Below are positions 1-64,000 of a stretch of DNA of 64,000 nt, piece after piece (the first letter of the stretch is position 1; each line of letters begins with the position of its first letter). Source of the DNA: a virus (Duplodnaviria > Heunggongvirae > Uroviricota > Caudoviricetes). The DNA is taken from positions 246,479-310,478 of the IMG/VR virus record IMGVR_UViG_3300021400_000025; one strand, given 5' to 3'. The notes under the pieces are model-generated. The model ran no database searches. It worked only from the letters and a program-made list of their open reading frames with translations, and was not told the origin of the DNA. A program made the translations under genes and the position numbers.

Positions 1-567
1 CAGAATCTCCAGACTGGAACAGTTGTTGAATGTCCCATTGCGCACAGATTCCAATGACGGAAAGATCACCTCTTCAAGGGATGAACATCCAGAGAACACA
101 TCTTGTCCAATCGTCTTCAGAAAGGGAGCGCGAATCTTCTTCAACGAAGAGCATCCCCACAGAGCCTTGTCCCCCAGCTCCACCACCCTCGGCAAATCCA
201 GTTCTTCAAGCATGGAGCATCCACTGAAGCCCTCATCGCCGATGTCCTTCACGAATGGAATGTTCGCCTGCTTCGCGGATGAGCATCCCATGAAGCCTTG
301 CTCCGCCACATGAGCCAATTTGGGGAAGTCGATGGACTGCGCCATGGAACAGTCCTTGAACGACCCATTTCCCATGGACTGCACGTTTGGAAAGTCAAGT
401 TCCTCCACATGATTGCACGATATGAAGGCATAGTCGCCTATGGAACGTGCGTCGGGAAACACCAGACTTGTGGCCGCGAATATGCCAGGGAACGCGCTGT
501 TCCTTATGTTGATGGCGTCCTATCCATCTATTTCCTTGATGAATTGAAGCTTGATGTATGCGGCCAT
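1..567 (-). CDS. BspA-type leucine-rich repeat (LRR_5) protein, 3' end outside window; one in-frame TAG (520-522)
   Basis: Hand translation from ATG 567 (RBS AAAGGGGA): MAAYIKLQFIKEIDG*DAINIRNSAF...IGDYAFISCNHVEELDFP...IGDEGFSGCSMLEELDLP...IGQDVFSGCSSLEEVIFP. Repeated IGxxAFxGCxxLxxxxLP units. Absent from the ORF track. Confidence 0.85.
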
Positions 568-578
568 GAGTTCCCCTT

Positions 579-953
579 TCACTTCCCATGTTCAAGAAGA
601 TCAACTTGGTTCGTCGTCTCCCTGAACACCTTGAGAATATTTACTATATCCTCAACGCGCACAACAACGCTGTTCGTGGAGGAATGCGAATGAAGACCAC
701 CAAGATTGAACATGACGGTTCTATTGGTGGTGATTTCCGCGGACATTGATTCTATGTCTGTGCTGAATCCAAACTTGAAGTATCTGACCTCGTATCCCTG
801 GTCGATGATGGCGTAGTCAATTGGATTGGTTGAACAACTGGATTCAGAATATATTGGCATGACAAGGTTTGGCCGCTTGTCAACAGTCACCTTCGCCATG
901 CAGCCTGTCATAATCACTGCAAGCAGTCCAATAAATGTCAATGTCCATTTCAT
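579..953 (-). CDS. putative lipoprotein
   Basis: Hydrophobic N-terminus ending in lipobox-like IMTG-C; TGA stop. Confidence 0.6.
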   Translation of the reverse strand: MKWTLTFIGLLAVIMTGCMAKVTVDKRPNLVMPIYSESSCSTNPIDYAIIDQGYEVRYFKFGFSTDIESMSAEITTNRTVMFNLGGLHSHSSTNSVVVRVEDIVNILKVFRETTNQVDLLEHGK

Positions 954-1028
954 GTTGTCATCAGTTTTGAATCAACGCACTTTCTATTATTCCCATGTCA
1001 GGGTAATCGTTGAAGATAGCAGCCAGTT

Positions 1029-1826
1029 TCAAATGTTGTCAATTTCGTCCTACCGTATTATAAGATCACCTTTGGTTGCCACAGTTCCATTTTCAATGTC
1101 TTCGTTGAGCTTATCTTGCAGTTTTCTTATCAACTTTCTTCTGGACTCCTCTCTACGTTTGATTCGCTCGATTTCAGTTTTCTCTGCTTCTTCTCTCAAA
1201 GTTTTGCTTATTGGATCATCCCAATAATCAGACTCATCGTCATCGTCCTCCCAAATTGGCCACCTCCAAGGCAGAATATAATCAACCCATGCGAACCTAT
1301 TATAGGGATTTGGCAATGTTGGAACATCAGTATTTGGCAATACTGGAACATCAATATTTGGCAGCACCGGGATATCCCTGGAAACATCACCATCATAGTT
1401 GGACAAGAACACCAAATCATATACCAGAGCATATTTCAAATACTCTTTCAAGAGACATTGTGAACATCCAAGTCCAAAGTCATATAGTTTTTTGGCTTGT
1501 TCTGGAGTGGCAATCCATTCTCCCGACTATTTTATCTCATCCACCACAGAGAAGAATTGCCTCCACAACCACATGCCACGTTCAATTAGATTTTCGTCAA
1601 ACCACTCTTCCCAATCTCCATCATTCGTATTTAGATCAATATCCTTGGACGATAAAGGGGAGTCAACTGCCCCCCTAATGCTTCCATTGTGGGTCAAAAA
1701 ATCATAATAATTGTCCAAACAGCGCAAAAATGGATTGATGTATCTTTCTGCAACAACTTTTGGATAGAGCAATCCAACATTTAGTTCATTCACCTTCAAT
1801 CTTTTCAAATAGAAAGCCATTTTCAA
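1029..1826 (-). CDS. hypothetical protein with two in-frame TAG (1527, 1050) and a 3x DxPxLPN repeat
   Basis: ORFs 1527-1826 and 1050-1451 share a frame and join through TAG. Strong RBS AAGAGGTG before TTG 1826. TGA at 1029. Confidence 0.65.
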
Positions 1827-1835
1827 TTCACCTCT

Positions 1836-2525
1836 TTATTTCTTCGCTTCTTGAATCAACTGGATTTCGGTCACCATCTTCACTTCGCCTGTGCCGTAAA
1901 TCTTCGCCGTGAAATCGTCAAACCTCTCCTTCACATCGTGGTTGCCACCTATGGAAGTGTAGTAGTCGAACTAGTCCTTCAACCTCTTGAAATCCTTCGC
2001 CGATATTTTCTTCAGGGCTTCGTATTTGTCAATGTCCTTGATGATTTCGTGGCGCAATAGCCATATCGTCCCCTCATGAGCCTCCTTCCTCACAATCTCA
2101 GTCTGAGCCTTCGTCTCCTCTTTCATCAACTCGGTCTGCTTCTTGACCGCCTCTGTCTCGTCGTGCAGACACTGGTGCGCAGATTGGGAGTCCTTGATGG
2201 CCTATTTTAGTTCCCTGTTCGTGTCTGCTATCTGATGCGAGAGTGTCTACTGCTCCTACTTGGACTGATATCGTATCTCCAGCTGGTGGTTGTAGAGGAT
2301 GAACCCAAGGCCACAATCGCAAAGGGCAGACAGGAGAATCATTATAATCATCGAGGTCTTTCTAGTCAGCTCCCCATGCTTGTTTCCAGAATTGTTGTTG
2401 ATTGTGGCCCCATCGGAGGCGTTGATCACCACGCTCTCTTGCTTGATGGAATCGTCAACCTTGGACTGGTCGCTCAGACTCGCGTTCAACGCTGGGTTCG
2501 TCACTGGTATGTTGATGTCTGCCAT
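1836..2525 (-). CDS. membrane protein (one TM, coiled coil) with a C-terminal domain resembling phage holin-associated proteins; four in-frame TAG
   Basis: Frame is open from ATG 2525 to TAA 1836 if TAG at 2256, 2247, 2202 and 1971 are sense. C-terminus GTIWLLRHEIIKDIDKY...FDYYTSIGGNHDV resembles the G..LLR..I...Y...LGGN family seen near lysis genes. Confidence 0.65.
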
Positions 2526-2620
2526 TTTGTCATCACCTCTTGAAGGAAGAAGAAAAAGTTTTCTTTTACATGGTTGTTGTTGTATGTTCGCTTTTGCGAT
2601 GTCAAGATATATTTACTATA

Positions 2621-3340
2621 TCAATGCGTGAATCTTGGATCGTCACAGGCAAATCGTTGTGACAAGGTCATCAACAGATTCTGTTCATAAGTTGGTTCAA
2701 GGGACTTGATTTGGTTTGGCCGAAACACAATGTAGCAAGTTGGGTCAAATCCCTCCTGGGACTCGAAGTCGTTTGGGTATATTATCCCATCATGGGGGCT
2801 GTCAATGCACTTCTGGCGCAGGAACTCGGTGTATTCTGGATTCAGTTTGGGTTCTTTGTCCAGATTACGCTTCATTTCAAGCGCAGTTTCCTTGTCAATT
2901 CCAATGGATTTCAAGATGGCGTTGGATGCCTATGCCCATGCCCTTTGCTCATAGAGATACATTGTCGATTGAGATATGAATGGATTTCCAGTGTATTTGT
3001 ATGACGCTGAATCCAATATGTCCTTTGCGTTCCATGAACCAATGTCAGCCTTCACGATGATTGGGTTGTGGATTGACAGAGCAACATGCAGAATCTTGCC
3101 TTGTCTATCGTTGTCCAGGATATCGAACTTGTCATCCACTCTGTTCTGCGCCACATAGATGCATTTGGCGAAATGGAAGCCGATGTCATGCTCCTTGAAC
3201 TCGTCAAAGTCCTGGAACGTGCCATGATATGCTGGTATGTTGAAGCCTTGGGATTCGGCGCACTTCAATGCAAGCTGAATCCCAAGGCTCTCGTTTCCAG
3301 AACGAATTGCGTCTTCGTACTATTGATCAATTCTGTTCAT
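2621..3340 (-). CDS. ADP-ribosyltransferase-fold protein (ART-PolyVal-like); in-frame TAG at 3320 and 2930
   Basis: Motifs AYHGT..F..F...GFHF, LSIHNP, HDGIIY and YIVFRPNQIKS are split across ORFs 2930-3268 and 2621-2914, which share a frame. ATG at 3340. Confidence 0.7.
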
Positions 3341-3677
3341 CGTCTGCCCATGCGCAACGTATCTTCCATGTTGCGTCGTCCAGTTTCCCCTCCATGACGT
3401 CCTGAACAACAGAAAGCAACAGGCACGTTGAGGAGTTGTCCTTCATGAAGCCATTGAGGATGCAATACATCCTCAACCCAAACAGAAGTTCAGACGAGTA
3501 CGAGTAGTTGCTTTCGCAGAGGTTGACGTAGTATTTGGCTCTGGTCAGATATTCAGTCTTCTTCTCCATGTGCCATTTCGTCAACCACTTGATGACGGAC
3601 GCAAGGCAGAAATCCACCTTGAAGGCCCGTATCAAGTCTATTGGCTGGACAACCAAAGTTGAGTAGGTTTCGCCCAT
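3327..3677 (-). CDS. DUF3310-like protein
   Basis: Y...VQPIDLI....DFCLASVIKWL.......EYLTRAKYYV matches the DUF3310 pattern in degenerate form. Confidence 0.5.
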   Translation of the reverse strand: MGETYSTLVVQPIDLIRAFKVDFCLASVIKWLTKWHMEKKTEYLTRAKYYVNLCESNYSYSSELLFGLRMYCILNGFMKDNSSTCLLLSVVQDVMEGKLDDATWKIRCAWADDEQN

Positions 3678-4093
3678 TACGCAATCTCCTTTCCTTCAAG
3701 TTCAAAGTTTCTGTTGTACACAGTGCATGTTGTGATTGTGAACTCCACACCCTCTTTCTCCTTCCAGCCAAAATTCACCACCAATTCAGTCTTGGTGTGC
3801 TTCATTATCACAAACTTGAAGTCGTATAGGTATCCTTCCTGCCAAGAAGAACGCAACATGCTGTTCAAGGTCTCAATTATCCTGTCGTGATTCTCCTTAG
3901 TTGGCTCGTCCCACACGCAAGTTTCAAGATATCCACCTATTGCAGCATATATTCCGGGCTTCAAGTCCTTCCATAGAGGTTTATCCTCGGTCTCGTTGCC
4001 AACTTCCTTTGCAGAAGACTTCATTGGGATTGAAGATGCTGCAACGCCAGCAACCAACGCCCCCATGAAGTCTCTTCTTGATGTGTTTTTCAT
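3677..4093 (-). CDS. hypothetical protein with twin-arginine (Tat) signal peptide
   Basis: N-terminus MKNTSRRDFMGALVAGVAASS...SSA; RBS AAAGGAG. Confidence 0.7.
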   Translation of the reverse strand: MKNTSRRDFMGALVAGVAASSIPMKSSAKEVGNETEDKPLWKDLKPGIYAAIGGYLETCVWDEPTKENHDRIIETLNSMLRSSWQEGYLYDFKFVIMKHTKTELVVNFGWKEKEGVEFTITTCTVYNRNFELEGKEIA

Positions 4094-4118
4094 TGTGGTT
4101 CTCCTTTCGTCAAGTCAA

Positions 4119-4883
4119 TCATATTCTCACAGTCTCACGCAGAACCTTGATGTCGTTTTTGTCCTGCCACATTCCGCCATATATCCATTCAAGTTCAATG
4201 TCATAGACACCTTTTTGGTTTTCATGTGACTTCACATCCAATTTCTTGCCAACACCCTCCATGAATTGCTTGTTGGAAATTGGGATATATGAATTCTTGA
4301 TGGCTCGGCAGCATTCCCTTTTCGTCCAGTTTGGGTCGAATTCAAGACCTTTTAGTGAATCAATCCATTTGTGGAAATTGCCAATCACCATTCCATCAAT
4401 GTCATCATATGTTTTGCTGGACCAATATTTTGCGAAATCATACAACGCCAATATGTCAGTCATTCCTATTCTCGCATATTTGATTTCTGAGTTTGCAGTT
4501 CTCTTTGTTCCGCATATGACACCAATCATTCCAGGTGTGGGAGCTATCACCAAGAACCATATCCTGTACATTTTTCCACTTTCCACCAGGAACTTTGTGT
4601 CCTCGTACAGATCATTCTCAAGATGCCAAGCGTCATTCATGCAAAATCCCCATTTGTGGGCATTTTCTGCATTAATCACGCCATTGTTCCTTTTCAGATA
4701 ATAGTAGCCTTGTGTCGCTTTGGGAATGTGCTTTTTAAGATGAGTCAGCACCAAGTCATAGATGGTTCTCTCAATATTGTCATCACACGACACAATGTCG
4801 GATAGACATGGAACTGCAGCAAGCGATGCAAGTCCAGATATGAAGTTTCTTCTTGATGTAGTGTTCATTTCAACTGCCCTCAT
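4119..4883 (-). CDS. hypothetical protein with twin-arginine (Tat) signal peptide
   Basis: MNTTSRRNFISGLASLAAVPC; ATGA overlap with the upstream gene at 4880-4883 (alternative start 4868). Confidence 0.65.
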   Translation of the reverse strand: MRAVEMNTTSRRNFISGLASLAAVPCLSDIVSCDDNIERTIYDLVLTHLKKHIPKATQGYYYLKRNNGVINAENAHKWGFCMNDAWHLENDLYEDTKFLVESGKMYRIWFLVIAPTPGMIGVICGTKRTANSEIKYARIGMTDILALYDFAKYWSSKTYDDIDGMVIGNFHKWIDSLKGLEFDPNWTKRECCRAIKNSYIPISNKQFMEGVGKKLDVKSHENQKGVYDIELEWIYGGMWQDKNDIKVLRETVRI

Positions 4884-5551
4884 TTCTTTCCGACTTTGCC
4901 AATGTACTCCGACCACAAGGAAATTGCCCTTTCCTCAAGCGATATGATGGCATGTGCGTTTCTGAACTTGTCCAAGGTGGTTATCATCTTCGTGACAACA
5001 TCTATCTCGTACAAATCCACGATTCGCCCAAGGTCAACAAGGCAATTCGTCTTGATTGTTTCTGGCTCGTCTTTTGGTGCGGTGGGTTTTTCTGAATTGT
5101 CGTTTTCAGATTCAGAAGACTTCAATTCCTCTCTATGAATCAATTCAATCTCTTCTGGGGTCATGTGGTTGGACATCATGTTGTCCCAGAACTCGCACTG
5201 CTCATCCACCGAATCAAACTTGATTGTCTGCTTGCTTTGAGTGAAAAAGGAGTTTCCATGCTCGATGTGCATTTTTGATGGCGATTTTGTGTTTGGGAAG
5301 TTTCTATCCACGAACACATGGAAGCCTCTGCATTTTTCCAATTGGATTGATTTGCTGTCGGCCACCCAACAATCCAAATCACATTGATTTATGCCAATCG
5401 CATGCAACGAATCAGAGTCTTGGTCAGAGTCATCGACAAACCATTTGCAGGCGTTCATTTTCTTGATAATCTTTTCAGATTGTTCCTTTTCGACCTCAAT
5501 CTCGTCAGTCTCCCCATTTTCGGGATTGAGCGCAGTTACTATCAATTTCAT
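4880..5551 (-). CDS. hypothetical protein
   Basis: 223-aa ORF with RBS AAAGGA, in operon order. Confidence 0.7.
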   Translation of the reverse strand: MKLIVTALNPENGETDEIEVEKEQSEKIIKKMNACKWFVDDSDQDSDSLHAIGINQCDLDCWVADSKSIQLEKCRGFHVFVDRNFPNTKSPSKMHIEHGNSFFTQSKQTIKFDSVDEQCEFWDNMMSNHMTPEEIELIHREELKSSESENDNSEKPTAPKDEPETIKTNCLVDLGRIVDLYEIDVVTKMITTLDKFRNAHAIISLEERAISLWSEYIGKVGKK

Positions 5552-5580
5552 TGTTGTTCTTTCCTTTCGTTGTCATCAAG

Positions 5581-6558
5581 TCAGTCCATGTCCTCTCCAA
5601 CGAGATTATCGAGGCTCTTGGCAGGCTTCTGTTCCTCAACTTCCCTCTCTGCATGCTCTTCTGGTTCTTCATCTTCCACTGTTCCACCAAGGGCTTCCGC
5701 AATGGCTTCTTCGCTTGGTTCTGCATTTTCACCATCTTTTCCAACAAGAATCAGCTCAGTGACAACCGCAAGCATCTCCTGGTTCTTGGAGTTCTCGTGG
5801 TGCTTGTCGCACTGCTTCTCAACCATGTCAGTGGCCTTCTCGGCGTCTCCATTCATGGACAATTCGTCGGTTTTCGCCTGAAGCTCCGCCAACGCCCCGA
5901 ACTGCGCTTTCTTGATTCCCTTTGGATTGGATTCAGAATACTTCATGTTCTCGGGAATGCTCTCGAAGATGACATCCTCAATCTCGGCGTTCTTCTCGAA
6001 GATTTCGTTCTGGATGTTCGCGCCACGCTGGTAGTAGTCGATGATGGTCTTCTTGTCGTCATCGTTGTTCTCAAGGTCAAGCTGAGTGATTGGCTTTCTG
6101 AAGTGGATTTCAATTCCTGCAGTGTCCAACGCCCTCTGAACCTCTGGGACAAGCCTGCCTGCGTACAGGTTCGCAATCAAATCCATTGCGTAGGAATCGC
6201 ACTTCGGTGGCGTTGTCTCCTTTGGCTTGCCACCCTTCTTCAGATACTCGAAGTCGGAGACCTTGCCGAACATCTTTCCAAAGAAGGACTTCAACGTGGA
6301 TTCCATCTTCTTCTCCCGCTTCTTCTTGTCCTCGATGTCGGCGAAGCCATTGAACAGACCAAGGCGTTCCGCAGTCTGCTTGAAGTCCTCGTCCATGTTG
6401 TCGTACATGAATTGGGCAAAATCCTTCTTCATGTTCTTCAAAGTCTCCTTGCAGTTGGAGTTGATGTCCGTCTTAATGTTCGCCGCGTCGGATATGACCT
6501 TCTTCAATTCATCGTACTGGCTGTTGATTTGATTCTGCTCTGTTTCTTCTTCTGACAT
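5581..6558 (-). CDS. hypothetical acidic/coiled-coil protein
   Basis: 325-aa ORF, strong codon bias, RBS AAAGGA. Confidence 0.8.
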   Translation of the reverse strand: MSEEETEQNQINSQYDELKKVISDAANIKTDINSNCKETLKNMKKDFAQFMYDNMDEDFKQTAERLGLFNGFADIEDKKKREKKMESTLKSFFGKMFGKVSDFEYLKKGGKPKETTPPKCDSYAMDLIANLYAGRLVPEVQRALDTAGIEIHFRKPITQLDLENNDDDKKTIIDYYQRGANIQNEIFEKNAEIEDVIFESIPENMKYSESNPKGIKKAQFGALAELQAKTDELSMNGDAEKATDMVEKQCDKHHENSKNQEMLAVVTELILVGKDGENAEPSEEAIAEALGGTVEDEEPEEHAEREVEEQKPAKSLDNLVGEDMD

Positions 6559-6579
6559 GTCTAGTTGCTTCCTTTCAAG

Positions 6580-6768
6580 TTAAAAATCCGTGTAGAGGGG
6601 ACTTACCACATACTTGCCTCTCGGAAGGGAATCCCCATCCTTCTTCTTGAGTTCCTCGTTCTTGCCGTCCTTGAAGATGATTGCGATGTTCTCGTCTCGG
6701 AACAATCCCACGATTGTGCATGAGTTTGCCGCATAGTCAAGTATCTGAACTGAATAGAGTTTGTTCAT
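6580..6768 (-). CDS. small hypothetical protein
   Basis: 62-aa ORF filling the gap in the operon. Confidence 0.6.
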   Translation of the reverse strand: MNKLYSVQILDYAANSCTIVGLFRDENIAIIFKDGKNEELKKKDGDSLPRGKYVVSPLYTDF

Positions 6769-6801
6769 CTGGTTCTCAATTCTTTCTTGTTCAATTATAC
6801 T

Positions 6802-7023
6802 TCACGCGCACATCCCACCCAATTTGACAAGTTCGGAAATGGATGAGTTCGTCTCCTTCGCCAAGTCACTGAGCGTTGACATCGCTTGGGCAAGGGCCAT
6901 TTCCTGTCCAACAGTGAGGGGAAGGTCTCCCGGACACTCGATTGTATCGTAAAGCCCATGTGCCTCGGCATAGTCGCGTTCGGCGAGAAGGGCTTCAAGT
7001 TCCTTGTTGGTGTATTCACTCAT
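6802..7023 (-). CDS. small hypothetical protein
   Basis: MSEYTNKE... with RBS AAGGAG; TGTGGTATAAT lies upstream. Confidence 0.6.
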   Translation of the reverse strand: MSEYTNKELEALLAERDYAEAHGLYDTIECPGDLPLTVGQEMALAQAMSTLSDLAKETNSSISELVKLGGMCA

Positions 7024-7065
7024 GATCTTGTTCTCCTTGCGCATATATTATACCACAAATATGCC

Positions 7066-7254
7066 TCAGTGGATAAGCCTGTTGTAATCTTCGTCCGAAA
7101 GATTGTTCAACCAATCGCTGGACTCGTCAAGCATCTTCTGAAGTTTCCTTGGTATTGGCTTTCCCTGCCTTGTCAATATTTCACATTCAATCGCGGAAGA
7201 CATCCACTTGTCGAATCCACGGTCAAAATCATCGTTGGTTTTCTTCATCGGCAT
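7066..7254 (-). CDS. small hypothetical protein
   Basis: 62-aa ORF with RBS AAGGAG. Confidence 0.55.
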   Translation of the reverse strand: MPMKKTNDDFDRGFDKWMSSAIECEILTRQGKPIPRKLQKMLDESSDWLNNLSDEDYNRLIH

Positions 7255-7456
7255 TCTCCTTTTTCAAATAGTCATAGTATTTCTCCACATCCAATGGGTC
7301 GTCAACCAATCCATATCTTGTATGGCAATCTTCCGGTGGTTTCCATCCAATTTCCTTTTTTACGAGACATACTGGAACATCTTCTGGCTTGATGTAGATG
7401 ACCCACGGTGGGCTTGGTGTCCGCCATTCCTTGATTGTCCATTCATCTTCTTCCAT
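7229..7456 (-). CDS. small hypothetical protein
   Basis: 75-aa ORF packed between neighbours. Confidence 0.5.
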   Translation of the reverse strand: MEEDEWTIKEWRTPSPPWVIYIKPEDVPVCLVKKEIGWKPPEDCHTRYGLVDDPLDVEKYYDYLKKENADEENQR

Positions 7457-7459
7457 CCA

Positions 7460-8359
7460 TCATTCCTCCAGCCATTCGTTGTCAATTATGTAGAACATAA
7501 TTATAGCCCCTACCGTGAGAATACTCCAAATCACCCAGAACATGACATACGGCCATGCGCAGTTCGCAAGCCTTTCCCTGTACTTCTCAATGTTAGCACT
7601 AACCATGTCGGCAGTTCCCTTGAATCCCTTGTCACGCAAGTCGGCGATAATGGTTCCAGTGAATCCGTCCTTCATGGTGTAGACCAAATCACGCTCGTTC
7701 TTGAACAGTCCACCACCAACAACGGTCTCCTCTTCTCTTGCGCAACCGTAGTTGAACTTGTTGTACTTGAACTCTTGGCCGCAGAACCTCACCATTGGGG
7801 AATTCGTGGTGGAAGTCCATTTCGTGTCCCATGACCAGTAGGTTTCTGTTCTGTGGCGGGTGTGTGGACGACCCTTTGAATCGTATGTGGTGTATGTCAC
7901 AATCCTTGTGTGCTTCTGGTACTTCTGATGCTCAACATGGATTCGGAGATACTCGCCATCAACCAATTTGGATGTCACTGGGGTGACGGCTTCAAGTTTT
8001 CCCCTGACGAAAGCATGACCAACATCCGTGTCCATGGCATGTCTGAATTCAGATGGGGATTCAATGGCAACGGCCTGACGATACTTCAACGTTGAATCGT
8101 CAACCTTCTTGTCAATCCACGAATGCACAAGGAATCCCAGAAACGAGAAGATGCCAAGGATTAGAAGGGAGAACAGAACCTCCCGCAAGGTGATTTCAAA
8201 GTCAATGCTCTCGAACAGGACGACCTTACTGCCCTTCCTTCCCTCTGACGAAGTTGGATTCCGTTTCATTCCCATCTTGAACGCAGCTTCCTTGAACTCC
8301 TCAGAATAGCGGTTTCTTCTGCTCCCAACCTTGTAGTATCCTCCACAGTTCATTGTCAT
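7460..8359 (-). CDS. two-TM membrane protein, LemA-associated type
   Basis: N- and C-terminal hydrophobic helices around a soluble domain with HTRIVTY...RTETYWSWD; lies near lemA. Confidence 0.7.
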   Translation of the reverse strand: MTMNCGGYYKVGSRRNRYSEEFKEAAFKMGMKRNPTSSEGRKGSKVVLFESIDFEITLREVLFSLLILGIFSFLGFLVHSWIDKKVDDSTLKYRQAVAIESPSEFRHAMDTDVGHAFVRGKLEAVTPVTSKLVDGEYLRIHVEHQKYQKHTRIVTYTTYDSKGRPHTRHRTETYWSWDTKWTSTTNSPMVRFCGQEFKYNKFNYGCAREEETVVGGGLFKNERDLVYTMKDGFTGTIIADLRDKGFKGTADMVSANIEKYRERLANCAWPYVMFWVIWSILTVGAIIMFYIIDNEWLEE

Positions 8360-8365
8360 GCCCTT

Positions 8366-8863
8366 TCACTTGGAAGTCACGTCCGGAATCCCATCAAGTT
8401 CAATTTCTGAATCCAGTTTTAGATTGGAACTGCCCTTCTCAACCCAGGTGTTGCCAACATGATCAACCAAATCCTGGTGTTTCTTCCCAATGTAGAACTC
8501 ATGCCTGATTTCAGCAAGTCTGTCCATGAACCTCCTCTTCACAAGGTTCATGTCCTTCGTCTTGACATGGAGGCTGAAGCAGTTGGTTCTCTGACCATCA
8601 TCCCCAACAACAGATTCAAGCGCGATTGAGACAAGTTTCCTCGGGATGTTCCACGCAGAGGCAATCGTGTTGTGGTCTTCACGGCGCGTTTCATCCCGAA
8701 AGAATGGGTCAGCGTACCCCCAAAACCCATCATCGTCCAGAACAAGGTTGATGTACGAATTGACGAGTTGGGAGTACAATTCCTCAAGGGTGGATGCCGA
8801 AGTCCACCCAAACTCCTTGACAACCTCTGCGTCAAGCGCGGCTATGTCAATGGGATTTTCCAT
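8366..8863 (-). CDS. hypothetical protein
   Basis: MENPIDIAAL... 165 aa. The longer ORF call overlaps lemA. Confidence 0.65.
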   Translation of the reverse strand: MENPIDIAALDAEVVKEFGWTSASTLEELYSQLVNSYINLVLDDDGFWGYADPFFRDETRREDHNTIASAWNIPRKLVSIALESVVGDDGQRTNCFSLHVKTKDMNLVKRRFMDRLAEIRHEFYIGKKHQDLVDHVGNTWVEKGSSNLKLDSEIELDGIPDVTSK

Positions 8864-8873
8864 TGGTTGTTCG

Positions 8874-9416
8874 TCAGAACAGTTCAAGGGGCTTCGTGTC
8901 CCTCTGCTCAGGCTCTGCCTCGTACATATCGTACTTCTTGACCTCATATCCCGTGAAGGAGAGGAAAAGGGAAGTTGGGAACTTGCGGCAGTAGTAGCGG
9001 TAGTCACGCACGAACTCATTGTATGCCTTTTTGTGCTGAGCCAACGTGTTCTCCGTGATTGAAATATCGTTCATCAAATTTTGGTAATTTTTCTGAGACT
9101 TCAAGTCGGGATAACGCTCCTCGACCCTGGAGAACGCGGCTATGCACTGCTTCGCGTCGTTTCCGCTCATGTTCTTGCCACGCGCCTCGATGACCTTGAC
9201 GAGCGTGTTGTACTCATGCTCATCGTACTTCTTCACGCAAGCGGCAAGTTCATGCAACTTGTTGAACCTGTTTGAGAGCTGGACGTCAATTCCAGACTTC
9301 GCCGCGTTGACATTCTCCTCAAGGGAAATTGCCCCATTCTTGCTGGACATGATCATGCAAAGTCCAACCAGACCAACGCCGACGATTGCGGCCAATGTTA
9401 TCAATACTGCTTTCAT
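8874..9416 (-). CDS. lemA: LemA family protein
   Basis: N-terminal TM, then IDVQLSNRFNKLHEL...VKKYDEHE...ERYPDLKSQKNYQNLMNDISITEN...YNEFVRDY...FPT. Confidence 0.9.
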   Translation of the reverse strand: MKAVLITLAAIVGVGLVGLCMIMSSKNGAISLEENVNAAKSGIDVQLSNRFNKLHELAACVKKYDEHEYNTLVKVIEARGKNMSGNDAKQCIAAFSRVEERYPDLKSQKNYQNLMNDISITENTLAQHKKAYNEFVRDYRYYCRKFPTSLFLSFTGYEVKKYDMYEAEPEQRDTKPLELF

Positions 9417-9440
9417 TTTTGTTCTCTTTCTTGTTTTTGG

Positions 9441-9677
9441 TTATCGTTTTTCCATGCAGGGACATCCTGCATGATGAATCAGTGAAATCGCGTTTGAATG
9501 ACGAACAAGAACCTGAAGGTACTCATGCCCATCCACCTCAAACAGGGTGTAGAGACATGTGTTCCATTCCCAACTTCTGATTATCCTCGGCGCAGTCCCA
9601 TAGTTGGACAACTGCGCAGGTGAAAGCCCAGACGCAAGCGCGACCAAAGCAGCCATAATAAGTTTCTTCATGTGCAT
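9441..9677 (-). CDS. small secreted hypothetical protein
   Basis: Signal peptide MKKLIMAALVALASG; C-terminal HHAGCPC. Confidence 0.6.
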   Translation of the reverse strand: MHMKKLIMAALVALASGLSPAQLSNYGTAPRIIRSWEWNTCLYTLFEVDGHEYLQVLVRHSNAISLIHHAGCPCMEKR

Positions 9678-9693
9678 TTTCTCCTCTTTCTTG

Positions 9694-10089
9694 TCATATC
9701 TTCCCGAACATTTCAACTGCTGCATTCAAGAACACAACCAATTCAAACAATTCGTTCTTGTCCTTGAATGAGGATTTCATGAACTCGTAGAAGTCAAGAA
9801 CATACTTCGCCCTCTCCCTGCTTATTTCAAGCTGCTTGAACCTTGAAAGGAGAAGAGTCCAGAACAGATGCTTGCACACCACCTCATTCTCATTCAGAAT
9901 GTTGGGATCTTTGTGGAAAACCTCATACATGGCGTTGATGTTCTGTTGGATTCTGTCAACTTCCCACACCGATGGCTCGTCGATATTGAGCATCATGGTT
10001 GATGCCTGAAGCATGACAACCCACTCCCTCAATCTGACAAGGTTGAAGTAGTCAACCGGATGCCGTACTATGGCAATAAGTTTTCTCAT
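9694..10089 (-). CDS. hypothetical protein
   Basis: 131-aa ORF in operon. Confidence 0.6.
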   Translation of the reverse strand: MRKLIAIVRHPVDYFNLVRLREWVVMLQASTMMLNIDEPSVWEVDRIQQNINAMYEVFHKDPNILNENEVVCKHLFWTLLLSRFKQLEISRERAKYVLDFYEFMKSSFKDKNELFELVVFLNAAVEMFGKI

Positions 10090-10090
10090 T

Positions 10091-10276
10091 TCAGTTTCCC
10101 CTCTTGTAGTATTCCTTGACGATGCTTGAGATGTCCATCAGACGGTCAAGCAAGTCCGTACCTGGGTTGATTATGGTTGTTGAACTTCCATCCACATGAA
10201 AATGCGGACCTTCGGCAACGGTTACGTCCCTTGACAGAACCCTCGCTATCTTGTCAATGCACTCTTCTGCTGTCAT
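10091..10276 (-). CDS. small hypothetical protein
   Basis: 61-aa ORF with ATGA coupling. Confidence 0.55.
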   Translation of the reverse strand: MTAEECIDKIARVLSRDVTVAEGPHFHVDGSSTTIINPGTDLLDRLMDISSIVKEYYKRGN

Positions 10277-10530
10277 GTCAATCCTCCCACTTCAATTCCA
10301 TGTCCACCCGCATACATGTCATTTGGTGGCTCGTCCTTCAACTTGGCAATATTTTCCGCTTCCCTTTGCATCGCCGCTTCAAGGTGGTCAATGCAGTTCT
10401 CGCAAAGTTCCCAGGTCTTGATATTGTTCTTGTAGCCGTTCCAATCGCGGATTTCCTTGTAGCATTTGTGCAGATGGCAGATATCAACTTCCATTCCACA
10501 GCAGTCGCAAACATGTATCGTCTTCGTCAT
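10273..10530 (-). CDS. small zinc-binding protein
   Basis: MTKTIHVCDCCG...ELCENC (two CxxC pairs). Confidence 0.6.
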   Translation of the reverse strand: MTKTIHVCDCCGMEVDICHLHKCYKEIRDWNGYKNNIKTWELCENCIDHLEAAMQREAENIAKLKDEPPNDMYAGGHGIEVGGLT

Positions 10531-10531
10531 T

Positions 10532-10831
10532 TCAGTTCTCCTGGACATTTCCAACGAGAGAACCGAGTTTGGTTCTGTCAATTCCCTTTGCGTAGACTAC
10601 ATAGGTTTTGCTTAATGGATGCCAATTCACCTCCAGATGGACAGGAACGAAATCTCGTTTCTCCAAATCAGACACGACATTTGAAATGGCGTTCTCAATC
10701 TTGTCTGGCTTGTCAACAGAAATCTTGGTGGAATAATCGGATGTCACTCGGATGGGAGAGTAGCATATCACAAACCCTATCCCAAGCACAATGAGCAGGA
10801 TGCCCACTATTGGCACAATACATTTCATCAT
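10532..10831 (-). CDS. membrane-anchored hypothetical protein
   Basis: N-terminal TM helix; RBS AAGGAG. Confidence 0.6.
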   Translation of the reverse strand: MMKCIVPIVGILLIVLGIGFVICYSPIRVTSDYSTKISVDKPDKIENAISNVVSDLEKRDFVPVHLEVNWHPLSKTYVVYAKGIDRTKLGSLVGNVQEN

Positions 10832-10843
10832 TTCAGTTCTCCT

Positions 10844-12121
10844 TTACTTGCAGTCAAGCGCGTAAATGGGGCAACTTGTGGAACACTTGTTGCATTTTCG
10901 GAATCCATTGAGCATCTTGTCGGTTGCCCATACATCCATCAACTTCGTGTTCCCATTGAGCAAGTCAATCGCGGAATCCTCAAATACATGCTCCACGAAA
11001 CTGCATGGGGTGATTTTCCCCTCAACGTTGCAGTATATCGAAATTCTTGCTGATTCACAAGGCTCGATTGAGGTGCATAGATGGGACTTCCCCATTTCAA
11101 CCAGAATGTCCTGGACATTGTGCCCATTGCAGGAGTCAAACCCAAACGAAATGTCGTTGTCAAGGCAGAACTTCATCACCTTGGTCAGATTTTCCTTGGA
11201 GAGACTGCAATCAAGGTTCTTCGCTCGTCCAACCGGCTTTGCGTGGAGCATGACAACGGACTTAAGTCCAGGAACCTTGCCATCCTTGATGTCGTTCAGA
11301 ACATCCATTATGTGCGTCATGGAGAAGTCGGCTATCACGATGTGCATGTTCACAGACATGTTTCGCTTGAACTTCTCCCTTGCTGTGTCATGGAGTTTCT
11401 TGATGGTGTTGTAGCAAAGGTCTTTCGCCTTGTCATAGCAACTGACTGCGCAAGCACCACAATACTGGCACAGGACATCCGTCATTTCATCGTCAAGGTC
11501 TGCTCCTGTCAAGGTGAGGTTTCCAACAATGCCATATTCACGGAGCCACTTCAACATGTCTGCGAGATATGGATTGGACTTGACCCCAGTGATGCCAAGC
11601 GCAACTTGGGACAGGTTTCTCGGAAATCCCATCACAATCTTCTTGAACTGCTCAAGGGTCATCACCTTGCCAGCGGCAGAGGTGTTGTTCTTGTAGCACC
11701 AACGGCAATTTTCTGAATTCACCTTGGGGCAAGAACCAGTCACCACTTCAATGTCCGCGATTTCCGGCCCGAGTGGACACCATGATGGGTCATCCTCAAA
11801 GGTCTTGCCCATTCGCACGTTGAACCCAGTTGTCTTGTTGAAAATCTGGAAGTAGTCAAGCTGGGACGTGTTGATGACGAACTTGTGCGTGTCGGTGTCC
11901 ACCACAGCCCATTCGCTCACAACGCCATCCACTTCCCTTCTGTAAATCTGAATCCTCGCGTCCTTCACGGAAGCTGGCGTGAAGTTGGCATATGCCTTTG
12001 GGTCTGGCATGGACTTGGCGTCGAAACTCTGCCTCACGTATTCGTTGAAGCACCTTTCAACCACCAACCTGATTTCCTCAGACATCTTCTTGGATGCCTC
12101 TGTTGCCTCTTCTGCTGTCAT
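10844..12121 (-). CDS. radical SAM protein with Cys-rich SPASM/Twitch-like C-terminus
   Basis: PEIADIEVVTGSCPKVNSENCRWCYK (CX7CX2C); C-terminal CESARISIYCNVEGKITPCSF...CNKCSTSCPIY. Confidence 0.85.
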   Translation of the reverse strand: MTAEEATEASKKMSEEIRLVVERCFNEYVRQSFDAKSMPDPKAYANFTPASVKDARIQIYRREVDGVVSEWAVVDTDTHKFVINTSQLDYFQIFNKTTGFNVRMGKTFEDDPSWCPLGPEIADIEVVTGSCPKVNSENCRWCYKNNTSAAGKVMTLEQFKKIVMGFPRNLSQVALGITGVKSNPYLADMLKWLREYGIVGNLTLTGADLDDEMTDVLCQYCGACAVSCYDKAKDLCYNTIKKLHDTAREKFKRNMSVNMHIVIADFSMTHIMDVLNDIKDGKVPGLKSVVMLHAKPVGRAKNLDCSLSKENLTKVMKFCLDNDISFGFDSCNGHNVQDILVEMGKSHLCTSIEPCESARISIYCNVEGKITPCSFVEHVFEDSAIDLLNGNTKLMDVWATDKMLNGFRKCNKCSTSCPIYALDCK

Positions 12122-12124
12122 CGT

Positions 12125-12304
12125 TCATGCTCCCTTCTTCTTGATGTTGCACAAAGTCTCGTCGGATTCCTCGTACCACTGGTCAATGGCGGGCTGCTCA
12201 ACGCCAAGGTTCTGGAGAATCTGGTGGAATCTCCAATCAGGGTAAAGTTCAACCATGTCCTTGATGGTCTCAACTATCTGTCTGTTCGCCGCTTGCCTGT
12301 TCAT
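12125..12304 (-). CDS. small hypothetical protein (YPDWRFHQIL motif)
   Basis: Hand translation, 59 aa: MNRQAANRQIVETIKDMVELYPDWRFHQILQNL...; below the ORF-track cutoff. Confidence 0.6.
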   Translation of the reverse strand: MNRQAANRQIVETIKDMVELYPDWRFHQILQNLGVEQPAIDQWYEESDETLCNIKKKGA

Positions 12305-12319
12305 TGTTTCATGCTCCTT

Positions 12320-12595
12320 TCACAGATTCTCACATCCAAGGTTCACAACATCGCAGACGAAATCCTGTGGGTTGACGCCGTTCTTGTGACACCAAGTGAG
12401 AATTGCGCAGTTGAAGTCAATGTACCTGTCAATGATGGGACACAAATCGTTCAGGAACGCCTCGCGCTTCTTCTCGCTGCCCTTGCAGTGGGACTTCACG
12501 AATGCGTTGAGGTCGCGCCACGACGCGGTGCTTTCCATGGCGAATCTCCGGGCGTTCTTGTCCCATGTCCGCTTTGTGACTCCAGTTTTCTTCAT
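12320..12595 (-). CDS. hypothetical protein
   Basis: MKKTGVTKR... with RBS AAGGAG, directly behind a sigma70 promoter. Confidence 0.7.
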   Translation of the reverse strand: MKKTGVTKRTWDKNARRFAMESTASWRDLNAFVKSHCKGSEKKREAFLNDLCPIIDRYIDFNCAILTWCHKNGVNPQDFVCDVVNLGCENL

Positions 12596-12628
12596 CGTTG
12601 TTTCTCCTTGTTTTCCTTCAACCCCTAC

Positions 12629-12657
12629 AGTATACCACAATCTGGGTTGGATGTCAA
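12629..12657 (-). promoter_or_regulatory. sigma70-type (early) promoter
   Basis: TTGACA-17 bp-TATACT with extended TGTGG. Confidence 0.8.
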
Positions 12658-12709
12658 TGGGGTTGTTGATTTCATCAACAAAACCTTGATTGCATCAATG
12701 GGGTCAGCT

Positions 12710-13015
12710 TCAATTCTTCTTGTAATAACCCCAGTTGTCCCACCACGCGGTGCACTGGCAATACACGACCTCGGCTTCCCCCTTGTTGAACAGGTCTGAG
12801 AACAGCTTCTCCCAGTCCACGATGGTCTTGCCATGGTCACGTTCGTGTTCATGCGGCTCAAAGCATTTGATGCGTTTGCGAACCTCTCCAACAACATGCG
12901 CCCAGGCGGCTTCCTTCGTGGGAAACGCCCATATCCGCTCATCCTCAATGTCACCACGCCAGTAATAGGTAATGACGTGCTTGTTGCGCTTGGAATTTCG
13001 CTGACGATTGCTCAT
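12710..13015 (-). CDS. hypothetical protein
   Basis: MSNRQRNSK... with RBS AAGGAG. Confidence 0.65.
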   Translation of the reverse strand: MSNRQRNSKRNKHVITYYWRGDIEDERIWAFPTKEAAWAHVVGEVRKRIKCFEPHEHERDHGKTIVDWEKLFSDLFNKGEAEVVYCQCTAWWDNWGYYKKN

Positions 13016-13052
13016 GGACACACTTCTCCTTGTTTTCCTTGTCAACATCAAC

Positions 13053-13081
13053 AGTATATCATATAATGTCTCGGAAGTCAA
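13053..13081 (-). promoter_or_regulatory. sigma70-type promoter
   Basis: TTGACT-17 bp-TATACT. Confidence 0.7.
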
Positions 13082-13099
13082 GGGGTGTCTGGAAACTTT

Positions 13100-13453
13100 T
13101 CAGCGTTCCTCAACCGGAAGAAAAACCTTCAGAGGATACCAGTAGCTGCCAATCATGACATTCTCAACATCCCCCTTGCCATAGAGGACGATTGAGCAAT
13201 CTTCCCTCTTGTCATCGTCAATGACCTCCAGACAATCCTTGGCGTTCTGGAGGTTGGTGAACATCATCGCGCCATCTTCAGGGCAATCAACCCAGTTCTC
13301 AATGCCCCAGAAGAAGGACTCGTCCTCTGTTCCAGGACATTCAACCTCGTTGGAGAACCCACCAAAGAACTTCTCGGTGTTCGTGTTGGAATCACGATGG
13401 ACAATCATGAACCGACTGTTCTCGTTTTGCTTCACTTCAATCTTCTCGATCAT
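13100..13453 (-). CDS. hypothetical protein
   Basis: 117-aa ORF with ATGA coupling. Confidence 0.65.
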   Translation of the reverse strand: MIEKIEVKQNENSRFMIVHRDSNTNTEKFFGGFSNEVECPGTEDESFFWGIENWVDCPEDGAMMFTNLQNAKDCLEVIDDDKREDCSIVLYGKGDVENVMIGSYWYPLKVFLPVEER

Positions 13454-13746
13454 ATTTTCGCTTCCTTTCCTGGAACCTCTCCCAACCCAACAACCCTTAT
13501 CCTTTCAGGTGGAATGTCACCCCATGCGCAAATTTCATCCGTGTTCTCAATGCAAGGCGTTGTCATTCTGCAATTCAGACCATCAACATCAACCTCAAGC
13601 AACACAAGCCCATCGTCAATCCAACTGTCCGGATCTTCTGAAAGAAACACGAACGCGGACTTGTGGTCTCCATGACAACGCAGAAGTCCATGTTCTAATA
13701 TGGATTCCACATTCTCTGGCTTGGTGACATGGTAGAGTGGTTTCAC
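13450..13746 (-). CDS. small ART-fold protein (Tpt1/KptA-like)
   Basis: LYHVTKPENVESILEHGL...VFLS...LLEVD...DIPPERI pattern. Confidence 0.65.
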   Translation of the reverse strand: MKPLYHVTKPENVESILEHGLLRCHGDHKSAFVFLSEDPDSWIDDGLVLLEVDVDGLNCRMTTPCIENTDEICAWGDIPPERIRVVGLGEVPGKEAKI

Positions 13747-14012
13747 TGCTTTCCCCTCAATCTTTCCTCAACCCCATCCCAATAGCCCTTGTTGAAGCCA
13801 AGATACTCGCCAGTGCATCCATCTTCAATGGAGATGCCACGTTCCTGCGCCAATTGGAACACCGCATCCTGAAGATTGTTCATGGTGTAGTTCATCGGCT
13901 TTGGGAGGTGGTAGTCGCCAGCCACTATGGAATGCGCGAAGTTGAACGCCCAAGCGATGACGTCCCTCTCGTTCTCAGTAAGCCTCTCGGCATCTGACAA
14001 CTTGGTTTTCAC
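13743..14012 (-). CDS. hypothetical protein
   Basis: GTG start overlapping the upstream TGA (GTGA). Confidence 0.55.
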   Translation of the reverse strand: MKTKLSDAERLTENERDVIAWAFNFAHSIVAGDYHLPKPMNYTMNNLQDAVFQLAQERGISIEDGCTGEYLGFNKGYWDGVEERLRGKQ

Positions 14013-14245
14013 GCCTTCGTCTCCTTCTTCGCCCGAGCCTTCGCAAGCCTTTCCTTCGCGGCCTGACGCTGCTCGTCTGTCATGTTCCGCGACCTGTTGG
14101 GGTTCTTGCCCAACCTGAATGGATATAGGGGGCATTCAGTGGCAGGACACAACTTGACTTCCTCCCTCTGCCCACAACAGCAATCCAGACACTTCGCCTT
14201 GATTGCCTTGATGGGGGAGGTGATTTCCTTTTTTGTGTTTTCCAT
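14009..14245 (-). CDS. small Cys-rich protein
   Basis: SPIKAIKAKCLDCCCGQREEVKLCPATECPLYPFRLG, a motif typical of small phage proteins. Confidence 0.7.
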   Translation of the reverse strand: MENTKKEITSPIKAIKAKCLDCCCGQREEVKLCPATECPLYPFRLGKNPNRSRNMTDEQRQAAKERLAKARAKKETKA

Positions 14246-14273
14246 TTTCTTCTACTCTCTTTCTCCTTGAACC

Positions 14274-14302
14274 ATTATACAACAAATCCACGGTTCCGTA
14301 AA
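14274..14302 (-). promoter_or_regulatory. sigma70-type promoter
   Basis: TTTACG-17 bp-TATAAT. Confidence 0.65.
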
Positions 14303-14309
14303 GCCACAA

Positions 14310-15251
14310 TCACACCATGCCTTGGCAAGCTGAATCCAGATTGTTCCACAACTCGTCGTCAATCCAATGTCCACCTGGGTGAGCATCGTCACGGGTGTAG
14401 TTCTCCTTCGTGACGCAAAGAAGATCAGAGACTGGAATGAGGGTGTAGACCCTGCGACGCCGGTGGATGTCCTCGTAGATTGACTTCAAGTAGGAATAGA
14501 CGGTGACAACCATCTGGGTATAATCAAGAAACTTCGAGTCCTGAATCCCGAACTCGTTGACGCACACATTGTCCTTCCATGTCGCGGAAATTGCCTGCCA
14601 TGGAAGATTGCGCGTGAACGAAAGCCCAACAGGAGCCTTGAACTTGCGGTTCTTCAACTTCACCGTGGAATACTTCGTGAATGAAGTGACATAGCCAGAC
14701 TCAACAACGTTCTTGACAGCCTTCCAAGATTCACGAGGAACATCAAGTGGAAACTTGCCCGGGGAAATCTCGTTGTTCACCACATCGCGGATTTTCTCAT
14801 TGTATAGTGGAAGAAGTTCAAGAATCCATGCAGGAATCCTTGCATCACGATCTATCTCCGCAGCATCCTCAATCCTCTCGCTGTGGTCGTTCACATAGCC
14901 ACACTTGACGAACAAGGGGACAAGTTTCCTGTTCCTCTGATAGACAATGTCCTTGTCCTCCCACCACTTCAACCCATATTCCCATGAACCATCACGATAG
15001 TGGATTTTCACTGGAAGCATGTTGGTGTCGGAAAAACCATCGTTGAATGCCTTGGTTGAAAACACCATCCCATTGAACGTCCTGCTTGCAAGTTCCCCAT
15101 TTCTGCCAATATAGGAAAACTTGAGGTAATCCCCCTCGTACTTCGTCTTGCCATTCTCCACCCTCTTCCAGAGGTTGGCAAGAGACTGTATGATGTTCGC
15201 CTTGGGCAAGTCCTCAAGGGAAACCACCTCAATCCGCTTAATTCTTTTCAT
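14310..15251 (-). CDS. hypothetical protein
   Basis: MKRIKRIEV... 313 aa. Confidence 0.7.
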   Translation of the reverse strand: MKRIKRIEVVSLEDLPKANIIQSLANLWKRVENGKTKYEGDYLKFSYIGRNGELASRTFNGMVFSTKAFNDGFSDTNMLPVKIHYRDGSWEYGLKWWEDKDIVYQRNRKLVPLFVKCGYVNDHSERIEDAAEIDRDARIPAWILELLPLYNEKIRDVVNNEISPGKFPLDVPRESWKAVKNVVESGYVTSFTKYSTVKLKNRKFKAPVGLSFTRNLPWQAISATWKDNVCVNEFGIQDSKFLDYTQMVVTVYSYLKSIYEDIHRRRRVYTLIPVSDLLCVTKENYTRDDAHPGGHWIDDELWNNLDSACQGMV

Positions 15252-15609
15252 ATGTGAGCCATTCTCCAGGTCTGTTTCCAATCGCAATCTTTTGAGTCCC
15301 AAACTCCACTGTCTGCATGACATCCTCGTTCACCAACTTCGTTCCCTTGTATGTCATGAGGACAATCTTGATTTCATCCAGACTCCAATTTGATGGGGCA
15401 GGGCAATTTGAACTCGTCTCAATGTTGTATCTGTCATGGGCGAGCTTGAAGTTGCCATAGTCCATGCGGTATTCCTTGCGCTTGATAGGATGCCCTGGTT
15501 GCACATAGGAAATCCGGACTGAGAAGATGTTGCGATATCCCCGCTTATGGCTTTTCTTCAATGCCCACAAACAGGCTGAATCGTCTGAATATGGAATGCC
15601 TTTGTTCAT
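15238..15609 (-). CDS. hypothetical protein
   Basis: 123-aa ORF in operon. Confidence 0.6.
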   Translation of the reverse strand: MNKGIPYSDDSACLWALKKSHKRGYRNIFSVRISYVQPGHPIKRKEYRMDYGNFKLAHDRYNIETSSNCPAPSNWSLDEIKIVLMTYKGTKLVNEDVMQTVEFGTQKIAIGNRPGEWLTYEKN

Positions 15610-15610
15610 T

Positions 15611-16669
15611 TCACTTCATTCCGATAATCTCAACAACGTCAGAATTAATTTCAGCTTTCTTCGTAAAACGAATAACCAATGTCATCTTATGTTCCTTACC
15701 ATCAGATAAGATAGAACTAATCTTTTTCCCCACAAATGAAGATTTCAAGACATAACCATGAAATGACTCCCAATCTTCACTATCTCTTGTATATGCGCGA
15801 ATACTAACTGACCAATGAGTTTTTTCACATTCATCAAATTCATAGTTGTAATAGTCATCAATCTCACAATCACAAACATACTCCACTGGCTTCATTTTCG
15901 GCATAGAAGCCTTGAACATCTTTGGGGCAATGTATTTAGCCACACGCTTACTTTCTTGAATGGTATCTGCTCTTTCCGTATTTTCAAGGCACTGATTAAA
16001 AAAATTATCTATACATAGCACATAAACATTTTTTAACTTCACCGATATATCACTTATATGAGATGAATTTAGATAAACACCCCCATAATTATTTCGTTCA
16101 AAAGTACCATCTTCACAATCAACTTCCCGACCTTGAGCTGTCTGGGAGCCAATCTTAAATAACCACAAATCTGAAATATTTGTGTCCTTGTTATATCCAT
16201 TAAATGCTTGCCTTTGTTGTGCAAGCCAGAACAATTTGATTGGTACTTCAGAAAATACAGCATATAAATATGAATCAGAAAAATCGGTTTGAAAATTTTT
16301 AGTGAAACTTCCTGGAGAACTTGTATAGTCAGATGTTCCTGTTTGAATTAGTCGAGGATTAGTCCATACTTTAGAATCAAACCAATTTGATGATGTAAGT
16401 CTCCATATTTTAATCCATTTTTTCATTTCAAAATCGTCTAAATCCAAATTTTCGGGAAGAATTTCTTTAGGAAATTTCAACCCAATTAAACCACGTCCAA
16501 ATGGTCTGCTCTTAAATACAATTATCTTACAATGATAGTTATTTTTTAGCGTTCTCGCAAAATCCAATACGCCATCGTGTGTTCGCCGCATTGCAGTTCC
16601 AAAACCACCTTGCGCCCAACTACACATCATATAAAATATAATCACACAAGATATTGATAGCCTTTTCAT
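15611..16669 (-). CDS. AT-rich secreted hypothetical protein
   Basis: 352-aa ORF with signal-peptide-like N-terminus and RBS AGGAG; visibly lower GC than neighbours. Confidence 0.7.
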   Translation of the reverse strand: MKRLSISCVIIFYMMCSWAQGGFGTAMRRTHDGVLDFARTLKNNYHCKIIVFKSRPFGRGLIGLKFPKEILPENLDLDDFEMKKWIKIWRLTSSNWFDSKVWTNPRLIQTGTSDYTSSPGSFTKNFQTDFSDSYLYAVFSEVPIKLFWLAQQRQAFNGYNKDTNISDLWLFKIGSQTAQGREVDCEDGTFERNNYGGVYLNSSHISDISVKLKNVYVLCIDNFFNQCLENTERADTIQESKRVAKYIAPKMFKASMPKMKPVEYVCDCEIDDYYNYEFDECEKTHWSVSIRAYTRDSEDWESFHGYVLKSSFVGKKISSILSDGKEHKMTLVIRFTKKAEINSDVVEIIGMK

Positions 16670-16705
16670 TTTTGACTTCTCCTATTGGTTGTTTTCAACC
16701 CCTAT

Positions 16706-16734
16706 AGTATACACTATTTTGGCGTGAATGTCAA
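16706..16734 (-). promoter_or_regulatory. sigma70-type promoter
   Basis: TTGACA-17 bp-TATACT. Confidence 0.75.
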
Positions 16735-16777
16735 TGGGGGTCTCTGAAACATCCACGAAAATGCCATAACTTCCAAA

Positions 16778-17158
16778 TCACTTGGAGAAATCAACTTCTT
16801 CAACAGTTATGCCGGTGTTCTTGGAAATCCAATCAGCAATCAAATGCCTATGGCAGAACTCACCTGGCTTCTCGTAGCATAGCATGACGGCATTGTCTCC
16901 CATGTCTGCCACAACCTTTTCTGGATTCAGCTTTGAAAGCACTGTCTCGTTGTACTTCCCAATGTACCAGTCATTGGAGAGATGCTTGTTCTTCCACTCC
17001 CAAAACCACTCTTTCCTTGGGGCAAGGTCTGGATAGAAGTGGGCTTCGTCCAGGTCAAAGAAGAACTTTGGGGCATAGCCTGCAACGCACACCAGATTGT
17101 TCAATCCACATTCTTGGAGATTCTTGACCTTTGCGAAATAGGAAGTGTACAAATTCAT
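16778..17158 (-). CDS. DUF488-like protein
   Basis: YTSYFA...LAP...Y...Y...VL..L.P...VMLCYEKPGEFCHRHLIADW. Confidence 0.8.
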   Translation of the reverse strand: MNLYTSYFAKVKNLQECGLNNLVCVAGYAPKFFFDLDEAHFYPDLAPRKEWFWEWKNKHLSNDWYIGKYNETVLSKLNPEKVVADMGDNAVMLCYEKPGEFCHRHLIADWISKNTGITVEEVDFSK

Positions 17159-17227
17159 AGATATTTAGGTGAAGGAAACGCAACCATCTTCAGTGGTTGC
17201 GATGAATTCACCATCTCCTTTCAATAT

Positions 17228-17256
17228 ATTATACCACTTGAAAATATTTTTGTAAA
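17228..17256 (-). promoter_or_regulatory. sigma70-type promoter facing the DUF488-like gene
   Basis: TTTACA-17 bp-TATAAT. Confidence 0.6.
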
Positions 17257-17308
17257 GACGCTCATTTATAATGAAGTTTTTGGACAAATCTGTGTAAATA
17301 ATATTGTT

Positions 17309-18511
17309 ATGAGAACATACAAGGTCAAATTGGAATTCGAGAACCAGAATGTCAAGGACTTCTGGAGGAAACGCATTTGCCTTGTACGAGATTGCTATAA
17401 CTACGCTTCCAACATCATATTCAACGAGAAATTGCCCCTTGGACTAAAGTCAGTTCACAATAGGTTGTACTATGAACTCAGGAACAAGTTCAAGGAACTT
17501 CCATCTCAAATGTGCATCCAAGTAGAACGCGCCTTGATTGCGAACTACAAGTCTATTCGTTCTAATGGACACAAGATTGACAAGCCAATTCAGATGAAGC
17601 ACCCTTCAATCCAATTGGACAAGCGTTTGTTCTCAAATCTCACAAGAGAGTCTTTCAAGTTGAGCAATGGAGATGGGAACAACAGGTCGATTGTCAAGTT
17701 CGTCACATACCCCAAGTTCGACCAATTGGCTGAGATGTACAAGATGTGTGATCCAAAGCTGACATACAACGATGATACTGGTGTGTTCTATGCTTGTATT
17801 CCATTCTTGGACATCCCACCTACTCCGCACGAGGAAAGTTATATTGGAATGGATTTGGGAATGAAGAGGATTGCCACCTTGTCTGATGGAACAGCGTACT
17901 CTGACAAGAAGTACCTTGCGAATAGGAGAAGGATACGTCACAACAAGAGGATATTGCAATCCAAGAAGCACTCGCATTCTGCAAGAACCAAATTGAAGAA
18001 ACTTCGCAGAAAGGAAGCCAATGTCTCAAAGAACATGTGCCATCATCTGGCAAACGAGATATTGAAACACGATGGTTCTGTTATAGTGATGGAGGATTTG
18101 ACCAAGGTAAAGCAATCTACTTCCAAGACAAGGGATGGTTTCAAGAGAAATCGTCACAACAACGCAATCTCTCAGGTTCCGTTCTATTTGATAAGACAGA
18201 TTTTGACCTACAAGGCACTACTCAAGGGAAAGCGAGTAGAAACAGTTTCGCCCGAATACACATCCAGACAGGATTGCAGAACGCAATCTGGAGTTGGATG
18301 CAAACGTCAAGGGTGTAGGTTCTATACGAAAGATGGTATGGTGTTCGATGCAGATTGGAATGCTGCAATCAATATCATGAATCGGTATAAACACTCCACT
18401 TCGTTTAGTTTGCCTATTGACGGCAAGTTGAACTTGGTGGACAGGCCACTTCAACAGGCCAATAGTTCTATGAGCAATCACAGAGCAATCTCAACGGCTA
18501 AAGACCGTTGA
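17309..18511 (+). CDS. tnpB: RNA-guided endonuclease TnpB
   Basis: MRTYKVKLEF... 400 aa. RuvC motifs IGMDLGMKRIATLSDG, VIVMEDL, VSPEYTSR and DADWNAAINI are all present. Confidence 0.9.
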   Translation: MRTYKVKLEFENQNVKDFWRKRICLVRDCYNYASNIIFNEKLPLGLKSVHNRLYYELRNKFKELPSQMCIQVERALIANYKSIRSNGHKIDKPIQMKHPSIQLDKRLFSNLTRESFKLSNGDGNNRSIVKFVTYPKFDQLAEMYKMCDPKLTYNDDTGVFYACIPFLDIPPTPHEESYIGMDLGMKRIATLSDGTAYSDKKYLANRRRIRHNKRILQSKKHSHSARTKLKKLRRKEANVSKNMCHHLANEILKHDGSVIVMEDLTKVKQSTSKTRDGFKRNRHNNAISQVPFYLIRQILTYKALLKGKRVETVSPEYTSRQDCRTQSGVGCKRQGCRFYTKDGMVFDADWNAAINIMNRYKHSTSFSLPIDGKLNLVDRPLQQANSSMSNHRAISTAKDR

Positions 18512-18521
18512 GTAAGTTGAA

Positions 18522-18686
18522 TTATGAATTTCTCCAGTTCTTGTCAACCACAACCATCCCCGTTATTGGCTCATCACCATGCTCCTTGACCCACATGTTT
18601 ACTGCTTCAACCACAGTGGGAGCATCATACTCCTCTATGCCCTCTTCATCATCGTCGTTGTATCTGAATCCAATTCTTCCATTCAT
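18522..18686 (-). CDS. small hypothetical protein
   Basis: MNGRIGFRY...; ATGA overlap with the PEP-CTERM gene. Confidence 0.55.
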   Translation of the reverse strand: MNGRIGFRYNDDDEEGIEEYDAPTVVEAVNMWVKEHGDEPITGMVVVDKNWRNS

Positions 18687-19315
18687 GATATTGCATGTGC
18701 CTTTCGTTTCAGCATGAGAACGCCAAATCCAATTATACATAGAAGGGATGTGGATGGTTCTGGAACAGAATGATATGACATTGGCTTCCAATCAGTAACT
18801 GGTGGGTTCAGGTCAAATGTCGGATACATATGCGCCATAACTTGCTCATATGTGTATTTGTCGGATTCAGCCAAAACTTGAAATGCTCCAGACATATATG
18901 TATCGTCATCCCAGTCCATTCTGCCAAGTTCAATTGAGAACAAGGCTTCCATCCCAAGTTCGGTTGGAACATGAGATTGTTGATAATCTATGCCATAGTA
19001 ACCACTTCCTGAATCTCCTACCCAAACACCTAAGTGTCCACCACCAACATCCAATTCATATGCGCTTGTATCTTCGTTGTACTAATAGTTGTCAAGATAT
19101 ATCGGAGAAGTCAATCCTCCCCCACTTATCTTCACCCTTGCTGCTGGATTATGCAAATCATCATCTGGAACAGGTGAAAGAAACGTATATACAGATGATT
19201 CTCCATCAACTGTGGCATCACCATCAACTGTCCACAACAAAACATCTCCGCTTCCATTCAAGAAAGCGAGGCATGCAATCAATATGGCAACAAGTCTCTT
19301 CTTCATCATAATCAA
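18683..19315 (-). CDS. PEP-CTERM sorting-domain surface protein; one in-frame TAG (19082)
   Basis: Signal peptide (MKKRLVAILIACLAFL) in ORF 19082-19315 and VPEPSTSLLCIIGFGVLMLKRK in ORF 18683-19054. The two ORFs share a frame and join through TAG. Confidence 0.85.
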
Positions 19316-19342
19316 CTATTTACAATTCCAACATCGGGAAAA

Positions 19343-19627
19343 TCACAAATCTTGTCCCGAATATGGCAGAACACCATGTGGATCAGTTTCCTTCACACGA
19401 TTGCCGCCATGCGTGGATATGTGCTGGACAGCAATGTCTGGAAGTCCATTGGTTATGACGATGCAGACATTTTGTGCCGGGATTCGACAGAACCCATTGG
19501 TATCAACATTCATCTTCACTTCCTGCCATTCTGAACTGGAAAGTTTCACGACAAAAACATCATCATGTCCACCAAAGGCAAATGCCAATCCAGACACCAC
19601 ACACAATGTCATAATAATCTTCTTCAT
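19343..19627 (-). CDS. small secreted hypothetical protein
   Basis: MKKIIMTLCVVSGLAFA signal peptide. Confidence 0.6.
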   Translation of the reverse strand: MKKIIMTLCVVSGLAFAFGGHDDVFVVKLSSSEWQEVKMNVDTNGFCRIPAQNVCIVITNGLPDIAVQHISTHGGNRVKETDPHGVLPYSGQDL

Positions 19628-19648
19628 AATGTTCCAATTATACAATAA

Positions 19649-20227
19649 TCAATCGTCTCTGTACAGCTTGAACTTCTTGCTGATCTTGAATGCATCCTCG
19701 TCTGGCAATGGCTTGAACCATGCTCCAATCGTTGTAGTGCCATCTTCGTTCTCGGGCGTCAAGTCAGTAAGGCACTTGTCGTTGATGTAGCCCCAATCAG
19801 TTCCCTCAACAAGCCCCAATTCCTGCACAACTGGCTCAATCTTCGTCTTCAAGTTGTTCAGGTTCCTGGCTTCGCAGATGGTCTTCGTGAAGATGTCGTT
19901 CACATAATCTTCCCAAATGTCCTTTGGGATCTCCAATGTCACCGTAACGGAATGCCTTGGATTCTCCCTCAACGTGGTGAAGGTGGTCTCCCCCTTGTCA
20001 TAAGCCTCCTTTGACAGCCTGAACAATTCAGGGTGCCTGTAAAGAGCGGGTCCAGACTTCCCATTCCCATAGTTCTCCCATGCTGGCAACGTCATGAACT
20101 CGTTGTCAATCACAGTGGACGACTTCATCAGATTCGTCCAATAAGCCTCGGCCAAATGTGCCAGCATCGCTCCCATCTTCCCTGGCTTCAGATGCAGGTC
20201 TTTCCTTATCACGAACACTCTTCTCAT
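19649..20227 (-). CDS. pth2: peptidyl-tRNA hydrolase, PTH2 family
   Basis: VFVIRKDLHLKPGK..A..AH...FTKTIC...INDKCLT...GTTT....P......I...KLY. Confidence 0.75.
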   Translation of the reverse strand: MRRVFVIRKDLHLKPGKMGAMLAHLAEAYWTNLMKSSTVIDNEFMTLPAWENYGNGKSGPALYRHPELFRLSKEAYDKGETTFTTLRENPRHSVTVTLEIPKDIWEDYVNDIFTKTICEARNLNNLKTKIEPVVQELGLVEGTDWGYINDKCLTDLTPENEDGTTTIGAWFKPLPDEDAFKISKKFKLYRDD

Positions 20228-20230
20228 GTC

Positions 20231-20479
20231 TCAAATATCCTCAAATTGCCTTATCAACCTTGAACTGCCAATCTCCAGCATACGCCTTACATATGCTCTG
20301 TAATCCTCAAGTTCCAACATGCGTATTGTCCTTGCCGCTTTTGGATGCTTCTTCAACTGACGCTGGTATTCCCATCTTTGCTTGATGTACTTCTGCTCCG
20401 ACGCCTTCTCCGGATTTTCACGCTCCCATTCCTCGTCCAAATGGCTTCCAAACAAGCCCCAGTAAAACAGATTCAGCAT
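20231..20479 (-). CDS. hypothetical protein
   Basis: MLNLFYW... with RBS GAGGA. Confidence 0.55.
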   Translation of the reverse strand: MLNLFYWGLFGSHLDEEWERENPEKASEQKYIKQRWEYQRQLKKHPKAARTIRMLELEDYRAYVRRMLEIGSSRLIRQFEDI

Positions 20480-20480
20480 A

Positions 20481-20768
20481 TCACATCCTCTCCAATTCGT
20501 CACCTGTCACTTCATGCAACTGATTCAACGCACGGGCGCGTTCCATCATCAAAACATCATGCGCCATCTTGTTAGCCTCATCTACAGGGTCTTCTACTTT
20601 CCTTGTTCCACACAACACATCAAGTGGCGTGGAAATGTGGATTCCCTTCAATCCTCTGTTCTTCTTCTCCCATTCAACAACCCTGTCCAACGCATCAACA
20701 TAACTTGCAGAATCACCAATGGACTCGTCAATCACAGTCAACAACTCAAAGTCAATCTTCTTTTCCAT
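20481..20768 (-). CDS. hypothetical protein
   Basis: MEKKIDFE... with RBS GGAG. Confidence 0.6.
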   Translation of the reverse strand: MEKKIDFELLTVIDESIGDSASYVDALDRVVEWEKKNRGLKGIHISTPLDVLCGTRKVEDPVDEANKMAHDVLMMERARALNQLHEVTGDELERM

Positions 20769-20769
20769 G

Positions 20770-21015
20770 TCAGTTCTCCATTTCGTCAAGGTTCATCGGC
20801 GACATCGAATTGATGCGTCCATAGCAGTCCCAGATATGGTCGTCAGAGCCTGGGTTCTCAATCAATATACGAGATATTCCTGAGTTCTTGTTCTCCAATA
20901 TGTCTTTGACGCAGTCCAATGCGGAATGGATGCTGTCAGTCTCGTAGGTGTTCGATGGAAAACCCTCGATACCAGTTGGCTCAAAGCAATGTATGCGTAT
21001 CTTGTTGTTGTCCAT
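20770..21015 (-). CDS. hypothetical protein
   Basis: 81-aa ORF. Confidence 0.55.
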   Translation of the reverse strand: MDNNKIRIHCFEPTGIEGFPSNTYETDSIHSALDCVKDILENKNSGISRILIENPGSDDHIWDCYGRINSMSPMNLDEMEN

Positions 21016-21036
21016 GATAAGAATTATACGAGAAGA

Positions 21037-22014
21037 TCACAAGTCATCCTTGCCAATGCAAAGATTGTCGTCAAATGCGCATTTGCCCTCGATGAAGTCA
21101 TGATACTGCTTGTGGATGAAGTATATCTTCTTCTCAGGATGTTGTTCGACAACCAATCTCATCTTCTCTCTATCTGAATCTGGATATCCACCCTTGACTT
21201 CAACATAGATGTCTCTGTCTGGAATATATAGGTCAGGAATATAGTTGTGCCAATAGTCCTTGAAATACTTGATTGGAGCAGCTTTCACCCACAATATGCC
21301 AAGTGCGTTCAACCTCAATGCCACATTCTCCTCCCAATGTCCCCGAACAGAGAATTCCTTGCCCTCTATGTTCTTTACTTTGTACCACTTCACCTTCACA
21401 TGCTCCTTATTGAGGTACTGGTTCATGACTTGTTCAGCACGTTTGGCAGAGATTTTTTGGCGGGTTTCAAGAGTGTGCTTGTGAGACACAACTGATATAT
21501 GTATCTCTCCCCTTGCATATTTTTCTGAGAATTTTCTTCCTTGTCTCTTGTGCATTTCATCGTGTTCCGCCTTATTTGGATGATTAGGGCAATTAACCAT
21601 ATGTCCACCAGCTCCTCTACCACTATCAAATTCTTTCCCACAATAACGACAAACATATTTCCCATCATCTGTAATAATACATCCACTATGTACAACTCCA
21701 TGTACATTAGCCATATGTTTTTTCAGTTGATTGCGTGTATCTAATATCATTCCACACAATTTACACTTCCAAGTTCCATACGGAGATTTTGCATGGACTT
21801 TACCTTCTGCCCTCAATTTGTCAAGATGAGCCTTGACTTTTGGATTATTTGCGCCTCTATTTTTACTCGCAATATATTCAATCTTACATTCCTTTGAGCA
21901 AAATCTTCCTGAGCCATAGGTGTGGTCATGTTCTTTTCCACAGTATTCACAAGGCTTGTCCTTGTTCGCAAGGCGTTTCTATGCCATTGCTTTACGATAA
22001 CGTTCTTTGTTCAT
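21037..22014 (-). CDS. zinc-finger PD-(D/E)xK endonuclease (homing-endonuclease-like); in-frame TAG at codon 12 (21979)
   Basis: Extension gives MNKERYRKAMA*KRLANKDKPCEYCGKEHDHTYGSGRFCSKEC, then two C2H2/C2HC fingers, NUMOD-like HKHTLETRQKIS and YIPDLYIPDRDIYVEVKG. Confidence 0.75.
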
Positions 22015-22090
22015 ATTATTTTTACCTTTTTGTTAACGGAGTCACCCCACGTGACTTCGCATTATCTATTTACAATTATACGATTTTTTA

Positions 22091-22130
22091 GCAAAAGAAA
22101 GCCATATAGGCGTGGGGCCTATACGGCTTT
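22091..22130 (-). terminator. intrinsic terminator downstream of the suppressor tRNA
   Basis: 14-bp stem AAAGCCGTATAGGC/GCCTATATGGCTTT with a 5-nt loop, followed by CTTTT. Confidence 0.7.
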
Positions 22131-22135
22131 ACGGG

Positions 22136-22208
22136 CTGCCCGTGAAGGAGTCGAACCTTCCCCCCAGGTTTTAGAGACCTGTGCGCGAGACCGGCACGCA
22201 GACGGGCT
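22136..22208 (-). tRNA. amber suppressor tRNA, anticodon CUA (probably Gln-accepting); CCA not encoded
   Basis: Minus strand: AGCCCGT CT GCGT GCCGGTCTC GCGC A CAGGT CTCTAAA ACCTG GGGG GAAGG TTCGACT CCTTC ACGGGCA G. Complete cloverleaf; anticodon at 22172-22174. Confidence 0.9.
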
Positions 22209-22286
22209 GTTGAAACTTGTGTCTCGTTTCTCTCGTCACATTCAATTATACAAAAAATGGTTGGAACTTTCGCATGAACCAACCAA

Positions 22287-25200
22287 TTATTCGTCGCCCA
22301 AATCTATGCTGTCGGGATCGGACACAACAACTGTGTCTCCTCCTCCACCACCACTCTGGTTGTTTATTGCAAGCACTGAACCCACTGGTATCTTGTTCAC
22401 CTCGTCTACATATCCCCTCAGACTTCCATGCAATCCAATGGCTGTGGTCTTCACCTCCTCGAATGTCTTGGGCGACAACTTGTCTCCACGAATCAAGGAC
22501 AATTTCAACTCCCTTTCCTCTCTTGGCAACTGGGCTATTCTGTTCTCGGCCTCCTGCTTCAGGTTCTTCACATCGTCTCCAAGCGACTTCAACTCCTCGT
22601 CAGTGACCTTTCCTGGATCAGCCACCATCTTCTCCAATATCGTCTCATATCTTTCCTCTTGCTTCCGTATTGCCTCCATCTGCTTGATCTTCGCCTATGC
22701 GATTGCCAGTTCCTCTCTGCGCTTGGCTTCCTCCTTCAACCTCTTCTCCTCTTCCTCTGCCTTGCGCTTCTTCTCCTCTTCTTCCTTTCTTCTGCGCTCT
22801 TCCTCCACCTTGCGCCGCTCTTCCTCAATCTCCTTTGAGGTCTTGGGTGGTGGTTCAAGAACCTTCGTGTTGGCAGATGGGTTCTTCACTATGGTGTCCC
22901 CTTGGTTTTTCTACTGTCTCTTCCTCAGAATGCGCTCGTCCTTCTCCTTCAAGAAGCCAGCGTAGAACTTCTCCAATTGCCGCTTGAATGTCAGACTGCC
23001 TGTGGCTTTCGCCTCCATCGTCACTGGCCCATGCAGTTTCCTCAGATATTCAAGGTTCTTGTCCAGTTCCTGGTCGGACATCTCCCCCATCTTCTTCCAT
23101 AGAGCCTGTTGGCTCTTCAATATCTTCTGCCTTTGCTCTGGAGTGGGAATGCCCAGCTTGTGGCGATACATCCTCAATTTGGTGAGCTGTCCACCCACTG
23201 CGTTGGGGAAATCCACCAGCTTCACCTTCATATGGGGGAACCTGAGGTATTTGCGCATGAAATCCACTATGGCCGCGCCTTGCAGGGATATATGCAATTT
23301 GATGATTGCGGTCTTCAACGCCTTGTCGGTGTTCTCAGTCCTATATGTCATGTCGAGACCAAGAAACCTCTCCACCCTGTTCCACAATGGGATGACCTTC
23401 AACGCGAAATATTCAAGGAAGGATTGGGCAAATCCAGCGAGGGCATATTTGTCGTCCTTGAGCATGGACCATTTGTAGCCATGTGTGTTCGTCTGGAGGA
23501 AATAGTAGGAAATCAAGTCATGCAGGGAAGATGCGTCCCCATCCTTGTCCTTGGCTGTGTCCAGTGCATAATGATCCTTCAACCAGTCAAGAAGGGGGAT
23601 TGCGGACAATGCGGTGTTCGCTATCTGCCCTTGCTTGAACAGACTCAGCACTCCACCATCAATCATCCAATTGCGCACATCGCCATATTTCAACCCAAAA
23701 GCCTCGAACTTCTTCAACCTATTGAGACGAGCCAGACCCTGGGCGAAACGCTTCGCCTTTCTTGCGGCATTCATCCCCTTGGTGAACCATCTCTTGCCGA
23801 ACCAGGCGTTCTCGTCCACCTCCTCTGCGTCTTTGTTGGCGTTTCTGTCGTATTTCAGAACATCTTGGATTGGTCGAACGATCAATTTCTTCACCCCATG
23901 CACCGCAGCAGCTGCCACAGCCATGCCTACCGGGGAGAGAACAACACTGCCCAGCCCTATCGCCAAGCCCATCAATGCCCTCTTTCCCCATTTGCCCCAG
24001 TCTATTTTGTCAATCTTCTTGGCATGTTCAAGGTTGTTGTCTTTGCTGGCCACCTCCCCCTTTCTGAACTTCTCCAGGAAAATCTGGAACCTGTCCTTGT
24101 AGATGACATCATCAGGATTATCGTAGTAGCCAATGGACTGCTTCTTCGTGATGAAGTTCCATTGGTTCCAATACTCGGAGTATTTTTGGAATTTGCCCAG
24201 AGCCTCCTTGTCATCCTTTGCCGTGGACAACGATTCCATGATTTCAGCGTAGATGCTTCTGATTGCCTTCGCCCTTTGAAGTTCATATCCAAGGGGGTTC
24301 GCTATGACCCTGACTCCATTCTGAATCCATTGGAACGGCATGTAGCCAATTGAACCCTTTTCAGGCTCCGGATAGGGTTCGCCAATCTTGACGTCTAGGG
24401 CGTTGTGGATTGCCTCGAATGGCTTGGTTGGAATGATTGACATCAAGTCGCTTTGCAGAACACGATACCCTGGATTCCATCCTGCCACTGGATCATACAA
24501 TTTGCCCTTGACGCCTGCGAATCTATTGGCCTTGCTGAGCTTGTCTATGTATGCGTCCAACTTCCCAATCTCTGGCATGATTGAATTGGCGAACGTCTGC
24601 TGTCTGATTTTCATGCCATATGCGCGACGGGAGGTGACGTATGCATCAACGCCATATTTCTCCTTAAGTTCCTGTCTGCGTTCCCAATAAGTCTTGCTAT
24701 GTACGTATGTCCTGTCCCACCTGTCCATGTCGTATTGGTTCAGGGTGGCTATGTATTTGGTGGTGTCGCGCTATATTCTGGAAACGATGTCGTTCTCATT
24801 GTTCGCAATCCAGCGCTTCTCCTGCTCCTTCTTGACCTTCTCGTTGGAATTCTCCAAATCTTGTTTCTGCACATCCTTCGCTGAATCAAAGTTCTAATGC
24901 ATCCTTGGTGGAACCTGGCGCATGATGGCCCCTTGTGGAGGACGTTGACCCTTCCCAGGCCAATTCGGCGTCTGAAGCCCTGGAATTACCGCCATCTGCC
25001 CCTTGAACGCCTTGACCCCAGATGACGCCTGGGCGATGTTGATCCTCAGACTCTTCAACGCTGCAGTGGTGTTCGCCATCTGACCACTCTTGCTCTGGGC
25101 GTATTGGAGTTCCTGGTTCTTCTAGTGCTTGGACCAGAGCAGCATCACCTCTGTGGCAATCATCGTCACAATGGAGGGGATCAACTTGACTATGAACATC

Positions 25201-27392
25201 GCCACAGTGCCTGCGCCTGGTGCGATGAAGTTCACCACCATGCATATGGCGTTGACAATCATCCCAAGTCCCTTCTTCGCCAACCCTATGAGATATGCGA
25301 AAACTATTCTCCGAAGAGTGTGCTTGACTGACGCCCAATCCTTGAAGATGCCATTCTTGCCAAACAACTTCTTCTTGATGCCAGAGAAGAACAACTTCAA
25401 CCTGTCTATCCAGTTGCCTATCCCAGATTTGAAGAAGTTCTTGATTCCAATCGCAAACGCCTTTATGCCAGCCCAATTGGGGATCTCGAACCCAAGAATG
25501 GTCATCTTGGAGCCATCGGACTTGGGCATGTACGCAGATTTCCATTTTTGCCAGCCAACTCTGAACAACGCAATCAATATCAACGCGCCCAATGCGATGG
25601 TGGCAATCGCCTTGACTGGATTCAACAATATGCTGAGAAAACCACCTTTCCCTCCTCTACTGGCTTTTTTCTTGAGGTCGGATATGTTGCTCTCTGTCTT
25701 GTTGAGATCCTTGGACATGGTCTCTTCGTCGTCGTCCACCCCTTTCATCTGCTTTTGCACAGCCTTCTGGATTGGTGGATACGCCAGTTGGAACCCTGCC
25801 ATGAACTTCTTGTCCTTGATTGTGCCACCGAGGTTTTCGTTGATTCTGCCCAATGTCTCCTGGACTTTCCTTGACGAGATGTCCTTCTTGTACTTCTGAT
25901 CGTCTGGATTGGGCTGCTTCTCCTTTCCCTTCACTTTGTTCTGGGTCTTTTCCTTGATTGGCAGATTCTTGTTCTTCTTTTTCTTGTCCTTGATGTCCTT
26001 GCCATCATTCTGCTTCTTGGCAGATGGAGAAAGTGGCTTCATCTTGGAGAGGTTCTTGCCTGCAGTCTTGGGCAACTTTGGCATCTTCTTTCCAAGCCCC
26101 TTCATCTTCGTGGGGTTCAGCGTCTTTGACATGGACTTCATCTTGTCCACATTGCCAATAATCTTGGTGTTCTTGCCATCGGCGGAGACCATGGGATCGT
26201 ATGTGGTTCTTCTTGGAAGAAATGCGTTGGACAATCTGCCGCCAAATCCCCTTGCGCCATCAATCTCGGCTCTCTATCCAGACCGCATCTTGAGTTTTGC
26301 CCCTGGAATGGACTTGACTCCTTCAACCAACCCATTCGTCTTTCCACCATCCTTCATTTTGTGCTGATGTTGCCCAGGAAGATGTTGATGTCCACATATG
26401 GGGCATACACACATGCCATTGGGTGAGACCTTCAGTCTGGTTCTTTGTTGGACTGCCTTGGCATTGGACTTGAATCTGGATGAAGATGGAATTGGAGCAG
26501 CAGAAGAAGCTTGTTTGGTGGCGTTCTTTGTGGTGGACAACTATGCCTTCACCTTCTTCATCTTCGCCAGTTGGATTTGCGCCTTGACATCATCTTGAAC
26601 CAACCCATTCAACTTGTCGGCCAAAGTTTTGATGTTGAATTTGTATGGCTTGGCAAGGTTCTGAAGATTCTTGTCCCCCTTGACACTGGCATCCAGTTTC
26701 ACAACATCCTTGTATGCGTTGTTGGAATCCAATTGGTTGAAGACGCCAATCGCATGGCGCAAGGACTCAAGGCTCTCGTCCTCCCATGTGGATTGCCCTT
26801 GATCCATGGTTTCCAGGCGGTTGGATGTGTCGTCGTTCTGCTGGACAAGTCCTTGGGTCAGGCGGTCTATGTCTTGTTGCTGACCCTCGTAGGACTGAAG
26901 ACGAATCATCTTCCTTCGTTCATACTCCCGATTGAGGTTCATCCTCACCTGGAGAATGGAGGTCTGGAGTTCATCCACGAAATCCATGACCACGTCCATG
27001 ATGTTGCAGTCATTGATGTCCAGCTCGCCCTTCACAACCTTCTTGGTCGTTTCTGGAACCAACGCCTTGTCCAGATTCTCAGGAGTCAGCTTGGACTGCT
27101 TGTCCCTCATGTTCTGGGCAATCTTGTTGACAGCATCCCCATCTTGTATTATCCGAAGGAAATCGTTGTTGAGGGAACGGTAGATCGTGCGCAGAAGGAT
27201 CTCGGAATTCGCACCTTGTCCAATCAAAGCCCCTTTGGTGAAGGTCTCGAACAAGGTGGTCATGTTGTTGTACAATTCCTCCATGTGCGCCGTGGAGGAC
27301 ACCTTCTCCACAGCGCCTGCGAAGGGACTGAAATTCGACATCGCAGATTGAAACACCTTCTGCGTGTCCTATGTCTTTGGTTGAGCAGCCAT
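22287..27392 (-). CDS. 1701-aa membrane-associated, helical virion-like protein (tape-measure-like?); eight in-frame TAG
   Basis: Seven ORF-track fragments share one frame and join through TAG at 27369, 26541, 26274, 25122, 24894, 24771, 22911 and 22695. ATG 27392, TAA 22287. Has hydrophobic segments, a K-rich region and a C-terminal E/K coil. Confidence 0.75.
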
Positions 27393-27502
27393 TTAACGAT
27401 CCATCAATGTGGTATTTACCATTTTCTCGCCCCACATCCGATGAAAAGAAGATGGTGGCCGAAAACCACCATCAATTGGAAGTTCAATGTGTAGATTCCC
27501 AA

Positions 27503-28321
27503 TCAGGGAATGGTTGTCGCAGATGGATTGGACGAGTCAATGGAGACCCAATTCTCTCCATCGCCACCATCCTGTGGGTTGACGTGTTGGATTGAGAATG
27601 TATCTGGATCATAGTTGAACTTGTCGCAAATGTCAAGAATCATGCTTTTCGCATCATCCTCCGTATCAAATACATCGGCGTCTTTTTCATCATCAACAAA
27701 TTCAACCTTTTCCGCAATGTCCCACTTCACAAATCCATGAATGTCAAGGTCGTCGTCGTCCATTCTCAGACAAACCTCGCCATCTGATTCATTGATTGAC
27801 TCGCCAAGTTCCTCCTGCTTCATCGTGGCGGGCCATATGAACATGTAGTCTCCACCCAATTGCCTTATCTTTTCTGCCGCATCTTCCTTTGAGGGGAACT
27901 CATAGGCTCTCTGAATGTCAGTAGACCATTCCTTGTCGTTGACATAGAATGAATCACTGTCGGGATATTCCTTCTTTAAGATTGCCGGACCATCCCAATC
28001 CATCATGGAAGTGTCCGTGTTCAAACTTTCATTACTCTTCTTCTGCGCATCAAGCATCTTCTGAACGCCTGCCAATTGCTCTGGATTGTTCGAGATCTCA
28101 TCCAGCGTCTTGTCATCAACATCAAGTCCAGCGTCTGAAACCGTGTCCGCCAGAACCTCCTTCTTCTGATCGTCAGTCAAGGAATCAGCATGCACCGAAA
28201 CCATGTCATCGCCATCCGACTTCTCATTGTCCTCGTTCATCATGAACTTGATGCCCCTTGACTTGAGTTCCTTGTCCAGATTCTCGTTGATTTCAACCAA
28301 CTTGTCAAAATACTTGCTCAT
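27503..28321 (-). CDS. acidic hypothetical protein, possibly internal head protein
   Basis: MSKYFDKL... D/E-rich with INE/NES motifs; GTAAATA upstream. Confidence 0.7.
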   Translation of the reverse strand: MSKYFDKLVEINENLDKELKSRGIKFMMNEDNEKSDGDDMVSVHADSLTDDQKKEVLADTVSDAGLDVDDKTLDEISNNPEQLAGVQKMLDAQKKSNESLNTDTSMMDWDGPAILKKEYPDSDSFYVNDKEWSTDIQRAYEFPSKEDAAEKIRQLGGDYMFIWPATMKQEELGESINESDGEVCLRMDDDDLDIHGFVKWDIAEKVEFVDDEKDADVFDTEDDAKSMILDICDKFNYDPDTFSIQHVNPQDGGDGENWVSIDSSNPSATTIP

Positions 28322-28366
28322 TTTTTCCAATACCTTCCTAGATTGAATTATATGTGTATTTACCTC

Positions 28367-29470
28367 TCAACGGCATGAAACCATCATGGAGGACAGTTGC
28401 TTGAACAGCTTGTCTCTGGTGGCATCGTCCTGGAACTCAATCAGACCCTCCGACATCTTGTAGAACGGCTTTGACGCAATGATTATTGGAAGAAAATCAG
28501 ATGCAGAAAGATTGTGCAGAGTGCAATCAAGTTCAAACGACTCAAATACGCCCTCGGCATTGTCAAGCCATTCCTTCAACTCCCCCTGATCATATCCACT
28601 CTTGACGAGATGTTCAATCAATGAGTTGACCAGCATGGAGATGGCATCTGAATCAAACAGTTTAACAGTAGTTGAGCTTCTTGCCCCCATTATATGGTCA
28701 ATCTCCTTGTAGAGCTGCTTCCACGCAATCATCTTCACGCGCTTCGTGTATTCCACATCCCCTGACAGTATGTGTCTTATCAGGACTTGTGGAGGATTCA
28801 CTTCATGTCCAGGAGAGTATGTTCCCCTGGTCAAGCCAGTCTTGTTGAACTTCTCCACATAGCGGAAATACTTGTCCATGTTTCCAAGTATGACTATGTG
28901 CTCCGCCTCAGACAAGTCCTTGAAGAACTTTGGGCTTAGAAGTTCTGGCAGAAACAAGGAATGGCTGAAATCCACCTCGTTCTTGTCGCCAGTTGAGAGG
29001 AACCCCCTTATCCTGTCCAAAAGAACCCTTCTCAAGTCAAGTTCTCCATTCAACATCTTGATGTCCCAGTCCTTCATGTTGTTGGAGAGCATGGTCAGGG
29101 GATTGAACATCACTATGTTGGAGTCGGGATGGCTTTCCATCTCATGCTGTTGAAGTTCATCCAAGAACACCTTCATCCGAGAGCTGTTCTCCAACTTGAT
29201 GTGGAAGTACACCCGGTCAAGCCGACTGAACGAAGCCAAAGCCTGATATATCCTTTCCCTCATCTCCTTGCTGAATTGACTGAACATGTCCAAGTTCAAC
29301 AGCCAACCGGCATACGTGGATGTCCCTATGGCGTCCCAGAATATGTCATCCCTCACATTCAAGTTCTCCTCCAAGAATTGAGGTGAGCAGTCCGACGACA
29401 TTATCAACGAATCCAAATCCACAGGACATTGGATTGAGTTCACATATCTGGGCAGTTTCTTCTTCGCCAT
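28367..29470 (-). CDS. hypothetical protein
   Basis: About 367 aa, directly behind a sigma70 promoter. Confidence 0.75.
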   Translation of the reverse strand: MAKKKLPRYVNSIQCPVDLDSLIMSSDCSPQFLEENLNVRDDIFWDAIGTSTYAGWLLNLDMFSQFSKEMRERIYQALASFSRLDRVYFHIKLENSSRMKVFLDELQQHEMESHPDSNIVMFNPLTMLSNNMKDWDIKMLNGELDLRRVLLDRIRGFLSTGDKNEVDFSHSLFLPELLSPKFFKDLSEAEHIVILGNMDKYFRYVEKFNKTGLTRGTYSPGHEVNPPQVLIRHILSGDVEYTKRVKMIAWKQLYKEIDHIMGARSSTTVKLFDSDAISMLVNSLIEHLVKSGYDQGELKEWLDNAEGVFESFELDCTLHNLSASDFLPIIIASKPFYKMSEGLIEFQDDATRDKLFKQLSSMMVSCR

Positions 29471-29478
29471 ATACATCT

Positions 29479-29509
29479 AGTATACCACATTCGCAAATAA
29501 TGGTAAATA
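29479..29509. promoter_or_regulatory. overlapping divergent promoters: sigma70-type (minus) and GTAAATA motif (plus)
   Basis: Minus strand TTTACC-17 bp-TATACT; plus strand GTAAATA at 29503-29509 overlaps the -35 box. Confidence 0.55.
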
Positions 29510-29526
29510 CCAACAAGGAGACTTCA

Positions 29527-30186
29527 ATGGACGAAGAAGACGACAACAACATAGAGGAAGCAGGTTTGGACGAAGAACCATCTGCAAGAGGTGAATTGGG
29601 CAAGAAGGCTGGTGGCATGGCAGGCGCTGCCATAGGTGGATATTTCGGTGGTCCAATTGGATCCATGGTTGGAAAATACATCGGAGAAAAACTTGGCGAC
29701 AAGGCAGAGGATAAGATATAGGAGGAAGTCAAGGAGTAGATGGGAGAATCGTCCGAGCAATCAGAGCCACCAAAAGAGGAGCAATAGAAGAAGAAAGGCG
29801 GATCATGTGGAGGAGATTCGGGTGGAGCTGGTGTTGGAGAATACTCGGCGTCTGATGGACAATGCCATTCAAATCCAAAGACCCCATTGTACAAGCTGGA
29901 GATTGAGGAGAACGACTACCCAGAAAACTGGTGGGACTAGCTGCCAGACTTCGACCCAAGGGTATATGACGCAATCTCAATGGAACAGGCAGCAGCATGC
30001 GTGGACTACATATTCGAGGGGCTTCCAGACATGCACGACTTGGAGAACAAACTGCAGGCGAAGGGATTCCCGAAGATTTGCCCAAGGCTCAAGACCCAGG
30101 TTCCCAGAACCAAGATAATCATGCCGAAGGAGATAATCTACGACACCACAATGGACAGCTTCATCAAGAAGGATCAGACCTACTAA
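29527..30186 (+). CDS. glycine-zipper-containing protein; four in-frame TAG
   Basis: MDEEDDNN...GGMAGAAIGGYFGGPIGSMVG. TAG at 29719, 29737, 29785 and 29938 are in frame with ORF 29980-30186. RBS AAGGAG. Confidence 0.7.
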
Positions 30187-31811
30187 TCACTGCTCCTGTC
30201 CTTGAACTCGTCCATCGTCACCAACTGAATCAAATTGTCCCTGAATCTCTTCACCGAGAACGTTGTGTCATTGTAGGTGACATGCCGCGCAAGATTGTCA
30301 GACCGTGGAATGCTCTATTGGGTGAACACACTTTGATGATCAAATCTCTTCTATGGGTTCTTCAAGTTCAGCCAGTTGAACCAAAGGGACATTATTATGA
30401 CATTCTTTTCGGCGCTGTAGTCTATCTGCTTGCACATCTCCTTGAAATACCGCTTGTTGATTGGAGCGAAAATGTGCGGCTCGTAGAAGTAGATATGCTC
30501 CCTATGCCCAACGAACCTGTCCAAAGTCTTGAGAAGAAGCATATCCCACTTGTTGTCCTTCGACTCCTTTTTCATCTCATCCCTGAACTTGTCGTCTTGT
30601 CTGTACTCGAACACATACCTTGGGGCGAAATCCTCCCAATTTGACTTCTTGGTGACAAGGATATCGTCCGAGCAGAAAAGGAAATTATCCGACAACTTTG
30701 GCACTTTCTCTATGGCAACAAGCAGCTTGTGTATGATGTTCGCGTCCTTGTTGTTCCTCGTTATGTCCGGCGCGTAGATGTGAGTCACCTTTGGATTCCT
30801 AATCCTCGGGTTTTCCCCAACAATGTATATGTTCCCTATCCAGTGGGAGCAGAACTTCAGCATGGATGTTATGGAAATCTTGATCTCAAGGTTGTTGAAC
30901 TTGCTTCCCCTTCCAAGAACATACACAAGATCATGCTTCACCTTCTTCTTGGTGTTGTATTGGAATATCTTCGATATGTCAGGACTGACCTCTGGAACAT
31001 GCACCTCATCAATCAATCCACTCCTTGGAAGCAAGGACAGTTGCTTGGCGTTGTCTTCAATTTTCTCGTCAGCCTTTGTCCTCTTCTTTCCCTTGTTTTC
31101 GTTGAACAGATTGAAGCACTCGTTGATGTCCCTTCCATCGGAAAGTTGCTTGACAACAGGAGCAACAATCTGGTCATACCTAGCCCCAACATCGTATCTG
31201 TACCCAGAACTTGGCATCACTTCAAGTTTCTCAACGTCCCCCTGGACGCACCACTTCGTGCAGGGCTTCAACAAGTATCCGTTCATGTGAATCAGATAGA
31301 GATACGTTCTGTCATCGTTGAAGGTGTTCAGAACTGTCTCGTTGAGGAACATATCGTAGTTGTTCAACATCTTCTTCTGGAAAAGGGAATAGCACTGGAC
31401 AATTAAGTTGTCAAGGTTTATTGACTTGCAGTGATTGGACGTTATAGGGAACTTGCATCCATTGTCATTGAAGTCCTTCATCCTTGACTCTATGAAGTCC
31501 TTTGGAAGAAGCATGTCATCGTCTATGTCAATGATGATGTCATCGTCCTCAAGATATGGCAGAACAGGAAACACCTTCTTGAAAGACTTCCAGTTCGTGT
31601 CAACCCAATTGAGAACAACTCTGTCAGATGTCATTATCAGACGATAGAGTTCAACTGGAATATCCTGCTCGTATCTGGGGAATTCAATGGTGGAAAGGGT
31701 CAGATATATTCTGTCTGGAAGTACGGTGTTGTCAAGAACCGACTGTATCACCTTGGCGCAATTCGTTATGCGCCTTGGATATGATGTCATGCAAATGTTT
31801 ATGGTTGACAT
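30174..31811 (-). CDS. two-domain glycosyltransferase (GT-A domain plus Stealth-like domain); C-terminal in-frame TAGs
   Basis: N-domain TSYPRRI...KSFKKVFP...IIIDIDDD. C-domain DLVYVLGRGSKFNNLEIKISITS...SDNFLFCSDD. Reading through TAG 30351, 30315, 30183 and 30180 ends at TGA 30174. Confidence 0.75.
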
Positions 31812-31909
31812 GTAGATGCTCCTATATAAGAGTATTTACTATCCAATCATATTTTTATTACAACAATTCCCATTCATCTAAATGTGACAAAACCATCAAT
31901 TTCATTTAT

Positions 31910-33778
31910 TCAACACTCCAACAAATTTTTCTAAATCCAATCATATGTATTTGAATTCATGATATTTGACTATTTGGCATTGTTTTTTGAATATGCCACT
32001 TGTTGAGTATTTGGTATACTTTGCATATTGTTGAAATATTCATCGGTTGTTCTTTGATACCTATACCCATTAAAATTGGCAATATATGTGTATATTATGT
32101 CGGAAGAACTACAGTTCTCATAGTAAGTTAAATAATTCTCCAAAAACACATTATAGAACTTGTATTGTATCAAGCTGGCACAGCCACAATGACAATCCAT
32201 ATTGTATAATCGCACTCTATTTCCAGAAATTGGCTAATTTGGAAACTTCTAATATTGGTTGTAGAAATCAAATATCATGTTTGATGGATAGATAAAATCA
32301 TCATCTATTTCCAAAATGAGGTCATTTTTATATTTCATCAAACACGGAACTGCTTTTTTCCATACTTTTGTGTCCTTTTCCACCCAATTTATTTCTATGT
32401 TATTACTATGAATATAGTTCAATATTTCACAGGGAATATCCTATTCCATGTTTGGAAACTCATCAGTTGACAAGGTTATTATTATTTTATCCGGAGGAAA
32501 TGTTTGTGCCAAGATTGAATCCAACATCGTTGGCAGTGTTCCAATTCTCTTTCTCCATGTTGTACATGACACTATTATTTTCTTTGTTGAATCAAAATAG
32601 ATGTTTCTCTTCAACTAATCCAAATTCTCAGGTTTTATGTTAGAGATTTCATCAGATACAACAAATTCATATTTGCTTCCGTAGTTTGAATATGTTTCTC
32701 TATTATTTGAAATAAAAAGCACAGCTTCCTTCCTGAGAAGTTTTTGATAATAATCCTCGTTTCCCTTCTACGATGAAGAACAATAATGTATTATTGGGGA
32801 CGAATATACAAATATTGTTTTGGCGTTTGCCTTGCACACTCCATAGAACAAAATGGTATCCCCAACATATGTAGAAAACTCCTCTGGGATTTTCGTAAAC
32901 AAATCTCTTTTTATGGTAAAATCCCATCCCTATCTATGCAATTTATCATGCTTGAATTGGTCATATACCTTATATATCAACTTATTGGAAATCATTTTAT
33001 ATTCCAATTTATTCGTGGCATGATTTATGATTCCCACATTTGGCTCTTTTTCCACAACTGAAATATTATCAGAAATAAAATTTTCGGGAATGGATAAATC
33101 GTTGTTCAAAAAACATAGCCACTCATTTTCTGCCATTTCATAAAATATATTCCATATGACATTAAGATGAATGGATTTCTTTAGACCCAATATATGCAAA
33201 GACCTATTCTTAAACGGCCAATGTGAATATAGAGAATTAAAATACTTTTGGTTTTTTTCAAGACCATCAGAACCATTATCAATGATAGTCAAATCAAAAT
33301 CAGAAGTCTAAACCAACAAGTCGTTGATTATTGACTATGTAAAGATAAAAGTATCCCCAAAATTTATCACAAGGACATTAATCTTGTTTTTGTTTTCGGA
33401 TTTGAACTAATAGTCATATATAACATTTGTTAGGTTAATAAAGTTTTTTCTTGGCTAAAGACAAATATTTTCATTATTTTTTGTGATACGAATTTCAATA
33501 ACAGAACTCTGACTATTTTTCAATTCAAAAGTAGAATGGTCATCCCAGTCCAACTTAACCTTCGGATGCGTCATCACATACTTCTTGACATCCTCTGGAA
33601 AATCCAGTATCCTCCTTGGGAACTTTTTTGAATCCAGTTGTAGAAGCACAAGGTCAGAAGGATTGCTGCCATTCAAATACGAATCAACGATGTCAGGAAT
33701 GTTCCTGACATCATCAACTTTCAATCTGATAGAAGTTTTCTCTGGTTCGGACATGGCTATATACACATCATATGGCAT
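31910..33778 (-). CDS. multi-domain glycosyltransferase (GT2 plus GT-A), AT-rich; twelve in-frame TAG
   Basis: Single frame: DLLV*TSDFDLTIIDNGSD...WLCFLNND...IIVSCTTWRKRI...LSTDEFPNME*DIP...KVWKKAVP...ILEIDDD. TAG at 33455, 33407, 33335, 33308, 32930, 32768, 32615, 32441, 32249, 32234, 31970 and 31931. Confidence 0.8.
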
Positions 33779-33796
33779 GTGTATTTACCATTATCT

Positions 33797-33970
33797 TTAC
33801 CCAAACTGGAATTTTCTGTGAATTGTGTTGAAACAATCAGAATTGTCTGAACCACCTTGGCAATCTTTCACCAAAGTCTCAAGATAATCTAATGCCTCCT
33901 GTTGAGAATGGAACTTCACCTTTGAGTTTATCTTTGACTCCAACATTGCGCAAAACCTGCTGTAGTTCAT
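33797..33970 (-). CDS. small hypothetical protein
   Basis: Hand translation MNYSRFCAMLESKINSK... 57 aa; RBS AAGGAG; GTAAATA upstream. Confidence 0.55.
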   Translation of the reverse strand: MNYSRFCAMLESKINSKVKFHSQQEALDYLETLVKDCQGGSDNSDCFNTIHRKFQFG

Positions 33971-34020
33971 GTGTTTTCTCCTTCATATTTCATCTATTTA
34001 CCATTCCCCATATACAAACA

Positions 34021-34049
34021 ATGGCTGACCCATTTTACAGGTCAGCCAT
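34021..34049. terminator. intergenic hairpin, likely terminator
   Basis: ATGGCTGACC-9 nt-GGTCAGCCAT. Confidence 0.5.
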
Positions 34050-34075
34050 CATCAATTCTGGATTCAGATTTCCCC

Positions 34076-34780
34076 TCACTTCTTCTGCTTGACGTAAATC
34101 TTGCAGATGCAGGGTTCGCCAATCTTCTTGTACTTCACGAAATCAACGCAGTGGCACTTCGTGTCCTTGTCCTTTGGCTGACATGGGCAGTATCCATCGT
34201 TCTTGTCAATGGCATCCAAAATCTTATTCACCTGCGCGGTGGTCAAAGACTCGTTGAGACGCACCTTGTATTCATCTTCCTCTGGTTCAGGGGTTGGTTC
34301 TGGCGTTGGCTCTGGAACGGGTGCAGGCTTATTTGCGAGATACTTGTCCAGCGTCTCCATCATGACCTTCGCCCCAGTGGCACCTGTCTTGTTGTTGCGC
34401 AAGGCATTGCCCTCGATTGCCTTGTCAAACACAACCTTGCCCTTTGCGTCATAGAGGGTGATTCTGAATCCAGGATAGTATTTCAACCCTGTCTTGTTGT
34501 AGATCCAGTTGTGGAGGGTCTGTCCCTTGTCCTTGTCGCCGGAATATTGGAACACGAAATATGCGTCCTGCTTTGCCATCCACTTCTTGAAGGTGGAGGT
34601 CAACATGCACTTCTCAGCAGCCACGCAATAGCCACATGCGTCTCCATTGGTCCATAACGCGACGATGAACTTGCCCTCCTTCTTCGCTTTGGAAAGAGTA
34701 GTGGCATAGTCCTTGTTCCACTCCCCCACCTTGGGGGTTTTCTTGGATCTAAGTTTCACGAAATCTGACGTTGTTCCCAT
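34076..34780 (-). CDS. thioredoxin-fold protein fused to a ferredoxin-thioredoxin reductase catalytic-chain-like domain
   Basis: W..DY...L..AK.E.K.I...WTNGDACGYC thioredoxin motif, (PE/PT)n linker, then DGYCPCQ...KCHC...PCICKIY. Confidence 0.7.
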   Translation of the reverse strand: MGTTSDFVKLRSKKTPKVGEWNKDYATTLSKAKKEGKFIVALWTNGDACGYCVAAEKCMLTSTFKKWMAKQDAYFVFQYSGDKDKGQTLHNWIYNKTGLKYYPGFRITLYDAKGKVVFDKAIEGNALRNNKTGATGAKVMMETLDKYLANKPAPVPEPTPEPTPEPEEDEYKVRLNESLTTAQVNKILDAIDKNDGYCPCQPKDKDTKCHCVDFVKYKKIGEPCICKIYVKQKK

Positions 34781-34804
34781 TGTTTGTTACTCCTTGTAAG
34801 TAAA

Positions 34805-35116
34805 TCAACCATCGTTCTTGCAGCACTCTTCCACCGGGTCATGTCCAGGGCAAACCTCTGTGTCGTCGCAATAGGATATGAATTCAATCTTTTCCAAAGA
34901 CTGCTTTGAATCTTTCATCAACTTCTGCACGAAATCAACGCTGTCGAGAGCTTCTTTCAATAGAATGTCCTTGGATGTCTTTGACAATCCAATTGAACAT
35001 CTGATGTCCCGAAGCATATCCCTCAACTTTTTGATGATGTTCTCCACGTGATCGTATGTATATGGAGCATAACTTCTCGCTCCAGTTGGCAAACTGCCCT
35101 GTTGTTCATTGTTCAT
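34805..35116 (-). CDS. hypothetical protein
   Basis: MNNEQQGSL... with RBS AAGGAG. Confidence 0.55.
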   Translation of the reverse strand: MNNEQQGSLPTGARSYAPYTYDHVENIIKKLRDMLRDIRCSIGLSKTSKDILLKEALDSVDFVQKLMKDSKQSLEKIEFISYCDDTEVCPGHDPVEECCKNDG

Positions 35117-35212
35117 GTTGTATGGTTCTCCTTTGGTTTCCATACAACAATTATACCTTTTTCAACTTGTCAAGTATCTGGGAAAACTGATGGACAACTG
35201 TGCATTCCCGCA

Positions 35213-35566
35213 TCATGACTTCTTGAACTTAGTGTGCTTGAGGTTGTACAGAACATTGTCAATGCAATCAATGGAAGAGTTGCCTGGGTCGTTGAGGAGG
35301 ACTTCAAAATCCCAGAGCCTAAACAATATTGACTCGTCCCAATTGGAAACAAGCCTGGTTTCAAACCTATCGAATCCTCCAGATTCCCCGACCTTCACCT
35401 GTATTTTCTCATAGAGATCCTTGTCCCTATTGGCTTGGTCCGCCAGCTTCATCCCTTTCTTGCCAAGTGCCTTGAGCCTCTTCAACAAGGGCTTCATCTG
35501 GGCGTAGATTTCGTTCCCCTCCTTCTGGAGGGCTTCGTACTTTTCCTTGAACTGTTCAACATTCAT
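35213..35566 (-). CDS. hypothetical protein
   Basis: MNVEQFKEKYE... coiled coil. Confidence 0.6.
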   Translation of the reverse strand: MNVEQFKEKYEALQKEGNEIYAQMKPLLKRLKALGKKGMKLADQANRDKDLYEKIQVKVGESGGFDRFETRLVSNWDESILFRLWDFEVLLNDPGNSSIDCIDNVLYNLKHTKFKKS

Positions 35567-35705
35567 CTTCATCATCCTCATTATCATTCTCATTGGAGGA
35601 GTCAAACGCGCCAGCGAGATCAATGCTCAACCTCACAAGGCGAACCACGCCATAACCCACAATCACGGTCACAGCGCTTCCTACAACTACAACTCCGATT
35701 ATCAT
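35556..35705 (-). CDS. small membrane protein with acidic tail
   Basis: Hand translation MIIGVVVVGSAVTVIVGYGVVRLVRL...NEDDEDEC; RBS AAGGAG. Confidence 0.55.
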   Translation of the reverse strand: MIIGVVVVGSAVTVIVGYGVVRLVRLSIDLAGAFDSSNENDNEDDEDEC

Positions 35706-35740
35706 TGTTGTTCTCCTTAGATGTCCTCAAACATACCAGT

Positions 35741-35769
35741 ATTATACCACATCTGCCGGAGGATGTCAA
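35741..35769 (-). promoter_or_regulatory. sigma70-type promoter (perfect consensus)
   Basis: TTGACA-17 bp-TATAAT with TGTGG. Confidence 0.85.
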
Positions 35770-35793
35770 GGGGGTGATTGTCCATGATTCATT

Positions 35794-36123
35794 TCACTTG
35801 AACACCAGCTTGCTGTGCTTTGTGGCCTCATGCGCCTTTTCAATCAGCTTGATATACTCAGGAACCGTGTACCCATGTATTCTCGGTTCCTCCTTGCTGT
35901 CGGATTTCTTGACTGACTTCTTCTTGTTTCCAGAGTAGTCCCTAATCGTGGTGGTCTGAACCTTGACCAGCTTCAGCCAGTCGGATGGGTGCTTCTCAAT
36001 TTCCTGTTCCATGAGGCAAACTGCCTCATCCCAGCCAAGCTCCTGCCCAGAAGTGAGGTCTGACCAGAACTCTCCCCCATTCCTGCTTCGCAGAATCCGA
36101 TAATATGAATAGTCCGTCCTCAT
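35794..36123 (-). CDS. hypothetical protein
   Basis: MRTDYSYY... with RBS GGAGG. Confidence 0.6.
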   Translation of the reverse strand: MRTDYSYYRILRSRNGGEFWSDLTSGQELGWDEAVCLMEQEIEKHPSDWLKLVKVQTTTIRDYSGNKKKSVKKSDSKEEPRIHGYTVPEYIKLIEKAHEATKHSKLVFK

Positions 36124-36125
36124 GG

Positions 36126-36362
36126 TCAATCCTCCTCCCCATTTGGGTTCTTCTCCCACGCCGAAATGTCATGGATGTCCAACTTGACGCTTGGAACGAT
36201 GAGCAGGTCGTTCATGTGCCAATCCATCCCACAAATTGCGGTCTTCACTCCAATTGCGCATCCATCAGGGCACATCCATCCAGCAGGGGTGTTGACGCAC
36301 ACCTTCACGTCCATGAATGGATCCAGATTGTCCAGGGCATCCCTCAATTCCTTCACTGTCAT
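36126..36362 (-). CDS. hypothetical protein (MTVKEL family)
   Basis: 78 aa; resembles 40172-40519. Confidence 0.6.
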   Translation of the reverse strand: MTVKELRDALDNLDPFMDVKVCVNTPAGWMCPDGCAIGVKTAICGMDWHMNDLLIVPSVKLDIHDISAWEKNPNGEED

Positions 36363-36784
36363 TTCAGTTCTCCCTTCTCGTCATATTCTTCAAAGTCCTC
36401 AAGCACCGCCTTTGGAAACCAAATCTTCGTGTAGCCAGTTGGATACAACACGCCAACCAAGGTGGAGAATCCGTTTTCGCTCACCCTGTTCACAGTTTCG
36501 ATTTCAAGCAGACACTGTTCCTCCCCATTAAACACATAGGAGTCCCAAATGATTCCACGCTTTCCACGGCAATATGGGTCTGGATACTTGAACGAAACCC
36601 TGGCATAGGTCTTTCCTGCGCGTTTCATCCTCTCGCGCTTCTCCCATTCCTCTTCCGTCAAATTGACTGGAACATAGTTATGGTAGACTATTCCGCTGTT
36701 TTCTGATTTTGTCTCGTTGAACTTTCCAATGGCATACGCACTGTCCTTCACGAGCAGATATCCATCACTTTCCTTGATGTTCAT
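36359..36784 (-). CDS. hypothetical protein
   Basis: 141 aa with ATGA coupling. Confidence 0.65.
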   Translation of the reverse strand: MNIKESDGYLLVKDSAYAIGKFNETKSENSGIVYHNYVPVNLTEEEWEKRERMKRAGKTYARVSFKYPDPYCRGKRGIIWDSYVFNGEEQCLLEIETVNRVSENGFSTLVGVLYPTGYTKIWFPKAVLEDFEEYDEKGELK

Positions 36785-37164
36785 GCCTCCAACGCCTCCT
36801 TCGCAACCTTGACTGCCTTGTGGAAATAATGTCCAGCCTCTCCACCAGTGGCATATCCAGCCTTGTTGATGCTTTCGTTCATTTCCTGTTCAAGGTGAAT
36901 GATGTCCTTGAGTGCTTTCTTATAATTGGCACATTTGCTTTTCTCGGCCCTATCTTCGTCCTCAAGGTCGGATGCCAAGGCATCCGCAAACATCTTCGCC
37001 ATTGGGGTCTGAAGTTTCATTTCCCTGATTTCCCTTGCCTCCCTCATCTTCGGAGACTCAAGTATCTCATCGCACCAATTCAAGATTGGCGCAAGTATGC
37101 CATCGCTGTGGTCTCCGTTCAAGATGTGGTTTCGGATTTTCTCCAATGCCTCTGTTGATGTCAT
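36781..37164 (-). CDS. hypothetical protein
   Basis: MTSTEALEK... with ATGA coupling. Confidence 0.6.
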   Translation of the reverse strand: MTSTEALEKIRNHILNGDHSDGILAPILNWCDEILESPKMREAREIREMKLQTPMAKMFADALASDLEDEDRAEKSKCANYKKALKDIIHLEQEMNESINKAGYATGGEAGHYFHKAVKVAKEALEA

Positions 37165-37613
37165 TTCTTCTTCCATCCTTTCTCCATGTCCTTTGTGGAA
37201 TCGTAGGTCTTTTCCTTCAACACGTTCAGGCGATAGTCCTTCTCAGTCAAGATTGCAGCAACGTCTTTCGCAACGTTTTTGCAGTAGGCAGACTTCTCCA
37301 GGAACTTCTTGATGTCTCCAATGGATTCTTCAGGCCACTTTCCTATCGTCCAAGGGTAATTAGGGTCGTCCATATCTGGGATCTGCTCCTTCGTGGGCTT
37401 TGGCAGAACCTTGAAAGCCTTCTCGTACTCGTCAAGCGCAGTCTGGTACACCCAATGGAGCCTTCTCCACTCATGGCAGGTATTTTTAGTTGGACGTTCA
37501 GTATGCAGACGATTGTACAGCCACTTGTACCACTTCCTCTGCTTGCCCCAGGATGCATATTCCCCTCCATATGCCACGAACGGATATCGTTTTCTGAATT
37601 CGTCAAAGTCCAT
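37161..37613 (-). CDS. hypothetical protein
   Basis: 150-aa ORF. Confidence 0.6.
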   Translation of the reverse strand: MDFDEFRKRYPFVAYGGEYASWGKQRKWYKWLYNRLHTERPTKNTCHEWRRLHWVYQTALDEYEKAFKVLPKPTKEQIPDMDDPNYPWTIGKWPEESIGDIKKFLEKSAYCKNVAKDVAAILTEKDYRLNVLKEKTYDSTKDMEKGWKKK

Positions 37614-37616
37614 TTT

Positions 37617-37892
37617 TTACCTGTCCTTTCTTCCAAGCATCTTGTCAAGCGCGTTCTTGGGGAAATGGAACCAGAATGGCTCTCCTTCATCGTCTTCAAG
37701 CATCACGCCATAGCAGTCTGAACGAGGTCTTACATACAACCTGCCACCATCGCAATAGCCAATGCTTCTGCTCTTGATTTCCCTTCGCATCAAATTGTAG
37801 TCGATGCTCTGGCTATAGTCAAGGTCAAGCCTTGCACCATAGTCAGATTCGTAGTTGTCCCACGTGAACAGTTCAGGATTCAGTTCTTCCAT
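37617..37892 (-). CDS. hypothetical protein
   Basis: 91-aa ORF. Confidence 0.6.
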   Translation of the reverse strand: MEELNPELFTWDNYESDYGARLDLDYSQSIDYNLMRREIKSRSIGYCDGGRLYVRPRSDCYGVMLEDDEGEPFWFHFPKNALDKMLGRKDR

Positions 37893-38109
37893 TCGGATCT
37901 CCCTTGTTGAAGTCAGTATGTCGAGCTACATATTGCGCAGCGCAAGCCATCACCATATCCAATTGAAACACAATCTGTGCAAATGCTTTTTTGGCTGCTG
38001 GATTGAACAACTCGTCAGCGTCCATCCTCAAGATATGCTGCACAAGTTCCTGTATGTTCAACAGGTCAGCATAGGCAATGGTCATCTTCCTTTCGTCAAC
38101 TGTCATCAA
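37873..38109 (-). CDS. hypothetical protein
   Basis: 78-aa ORF. Confidence 0.55.
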   Translation of the reverse strand: MMTVDERKMTIAYADLLNIQELVQHILRMDADELFNPAAKKAFAQIVFQLDMVMACAAQYVARHTDFNKGDPNGRTES

Positions 38110-38405
38110 TGCGTTCCCCTACCAAAGTTGTCGTGTCCAGAAATCACCGCGTTAATCCCGATTGGTGCACTGTTGTGGAAATTGGTTATGAGACTCACTC
38201 CAAGTTTCTCAACGTTCTGCTTCTCCCAATCAAGGAATTCGTCTCTCGCAGCAAGGTACTTTTTCTGAATTGGCCAGTATTTCTCCGCCTTCGCGCCATT
38301 GATGAACAGATTCTGAGCTTCATCACTGAACTTGAGAACCTTTTCGTACCTCTTCTTCGCCTCTTCAAGCAACTTGTCGTAGTCAATTGTCATGTCAATG
38401 TTCAT
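38106..38405 (-). CDS. hypothetical protein
   Basis: MNIDMTIDYDK...; the longer ORF call overlaps the upstream membrane gene. Confidence 0.55.
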   Translation of the reverse strand: MNIDMTIDYDKLLEEAKKRYEKVLKFSDEAQNLFINGAKAEKYWPIQKKYLAARDEFLDWEKQNVEKLGVSLITNFHNSAPIGINAVISGHDNFGRGTH

Positions 38406-39033
38406 TTCCTGTATCTCCCATTTCAAGTATCTTGTCCCTTGTTCGATTATACACAATAATCCACCCAATGTCATCGAATATGCATCCAATCCCCCACAAC
38501 AGGATTGCTGTGTTCAAGGATGGCATGGCGAGAATGGCAATGGCGAAGCCAATCATGGCAACCCCATTCCGAAATATGGAGGCAGTGTTGTCGTACATTT
38601 CCCTCTGCTTCCCATTCCACAACTTTGACTGGAACATCATTATGCACTTGCCAATGAAGGTGGTGACTATTGACGCATAGAACGCGGTCAGAATGGCAAA
38701 CGCCCAGACGTTGTACTGGACAAAGACAAGGTAGGCTGAAATGAGAAAAGACCCAATTGACTCAAACATGGCAATCCAGGTAAAATACCTTATTGCTATT
38801 TCCCGCGCCTTGTTCTTCCATATCGCACCCATTATCAACGACGAAAGGCAAAACCAAGCAGCCTCCGCAGAAATGTACTCGGGTGGAAGCTTTGACATTA
38901 TCTCCTTCATCACAGGGGCATGTGAGTAGGTGTAGATGAATCCAGAAATGGCAGACGAAAACAGGAGAATTCCCTGGTTCTCCTGCACCTGGATGTTCAA
39001 TATCCTCTTGAAATATGTCCAGAACCTCGTCAC
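38395..39033 (-). CDS. polytopic membrane protein (about 6 TM, half-MFS-like)
   Basis: 212 aa with about six hydrophobic segments. Confidence 0.65.
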   Translation of the reverse strand: MTRFWTYFKRILNIQVQENQGILLFSSAISGFIYTYSHAPVMKEIMSKLPPEYISAEAAWFCLSSLIMGAIWKNKAREIAIRYFTWIAMFESIGSFLISAYLVFVQYNVWAFAILTAFYASIVTTFIGKCIMMFQSKLWNGKQREMYDNTASIFRNGVAMIGFAIAILAMPSLNTAILLWGIGCIFDDIGWIIVYNRTRDKILEMGDTGNEH

Positions 39034-39039
39034 TTTGAC

Positions 39040-39621
39040 TCACTTCTGATCGCCAGTGAACTCCCACTGGGACTTGACTTCGTAATAACCATCCTTCTGG
39101 TTCATCAGCTTCAACTCGTAGCCAATGTCATTGTTGTTTCCCGTATACGACACCGCCTCGTCAAGCAGCCATTTCACCGCAGAGTCGGAGAACTTGATGC
39201 CATACTTCTTGTGGGCGTATTCCACCCCCAGCATCGTAATCCACAGCTCAAACTGGTACTGGCTCGTGTCGTTCCAGGCATATCCCTTCACGATGGACGG
39301 GACCTTCTTCGTGAACTTGATGTGGGAAAGCTCATGGAAGAACGTGATGAACTGGCACTCAAGTGGGTTATCGCAAGCATGTGGATAGACGATTCCATCC
39401 ACCTCCTCTCCAGCTTTCACCTTGATGAATGGCGCAAGCATAATGGAATTTCCAGCTGAGCTACCATAGTTGTAGCCACCCATGCCCTCAGTCTTGGTGA
39501 GATACACAATCTCCACCTTCTCGTTCTTCGCAATCTCGGACATGACCTTCTTCACGGCCTTTTCCGTCCACTTGAAGACCTTCTGCACGGTTCCACGTTT
39601 TCTTATCGTCTTTGTCCTCAT
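39040..39621 (-). CDS. HExxH zincin-like metallopeptidase
   Basis: FITFFHELSH followed by a downstream Glu (QFELW). Confidence 0.55.
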   Translation of the reverse strand: MRTKTIRKRGTVQKVFKWTEKAVKKVMSEIAKNEKVEIVYLTKTEGMGGYNYGSSAGNSIMLAPFIKVKAGEEVDGIVYPHACDNPLECQFITFFHELSHIKFTKKVPSIVKGYAWNDTSQYQFELWITMLGVEYAHKKYGIKFSDSAVKWLLDEAVSYTGNNNDIGYELKLMNQKDGYYEVKSQWEFTGDQK

Positions 39622-39941
39622 TTTGACTTCCTCTCTGCCTGTTCAATGGCTTCCTGGATTATCCTCTTCACGAGCATTGGACCTTCTCCGGGAGAAACAT
39701 CCTCTGGTGGAGCGTCACCACACTTCATTGCCTCAATCCAACGTTCATGACACCAATTGGAAATATCGTCCAGAAGGTCATATACATCCTCAATCTTCTT
39801 GGGGTAAATCATCCATCCCATGCGCCAGATGTCGTCCGCGGACTTCTCCATCAAAGCCTTGCATGCATCCTCAAAGGCATCCTTGTCGGCGGCCTTGACT
39901 GCATCCCAAATCTTGTCCTTATATGGTTGAAAGTTGGTCAT
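39618..39941 (-). CDS. hypothetical protein
   Basis: 107-aa ORF. Confidence 0.6.
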   Translation of the reverse strand: MTNFQPYKDKIWDAVKAADKDAFEDACKALMEKSADDIWRMGWMIYPKKIEDVYDLLDDISNWCHERWIEAMKCGDAPPEDVSPGEGPMLVKRIIQEAIEQAERKSK

Positions 39942-39962
39942 TGTCGCATCCTTTCTTGATAA

Positions 39963-40175
39963 TCACGATTCATCGTCCCTGCAAAGGACGTCATAGACAT
40001 TCTGCATCTGGGGGTTGTCGGGAAATGTCCCACCGTACTGCCCGAAATAATAGGTCATTCTGTTCTTGGCTTCCTGGATTGTCTCCTTGAGCCTGTTGAT
40101 TTCGTCCATCAACTTCCTGTGTTCGCACTTTTCCATTCCACGGAAAGCGCAATCTTGGCAATCACATTCCATCAC
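39963..40175 (-). CDS. small hypothetical protein
   Basis: 70 aa with N-terminal CxxC...C. Confidence 0.5.
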   Translation of the reverse strand: MMECDCQDCAFRGMEKCEHRKLMDEINRLKETIQEAKNRMTYYFGQYGGTFPDNPQMQNVYDVLCRDDES

Positions 40176-40519
40176 TTCAGCATTCCTTTCAACTCTTCAT
40201 GGATTCTGTTCCTCAGATTCTCGTCTGGAATCTCATTCAACATCATGGATATTCGAGAGGCTGTTGCCAGATTCCGAGTCAACCGGCTTGAATAGTCCTT
40301 CAATTTCTCGGACATTGCCTTGCTCACCTCGTCGGCAGATGTGACCAATTGGATTTTTGGCTCCAAGATGAATTGCCCCATCGTCCAATCGAATCCCATG
40401 TACGCCCTTTCAACTGGAACAGTGGTGCTGCAAGACGCTTGCCACTTGTCGTGCTTCCTGACCACAAGTTCGCAGGTCTCATGCCCCTTCGCATGTTCAA
40501 TGAATTCGCCAACTGTCAT
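40172..40519 (-). CDS. hypothetical protein (MTVGEF; similar to 36126-36362)
   Basis: Shares V..A..G.DW.M....I.P with 36126-36362. Confidence 0.6.
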   Translation of the reverse strand: MTVGEFIEHAKGHETCELVVRKHDKWQASCSTTVPVERAYMGFDWTMGQFILEPKIQLVTSADEVSKAMSEKLKDYSSRLTRNLATASRISMMLNEIPDENLRNRIHEELKGMLK

Positions 40520-40534
40520 GTCGTCAATTTCTCT

Positions 40535-40828
40535 TCAGATTCTGTTGAACGCCCTTATTGCAATCCTTTGACCAGACTTGTCTATGAATTCCTTCGCATT
40601 ATCAGGCAAAGTTCCATATATTGCGTCGGTCAAGATGTCAATGATGTTGTCTGGGTTGAAGTTGCCCTTGAGGGTAATGATTCTGCTTCCCTCCATCTTG
40701 CCTTGAAAGGTTTCAAGCCCAAAATGTACGAACCAAGAGCCAGTGAGATTGATTGTCTCTCCAGTCTGGTAGTCTGAACCAGCAATGTAAATGTCATTTG
40801 TTCCGTCTGTTGTTGCTTCCATGTTCAT
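40535..40828 (-). CDS. hypothetical protein
   Basis: MNMEATTDG... directly behind a sigma70 promoter. Confidence 0.6.
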   Translation of the reverse strand: MNMEATTDGTNDIYIAGSDYQTGETINLTGSWFVHFGLETFQGKMEGSRIITLKGNFNPDNIIDILTDAIYGTLPDNAKEFIDKSGQRIAIRAFNRI

Positions 40829-40840
40829 TTCTCCATGTAT

Positions 40841-40869
40841 ATTATACAACAAAAGACGGCGACTGTAAA
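40841..40869 (-). promoter_or_regulatory. sigma70-type promoter
   Basis: TTTACA-17 bp-TATAAT. Confidence 0.7.
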
Positions 40870-40912
40870 GCCACCGTCTCTCGCATCCTCTTTCTTCTGG
40901 TGATGCAATCAA

Positions 40913-42328
40913 TCATTCGTCATAGGGATAGATGCGCGATGCCGCATGGTTCCCCCAGAACTCCCTCTCGTTGGTGATGTCAAAATCATAAGGTTCAAAG
41001 TCAAGTCCAGGGTATTCATCGCTAATCAATCGGCAGACTTCGTCCCTCAGACCATTGTTTTCAATGTCATACTCGTTGTCTGGACCAACATTATCATAGT
41101 CAACAACGAATGATTCCGTGTTTCCAGACTCAATCCCAAACTCAGGATAGTCCACTGTCCACATTATCTCAATCTCACCCTCTGACGCAGACCACTCCCG
41201 TGGATCATCCATGTCCTCGTCAAAAATGTCCCCGTCCATCTTTGATGTTCCATCCGAATACTCCTCATCGTCAGCCGCAAGCCACTTGTCATAGAAATAG
41301 TCGTAGTCTTTCCCAGTGAGCTTGGAAAGTTCCTGAAACACCCTTTCACGCACCAGTGAATCGTCAGCGCCAATGACTTCATATACATTCTTCCCACTTT
41401 CAAGCGCATCAAGGACATCTTGGAAAGTTGAACGTCTTGACCCCATTTCATCTGCCATTTCCTTGTCCGAGGGGTATGCGTCCCTATACCAATCTGAGAT
41501 CTAGTCGTCCATGTCCGAAAACGCAGAACCAATATGCCCGCCACTGCTCTCGTGCCAATGTCCATTGCCGTACATCAACATCAGCTCAGAATGAACATCG
41601 TCCCAAGCCTCTGACCAATCTGGATCGTCAGTATCAATCACATCCTCAATGCCCCATCTTTGGTTAAGGTTGCGCTTGACGAACTCCCTGTCCCTTGGGT
41701 TCAGGATTTCCTGGTCGTCCAAGAAATCCTCTATGTCCCAAAGAGCATCATCAGACTCGCTCACCTGGGCTTCAATGCCATTCACCCTCATTCCGAAATC
41801 ATCCCTTGAGTGCTTGAGACGTTCAAGGTGATCCCTGTCTGCCTGGGTCAAGCCATCATCCCCCAATTCATGGTCATCCTTCTTTTTCTTTCCAAGGGCT
41901 TTCCACCTTTGGTGGAACTTCTCCACCTTGTCCATGAAGTCCTTGCTTGGCTTCCTCTTGCTGACAATCCTCGGCTTCTTGCCCTCGTTCGCGCTGAATC
42001 GAATCATGGAACAATTCTTGGTCTTGATGACATCCGGATCGTCGGATTTCTGAAGCGCATCCCATTTCACGGCAAACTCCTCAAAGCCCTGTCCAGAAGT
42101 TGGCTTCATGACTTGATCCCTGGCTTCCTTATCCACGAAGACATCATGGATTGAGTAGTCTGCGTTCATCAAGTCCTTGAGGGTACAGTACTGCTTGTTC
42201 TTCGGGTCGTAGAACAAGATTTCGTTGTTCTGGTTGTCCGCTATCGCTTGCATTCCATTCTGGTCGCAGCTTGAAATGACATCAGAGACATATTCCAGTC
42301 CCAGAGATTCATTGACAATTACCTTCAT
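40913..42328 (-). CDS. acidic multi-domain hypothetical protein, possibly internal head protein; one in-frame TAG (41501)
   Basis: ORFs 41501-42328 and 40913-41458 share a frame and join via *ISDWYRDAYPSDKEM. GTAAATA upstream. Confidence 0.7.
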
Positions 42329-42377
42329 GTTGATTCTCCTATGTATGGTTGTCCATAGGTGTATTTACCAACATGAA

Positions 42378-43199
42378 TCAGAAATTGGGAATGTCAACAT
42401 TCATGGCTTTCAACGCATCCTGCCGCTTCTTCCAATCTGCCAGAATCAAGTCCTTGAAGGGGTTGAACTTGTCCCCAATTTCATGGAACTGGCAACCAGA
42501 CTCGGCATGGAAATGGCAGATGAACTTGCGGAACTTGGCATCTGGCTCCACAAAGCCACCTTCCTTGAGGATATGCTCGTATAGGGACAACTGAAGACCA
42601 TAGAGGTTGTATTCGCAATCAGGAAGGGTGTCAATGGGCGAGAGGAATGTGTCGCCCCACTCGTTGTCCATCCTGATTCGCTTGTTGGTCTTCCAGTCAA
42701 TCAGTAGATAATCCCCAGTGTCCTTATGGCGTCCGATGAGGTCTATCGTGCCAGCCACATTGATTACTGGATCAAAGATGATTTTCTCCGACTCGTAATC
42801 GTAGGGACGTTCCTTCATCTTCTTGACAACTGCTTCAATCTGCTTGAACACAACCTGCTGCTCCGGGGTGAAGGTGGAATCGTCAACGAAATCCCCATTG
42901 AAGATGCGCTCGGCAACGCTGTGCATCCTTGTGCCGTGCTTGCAGGCAGTCTTGTTGATTTTCGCCCATCTGTCCTTGATTTCCTGCTGGGTCACGCCCT
43001 CCTTCTTGGCGCACAGCATGGACATTCCCTCAAGGTCAAAGGGCTTCTGGTACTTGTGGATTAGGGTTGTGACTGAAATGGGCTTGTACTTGAGCTGCTG
43101 CTCCTTATCGAACACCTTGTACACATGCCCACCCTCGTTGAACTGAACTGTCAAGCCATTGTGCTTGATTTCCGACTTCTTCTCTGAACTTACTGCCAT
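42378..43199 (-). CDS. PD-(D/E)xK exonuclease (Cas4/RecB-like)
   Basis: F...HVY...SVTTLIHKY...GTRMH..AE...SE.....VAGTIDL...LIDWKTNK...YGLQLSLY. Confidence 0.85.
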   Translation of the reverse strand: MAVSSEKKSEIKHNGLTVQFNEGGHVYKVFDKEQQLKYKPISVTTLIHKYQKPFDLEGMSMLCAKKEGVTQQEIKDRWAKINKTACKHGTRMHSVAERIFNGDFVDDSTFTPEQQVVFKQIEAVVKKMKERPYDYESEKIIFDPVINVAGTIDLIGRHKDTGDYLLIDWKTNKRIRMDNEWGDTFLSPIDTLPDCEYNLYGLQLSLYEHILKEGGFVEPDAKFRKFICHFHAESGCQFHEIGDKFNPFKDLILADWKKRQDALKAMNVDIPNF

Positions 43200-43203
43200 T
43201 TTG

Positions 43204-43902
43204 TCATGCTGCCTTTCTTTTCTTGTATTTGATTCCATATCGCTCAAGGATTTCAACCGCTTCGGAGAACTGACGATGCGATTCCGAGGTTTCCTTGTCA
43301 TCCTTCTCCATTTGCTCCTGGATGTTTCTTATCCTCTCTTTTACGTTCTCAATGCCACATGCATTGATTCCCACACCCCGCATTTCATCATCGAAGTCGA
43401 TTATGTCGCGGACTTTTTCATCGAACTCGATGCCTTCGTTCAAGTCATGGATTGAATCTGGATATTTCAACGCAATGGACAACGCCACGCCATAGTCTCG
43501 GAAGAACTTCCATGCGTTGCTGTTGAAGTACATTTTGCAGGAAGGGCGAACGATATCCTCATTCACATCATGGGCAAATCCACTGATGAACGCATGTCCA
43601 TTTCGGCCAACAACCTTGTCGTGGAAATTGGTTCCGACAGTCAACTTCTTGAGCGTTTCATAGGGAATTGGAACTACTGTTGAAGTCTTGTCCAACCACC
43701 CTCCATTGAGCAGTTGAAAGACCTCAACAAGAATGTCCTTCTTGTCTTCCATGTTCTGGTGCATCACAACGCCAAACTTGCTCACGTAGTTGAGGTTCTT
43801 GAAGGAAGTCCCATACGAAGTTGGAATCCCATACGCGCCTTTCCTGTATCCAGGAAAGGTTGTTGCGTTGAACTTTGAACATTTTACTCTCAAAAGAGAC
43901 AT
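43204..43902 (-). CDS. hypothetical protein (probable paralog of 43960-44718)
   Basis: 232 aa with its own promoter. Confidence 0.7.
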   Translation of the reverse strand: MSLLRVKCSKFNATTFPGYRKGAYGIPTSYGTSFKNLNYVSKFGVVMHQNMEDKKDILVEVFQLLNGGWLDKTSTVVPIPYETLKKLTVGTNFHDKVVGRNGHAFISGFAHDVNEDIVRPSCKMYFNSNAWKFFRDYGVALSIALKYPDSIHDLNEGIEFDEKVRDIIDFDDEMRGVGINACGIENVKERIRNIQEQMEKDDKETSESHRQFSEAVEILERYGIKYKKRKAA

Positions 43903-43922
43903 GACTTCTTCTCCTGTATTGC

Positions 43923-43951
43923 AGTATACGTTTTTGTTCGGGATTCGTAAA
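43923..43951 (-). promoter_or_regulatory. sigma70-type promoter
   Basis: TTTACG-17 bp-TATACT. Confidence 0.6.
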
Positions 43952-43959
43952 CAGCCAAA

Positions 43960-44718
43960 TCAGATCTCAACCTCTATTCCATACTTGCTGGACATCAGAT
44001 TCATGGCATCTGCCGCCTTGTCAAGAATCTCCTGATACTTCTTCTCGAAATCGGCGAGATCGCCGTGCGCCTTTTCGAGGCGTTCAAGCATGCGCTTCTT
44101 GCTGCTTGACATGTCAGCTTCATCCAAGGATATTGAAAATGAAACCTTGGCAATGGTGCGCAATGCATCACGAATGGCGTTGGTGTCTTCCATGGTGTAT
44201 TCGTGGTTGGGATAATGGACGAGAGCAATTGCGATGTTGTATTTCATTTCATATACCATCTTCCCAAGGAAGGAGTAATTGATGGAATCCACTGAAATCG
44301 ATCCAAGCATATTCCTCAGCCACCGAGTGTTGTACTTGAACATGAAATGCCCATCCACAACATCAATCTTGGTATTGCTCCTCCATGCAGGTTCTCTGGA
44401 AACCGTGTCGTAGAAGTTCCATTCCCCATCCTTGTTCTTGAACAACTTCTCAAGAACCTTGGGTGGAACAGGATGCCAACCATCTGTGGCATTGTCATCT
44501 CCTCTGATTCGATATATAAGTTCAAAGGTGGTTTCATCCTTGTTCGTGTTCATGGCATATATGTAATCCACCATGACTCTAGTGTCCTCATCCACGTTCA
44601 CAGACACATTATTCTGAAACAAATATGACTTGAACCTGCTCTCATCAAGATGCAGGGCCATAGGTATATTGTGAAAATGGTTGATTCTCCACTGGTTATG
44701 GTAAGTGTAATATGACAT
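43960..44718 (-). CDS. hypothetical protein
   Basis: MSYYTYHNQW...; start placed downstream of the promoter at 44747-44775. Confidence 0.7.
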   Translation of the reverse strand: MSYYTYHNQWRINHFHNIPMALHLDESRFKSYLFQNNVSVNVDEDTRVMVDYIYAMNTNKDETTFELIYRIRGDDNATDGWHPVPPKVLEKLFKNKDGEWNFYDTVSREPAWRSNTKIDVVDGHFMFKYNTRWLRNMLGSISVDSINYSFLGKMVYEMKYNIAIALVHYPNHEYTMEDTNAIRDALRTIAKVSFSISLDEADMSSSKKRMLERLEKAHGDLADFEKKYQEILDKAADAMNLMSSKYGIEVEI

Positions 44719-44746
44719 TTCCTGTTGCCCTTCAAAGACTACACAT

Positions 44747-44775
44747 ATTATACCACATTTTCCTTCAGTTGTAAA
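44747..44775 (-). promoter_or_regulatory. sigma70-type promoter
   Basis: TTTACA-17 bp-TATAAT with TGTGG. Confidence 0.75.
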
Positions 44776-44821
44776 GGGGGTTATGGAAATGGTATAATTA
44801 GGTCTAGGAAGGAAATCACGG

Positions 44822-45082
44822 ATGGTTGTACTCACAATCTACACAAATGAATACGATTCAAGGGAAGACATAGTTGGGAATGGAATGTCAGGAAAGGTGT
44901 TTCTGGAAGGTTCTGGAACAGGCAGGGAATTCAAGACAGTTGATGAAGCATTGGATCATTGCGTTGAACATGGAATCAACATAGACCAATTGGCAATCAT
45001 GTACCTTTCTGCTGATGGGGGGCAGAAGTTCATGCGTTTCGCCGCTTTGACCCACGAAATTGGTAAATAGGAGTTGCCATGA
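44822..45082 (+). CDS. small hypothetical protein (ends at TAG 45070, or at TGA 45082 if read through)
   Basis: Readthrough gives an ATGA overlap with the next gene. Confidence 0.5.
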
Positions 45083-46032
45083 AGATACTGAACCAAAACA
45101 TCTCAGATTCCACAGACCTCGCAATTGAGACCACTAAGGTTTCTGCATTGCCGGAGGCTGATACCCTTCCAGGAGACTCCTTCATCCACATTGTGTATGG
45201 GGGCAACACCTCCCGAAAGATGAAAATCGACACCTTCAACGACAAGGTATATGAAGCTGTCCAGAACAACTTCAAGGTGGATTACAACGATCTGCATGCA
45301 CATGAAGATGAAGATGAAGATATATGGTCGTTCAAGAAATTGAGTGAATACATCAATGGGGACAGCAGGTTCGTGATTGATGATTTCAATCCCACAGACA
45401 CAAAATCCACCTTCGTCGAACATGTCAACTATGACTTTGATATATTGAGAAGATACATGGTCAAGCGGGCAGAGGGTCTGGACAGCAGCTTCAACAATCT
45501 CCAGAATGAAATGCGTGAACTTGATTGCCGGTTCTCGTCCAACATGTCTCTTCATACAACAGACGAAAACAACAACGACACCACAGACTCTGTATGGCAC
45601 AAAAAGACAGAAAACGACACTTATTGCCAGATGCAGATACAAGTGGGGAACAACATCTCCAACGAATGGACGACCAATGCTTCTGGAATGCTGGTTGTTG
45701 TTGGATGGCTGGATTCAACCAAGTCCTTGAACAACAAGGCAATACCATCATCCTTCTGCTGCATTGAGGGCAAGATAGATGGTGATTGGGAGGTTTTGGG
45801 GGTTCAGACCGTGATTCCAGCGAAAACGATGTCATATGTGGGATTCACCATCCCAGTGAATAGTGGGTTGACGATACGCGCAAGAACTGGCTTCTTCGTT
45901 GAGGCAAAGTCAGGTCAATTCTCCCAGGAGCAGGATGGATTCAACACCCTCTCCAACAGCACGCCCAATGGATTCAAGTGCATGATATACTCCAATCAAA
46001 CAAGTAAAAGTGAAAGTGAAGGTGAACAATGA
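45079..46032 (+). CDS. hypothetical, possibly tail/fibre-associated protein
   Basis: 317 aa; N-terminal KVSALPEADTL...FIHIV resembles tail-fibre N-termini; GTAAATA immediately upstream. Confidence 0.6.
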   Translation: MKILNQNISDSTDLAIETTKVSALPEADTLPGDSFIHIVYGGNTSRKMKIDTFNDKVYEAVQNNFKVDYNDLHAHEDEDEDIWSFKKLSEYINGDSRFVIDDFNPTDTKSTFVEHVNYDFDILRRYMVKRAEGLDSSFNNLQNEMRELDCRFSSNMSLHTTDENNNDTTDSVWHKKTENDTYCQMQIQVGNNISNEWTTNASGMLVVVGWLDSTKSLNNKAIPSSFCCIEGKIDGDWEVLGVQTVIPAKTMSYVGFTIPVNSGLTIRARTGFFVEAKSGQFSQEQDGFNTLSNSTPNGFKCMIYSNQTSKSESEGEQ

Positions 46033-46454
46033 CTTTGCTCGACAAGGTGACTGAATCATCAAACAAGCCAAACACGAAGAATAATGAGCATGAAGACAAT
46101 CACCAGAAAAAGCAAGACAATGGTTTTGCCGATTCTGAATCCTCTGCCATTTTGAACACTGTCGAAAGCCAATTCCAGAAGATGATGTCTGAATTCAACG
46201 CGATTGGTGGATTCAGTGTCGATACAGGAGAGCAAGCAGTGGACACCATGATAGAGCTGCTTTCTGGAAAGGAAGTTGCCGTGTCAATAGCGGTTCTGCT
46301 TTCCTACATCAGATATTGCGTCAACCATGGAATCAAGAAGGACATCACCCTCAAGATTGGCTACAACAAGCCCCCGGCCATCCCAATGAACTTCGCCATC
46401 AACGAAGAACTTCTTGGGGACATATACCCAGGCGATGTCGTTGAAATAAATTGA
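46029..46454 (+). CDS. hypothetical protein
   Basis: 141 aa with ATGA coupling. Confidence 0.65.
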   Translation: MTLLDKVTESSNKPNTKNNEHEDNHQKKQDNGFADSESSAILNTVESQFQKMMSEFNAIGGFSVDTGEQAVDTMIELLSGKEVAVSIAVLLSYIRYCVNHGIKKDITLKIGYNKPPAIPMNFAINEELLGDIYPGDVVEIN

Positions 46455-46462
46455 ACTGCGCA

Positions 46463-49400
46463 TCATTCAACTGGCGCATTGACGTTCTGCACTTCCTCAT
46501 TGTATGCCAAGGTGGATGACTGTGACATTTCTTCCATCTTCTGCGCCAACATGAATTCCTTCATGTACTGGACTTCATTGGAGAATGCGCCCAAGAATTG
46601 CTGCAAAGTGGGATTGCTTGCATCGACTCCACTTATCTTCAGTTCAATGATTGCGTCCTTCAACTGCTTGATGCTGGTTATGGGTTCACCCTTGTATTCC
46701 AGACCTGTGTCGCGCAACTTTCCATCATCGTTGTCCATCACCTGGGCATATGCTGCCTTTGTGAGATTGGATTCACTTTTCCAGAACCTGGCCACTATGT
46801 CTTGACGCACCTTCCTCTGCTCCTCTCTGTCCAACTCGGATTTCTGCTCTTGCGCCAATTCCTTCTTCTCATCTTCTCCTCCTCCTTCGGATGTGTTCTC
46901 CTTGGATACATCTGAATCCAGTCTGGTGAACTTCAACGACAACTGGCTTATGAACAGTTCATACAATGTGTTGCCATTCAACATGTTGTCCAACTTGGTG
47001 AAGTCGAATACATCATCGTCGGATAGATGGAAAAGGTTGGTCTTGTTGATGTTGAAGCTCTGGTTCTTGTCCCTTGCGGCGTCAACATCCATTTGAAGAA
47101 GGTTCAGCTTGCGCACAATCTTGTATATGGTGTCAAAGTCATCGCACGAACAATTCTTGAACCACATCATGAGCGTTTCCATCTCCTGCACAACAAAGTC
47201 CAGAACCACCACTCTGAAGAACCAGTCTGGATGGTTGAGGATGCCATACTCGTCAACCTTGCGGAGATCGCGTATCTTCTCCTCGAAGTATCTCTTCTTC
47301 TCCTGGGATGTGAGGAACTGCAATTTGTCCTTCTCATATGAGTTCATTATCTTCTCGTTCCACACTTGTTGGAAGATTCTAGGTGTCACTGTCCGTCTTT
47401 TCACGGACACCGCCTTGTCATGCTCGTCATAGGCGGATTGGAGAAGATCGGTGTCAATCTGAATGGCTTCGTCGGCCAATCCATCGCGCTCCTCCAACAA
47501 ATCATGGATTTCGTCCTGAAGACGAACCTTCTTCACAAGAAGATCATCCCTCTGGGACAAGTTGGTCTCGTTGGACAACTGCTTGTCCAATTCAACCATG
47601 TTGGACACCTTGTTGTCGATGGCAGATTGAACCTTGCGCAAATCACGAAGATTGCGTCCATATTGCTTCACCAGAATCTGTCGGTAGTCTGGCTCTATGG
47701 TGGTGTACAGCTCGTCTGTGGCTGGGGTCTTGTACCACAGGTTGTTGCTTTCCGCGTTGTACAGTCTCTTCAACAACTTCTTCGTCTCGCGCACCGTCCT
47801 CTTGGACTTGCGCATGGTGTTGACAACACTGTCTGTGTTTACGGCCAAATCTCCAAATTGGGACTTGATGCGTTCAAGCCGCTTGTTGTATGTGGCTTCC
47901 AAGAAGTTCTCCTGTACGTTCTGCGTGTCATCCTCGTTGTCCATGTCGTCCATCAAGTCAGAGACTGCCTTGGAGAACATCCTGGTGGTTGGATTGGTTG
48001 GATTAGTGGTTGAATTGGTGGATGGAACGGTTGAAGCTGCGGATTGTTCATTTGTCCCAGAGCCAGGAGTTGCCACATCACCTGCAGTTGAATCTGCAGG
48101 ATTCTTGAAAAGGTTTTTGTATGGTGTTAGATCCGGTTGAAGTCTGCTCTCCTTCCCACCTTCATCCTTCCCATATCCTTCATATCCCGTCATCTTGACA
48201 TAGTATTGGAACACAGAGGAGTTCATGTTGTTGTCAAGACAGCTCTTGAAGGTGATGGAGAGCTTATATCCATCGGGGATGACCTCAGTCTTCTCATCAT
48301 GTGGCTGCTGCATCTGCGCGACTCGGCCATCAGACGACCCTATCCTCCATGTGGCTCCTTGTACGCCCGCATCATCGAAGAACTTGCTTGGTGGATGTCT
48401 GTTCAAGCCAAGTGGAGACAACTCGAAGCTTCCAGTGCACATCAAATGCCGCTGACCTGTTGGAAGCCACAGTTCATACAACGCGCCGGGGAAGTTCATT
48501 ATGGCCTTCTGCATGGAGCGGTTGTTGTGGATGATGGTGTTCACGCACATGTAGTTGTTCCTTGCCTTGAGCGCATTGTCGTTGATTAGCATCAAGTCCA
48601 TCTTGAAAGAGGGCTTCTCTCCCTTTGGACCATTCCACGTTGGCGCTGGGAAAAGGTCTCCAACTGGCCGCGCCATGGACCCAGTGAGTCCTGATGCCAT
48701 GCCACCAATCATCTCCACGACATGCCCCAGACTCTTCCGCAGACCTTGTAGAAATCCACCATTCTCATCTCCCCATTCTGGCTCGTTGGACGATTGGTTG
48801 ATGACGGTTCCCTCATCCACTATGTATGGGAATATGTAGGTGTTGCCATATAGACGTTTCCTCAATCCCACATACAGAATGTATGGCAAATCTATGACTG
48901 CCGCCTGAGGAGTGGGGAATTCCTGGAACACCGACTTAATCTTGTTCATCAATGTGGTGGCCTTGTCCTTGAGGCTTGACGATGTGGTGGATTGCGCATC
49001 CACTTGCGTGTTCTCGGTGGTCGAATCCTCTGGCGAAGTGAATGCTTCCTTCACCAAACCACCAATCTTCTGCACGAAGTTCACCATGGTGTCCACCTGG
49101 TTCTTGAAGAAGAACTCCTTCACCACTATGTACGGCACTTTGTCCAACATGTCATCCATTGAATCCAAAGCCTGGAACGAAGCTGGTGTTATCGCTATCT
49201 GTGGATACTGTTGCTTTGCGTCAAATGGTCTGAACGAATATATGGTCCATTCTGAGTTGATGTGTCCATATGGATTGAAGAGCTGTTGGTCGCCATCGCG
49301 CATCAAGAACATCAGATTGTCCTTGGCGGATTTCTCCAATTTCGTGGCAGCAGGCCAGCCATTCCACCCCAAGTACGACTCGTTGGATTCCTTGATGTCC

Positions 49401-51298
49401 ATCTTCGACGAGTACGCCATTGGACTCTCCCATCCCATTGGGGTTGAGACCTCCTCTTCTGGACGGGTGGGCTTGGCGTTTGGCGCTGTGGATGGAGCTG
49501 TGGATGGGGGTGGCTCGTCTGGTTCCTCATTTGTCTCATCTCCCCCTTCTCCTTTTCCTTCACCGCCATCATTATCATTATCTGGATCATCGACACCTTC
49601 TTGTGGGTTGAACACATTCTCCCAGAAGTTCAAATCTTCGGTGGGATCGTATGGCTCATCTTCATCATCTTCTGGAAGTTCCCAGTCCTCGTTCCAGTCC
49701 TCTCCATCTTCAGTCCAATCCTCGTCCCAATTCTCCTCGTCCAATTCGTTCTCTGCGTCATCAACCTCCTCCATCAATTCCTGCATGTCGTCGTCATACT
49801 CCTCTATGACCCCATCCACATCGTCCATTGTGTCGCCAAACAAATCCTCTGCGGAATCAGAAGCAGAATCCATCAATCCATCTGCGATGTTGGACATCAT
49901 GTCCATTGCTCCTTCGGCGAGGCCAACCGCAGTGTCCATCACCGCACCTGCCAAATCTCCTGTGGCCGACAAGGCATCTCCTGCGAAATCAGCAAGTCCT
50001 TGCGCAACATCCCCCGCGCCCTCAACCGCACCTGACGCCAAATCCCCTATGGTGTCCATCAGAGAGCCACCAATGTCCGTGGCAGCATCAAGCACAGAGC
50101 CAGCCATGCCCGACGCGTTGTCAAGTATGCTGCTTCCAACAGAAGACGCACCATCCAACAACGAACCAACAGTGTTGAAGGTGGCATCTGCCATGCCAGA
50201 CGCAACTTGAGAGGCTGAATCCAAAATGCCACTGGCAAGTGATCCACAGTTGTCCGCCAATCCTCCCAGAAGATTGGTTGCCGCGCCAACAGCGCTCTAG
50301 CCAGTGGCCAACGCAGACTTGCCTGCATCCACCGCCTGCCCAAACAACCCACCTGCGCCTGCTTCGCCTGTCCCAGTAGGAGCCTTTGAGCCGAATATCC
50401 CCTGCATCAAGCCGGATGCGGCATCTCCAACAAGGTTGGACGCGACATTCGCAGCCTGACCCACCAACCCCTTCGCCAAGCCAGTGGCTGTGGAAAGCAA
50501 CCCACCTTGTCCATTGCTCCCATTCACAATCTGATTCACGCCAGAAAGAAGACTGGATGCCGTGGATTGCGCCCCTGACATCAAGGAGTTCGCGCATGAA
50601 GTTGCTTGGTTCAACATCCCTGAAATCCCCCCACTTGAGGAACCTTTGCCACCACCCAATATGTTGGAAGTCAGATTCTTGGCGATGGAGGTTCCTGCGC
50701 CACATATTGTGTTCATCGCGCCAGATACCGTGGATGTGAGGGAACTTGCCATGTTGGAGGCTTGCCCCAAGACAGAACTTGATGTGCTTTTCGTGGTGTC
50801 GATCAGATTCTTCGCAGTGTTGTTGGTGGTGTTCAACAAGGACTTCGATACCCCACTGGCAGTGGTCATCATTGTCTTCGCCACAGAAGATGTTGTCCCC
50901 AAAATGCTTGTGGTTATTGGAACTGCAGTTCCTGCGATTGAAGACACGCTGTTTGCCAGACCATGTCCAATGCTCCCCACAAGATTCCCCAATGAGCTTT
51001 TGGATGCGCTGGTGGTTCCATCCCTCTCAATTTCAGCCTTGGCGAGAAGAGAGTCCTTCCGCATCGCCATCAACCTTCCAGATGCTTCCTGGGCAGTGCG
51101 CATCATCTTGCTTGTCTGGCTCTCAACATTGGCAAGCATGTCCAATGCCCCCTTGATTCTGGAATCATCCACATCTGGACTGAAATTCCTGGACAAGATG
51201 CTCTCACGCAACGTCCTCAAGCTCTCAATCTTCTTCTTCGCCTCGTCAAATCTTCTCTGTGTATGCTCTTCTCTCATCTTGCACTCCATATCCATCAA
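46463..51298 (-). CDS. 1611-aa protein: G/S/A/T-rich repeats, acidic tract, possible baseplate/tail-tube-cap (gp48-like) domain, coiled coil; one in-frame TAG (50297)
   Basis: ORFs 50297-51298 and 46463-50260 share a frame. Sits next to gp25. Central domain has F.MDLMLIN...PGALYELW...IPDGYKLSITFKS. Confidence 0.7.
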
Positions 51299-51765
51299 AT
51301 TCCCGAAACCTCCCCTTGCACAACTTGGACATCCCCAGCGTCGCGACCACGCACCTGATATGCCACCTTCACCTCTATGGCGTTGGAGAAGCCATCTTGT
51401 CCAGAACCCTCATCTTCGTCCTTGTTCCATGCATCCACCGACAATATCTCCACTCTGGGTTCATTCGTCTCAATCGCCCTCTTCACCTCTTGGCATATCT
51501 GCTCCTTGTTGAAGTCAGTGACCTGAGAATACATGGACTTCTTGAGATTGTGCCCAAATTCTGGACGTATGACGCTCTCCCCAACCCTCCACATCAATAT
51601 GTTCCTTATCGCGGCCTTCACTGCGTCCACATCATACAACATGGGCAATTCATCTGAATATGACTGCATGGAATGTCCATTGATGACATCCACATCAGAA
51701 TAGTGATGCCTGTTCTTGAGCCTCTCGTATGTAGGCGCGTCCAACTTTACCACCAAACTTCCCAT
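51295..51765 (-). CDS. gp25: baseplate wedge subunit, T4 gp25/GPW family
   Basis: AVKAAIRNILMWRVGESVIRPEFGHNL...EVKRAIETNEPRVEILSV. Confidence 0.85.
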   Translation of the reverse strand: MGSLVVKLDAPTYERLKNRHHYSDVDVINGHSMQSYSDELPMLYDVDAVKAAIRNILMWRVGESVIRPEFGHNLKKSMYSQVTDFNKEQICQEVKRAIETNEPRVEILSVDAWNKDEDEGSGQDGFSNAIEVKVAYQVRGRDAGDVQVVQGEVSGI

Positions 51766-51784
51766 TGTCTCCCATTTACCTCCA

Positions 51785-54322
51785 TCATGCCACCATGCTT
51801 CCCCCACTGGTGTCCACCTTGTCCACCATGTTCACATAGCTTTCCACTGGGGATGGCTTGTTCCCAGATGGCTTTGCGATTCTCTCGACGACCTTGCCGA
51901 ATCCACCCAACGCCTGACCACCCATGTTCGCCACTGTCCCAACAAGTCCACCAACTGCGCCAAGCGAGGACGATATTCCAGACGATGCTGTGTTGATGGC
52001 AGACGCAAGAAGCCCAGACTGCCTTACTTGGTTGGTGGCTTGCGTCATCTGGCGCGCAGCCCCAGACAATGTGTTCAACGATGTGGATGCCACATTGGAA
52101 ATCTTGTTCATCGCACCACCCATCACATTTCCAGCTTGCCCCACCATGTTCCCCATGGCCGAGAAGGAAGCACCCAAGGCGTTGTTCAGAACGCCACCCA
52201 CCAATGATGTGGATTTCTATGCCACATTGGAAACTGAATTCAGTGCGGAAGACGCCAAGCCACCAGTTGCCTGCAGTGCACTGCCAGCGACATTCGCCGC
52301 AGATTGGACAACGCCAAACGCAGTGTTCGTCGCAGACGACGCCAAGCTGCCAAGCGCAGACCCCATTGAGGAGAACAGACTGCCTATGCCACTTCCTCCT
52401 CCTCCTCCACCACCTTCATTCCCTCCAGATGATGTTCCACCAGATGCGCCACTTCCAGACGATGAAGTTGCAGATGAACCACCAAGCATGTTGGACAATC
52501 CCCCAAGCACACTGGATGCCGCCCCACTGACTGCGCCAAGGGCAGAAGATGCAATGCTTCCAGAAGTGTCAAGTGCAGCGCCCAACGTGGATGCTGCTAG
52601 AGACGCCGCAGGGCCGACAACATTCTGCCCCACCGACTGCGCAGCCCCCAATGCAGTGGACGCAAGACCACTTGCAGCGTCAAGGGTGGACGAAGCAACA
52701 TCCCCAGCAACACCAAGGGCAGAAGAAGCCAGACCAGAAGTCGCGTTCGCCACATCAACGGCAGCACCCAAGGCAGATCCAGCCACATCAGACGCCAACC
52801 CCATTCCAGCGTCCATTCCATCGGCAACCCATCCCATTGCCGTGTCTGCTGCGGACGCAATTCCTGACCCAACTTCACCCATTGTATCCATCACAGAGTC
52901 AAAGAACCCCTTCTCCTCATCATCTTCTCCTTCATATCCATCCTCATCGCCCATGTAGTCTTCATCATGCTCGTTGCAATAATCGTCCATGTCTTGGTTG
53001 GAATAATCCTCATCGTCATAGTTGTCAGAACCTTCACCTTCATCTGGAGAATCCTGATAATCATCGAAATCCTCGTCATAGTCCTCTGGAGGTTCATCCC
53101 CATAGTCCTCACTGTCCATGTTCTCGGCTTCATGCTCCATGAGAAGATAATCATCCTCTGGATCATCCCCTGGCATCTCATCATCCCCCAATTCATCAGA
53201 CAAGAAGAAATAGTCCTCTTCATCTTCGTCCGAGTCATAGTCCTCGTCATAGTCCTCCCCTGGCATGTCCCCTTGCTCCTGTTGCGCCATCTCGTTCTCC
53301 AATTCCTCAAGTTCCCTCAGAAGATTTTCATACAGTTCCTGATCCGCTTGCTCCTCTGGGGTGGGTTCATCTGGATTCTCAGGCTCTTGTTGTTCCTCTT
53401 GGCGTTCATCCTCCTCTGGAGGAGTTGGTTGGGGCATGGGCGCGAACAAGAAGGATTTTCGATTGCCCAAGTTCTCAGATGTGGATTTCAAGATGTGCGC
53501 ATCTGAAGTCAGGTCAACCAAGCACATGTCGGCAACCAATGTCAAGCTCCTGAGGATTGTCGTGGGGCCTGCGCCGTTAATGGGAAACGAGTTGTATGAT
53601 GTCGGCTTCACACCCAGGAACTTGTAGGAATAGTATGTATATTCAGCGTCCAGTCTGGACTCCTTCGTCTTCCCTCTGGACGTATATCTCATCCTCGGCC
53701 TCTATACCTCCAGTGTCGCCATTGGATATGGTGTCGCCCACTCAGTGAATGCCTTGTCTGGACGATACCACCAGGGGGAGTTGATGTCCTTCATCCACGG
53801 ATAGAAGATTGCATCCAGAATTGAATACTCGGTGTCAATCATCTAAAGGGTTATGTTGTTGGAGCCGTCCGAAGCATAGGGCGAGAAGGAACCTGCAGTG
53901 GTCTCTCCGAACAGGGTCTTGATCTTCGTGCCATTCGCCGGTTTAATCTCAGGAAGCTGTCCTTCACGCACAAACGGAGTCAAATCCAAGCACCTTTCAT
54001 CCAAGGAGGTGTCCTTCACCCCAGATTGAATGCCACCTTCCTCCCCCCAATAGTTGTAGTTCACAGAATGGAAGTCCACATAAGCCTTTGACAACTGTGG
54101 CTTGTATTCCTCGTCTATATATGGACACTTGATCAACGATCCCATGCTGTCGTGGAACCACAAGAAGACATAGTATTCAGGATCAGTTATGATTGTGTAG
54201 CTGGGCTTCCCCGGCTAATGGAACTTGTCCAAGAACTTGCGAAGACCATCATGGGCATCATCTCCCATGGGGTCTTGAAACGGGTTCAAGGTCATTCTTG
54301 CATTGTTGAATTCCTTTTCCAT
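51785..54322 (-). CDS. 845-aa protein: tail-tube-fold-like (gp54/gp19-like) N-domain, acidic tract, G/S/A-rich repeats; four in-frame TAG
   Basis: ORFs 53843-54163, 52217-53692 and 51785-52204 share a frame and join through TAG at 54215, 53843, 53702 and 52217. Motifs SILDAIFYPWM and YKFLGVKPTSY. Start could be 54295. Confidence 0.7.
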
Positions 54323-54369
54323 CTGAAATACCAATCTAAATCGTTATTGGTATTTACCATTTCGTGATG

Positions 54370-54417
54370 TCAAAGACTTTTGGACTCAAAGGCTTTTGGA
54401 CTCAAAGGCTTTTGGAT
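54370..54417. repeat. three tandem copies of a 16-bp unit (TCAAAGGCTTTTGGAC)
   Basis: Units at 54370-54385, 54386-54401 and 54402-54417; the third contains the stop codon of the DUF5698-like gene. Confidence 0.8.
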
Positions 54418-54896
54418 TCAACCACCACATACTTCGCGTTGAAGGTCTTGAGCAGGTCGCGGATGTTGCTGGACTCCTCCTTGGAGTTGGAGTAGATGTG
54501 GAACACATGGGAGCCAGAGTTGGAAATGGGCATCTCGGAGAACTTGATTTCATGTTCGTTCAGATAGTCAGTCGCATACTTGAGATTCTTCTCGTAAATC
54601 ACGACATCCACCATCCACAACTTGTCCTTCCTGACCTTCATCTCAAGCCACTTGACGAAATAGGTTCCGACGAAATTGGCAATCGCGGTCACAGTTGCCT
54701 TAATCCAAAGGGGAAGGTCGCAGACTGTATATACTATTACAAGGACGTAGAAGCCAAATGCGATTGCAGATATGAACGATGACCAGAACAATCCACCCTT
54801 CACGGTTATGATTGTCCTTGCAGTGTTCAATATGACGTTGATTATTGTCAACACAACAAACAACGCCAGCAAAGCCATGTCCATTTCTTCCATCAT
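54402..54896 (-). CDS. UPF0316/DUF5698-DUF2179-like membrane protein
   Basis: NVILNTARTIITVKG...SAIAFGFY...ANFVGTY, followed by a small soluble domain. Confidence 0.7.
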   Translation of the reverse strand: MMEEMDMALLALFVVLTIINVILNTARTIITVKGGLFWSSFISAIAFGFYVLVIVYTVCDLPLWIKATVTAIANFVGTYFVKWLEMKVRKDKLWMVDVVIYEKNLKYATDYLNEHEIKFSEMPISNSGSHVFHIYSNSKEESSNIRDLLKTFNAKYVVVESKSL

Positions 54897-54926
54897 TCCA
54901 CTTCTCCTTCATTTTGATACATTATC

Positions 54927-54955
54927 AGTATACCACAAATGGAGGGAAATGTCAA
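54927..54955 (-). promoter_or_regulatory. sigma70-type promoter
   Basis: TTGACA-17 bp-TATACT with TGTGG. Confidence 0.8.
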
Positions 54956-54965
54956 GGGGATGCAA

Positions 54966-54991
54966 ATGGCTGCCTGAAATCAGGCAGCCAT
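54966..54991. terminator. intergenic hairpin, likely terminator
   Basis: ATGGCTGCCTG-aaat-CAGGCAGCCAT perfect stem. Confidence 0.6.
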
Positions 54992-55007
54992 CTTGTCATG
55001 TCAACAG

Positions 55008-55274
55008 TCAAAGGCTCTTTTTGAGAGAGAAAGCATTATCTCTTTCTATATCTTCATTCATATAATCTTCTATGAATACACAAAGATCGTCTGAGGTGGC
55101 GAAGAATTCATCGGGGTCTATGACATAGTTCCCTGTCAACTCATAGATCTTGTTATTGAACTTCTCAATCGTGGCAGTGGCATTAATGACATCTGCACCA
55201 TCCTTCATGCACAGTTCCTTAACTGCATCTCCTGCTGATTCGTTGAACTTCTTCGTTATGTTAAGTTTCTTCAT
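55008..55274 (-). CDS. small acidic hypothetical protein
   Basis: MKKLNITKKFNESAG... with RBS AGAGG. Confidence 0.6.
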   Translation of the reverse strand: MKKLNITKKFNESAGDAVKELCMKDGADVINATATIEKFNNKIYELTGNYVIDPDEFFATSDDLCVFIEDYMNEDIERDNAFSLKKSL

Positions 55275-55290
55275 TGTCTTTTACCTCTTA

Positions 55291-57129
55291 TCAATAGTTG
55301 TCTTCCTTGCGCTTGATTTCAAGGTTCTGGCTCCATGCTTCAGGGTCACATCCGAAGGTATCAAGCATGGACTCAAAGTCATAGGCGAATGCATCGTTGA
55401 TGTTCGTCAGATTCCTGAGTTCCATTTCCTCAAGCATCTGCATTACATAATCTTCGCTCACAACGCCAGAACGCAGAAGTTCCTCAAGGTTCTCCTTACC
55501 CTGTCCCCAAAGCATCTCGGACAACTTCCAAGGGTCATCAACCTCCTGCTCAATCGTCATCTCGCAAACTGGCTTCTTGTTCTCTTCTCCAGTCACGAGC
55601 GTCTTGTTCTCGCCATCCTGGTTGAAGGTCTTGTCCTTGGATTTCACTTCATCTGGCTTCTGCTCTTCAGTTCCCTCTGCCATGCCAATGCCCTGCTTCC
55701 ACTCCTTGCCATCCCATTCCATGTTGGGCTTGCCAAGCAGTTCCTCGGGAGCATGTCCAGGATAGCACTCATTCTCCCCAGCAAAACCATCGTCCACGAT
55801 GTAGCCACCGTCAGTCAACTCGCGCACAACCTCATTGGACAGAGAACCGTTGTGATGTCTCCATGTGATTTCATCCCCAACATTGAATTTCTGGTCTGAC
55901 TCAAGTTCCACGGAAGTTGGCTTGTCTGAATCCACGAACTCGCCAGTCTCCTTGAACTTTTCCACATCAAGTCCAAGTTCAGACACAATCTCGTCAAAGG
56001 AGTCGTTCATGTATGCGTTGAGTTCACCTTTTCCTATGCCATCGGGATAGCAACTGTCAATCGCATCCATTATCTCAGCCTCTGTGCGGACATGGGAGTT
56101 GATGAGGTCAGTGAGGTTCTTGTTCGCCTTTTCGTCAGACAGCAAATCAAGCACCGTCCAGACATCATGCGCGTCAACCATAATCTTGGCTTCGTTCATC
56201 AATTTTTCTGGTCTCAACTCGGAACCGCGTATGTTCATGACAGAAGATTTACCTCTGGATATGATGTACAAGTCATCTCCACTTGGATGTTTTCCAGGCG
56301 TAACATCTTCAATTGTCCAGCCATCAGAAGGATAGCCTTTATCTGGCTCAATCCAGTTCACCTTGTCCCCAACCTTGAACTTTCCAGACCAATAGCCCTT
56401 CTTCTCAAGGTCGTCCACATCGTCCATCGCTTTCCAGAACTCCTCGCCATTATCTGATTCACCAAACTCCTCTCCAACATAATCGTCAATGGAAACCCAT
56501 TCATCTGAATCTCCACCAATTCTTTCGTCAATTTTCTTGAATTTCATAGTATTGTTTTCCTCGTTAAATGTTGTTTCGCAATATGGGTTGATGAAGTTCA
56601 CCACAGCCTTCACCTTGTTGGCAACTTCGCCAATGTGCTGGATTGCGAACTCCATGTCGGCAAGCATCTTGTCCTCGTCGTCCTTTGTTGCCTGCTGATA
56701 GCCCAAATCCTCATCGTCGGATTCTTCCATCACAGGCTCTTCCTCGTCAGTTGCCTCAGCATCCCCAGCCCTCATTATCTCGGCCATCAAGTCGTCAATC
56801 TTCTGGTCGAATTCAGGAACCCTCTCCTTCGGAATCTTCTCGCAATTGCCCAAAACCTCAAAGAACGCCCTCCACCAATTGTAGAGCTTCTTCGTCACGT
56901 CCTCGTTATTGTCGTCCGACTTGCAAAGAACCTTGTTGAACACCTCTGTTGGTGGAACCTGCATCGTCTCGCCCAACGAGTTGAGCGCATCAACCAACTT
57001 GAGTTGGAAATCCCTTGGCGTGTCCTCCAATGCGTCAAACATCTGGGAATACTCAAGGGAATTGTCCAGTGTCTTCAACTGGATTATGTCCTTGATTGAA
57101 CCATCAATCGTCTCTGAAATTTGCTTCAT
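55291..57129 (-). CDS. 612-aa acidic multi-domain protein, possibly internal head protein
   Basis: D/E-rich, two F.VGD.(V/I).W SH3-like modules, repeated xES/NE motifs; GTAAATA upstream. Confidence 0.75.
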   Translation of the reverse strand: MKQISETIDGSIKDIIQLKTLDNSLEYSQMFDALEDTPRDFQLKLVDALNSLGETMQVPPTEVFNKVLCKSDDNNEDVTKKLYNWWRAFFEVLGNCEKIPKERVPEFDQKIDDLMAEIMRAGDAEATDEEEPVMEESDDEDLGYQQATKDDEDKMLADMEFAIQHIGEVANKVKAVVNFINPYCETTFNEENNTMKFKKIDERIGGDSDEWVSIDDYVGEEFGESDNGEEFWKAMDDVDDLEKKGYWSGKFKVGDKVNWIEPDKGYPSDGWTIEDVTPGKHPSGDDLYIISRGKSSVMNIRGSELRPEKLMNEAKIMVDAHDVWTVLDLLSDEKANKNLTDLINSHVRTEAEIMDAIDSCYPDGIGKGELNAYMNDSFDEIVSELGLDVEKFKETGEFVDSDKPTSVELESDQKFNVGDEITWRHHNGSLSNEVVRELTDGGYIVDDGFAGENECYPGHAPEELLGKPNMEWDGKEWKQGIGMAEGTEEQKPDEVKSKDKTFNQDGENKTLVTGEENKKPVCEMTIEQEVDDPWKLSEMLWGQGKENLEELLRSGVVSEDYVMQMLEEMELRNLTNINDAFAYDFESMLDTFGCDPEAWSQNLEIKRKEDNY

Positions 57130-57181
57130 GATGAAATAATGCCTTTGTTGTACTATTTACAATCTTTTAATTGAAATCCTT

Positions 57182-57682
57182 TCATGGAGTGAACTGACTT
57201 CTTTTGGTTTCCATGAACCCGTGAATGAAGTCCATGAACAAAGGCGTGATGTTTGTCGTCCCATCTTTGGATTCCTCAACGTAGATTACGATATCGTAGA
57301 ACATTTTTGATCCCACGAACTCCACCCCACGGATGCTGTTTCCAAAACTCAAGTCAAAGAGGCTGGAAACAATGTCCTCTGTTTTGACCAGATATGGCGT
57401 GTCCCCAGGATTGATCTGGGTTCTGGTTGTGGTTATCATCCCACTCCACTTGTAAATCAAAATGGTGCCGAACTTCATCTTCGTTCTCTTCGCCATCTTT
57501 GTGAAATCCGCAACAAGTTCTTCGTCAGTTGGAAGTCTTTTCAATCCTGTAAGGAACTTCCACTCCTTGAACGAGAGGTATTCACCATTTACCCACAGCG
57601 CAGGAACCCCATGTATGGGAAATTCCTTGCAGAACCCATGGTTGGGCTTGAACAAACCAAATATGAAATCAAGCAGTTTCAT
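57182..57682 (-). CDS. LFDxS...TNITP family protein, copy 1
   Basis: SLFDLSFGNSI...DGTTNITPLFMDFI. Confidence 0.65.
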   Translation of the reverse strand: MKLLDFIFGLFKPNHGFCKEFPIHGVPALWVNGEYLSFKEWKFLTGLKRLPTDEELVADFTKMAKRTKMKFGTILIYKWSGMITTTRTQINPGDTPYLVKTEDIVSSLFDLSFGNSIRGVEFVGSKMFYDIVIYVEESKDGTTNITPLFMDFIHGFMETKRSQFTP

Positions 57683-58040
57683 GTTCTTCTTCTTCCAGCT
57701 TCTCGCCAAATCTCTTGATTGCGTCCATGAATTCTGGCGTGATGTTGGTGCTTCCATTCTCGGATTCAGACACGATGAACATGTACCCTCTGAGCGGCCT
57801 CATTTCAGATGTGTAGCTGTATCTGGCTCTGTACGCCACATCAATCGTCTTGCCAAGGGAAATGTCAAAGAGAAACGTGACAAGCCCCTCCATGTCAGCT
57901 GGAATCCTGAACTGCCTCCATGGTCCTTCATCTGGCATCTGAAAGTCAAAATCCACGGTTGGAAGGAGCTTTGAGCCATTCTTCATGTCTCGTTCCAGCA
58001 CCTTTTCCAAACCTCGCCTTATGTTCAACTTTTCCAGCAT
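57669..58040 (-). CDS. LFDxS...TNITP family protein, copy 2
   Basis: FLFDISLGKTI...NGSTNITPEFMDAI. Confidence 0.7.
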   Translation of the reverse strand: MLEKLNIRRGLEKVLERDMKNGSKLLPTVDFDFQMPDEGPWRQFRIPADMEGLVTFLFDISLGKTIDVAYRARYSYTSEMRPLRGYMFIVSESENGSTNITPEFMDAIKRFGEKLEEEEHETA

Positions 58041-58061
58041 ATGTCAACCATTCTCCCTCTC

Positions 58062-58544
58062 TCAATCTTCATTCTCAAACTGCTCCCAAGGATTGTAGTG
58101 TGTCACCGGAGCGAAATTAGATTCTCCCCAGATAGATGGACTGTACTGAGAAACCCACCCTTCCCGAAAGGGCTTCTTCAGATAGTCAAGGGCAAAAGGA
58201 TTGACAAGCACCTGGAAGAAGTCAATCAACTTTGGGGTTATGTTGGTCTGACCATCCCTTGACGGAACAACAGACATGTCAAATGCGCCATACTCCCTAC
58301 GCCACGGCATGGTGGGAAACACATAACTTATCTTGCTCGTAAGGGACAAGTCAAACAACTTCACCACCATGTCGTCCACATTGTTCTGCGCATACTTGAA
58401 CACTTTTAGTGGATCAAACCCTTCATTCCTGTCAAGTTTGCTCACGCTGAAGAACAGAATAAGCGACGATGCAATCCTGTCATGGGCAAACAGGTTCTTC
58501 ACAAAGGCTATTATGTCCTTGTCCGTGTCAAACTTGTTGTTCAT
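58062..58544 (-). CDS. LFDxS...TNITP family protein, copy 3
   Basis: KLFDLSLTSKI...DGQTNITPKLIDFF. Confidence 0.7.
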   Translation of the reverse strand: MNNKFDTDKDIIAFVKNLFAHDRIASSLILFFSVSKLDRNEGFDPLKVFKYAQNNVDDMVVKLFDLSLTSKISYVFPTMPWRREYGAFDMSVVPSRDGQTNITPKLIDFFQVLVNPFALDYLKKPFREGWVSQYSPSIWGESNFAPVTHYNPWEQFENED

Positions 58545-58947
58545 CTTTAACCTCCTTGTCTGTCAACCACCATCCCCATTTAGTCAGAAGACCACCAAAG
58601 TCAAACAACGATGCCAAAACTTCAATGAGTTCTGGGGTCAGGTTGCTTTCGTTCTCGTTCTTCCTGCATTTCATGACATGAAGCTCATATCCAACAACAG
58701 CATCGTCATATCCATTCACCGAAATCTCGCTAAACTTCCTGACCCGTTCAAATGCCAGTATCTTCTTTGAAAGCGACAAGTCGAACAAGAAGGAGACAAA
58801 CCCATCTGTGTCTGAAGTGAACCTGTGAATCTCATATGGTCCATAGTTGTCGCGCATGACTGCAACATCAATGAACAAGGGGACAGTCACGCAACCAATC
58901 CTCAAGTCGTCTTCAATCTGATCGATTATGTCCTGTGGGTCAAGCAT
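58528..58947 (-). CDS. LFDxS...TNITP family protein, copy 4
   Basis: FLFDLSLSKKI...NESNLTPELIEVL. Confidence 0.7.
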   Translation of the reverse strand: MLDPQDIIDQIEDDLRIGCVTVPLFIDVAVMRDNYGPYEIHRFTSDTDGFVSFLFDLSLSKKILAFERVRKFSEISVNGYDDAVVGYELHVMKCRKNENESNLTPELIEVLASLFDFGGLLTKWGWWLTDKEVKDEQQV

Positions 58948-59302
58948 GGTTTTCCTTCTTCATTTCATCGTTCCACTTTGAGATTGCATCCATGAACTCG
59001 GGAGTTATGTTCGTCTGGTGGTTGGTTGAAGTCACAAGGTGAAACTCATATGCCGTCAAGTAGGTTTGACCATTGAAGACCTGCGTATGACCGAAAGCAT
59101 GGTCTATTGCATGGGTCATGGAAATGTCAAAAAGAAACGGAACCAATTCGCAATAATGATCCGGCAGAAGGAAAGCATTTGAGGCAACTGTCCCTTCAGC
59201 GCACCTGAACTCAAAGCAGAGGAGTGAACCATGGAGCCTGCACTTCAAGTCATGCTTCAACTCCACCTCAACGCCATTGTCTATGTTCAACGTGTACATC
59301 AT
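58940..59302 (-). CDS. LFDxS...TNITP family protein, copy 5
   Basis: FLFDISMTHAI...NHQTNITPEFMDAI. Confidence 0.7.
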   Translation of the reverse strand: MMYTLNIDNGVEVELKHDLKCRLHGSLLCFEFRCAEGTVASNAFLLPDHYCELVPFLFDISMTHAIDHAFGHTQVFNGQTYLTAYEFHLVTSTNHQTNITPEFMDAISKWNDEMKKENHA

Positions 59303-59324
59303 GTTTCAAACACCGTGAGTTTCA

Positions 59325-59654
59325 TCAACCAGCTTTCAATGTACAACACTTGGACATGAAATCCACAAACTCTGGCGTGATGTTTGTGCAGCCATCCTTG
59401 GAATCCACCAAGTAGAAGTTGTATCCATACAATCCCCCATTACAGGACATTCTGTACTCGAATGCGTGGTCTATCGTCTTGGACATGGATATATCGAACA
59501 AATATCCCACCAAATCTTCCGTGTCAGATGGCAAGAAGAACTTCTTGTTGGGCATCCCACATCCACCAACCTCCACGACCAAATTGGTGGAACTTGGCTT
59601 GTCCGAGGCGACGAAAAGCTCACCAATCTTGTCTATGTCCAATGTGTGCATCAT
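59325..59654 (-). CDS. LFDxS...TNITP family protein, copy 6
   Basis: YLFDISMSKTI...DGCTNITPEFVDFM. Confidence 0.7.
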   Translation of the reverse strand: MMHTLDIDKIGELFVASDKPSSTNLVVEVGGCGMPNKKFFLPSDTEDLVGYLFDISMSKTIDHAFEYRMSCNGGLYGYNFYLVDSKDGCTNITPEFVDFMSKCCTLKAG

Positions 59655-59666
59655 TTTCCAAACACC

Positions 59667-59981
59667 TCAATCACGAACCAAATAATCCAGACACGCCTGA
59701 ATGAAATCGCAGTCAATGTTCGTTCTTCCATTAGAAGACCTGGAAATGTTTATGTAGATTGTGTCGGAGTTTGGCATGTCATCTATTCCATGAACCTTGT
59801 GCGTCAACGAAAGGTCGTGAAGTTTTTCCGCCATTTCTTCACGTTCATGGTCAGAATATGAATACACTTCACTGTCAGAATATGAATACGATTTACCTTG
59901 CCAGACATCAAGGTAAATGAGTCTGTTCAACCTCACAAGATGCTTGTCAAGCCATTTAACTTTTTTCGTGAAATTCTTCAT
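59667..59981 (-). CDS. LFDxS...TNITP family protein, copy 7 (divergent)
   Basis: KLHDLSLTHKV...NGRTNIDCDFIQAC. Confidence 0.6.
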   Translation of the reverse strand: MKNFTKKVKWLDKHLVRLNRLIYLDVWQGKSYSYSDSEVYSYSDHEREEMAEKLHDLSLTHKVHGIDDMPNSDTIYINISRSSNGRTNIDCDFIQACLDYLVRD

Positions 59982-60616
59982 GGTGCGTAGAGAATGGTCG
60001 GGTTGTCCTTCTTGATGTCAACTTCGCTCACAATTGGTGGATTCATCTGCGAGAGCGTTCGATTGAAGATTTCATGGTTGAATGGTCTGGTTATCAAATG
60101 GACGCCTGACTTGGTTGGGATGACAGCCACAATCTTCTCAACGTCAAATGGGGCGCATTTGGACAAGATTATGTCCTTGATTCCCTTCACAAGCTGAGAA
60201 TCAACCGTGGTGTTGTCAATGTCCACAATCCAGGTCTTGTTTCCCTTGCCAGGTTCAGGATAACGCCCAATCACAGAGTTGATTTCGTTGAAGGTGTTGC
60301 CAAACTCCTGATTGGTTCTGGCTTTCATCAAAGTCTCCTCTGCGAACGCCATTGACACCGTGCGGTAGTTGCGCTTGTTCAGACGAATGTAGGCGCGGGC
60401 TCCAGTCTCGTTGCAGATTGCGATAATCTCGTCCCTCAGCGAGTCCAACTTCAAAAGTGAAGTGATGTGGTAGTCCCTGACCAGACGCCGCTGGTTGTCT
60501 GAGCCATTGGGAACATCACAACCATCCTTCTTGCGTTGAAGCAGTTGAAGGAAGTAGAAGTCGCCATGCTTGTCAAATGTCAGAAGTGGCTTAATCAATT
60601 CAAAGTTGTCTACCAT
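59978..60616 (-). CDS. AEP/primase-polymerase-like protein
   Basis: MVDNFELIKPLL...FYFLQLLQRKKD...RAYIRLN...WIVDID (DxD)...IPTKSGVHLIT (GxH). Confidence 0.6.
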   Translation of the reverse strand: MVDNFELIKPLLTFDKHGDFYFLQLLQRKKDGCDVPNGSDNQRRLVRDYHITSLLKLDSLRDEIIAICNETGARAYIRLNKRNYRTVSMAFAEETLMKARTNQEFGNTFNEINSVIGRYPEPGKGNKTWIVDIDNTTVDSQLVKGIKDIILSKCAPFDVEKIVAVIPTKSGVHLITRPFNHEIFNRTLSQMNPPIVSEVDIKKDNPTILYAP

Positions 60617-60627
60617 TGGTTTTCTCC

Positions 60628-60849
60628 TTAATGATGATTGATGTGGTTGACATTGAGAGGATGCCACTTATGCACAGGGTTTACCATGTACTGCAGGACA
60701 TTGGACCTTCCAACATGCGTTTCATTGGTGGAATAATCTTTTGGATAGTCACCACAATTGCACAAACCATAACGATGACCAAGTTTGCAGATTCCAATAA
60801 TGATTGCAGAAAGAATTATGCCTGCAAGCCATGTTCCAATTGTCTTCAT
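60628..60849 (-). CDS. small membrane protein
   Basis: N-terminal TM; RBS AAGGAG. Confidence 0.55.
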   Translation of the reverse strand: MKTIGTWLAGIILSAIIIGICKLGHRYGLCNCGDYPKDYSTNETHVGRSNVLQYMVNPVHKWHPLNVNHINHH

Positions 60850-60872
60850 CTTGTTTCTTCTCCTTTGCCTAG

Positions 60873-60901
60873 ATTATACCAAATCTACTTGAGTTTGTCA
60901 A
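60873..60901 (-). promoter_or_regulatory. sigma70-type promoter
   Basis: TTGACA-17 bp-TATAAT. Confidence 0.7.
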
Positions 60902-61106
60902 GCACCTCTGCGAAATCTTCTGGATTGCACTTATCAACCTTCACAAAATGCCCATCTACGAAACCCTTGTATAGGATGTTATGCACGACATTGTCCCCCA
61001 GTACGAGCAGAAGTGAATATCTTTCGGTATGCGCGTCCTTCACCACATATGATGCTTTTCCATCTATGCGGACAATGACATCGCCTTTTCTGAACTCAGC
61101 TTTCAT
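60885..61106 (-). CDS. small beta-barrel-like protein (FxKxD family); ends in TAG
   Basis: FRKGDVIV...YVV...HFVKVD. Confidence 0.6.
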   Translation of the reverse strand: MKAEFRKGDVIVRIDGKASYVVKDAHTERYSLLLVLGDNVVHNILYKGFVDGHFVKVDKCNPEDFAEVLDKLK

Positions 61107-61342
61107 ATGTCCTCCACATTCTTCATCCGATTGTTTTCATCGTCCCACTCGTCAACCTTTACCAACCTATTGTGCGCATCCTTGAAACTCATCCATACGC
61201 CTCGAACATGAACCTTGCCATCCCAAAAAGAAGCGACAACATATCCATCACCCAGAACCTCATCAACAATCCAAAGCATTCCCTTCTCGTTCCCAATCTC
61301 AACGAGAACATCGTTTTTCACGAACTCGTTCATTCCAATCAC
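61103..61342 (-). CDS. small beta-barrel-like protein (FxKxD family)
   Basis: FVKNDVLV...YVV...LVKVD. Confidence 0.6.
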   Translation of the reverse strand: MIGMNEFVKNDVLVEIGNEKGMLWIVDEVLGDGYVVASFWDGKVHVRGVWMSFKDAHNRLVKVDEWDDENNRMKNVEDI

Positions 61343-61560
61343 CTCTTGAATGGCACATGCCCGTAAAGCATCAGTTCGTCAGCGCTTCCTGGCACAATGA
61401 CCACCACCTTGATGTAGTGGCGGTCAGTCTCCTCCACCCACAGCATAGAGTCACCTCCACCCACCCAGCGGACGAAGTAATGCCTGTTGTCGGTTGAAAG
61501 CACATGCGCCATATGCTCTGACATTGGAATCTGAATCAAATCGTTTTTCTTGAACTTCAC
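61339..61560 (-). CDS. small beta-barrel-like protein (FxKxD family)
   Basis: FKKNDLIQ...YFV...HYIKV. Confidence 0.55.
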   Translation of the reverse strand: MKFKKNDLIQIPMSEHMAHVLSTDNRHYFVRWVGGGDSMLWVEETDRHYIKVVVIVPGSADELMLYGHVPFKR

Positions 61561-62249
61561 TTCGCATTTCCCTTCTTCTTGGACTGCTTGCCCTCTGCCT
61601 CGTCCATCATGGCTTCAATGTTCCGGGCGCGTTCCATGTATGTATCCACATTCTTGGCAATGTCCTCAATCGTCTTGTCAAGAAGCTCCCTGCACTTCAG
61701 CGCGTTCTCATGGTCTGCATTGATTTGCACAAGGAACTGCTCGTAGTCGGAGAGAATTTCCAACTTGACATTCGGAAAATACGTCTCAACCGTAGGAGTC
61801 TGAACCAGACTCTCAATGCCATGGGAATAGGTGTCATCGCCCTTGACCGGTTCAACATGGTTGAAAGATTTCCACTTGTAGGAGATGCGATGCTCGTCGT
61901 CGTTGATTGAGTCACGATGCGCAACAAACAAGCACTTGTCCGCATTCAGATTGAATAAGAACTGGATTCCACCTCTGACCCACACCCACGCAACGCGCTT
62001 GCTCATGTCCACCCATGAGAGATATACCCCGGTAAACGGGTTCTGGCATTTGTTGTCGCCGAGGGAATGCCATGTTATGTCACTGGGGAACCAGATTGAA
62101 TTCAACTTCTCAATGTCCTCGGCGACATCCATGAGGATTTTCAGCGTGTCCTCATGCCGATTGACGGCGAACTGGCGCATTCTGGCATAGTCCACATCAC
62201 ATGCCAACTGGCGCATTGACCTGATTCTGGAAATGAGATTCTTGTTCAC
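61557..62249 (-). CDS. hypothetical protein
   Basis: 230-aa ORF with RBS AAAGGAG. Confidence 0.7.
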   Translation of the reverse strand: MNKNLISRIRSMRQLACDVDYARMRQFAVNRHEDTLKILMDVAEDIEKLNSIWFPSDITWHSLGDNKCQNPFTGVYLSWVDMSKRVAWVWVRGGIQFLFNLNADKCLFVAHRDSINDDEHRISYKWKSFNHVEPVKGDDTYSHGIESLVQTPTVETYFPNVKLEILSDYEQFLVQINADHENALKCRELLDKTIEDIAKNVDTYMERARNIEAMMDEAEGKQSKKKGNAK

Positions 62250-62264
62250 TGTTTTCCAACTCCT

Positions 62265-62468
62265 TTACATGTAGACAACGCCAGTCTCCCAACTGCCCCA
62301 CAGACCTGCTGGAGGACGAATCAACTTGTAGCCCTTGCCGCACTTGTAGACGAAATCGGACGCGAACTTCTCTCCCTCCCACGAGCCGGTACCTGCCTTG
62401 GTGTGGCGGACAATCGTGCGCTGGGCAGTTTCCTTGTCAATGTCACGCAACGTCTTCGGAATAGCCAT
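62265..62468 (-). CDS. small hypothetical protein
   Basis: MAIPKTLRD... with RBS AAGGAG. Confidence 0.6.
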   Translation of the reverse strand: MAIPKTLRDIDKETAQRTIVRHTKAGTGSWEGEKFASDFVYKCGKGYKLIRPPAGLWGSWETGVVYM

Positions 62469-62487
62469 TGTTTTTCTCCTTTGCTTT

Positions 62488-62892
62488 TTACATGATGGCG
62501 AACCAGTCAAGAACATCCATAGTCCAGTCACCGCGCGTAAGCGGCTTCTCGAAATCGTTCTCATCACCCCACAGCTCAGCCTCTCCACGCCCATTGTTGG
62601 GGACAACAGTGTAAAGCACATCCCCCGTCTCCATGTCGCAGATGCGAAGGTCGTCATACAACTTGCCCACTCCAGGGCAGTTGTTCTTGAAAAACACATA
62701 ACACTTAGTGGGGTCAAACTTGGTGGTCTTGGTGCGGAGAATGCTCTTCAGACGGGAAAACAAGATCTTCGCCTTGTTCCTCAAAGACTCATCCTTGCAG
62801 AACCAGTCAAAGAAGCCATAGCAGTTGCCCTTGTTGAAAGCCTCGTCAAAGTCCATCTTGACGAGTTCAGAGATTGCGATTTCCTTTTCCAT
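62488..62892 (-). CDS. hypothetical phage protein
   Basis: FFDWFCKDESL...YVFFKNNCPGVGKLYDDLRICD; directly behind a promoter. Confidence 0.75.
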   Translation of the reverse strand: MEKEIAISELVKMDFDEAFNKGNCYGFFDWFCKDESLRNKAKILFSRLKSILRTKTTKFDPTKCYVFFKNNCPGVGKLYDDLRICDMETGDVLYTVVPNNGRGEAELWGDENDFEKPLTRGDWTMDVLDWFAIM

Positions 62893-62923
62893 TTCACTTC
62901 TCCTTGTTTGGTTGTTTGAATAC

Positions 62924-62952
62924 AGTATACCATTTTCCATCTGGATTGTCAA
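62924..62952 (-). promoter_or_regulatory. sigma70-type promoter
   Basis: TTGACA-17 bp-TATACT. Confidence 0.8.
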
Positions 62953-62958
62953 TGGGGT

Positions 62959-63582
62959 TCAGCACACAGACTTGTAGTCCGGAATGTATTGGGGAAGGTA
63001 CTTGTCCATGTACTTGTTCAGACCACGAAGGGTGAGGGTGATGTCAAGGGCAGGGATGAACGCCTCGTTGGACATGACCCCCTTCTTGTTGAGAGCCTTG
63101 AACGCGATGCGGATGCACTTGGCAGGCGAGTAGCCAAGGTTCAACGCCCAGTTGATCGTGGATTCAACCACGCCAACCACATCAACCCCACCATGGCGGG
63201 CGTTGAACTCGGCAAGCATCTCAGGGTGCTGCTTGCGAATGACATTGCGGGCGAAGTCAAGGACTTCCTTCTCGGTGGAATTGATGCAGCGGGAGCGGCA
63301 CCATGCGATGGTGCAATTGATGGTGTAATCGACATACTTGGCGTAGTCGACCTTCACCTCTCCCTCCGGCTTGTCTGTGACATCCTCGATGTAGTTGGGG
63401 TTGCACCACACGAAGCCCTTGTCAGGAGACCAGAGTTTGATGGTGGTGGAGGAAATCCAACCACCACGGCCACTCCAGCCAGGGAGCTGGTAGCTGGTGG
63501 TACGCTCAGTGTTGCCAATCCAATAGGCAAACCCACGGAACTTGCGACCCTTGTTGATCACCACAGGCTTAAACTTCTCCAT
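62959..63582 (-). CDS. hypothetical protein
   Basis: 207 aa with RBS AAGGAG. Confidence 0.75.
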   Translation of the reverse strand: MEKFKPVVINKGRKFRGFAYWIGNTERTTSYQLPGWSGRGGWISSTTIKLWSPDKGFVWCNPNYIEDVTDKPEGEVKVDYAKYVDYTINCTIAWCRSRCINSTEKEVLDFARNVIRKQHPEMLAEFNARHGGVDVVGVVESTINWALNLGYSPAKCIRIAFKALNKKGVMSNEAFIPALDITLTLRGLNKYMDKYLPQYIPDYKSVC

Positions 63583-63664
63583 ATCATCTTCTCCTTATGA
63601 AGGACTCGAAGGGGGGGGAGGATTCCCACCATGGGAATCAGGCTTCTTCCCTCGCAACACCTAT

Positions 63665-63693
63665 ATTATACCACAATTCTGGATTCAGCGCAA
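63665..63693 (-). promoter_or_regulatory. sigma70-type promoter
   Basis: TTGCGC-17 bp-TATAAT with TGTGG. Confidence 0.65.
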
Positions 63694-63763
63694 GGGGGAT
63701 CAAACAAAAAGATGACCAAAAGATAATTGGTCATCTTGTTCATGATTATGTGGTTTTTTGCGA

Positions 63764-63958
63764 TTATGCCGGATTTGCCCACGAAATCGTGAAGTTGTAT
63801 TGGATGGTGCCGGCATTGCGCCCATAAGGAGGCGTTGATTGCTCAAACCCCAAGATCTGGAATCCATGTGCGCGATACCAATCAAGGATATGCTGGATGT
63901 TCACCCAATCATTCTGAATCACAGTGAATGTGACGTTCGTGGAAAAACCACCCCTCAT
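63764..63958 (-). CDS. small hypothetical protein (may start beyond the window edge)
   Basis: 64-aa ORF near the window end. Confidence 0.35.
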   Translation of the reverse strand: MRGGFSTNVTFTVIQNDWVNIQHILDWYRAHGFQILGFEQSTPPYGRNAGTIQYNFTISWANPA

Positions 63959-64000
63959 TGCTTCAGTCTTGATTCTGTTGTTGAGAGCCCTGATGTGGTC

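Follow-up and report, generated by a model that had tools for sequence, protein, structure and literature searches.

Gut phages that read TAG as glutamine (code 15) and carry tRNAs with a CUA anticodon are known among crAss-like, Lak, Agate and other phages (bioRxiv 2021.08.26.457843; PMC9523058; PMC13037316), the second of these reports providing proteomic support and the third surveying jumbo phages. Two of them detected a suppressor tRNA in just 40-61% of the recoded phages, leaving its charging open (bioRxiv 2021.08.26.457843; PMC13037316). In E. coli, tRNA-Trp given a CUA anticodon is reported to be charged by GlnRS (PMC2965240), and for tRNA-Asn, amber suppressors whose 1-72 pair is weakened are all reported to insert Gln (PMC9976931). 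Bacterial tRNA-Sec is described as having a core in which G14:C21:U8 and C15:G20a:G48 replace U8:A14 and R15:Y48, C8 being found in the archaeal tRNA-Sec of M. kandleri (PMC3711452), and tRNA-Pyl as being marked by G1-C72 (PMC1851642).

We analysed a CUA tRNA gene, tRNA(CUA), in a 64,000-nt stretch of DNA (the window), positions 246,479 to 310,478 of the IMG/VR record IMGVR_UViG_3300021400_000025, which is a complete genome of 418,068 bp with direct terminal repeats from a gut phage that is T4-like by its capsid, portal, terminase and sheath families. tRNA(CUA) is another code-15 suppressor tRNA, with core and slot features that look new. As in the described code-15 phages, a CUA tRNA is accompanied by TAG aligning with Gln, by a bias of TAG towards structural, packaging and lysis genes, by the absence of a detected phage synthetase and by host GlnRS as the proposed charging enzyme; unlike in those phages, the tRNA core appears rebuilt at positions 8, 14, 15, 21 and 48 with an open 1-72 pair, no phage RF2 was found, and the slot holds five apparently exchangeable allele types. 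The suppressor tRNAs of other phages, read by eye, mostly have U8 and the usual D loop. tRNA(CUA) also resembles the E. coli amber tRNA-Trp and weakened 1-72 suppressors (PMC2965240, PMC9976931) in its Trp-type arm, in U35 and G73, in a first pair that is weak or open and in probable Gln insertion, but is natural, apparently selected and mosaic in its body.

TAG is a sense codon throughout the genome

Since coding density was indecisive on the code (0.896 with TGA read-through, 0.886 with TAG read-through), we used a test of the codons downstream of each stop. After well-coding segments, the frame stayed open for 40 codons without TAA or TGA at 85% of TAG codons (n = 67), compared with 26% of TGA (n = 194) and 20% of TAA codons (n = 46), and the coding score remained positive downstream of TAG only, not of TGA or TAA. 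TAG is a sense codon genome-wide, with 213 occurrences in 91 of the 435 called genes.

The residues opposite TAG were counted in alignments of this genome (G000) with two complete relatives (G001 and G002, about 70% protein identity), columns with TAG in both sequences being set aside. In 100 columns, Gln was found 54 times, Lys 9, Glu 8 and Trp once, Gln standing opposite this phage's TAG in 26 of 49 columns and opposite the relatives' TAG in 28 of 51. In the alignment controls Gln faced Gln at 72-73% and Trp faced Trp at 92-94%, and Glu stood opposite ordinary Gln at 5-6%. Gln is kept less at TAG columns (54%) than at ordinary Gln columns (72-73%). The pattern argues that TAG stands for Gln in this phage's genes.

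TAG is concentrated in late genes. The gene following a TAAATA motif, which we take to be like the T4 late promoter, carries TAG in 46 of 83 cases (p = 3e-15), as against 5 of 50 (p = 0.043) after the phage motif GTATAATT, of which there are 76 sites versus one in the reversed control. Terminase contains 12 TAG codons, a single TAG occurs in the portal gene, in one of the sheath genes and in each of two lysis enzyme genes, and 12 of 13 checked replication, transcription and metabolic genes are TAG-free, the exception being a gp46-like gene with one. The major capsid gene and the other sheath gene are exceptions of the opposite kind, having no TAG though they are highly expressed late genes.

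Several other genes were noted during this survey. Two of three IS605-type TnpB genes (window 17309-18511; L001:12452-13708; L007:12047-13324) have in-frame TAG (one and five codons) and appear to use the phage code. ORFs of 3779, 2339 and 1610 aa (L016:958-12294, L004:46-7062 and window 46466-51295, respectively) appear whole only with TAG read-through and match protein families little or not at all. Genes for NAD salvage (NAD synthase, NAPRTase, PRPP synthetase-like and isochorismatase family) lie at L001:6581-12295, and L015:14393-16846 is the terminase gene, which has a likely intein in addition to its 12 TAG codons.

The tRNA(CUA) gene and its neighbours

The locus contains the following features, in window coordinates.

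22136..22208, minus strand: tRNA(CUA), position 1 at 22208 and G73 at 22136; A1.A72, G2-C71, C3-G70 and G73; C8, G14-C21, C15 and G48; anticodon arm of the Trp type, variable loop GGGG (4 nt) and normal T loop
22172..22174, minus strand: anticodon CUA
22133..22135, minus strand: the sequence CCC, 3' of G73
22243..22251, minus strand: promoter-like motif GTATAATTG, of the class preceding mostly TAG-free genes
22090..22130, minus strand: intrinsic terminator-like hairpin of 14 pairs (22130-22098) with a T run
22287..27392, minus strand: gene of 1701 aa, eight in-frame TAG codons, no Pfam family
21037..22014, minus strand: free-standing zinc-finger / Phage_endo_I endonuclease of 325 aa, TAG at codon 12
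19649..20227, minus strand: peptidyl-tRNA hydrolase PTH2, no TAG

The initial annotation had described a cloverleaf with a CUA anticodon, and this was called by ARAGORN at 22133-22209 and matched Rfam RF00005 at 33.2 bits (cut-off 29, E 3e-5). Each of the odd bases that it listed (A1/A72, C8, G14, C15, G48, C21) was present on re-reading the sequence, as were the GGGG variable loop, G73 and an unencoded CCA, G73 being followed by CCC. In a fast gathering scan covering the whole window, the gene went undetected. All stems are intact, and the register is fixed by a sister allele (L248) that has the identical A1.A72/G73 end and encodes CCA. Longer D stems were favoured, with energies of -25.4, -27.4 and -28.2 kcal/mol for 4, 5 and 6 bp, so that the 6-bp stem already suggested was the most stable of the three variants; the extension consists of G14-C21 and U9-A26. 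The z-score of the fold against shuffles was only -0.93, and folding energy by itself is therefore no evidence for the tRNA.

The gene stands alone, 26 kb away from the tRNA cluster, in a genome with 33 tRNAs and one tmRNA, and it is the only CUA tRNA that ARAGORN found in the complete 418-kb sequence. In an outlier test based on an approximate parser, which read 31 of the 32 other ARAGORN tRNAs, U8 and a paired 1-72 were present in all 31; tRNA(CUA) departs from the consensus at five of five core sites, each of the others at two at most. The lack of an encoded CCA is ordinary in this genome (encoded in 20 of the 31, absent in 11). Of the 17 bases of the anticodon arm, 14 agree with the phage's tRNA-Trp, compared with 9 and 5 that agree with its Gln tRNAs, and this Trp-type arm together with G73 is consistent with a Trp-derived suppressor. 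The cluster itself (L013; 231.5-242.5 kb of G000) comprises 31 tRNAs and the tmRNA, with several unusual T loops and one tRNA-Met with a U1.U72 mismatch.

tRNA(CUA) shares G14, C21, C15, G48 and an extended D stem with tRNA-Sec, and C8, which stands where the bacterial core has U8, with the tRNA-Sec of M. kandleri; it probably folds like the tRNA-Sec core. Unlike tRNA-Sec, it has CUA instead of UCA, a 7+5 acceptor/T arm instead of one of 13 bp and a 4-nt variable loop, and G20a is missing. A tRNA-Sec identity was rejected in view of the anticodon, the 7+5 arm, the absence of an extra arm and the RF01852 score of 30.2 bits, below the cut-off of 47 and below the scores of the phage's ordinary tRNAs. 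With tRNA-Pyl the gene shares the CUA anticodon, G73 and the ARAGORN label 'Pyl', which was assigned to every CUA tRNA found by ARAGORN in this study, and it differs in having A1.A72 and in keeping the D-loop GG and a normal T loop. This identity was likewise rejected, there being no G1-C72, no PylRS-type gene (PF01409, 0 of 8 records) and Lys opposite TAG in only 9 of 100 columns.

Upstream of the gene, the initial annotation had seen a TG-TATAAT box. The motif is there, but as the phage motif GTATAATT and not as an extended -10: the sigma-70 extended -10 is TGnTATAAT, and here TG touches TATAAT without a spacer. Promoter scoring at the box scored none. The GTATAATTG promoter-like motif stands before all clade CUA alleles, in L248, L249, L256 and L260 by construction, as the pattern search demanded the promoter. 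Downstream, the predicted terminator was recovered as the 14-pair hairpin at 22130-22098.

The 1701-aa ORF upstream of the tRNA emerges once TAG is read through and marks the upstream side of the tRNA slot in G001, G002, L141 and L256; a peptide-word search with its C-terminus returned zero loci. The endonuclease lies downstream of the tRNA in four records and is missing there in four others, the slot endonucleases having TAG at codon 12 or 20. It recalls T4 segB, described as a free-standing endonuclease beside tRNA genes differing between related phages (PMC2330249), but belongs to Phage_endo_I and not to GIY-YIG. By this analogy it is a candidate homing driver, homing itself being a guess. 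Before the endonuclease start lie a second GTATAATTG overlapping TAAATA (window 22067-22081) and a hairpin (22037-22059), with a weak DUF2815 RNA match (E 1.3). PTH2, reported to be common among jumbo phages (PMC7824862), is found 1.9 kb downstream of tRNA(CUA) and immediately 3' of the CUA tRNA in G002; a functional link between PTH2 and tRNA(CUA) is at most a possibility.

Allele designs in the tRNA slot

Nine related records contain five CUA tRNA designs, all behind the same early-type promoter motif.

Design A, this tRNA(CUA): G14-C21, C15, G48, C8
Design B, L139, L248 and L260: A1.A72/G73 end as in A, but U8 and A14; T loop of tRNA-Gln(UUG)
Design C, G002 and L141: U1-A72, a large D loop and a degenerate T loop of 8 nt
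Design D, G001 and L249: arm of the Trp type, a long variable arm and A73
Design E, L256: long variable arm, A8, degenerate T loop

All nine clade CUA tRNAs share G2-C71, A72, the CUA anticodon and A37, and seven have G73; U1-A72 is found in five of the nine records (three of the five allele types) and in both phage Gln tRNAs. Positions 14 and 21 covary (G-C in A, A-U in D, that is G001 and L249, and G.U in E, that is L256), and among the clade CUA alleles U8 is missing wherever A14 is missing. Each of the three complete genomes has one CUA tRNA. Designs C and E, in three of the nine records (G002, L141 and L256), are missed by ARAGORN. Degenerate T loops were seen in the CUA tRNAs of L143 (G002), L141 and L256, that of L141 also having C33.

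The acceptor and D stems of tRNA(CUA) match those of L139, an allele with a T loop that in turn matches the phage tRNA-Gln(UUG), and the acceptor end of tRNA(CUA) also resembles another phage's tRNA-Trp (L270). Between tRNA(CUA) and L139 the flanks are close (37/45 upstream, 113/120 downstream) and the interior is divergent (11/20 and 26/40). An unchanged match to tRNA(CUA) was present at depth 60 in run X1, which may be its source. In run X15, a goat gut metagenome from another study, the 73-nt body had no changes while the 45-nt leader had three substitutions and three indels (Fisher, body versus leader: p = 0.053 for substitutions, p = 0.0025 for all events; one contig, depth 4.6), and the upstream flank was of the L139 type. 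Together, the odd allele is real and appears conserved, and it occurs with differing flanks. In L260, the sequence preceding the cassette instead matches this genome around its sheath gene. A tRNA-Gln D-arm-like remnant that lies after the promoter and ahead of the CUA tRNA (L126:1460-1500, in G001; L139:225-260) suggests that the occupant of the slot had been replaced before.

The CUA tRNAs at L145:3951-4040 (G001) and in L249, L256, L262, L263 and L265 have a long variable arm with a Gln(CUG)-like anticodon in its loop, the stems around the loop varying between alleles. Designs A, B and C have no such arm, and TAG nevertheless aligns with Gln in both G000 and G002, so the clade as a whole does not depend on it. 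On a separate and possibly unrelated contig, the CUA tRNA of L263 has C15 with G48, and two others, those of L262 and L265, have A1.C72 with G73.

Wider searches gave little beyond the clade. The promoter-plus-anticodon pattern had 16 metagenome matches, comprising five clade records (one an L139 duplicate) and 11 others without similarity to this genome, which were dismissed as chance. Blast against cultured phages returned weak tRNA-Trp arm matches only (E 0.4), an anticodon-arm scan of viral contigs returned 100 loci, none like tRNA(CUA) beyond the arm, and an exact 20-mer search of metagenome contigs gave no match. A genome found via PTH2 (G013) was rejected as a relative (28 of 435 queries match, 34% GC), with no CUA tRNA in 400 of its 416 kb, and G016 does not cover the slot.

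Charging of the tRNA and competing explanations

The initial annotation had proposed a dedicated phage synthetase and suggested looking for GlnRS/GluRS, CCA-adding enzyme and release-factor genes; the search was run and none was found. Six-frame searches detected no Glu/GlnRS, Trp/TyrRS, Phe/PylRS-type or PCRF family in eight records, three of them complete, and no Asp/Lys/AsnRS, GatB or Thg1 in six records including the same three complete genomes. In this genome, the RF-1 and CCA-adding enzyme families were not found, and Pfam scans of 340 proteins and ORFs revealed neither a synthetase or release factor nor a GatB or CCA-adding enzyme. These scans covered 304 of the 306 called proteins of at least 110 aa; the two remaining called genes and one ORF, all three running across locus borders, are covered by the six-frame searches, as are 11 probably antisense or overlapping frames among 49 additional ORFs of at least 200 aa. 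Many phage proteins are without any Pfam family. As no Thg1 was found, repair of A1 at the 5' end by a phage enzyme is unsupported. Two large proteins (L019:3818-7729 and L019:7837-9705) show nucleotidyltransferase-like motifs by eye, the former with two motif copies and a cytidylyltransferase-like domain, and possibly have a role in RNA end repair.

Gln identity elements are reported to include U35, the discriminator, 1-72, 3-70 and 10-25 (PMC9976931). tRNA(CUA) carries U35, G73, G2-C71, G10-C25 and an open 1-72; by these E. coli rules, which may not be the host's, it appears to have the host identity elements that the tRNA of an orthogonal pair would lack. The earlier objection that C3-G70 does not suit GlnRS fails, because the phage's own tRNA-Gln(CUG) has C3-G70 (with U1-A72 and G2-C71) and this pair varies among the clade's Gln tRNAs (U3-A70 in the phage tRNA-Gln(UUG), U3-A70 or G3-C70 in the relatives). 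The Gln identity that a weak 1-72 pair and G73 had been said to fit, on the other hand, gains support from the alignment of TAG with Gln in 54 of 100 columns, and an open 1-72 combined with U35 is described as a way for ordinary GlnRS to glutaminylate a tRNA (PMC9976931; PMC2965240). The Trp-type arm, U35, G73 and open first pair favour direct charging by host GlnRS. We consider it very likely that UAG is decoded as Gln by tRNA(CUA), and likely that a host enzyme charges it.

Regarding the host, the protein at window 18683-19315, which has one TAG, ends by eye in a PEP-CTERM-like C-terminal sorting signal (PF07589 on 1 of 32 homologues), a hint of a diderm host. A solute-binding protein gave one organism name, Kiritimatiellia, at 41% identity among the 120 matches listed, which is a host hint only, and a host search in five test genomes found nothing.

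In the account that we favour, and regard as reasonably probable as a whole, the only detected CUA tRNA decodes TAG as Gln in late genes and is charged by host GlnRS. The tRNA would be transcribed early, from the GTATAATT motif class of mostly TAG-free genes, as would suit a tRNA made early that allows late genes to be read. Host enzymes would trim it and add CCA, which would need completing after trimming, and host GlnRS would charge it with Gln via U35, G73, G2-C71, G10-C25 and the already open 1-72. It would then compete with host RF1, yielding full-length terminase, portal, tail and lysis proteins late in infection. Against this account, an open 1-72 is reported to contribute to the initiator tRNA's EF-Tu rejection, formylation and Pth resistance (PMC5393177). 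G2-C71/C3-G70 is also initiator-like, and with both features the allele may be inefficient. The core is likely rebuilt and not decayed, a G14-C21 pair that lengthens the D stem replacing the U8.A14.A21 triple and C15 presumably facing G48 much as in tRNA-Sec. The gene would be a mosaic, its acceptor stem and flanks coming from one allele type and its Trp-type anticodon arm and T loop from another, minus the long variable arm of the latter, and the slot would be filled by alleles likely exchanged between related phages. More tentatively, the slot might be swappable, moved by recombination or by the endonuclease, with a body repeatedly rebuilt to escape host tRNA-cutting defences while still a GlnRS substrate.

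Other routes to Gln, or to another residue, are less probable. In an indirect host route, a non-discriminating GluRS would load Glu on the tRNA and GatCAB would amidate it to Gln; U1-A72, reported to be an amidotransferase determinant (PMC9976931), would suit this in five of the nine clade records and in both phage Gln tRNAs, but it is missing from this allele and from the L139 type, which have A1.A72, no phage GatB was found in six records, and Glu opposite TAG (8 of 100) is unenriched relative to the 5-6% at ordinary Gln. We regard this route as unlikely. A tRNA keeping Trp identity, or inserting a mixture of Gln and Trp, is suggested by the Trp-type arm, which is closer to the phage tRNA-Trp (14 of 17 bases) than to the Gln tRNAs (9 and 5), by the Trp elements A1 and G73 and by the weak tRNA-Trp hits that topped the phage-collection matches (E 0.4). 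It is very improbable nonetheless, given that Trp stands opposite TAG in one of 100 columns though Trp columns are 92-94% conserved, that U replaces C35 and that there is no A1-U72 pair.

The unusual core could also mean that the gene is decaying or inefficient, TAG being read by a near-cognate tRNA-Gln(CUG), by the tRNA of a co-infecting phage or through RF1 inhibition. Five of five core sites off consensus, the low Rfam score, the open 1-72 pair and the mere 213 TAG codons that need reading would agree with this. Decay is however improbable in view of the intact stems, the unchanged body beside a differing leader in X15, the compensatory changes at 14:21, the retained promoter and terminator, the absence of a second CUA tRNA by ARAGORN and a terminase that demands 12 read-throughs. 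Finally, a natural orthogonal pair of tRNA(CUA) with a dedicated phage synthetase, the interpretation of the initial annotation, could draw on the non-canonical core, on the many family-less proteins, among which an enzyme of novel fold is conceivable, and on Jade phages, described as having a code-change module with TrpRS (bioRxiv 2021.08.26.457843). It is not supported, and we give it the least credence: no member of four synthetase families was found in the three complete genomes and no synthetase in the 340 Pfam scans, the five very different bodies in the slot have mainly host-type Gln determinants in common, and C3-G70 occurs also in the phage's normal tRNA-Gln(CUG).

In titles and abstract openings, we found no description of this clade, of a phage suppressor with a core of this kind or of a multi-design slot, although survey tables could include these genomes; a tRNA-Sec-like core in a phage CUA tRNA and five CUA designs in one slot look new. 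Because three of the nine clade CUA tRNAs are missed by ARAGORN, 'missing' suppressors in recoded phages can be a detection gap. tRNA(CUA) is no ready orthogonal pair for code expansion; the bases shared by five natural designs in one slot point to the determinants of the host enzyme. If the more tentative view of a swappable, repeatedly rebuilt slot is true, this allele would show that a core of the tRNA-Sec type and an open first pair can serve ordinary elongation, and the clade would hold a natural library of amber tRNA scaffolds, partly missed by standard finders.
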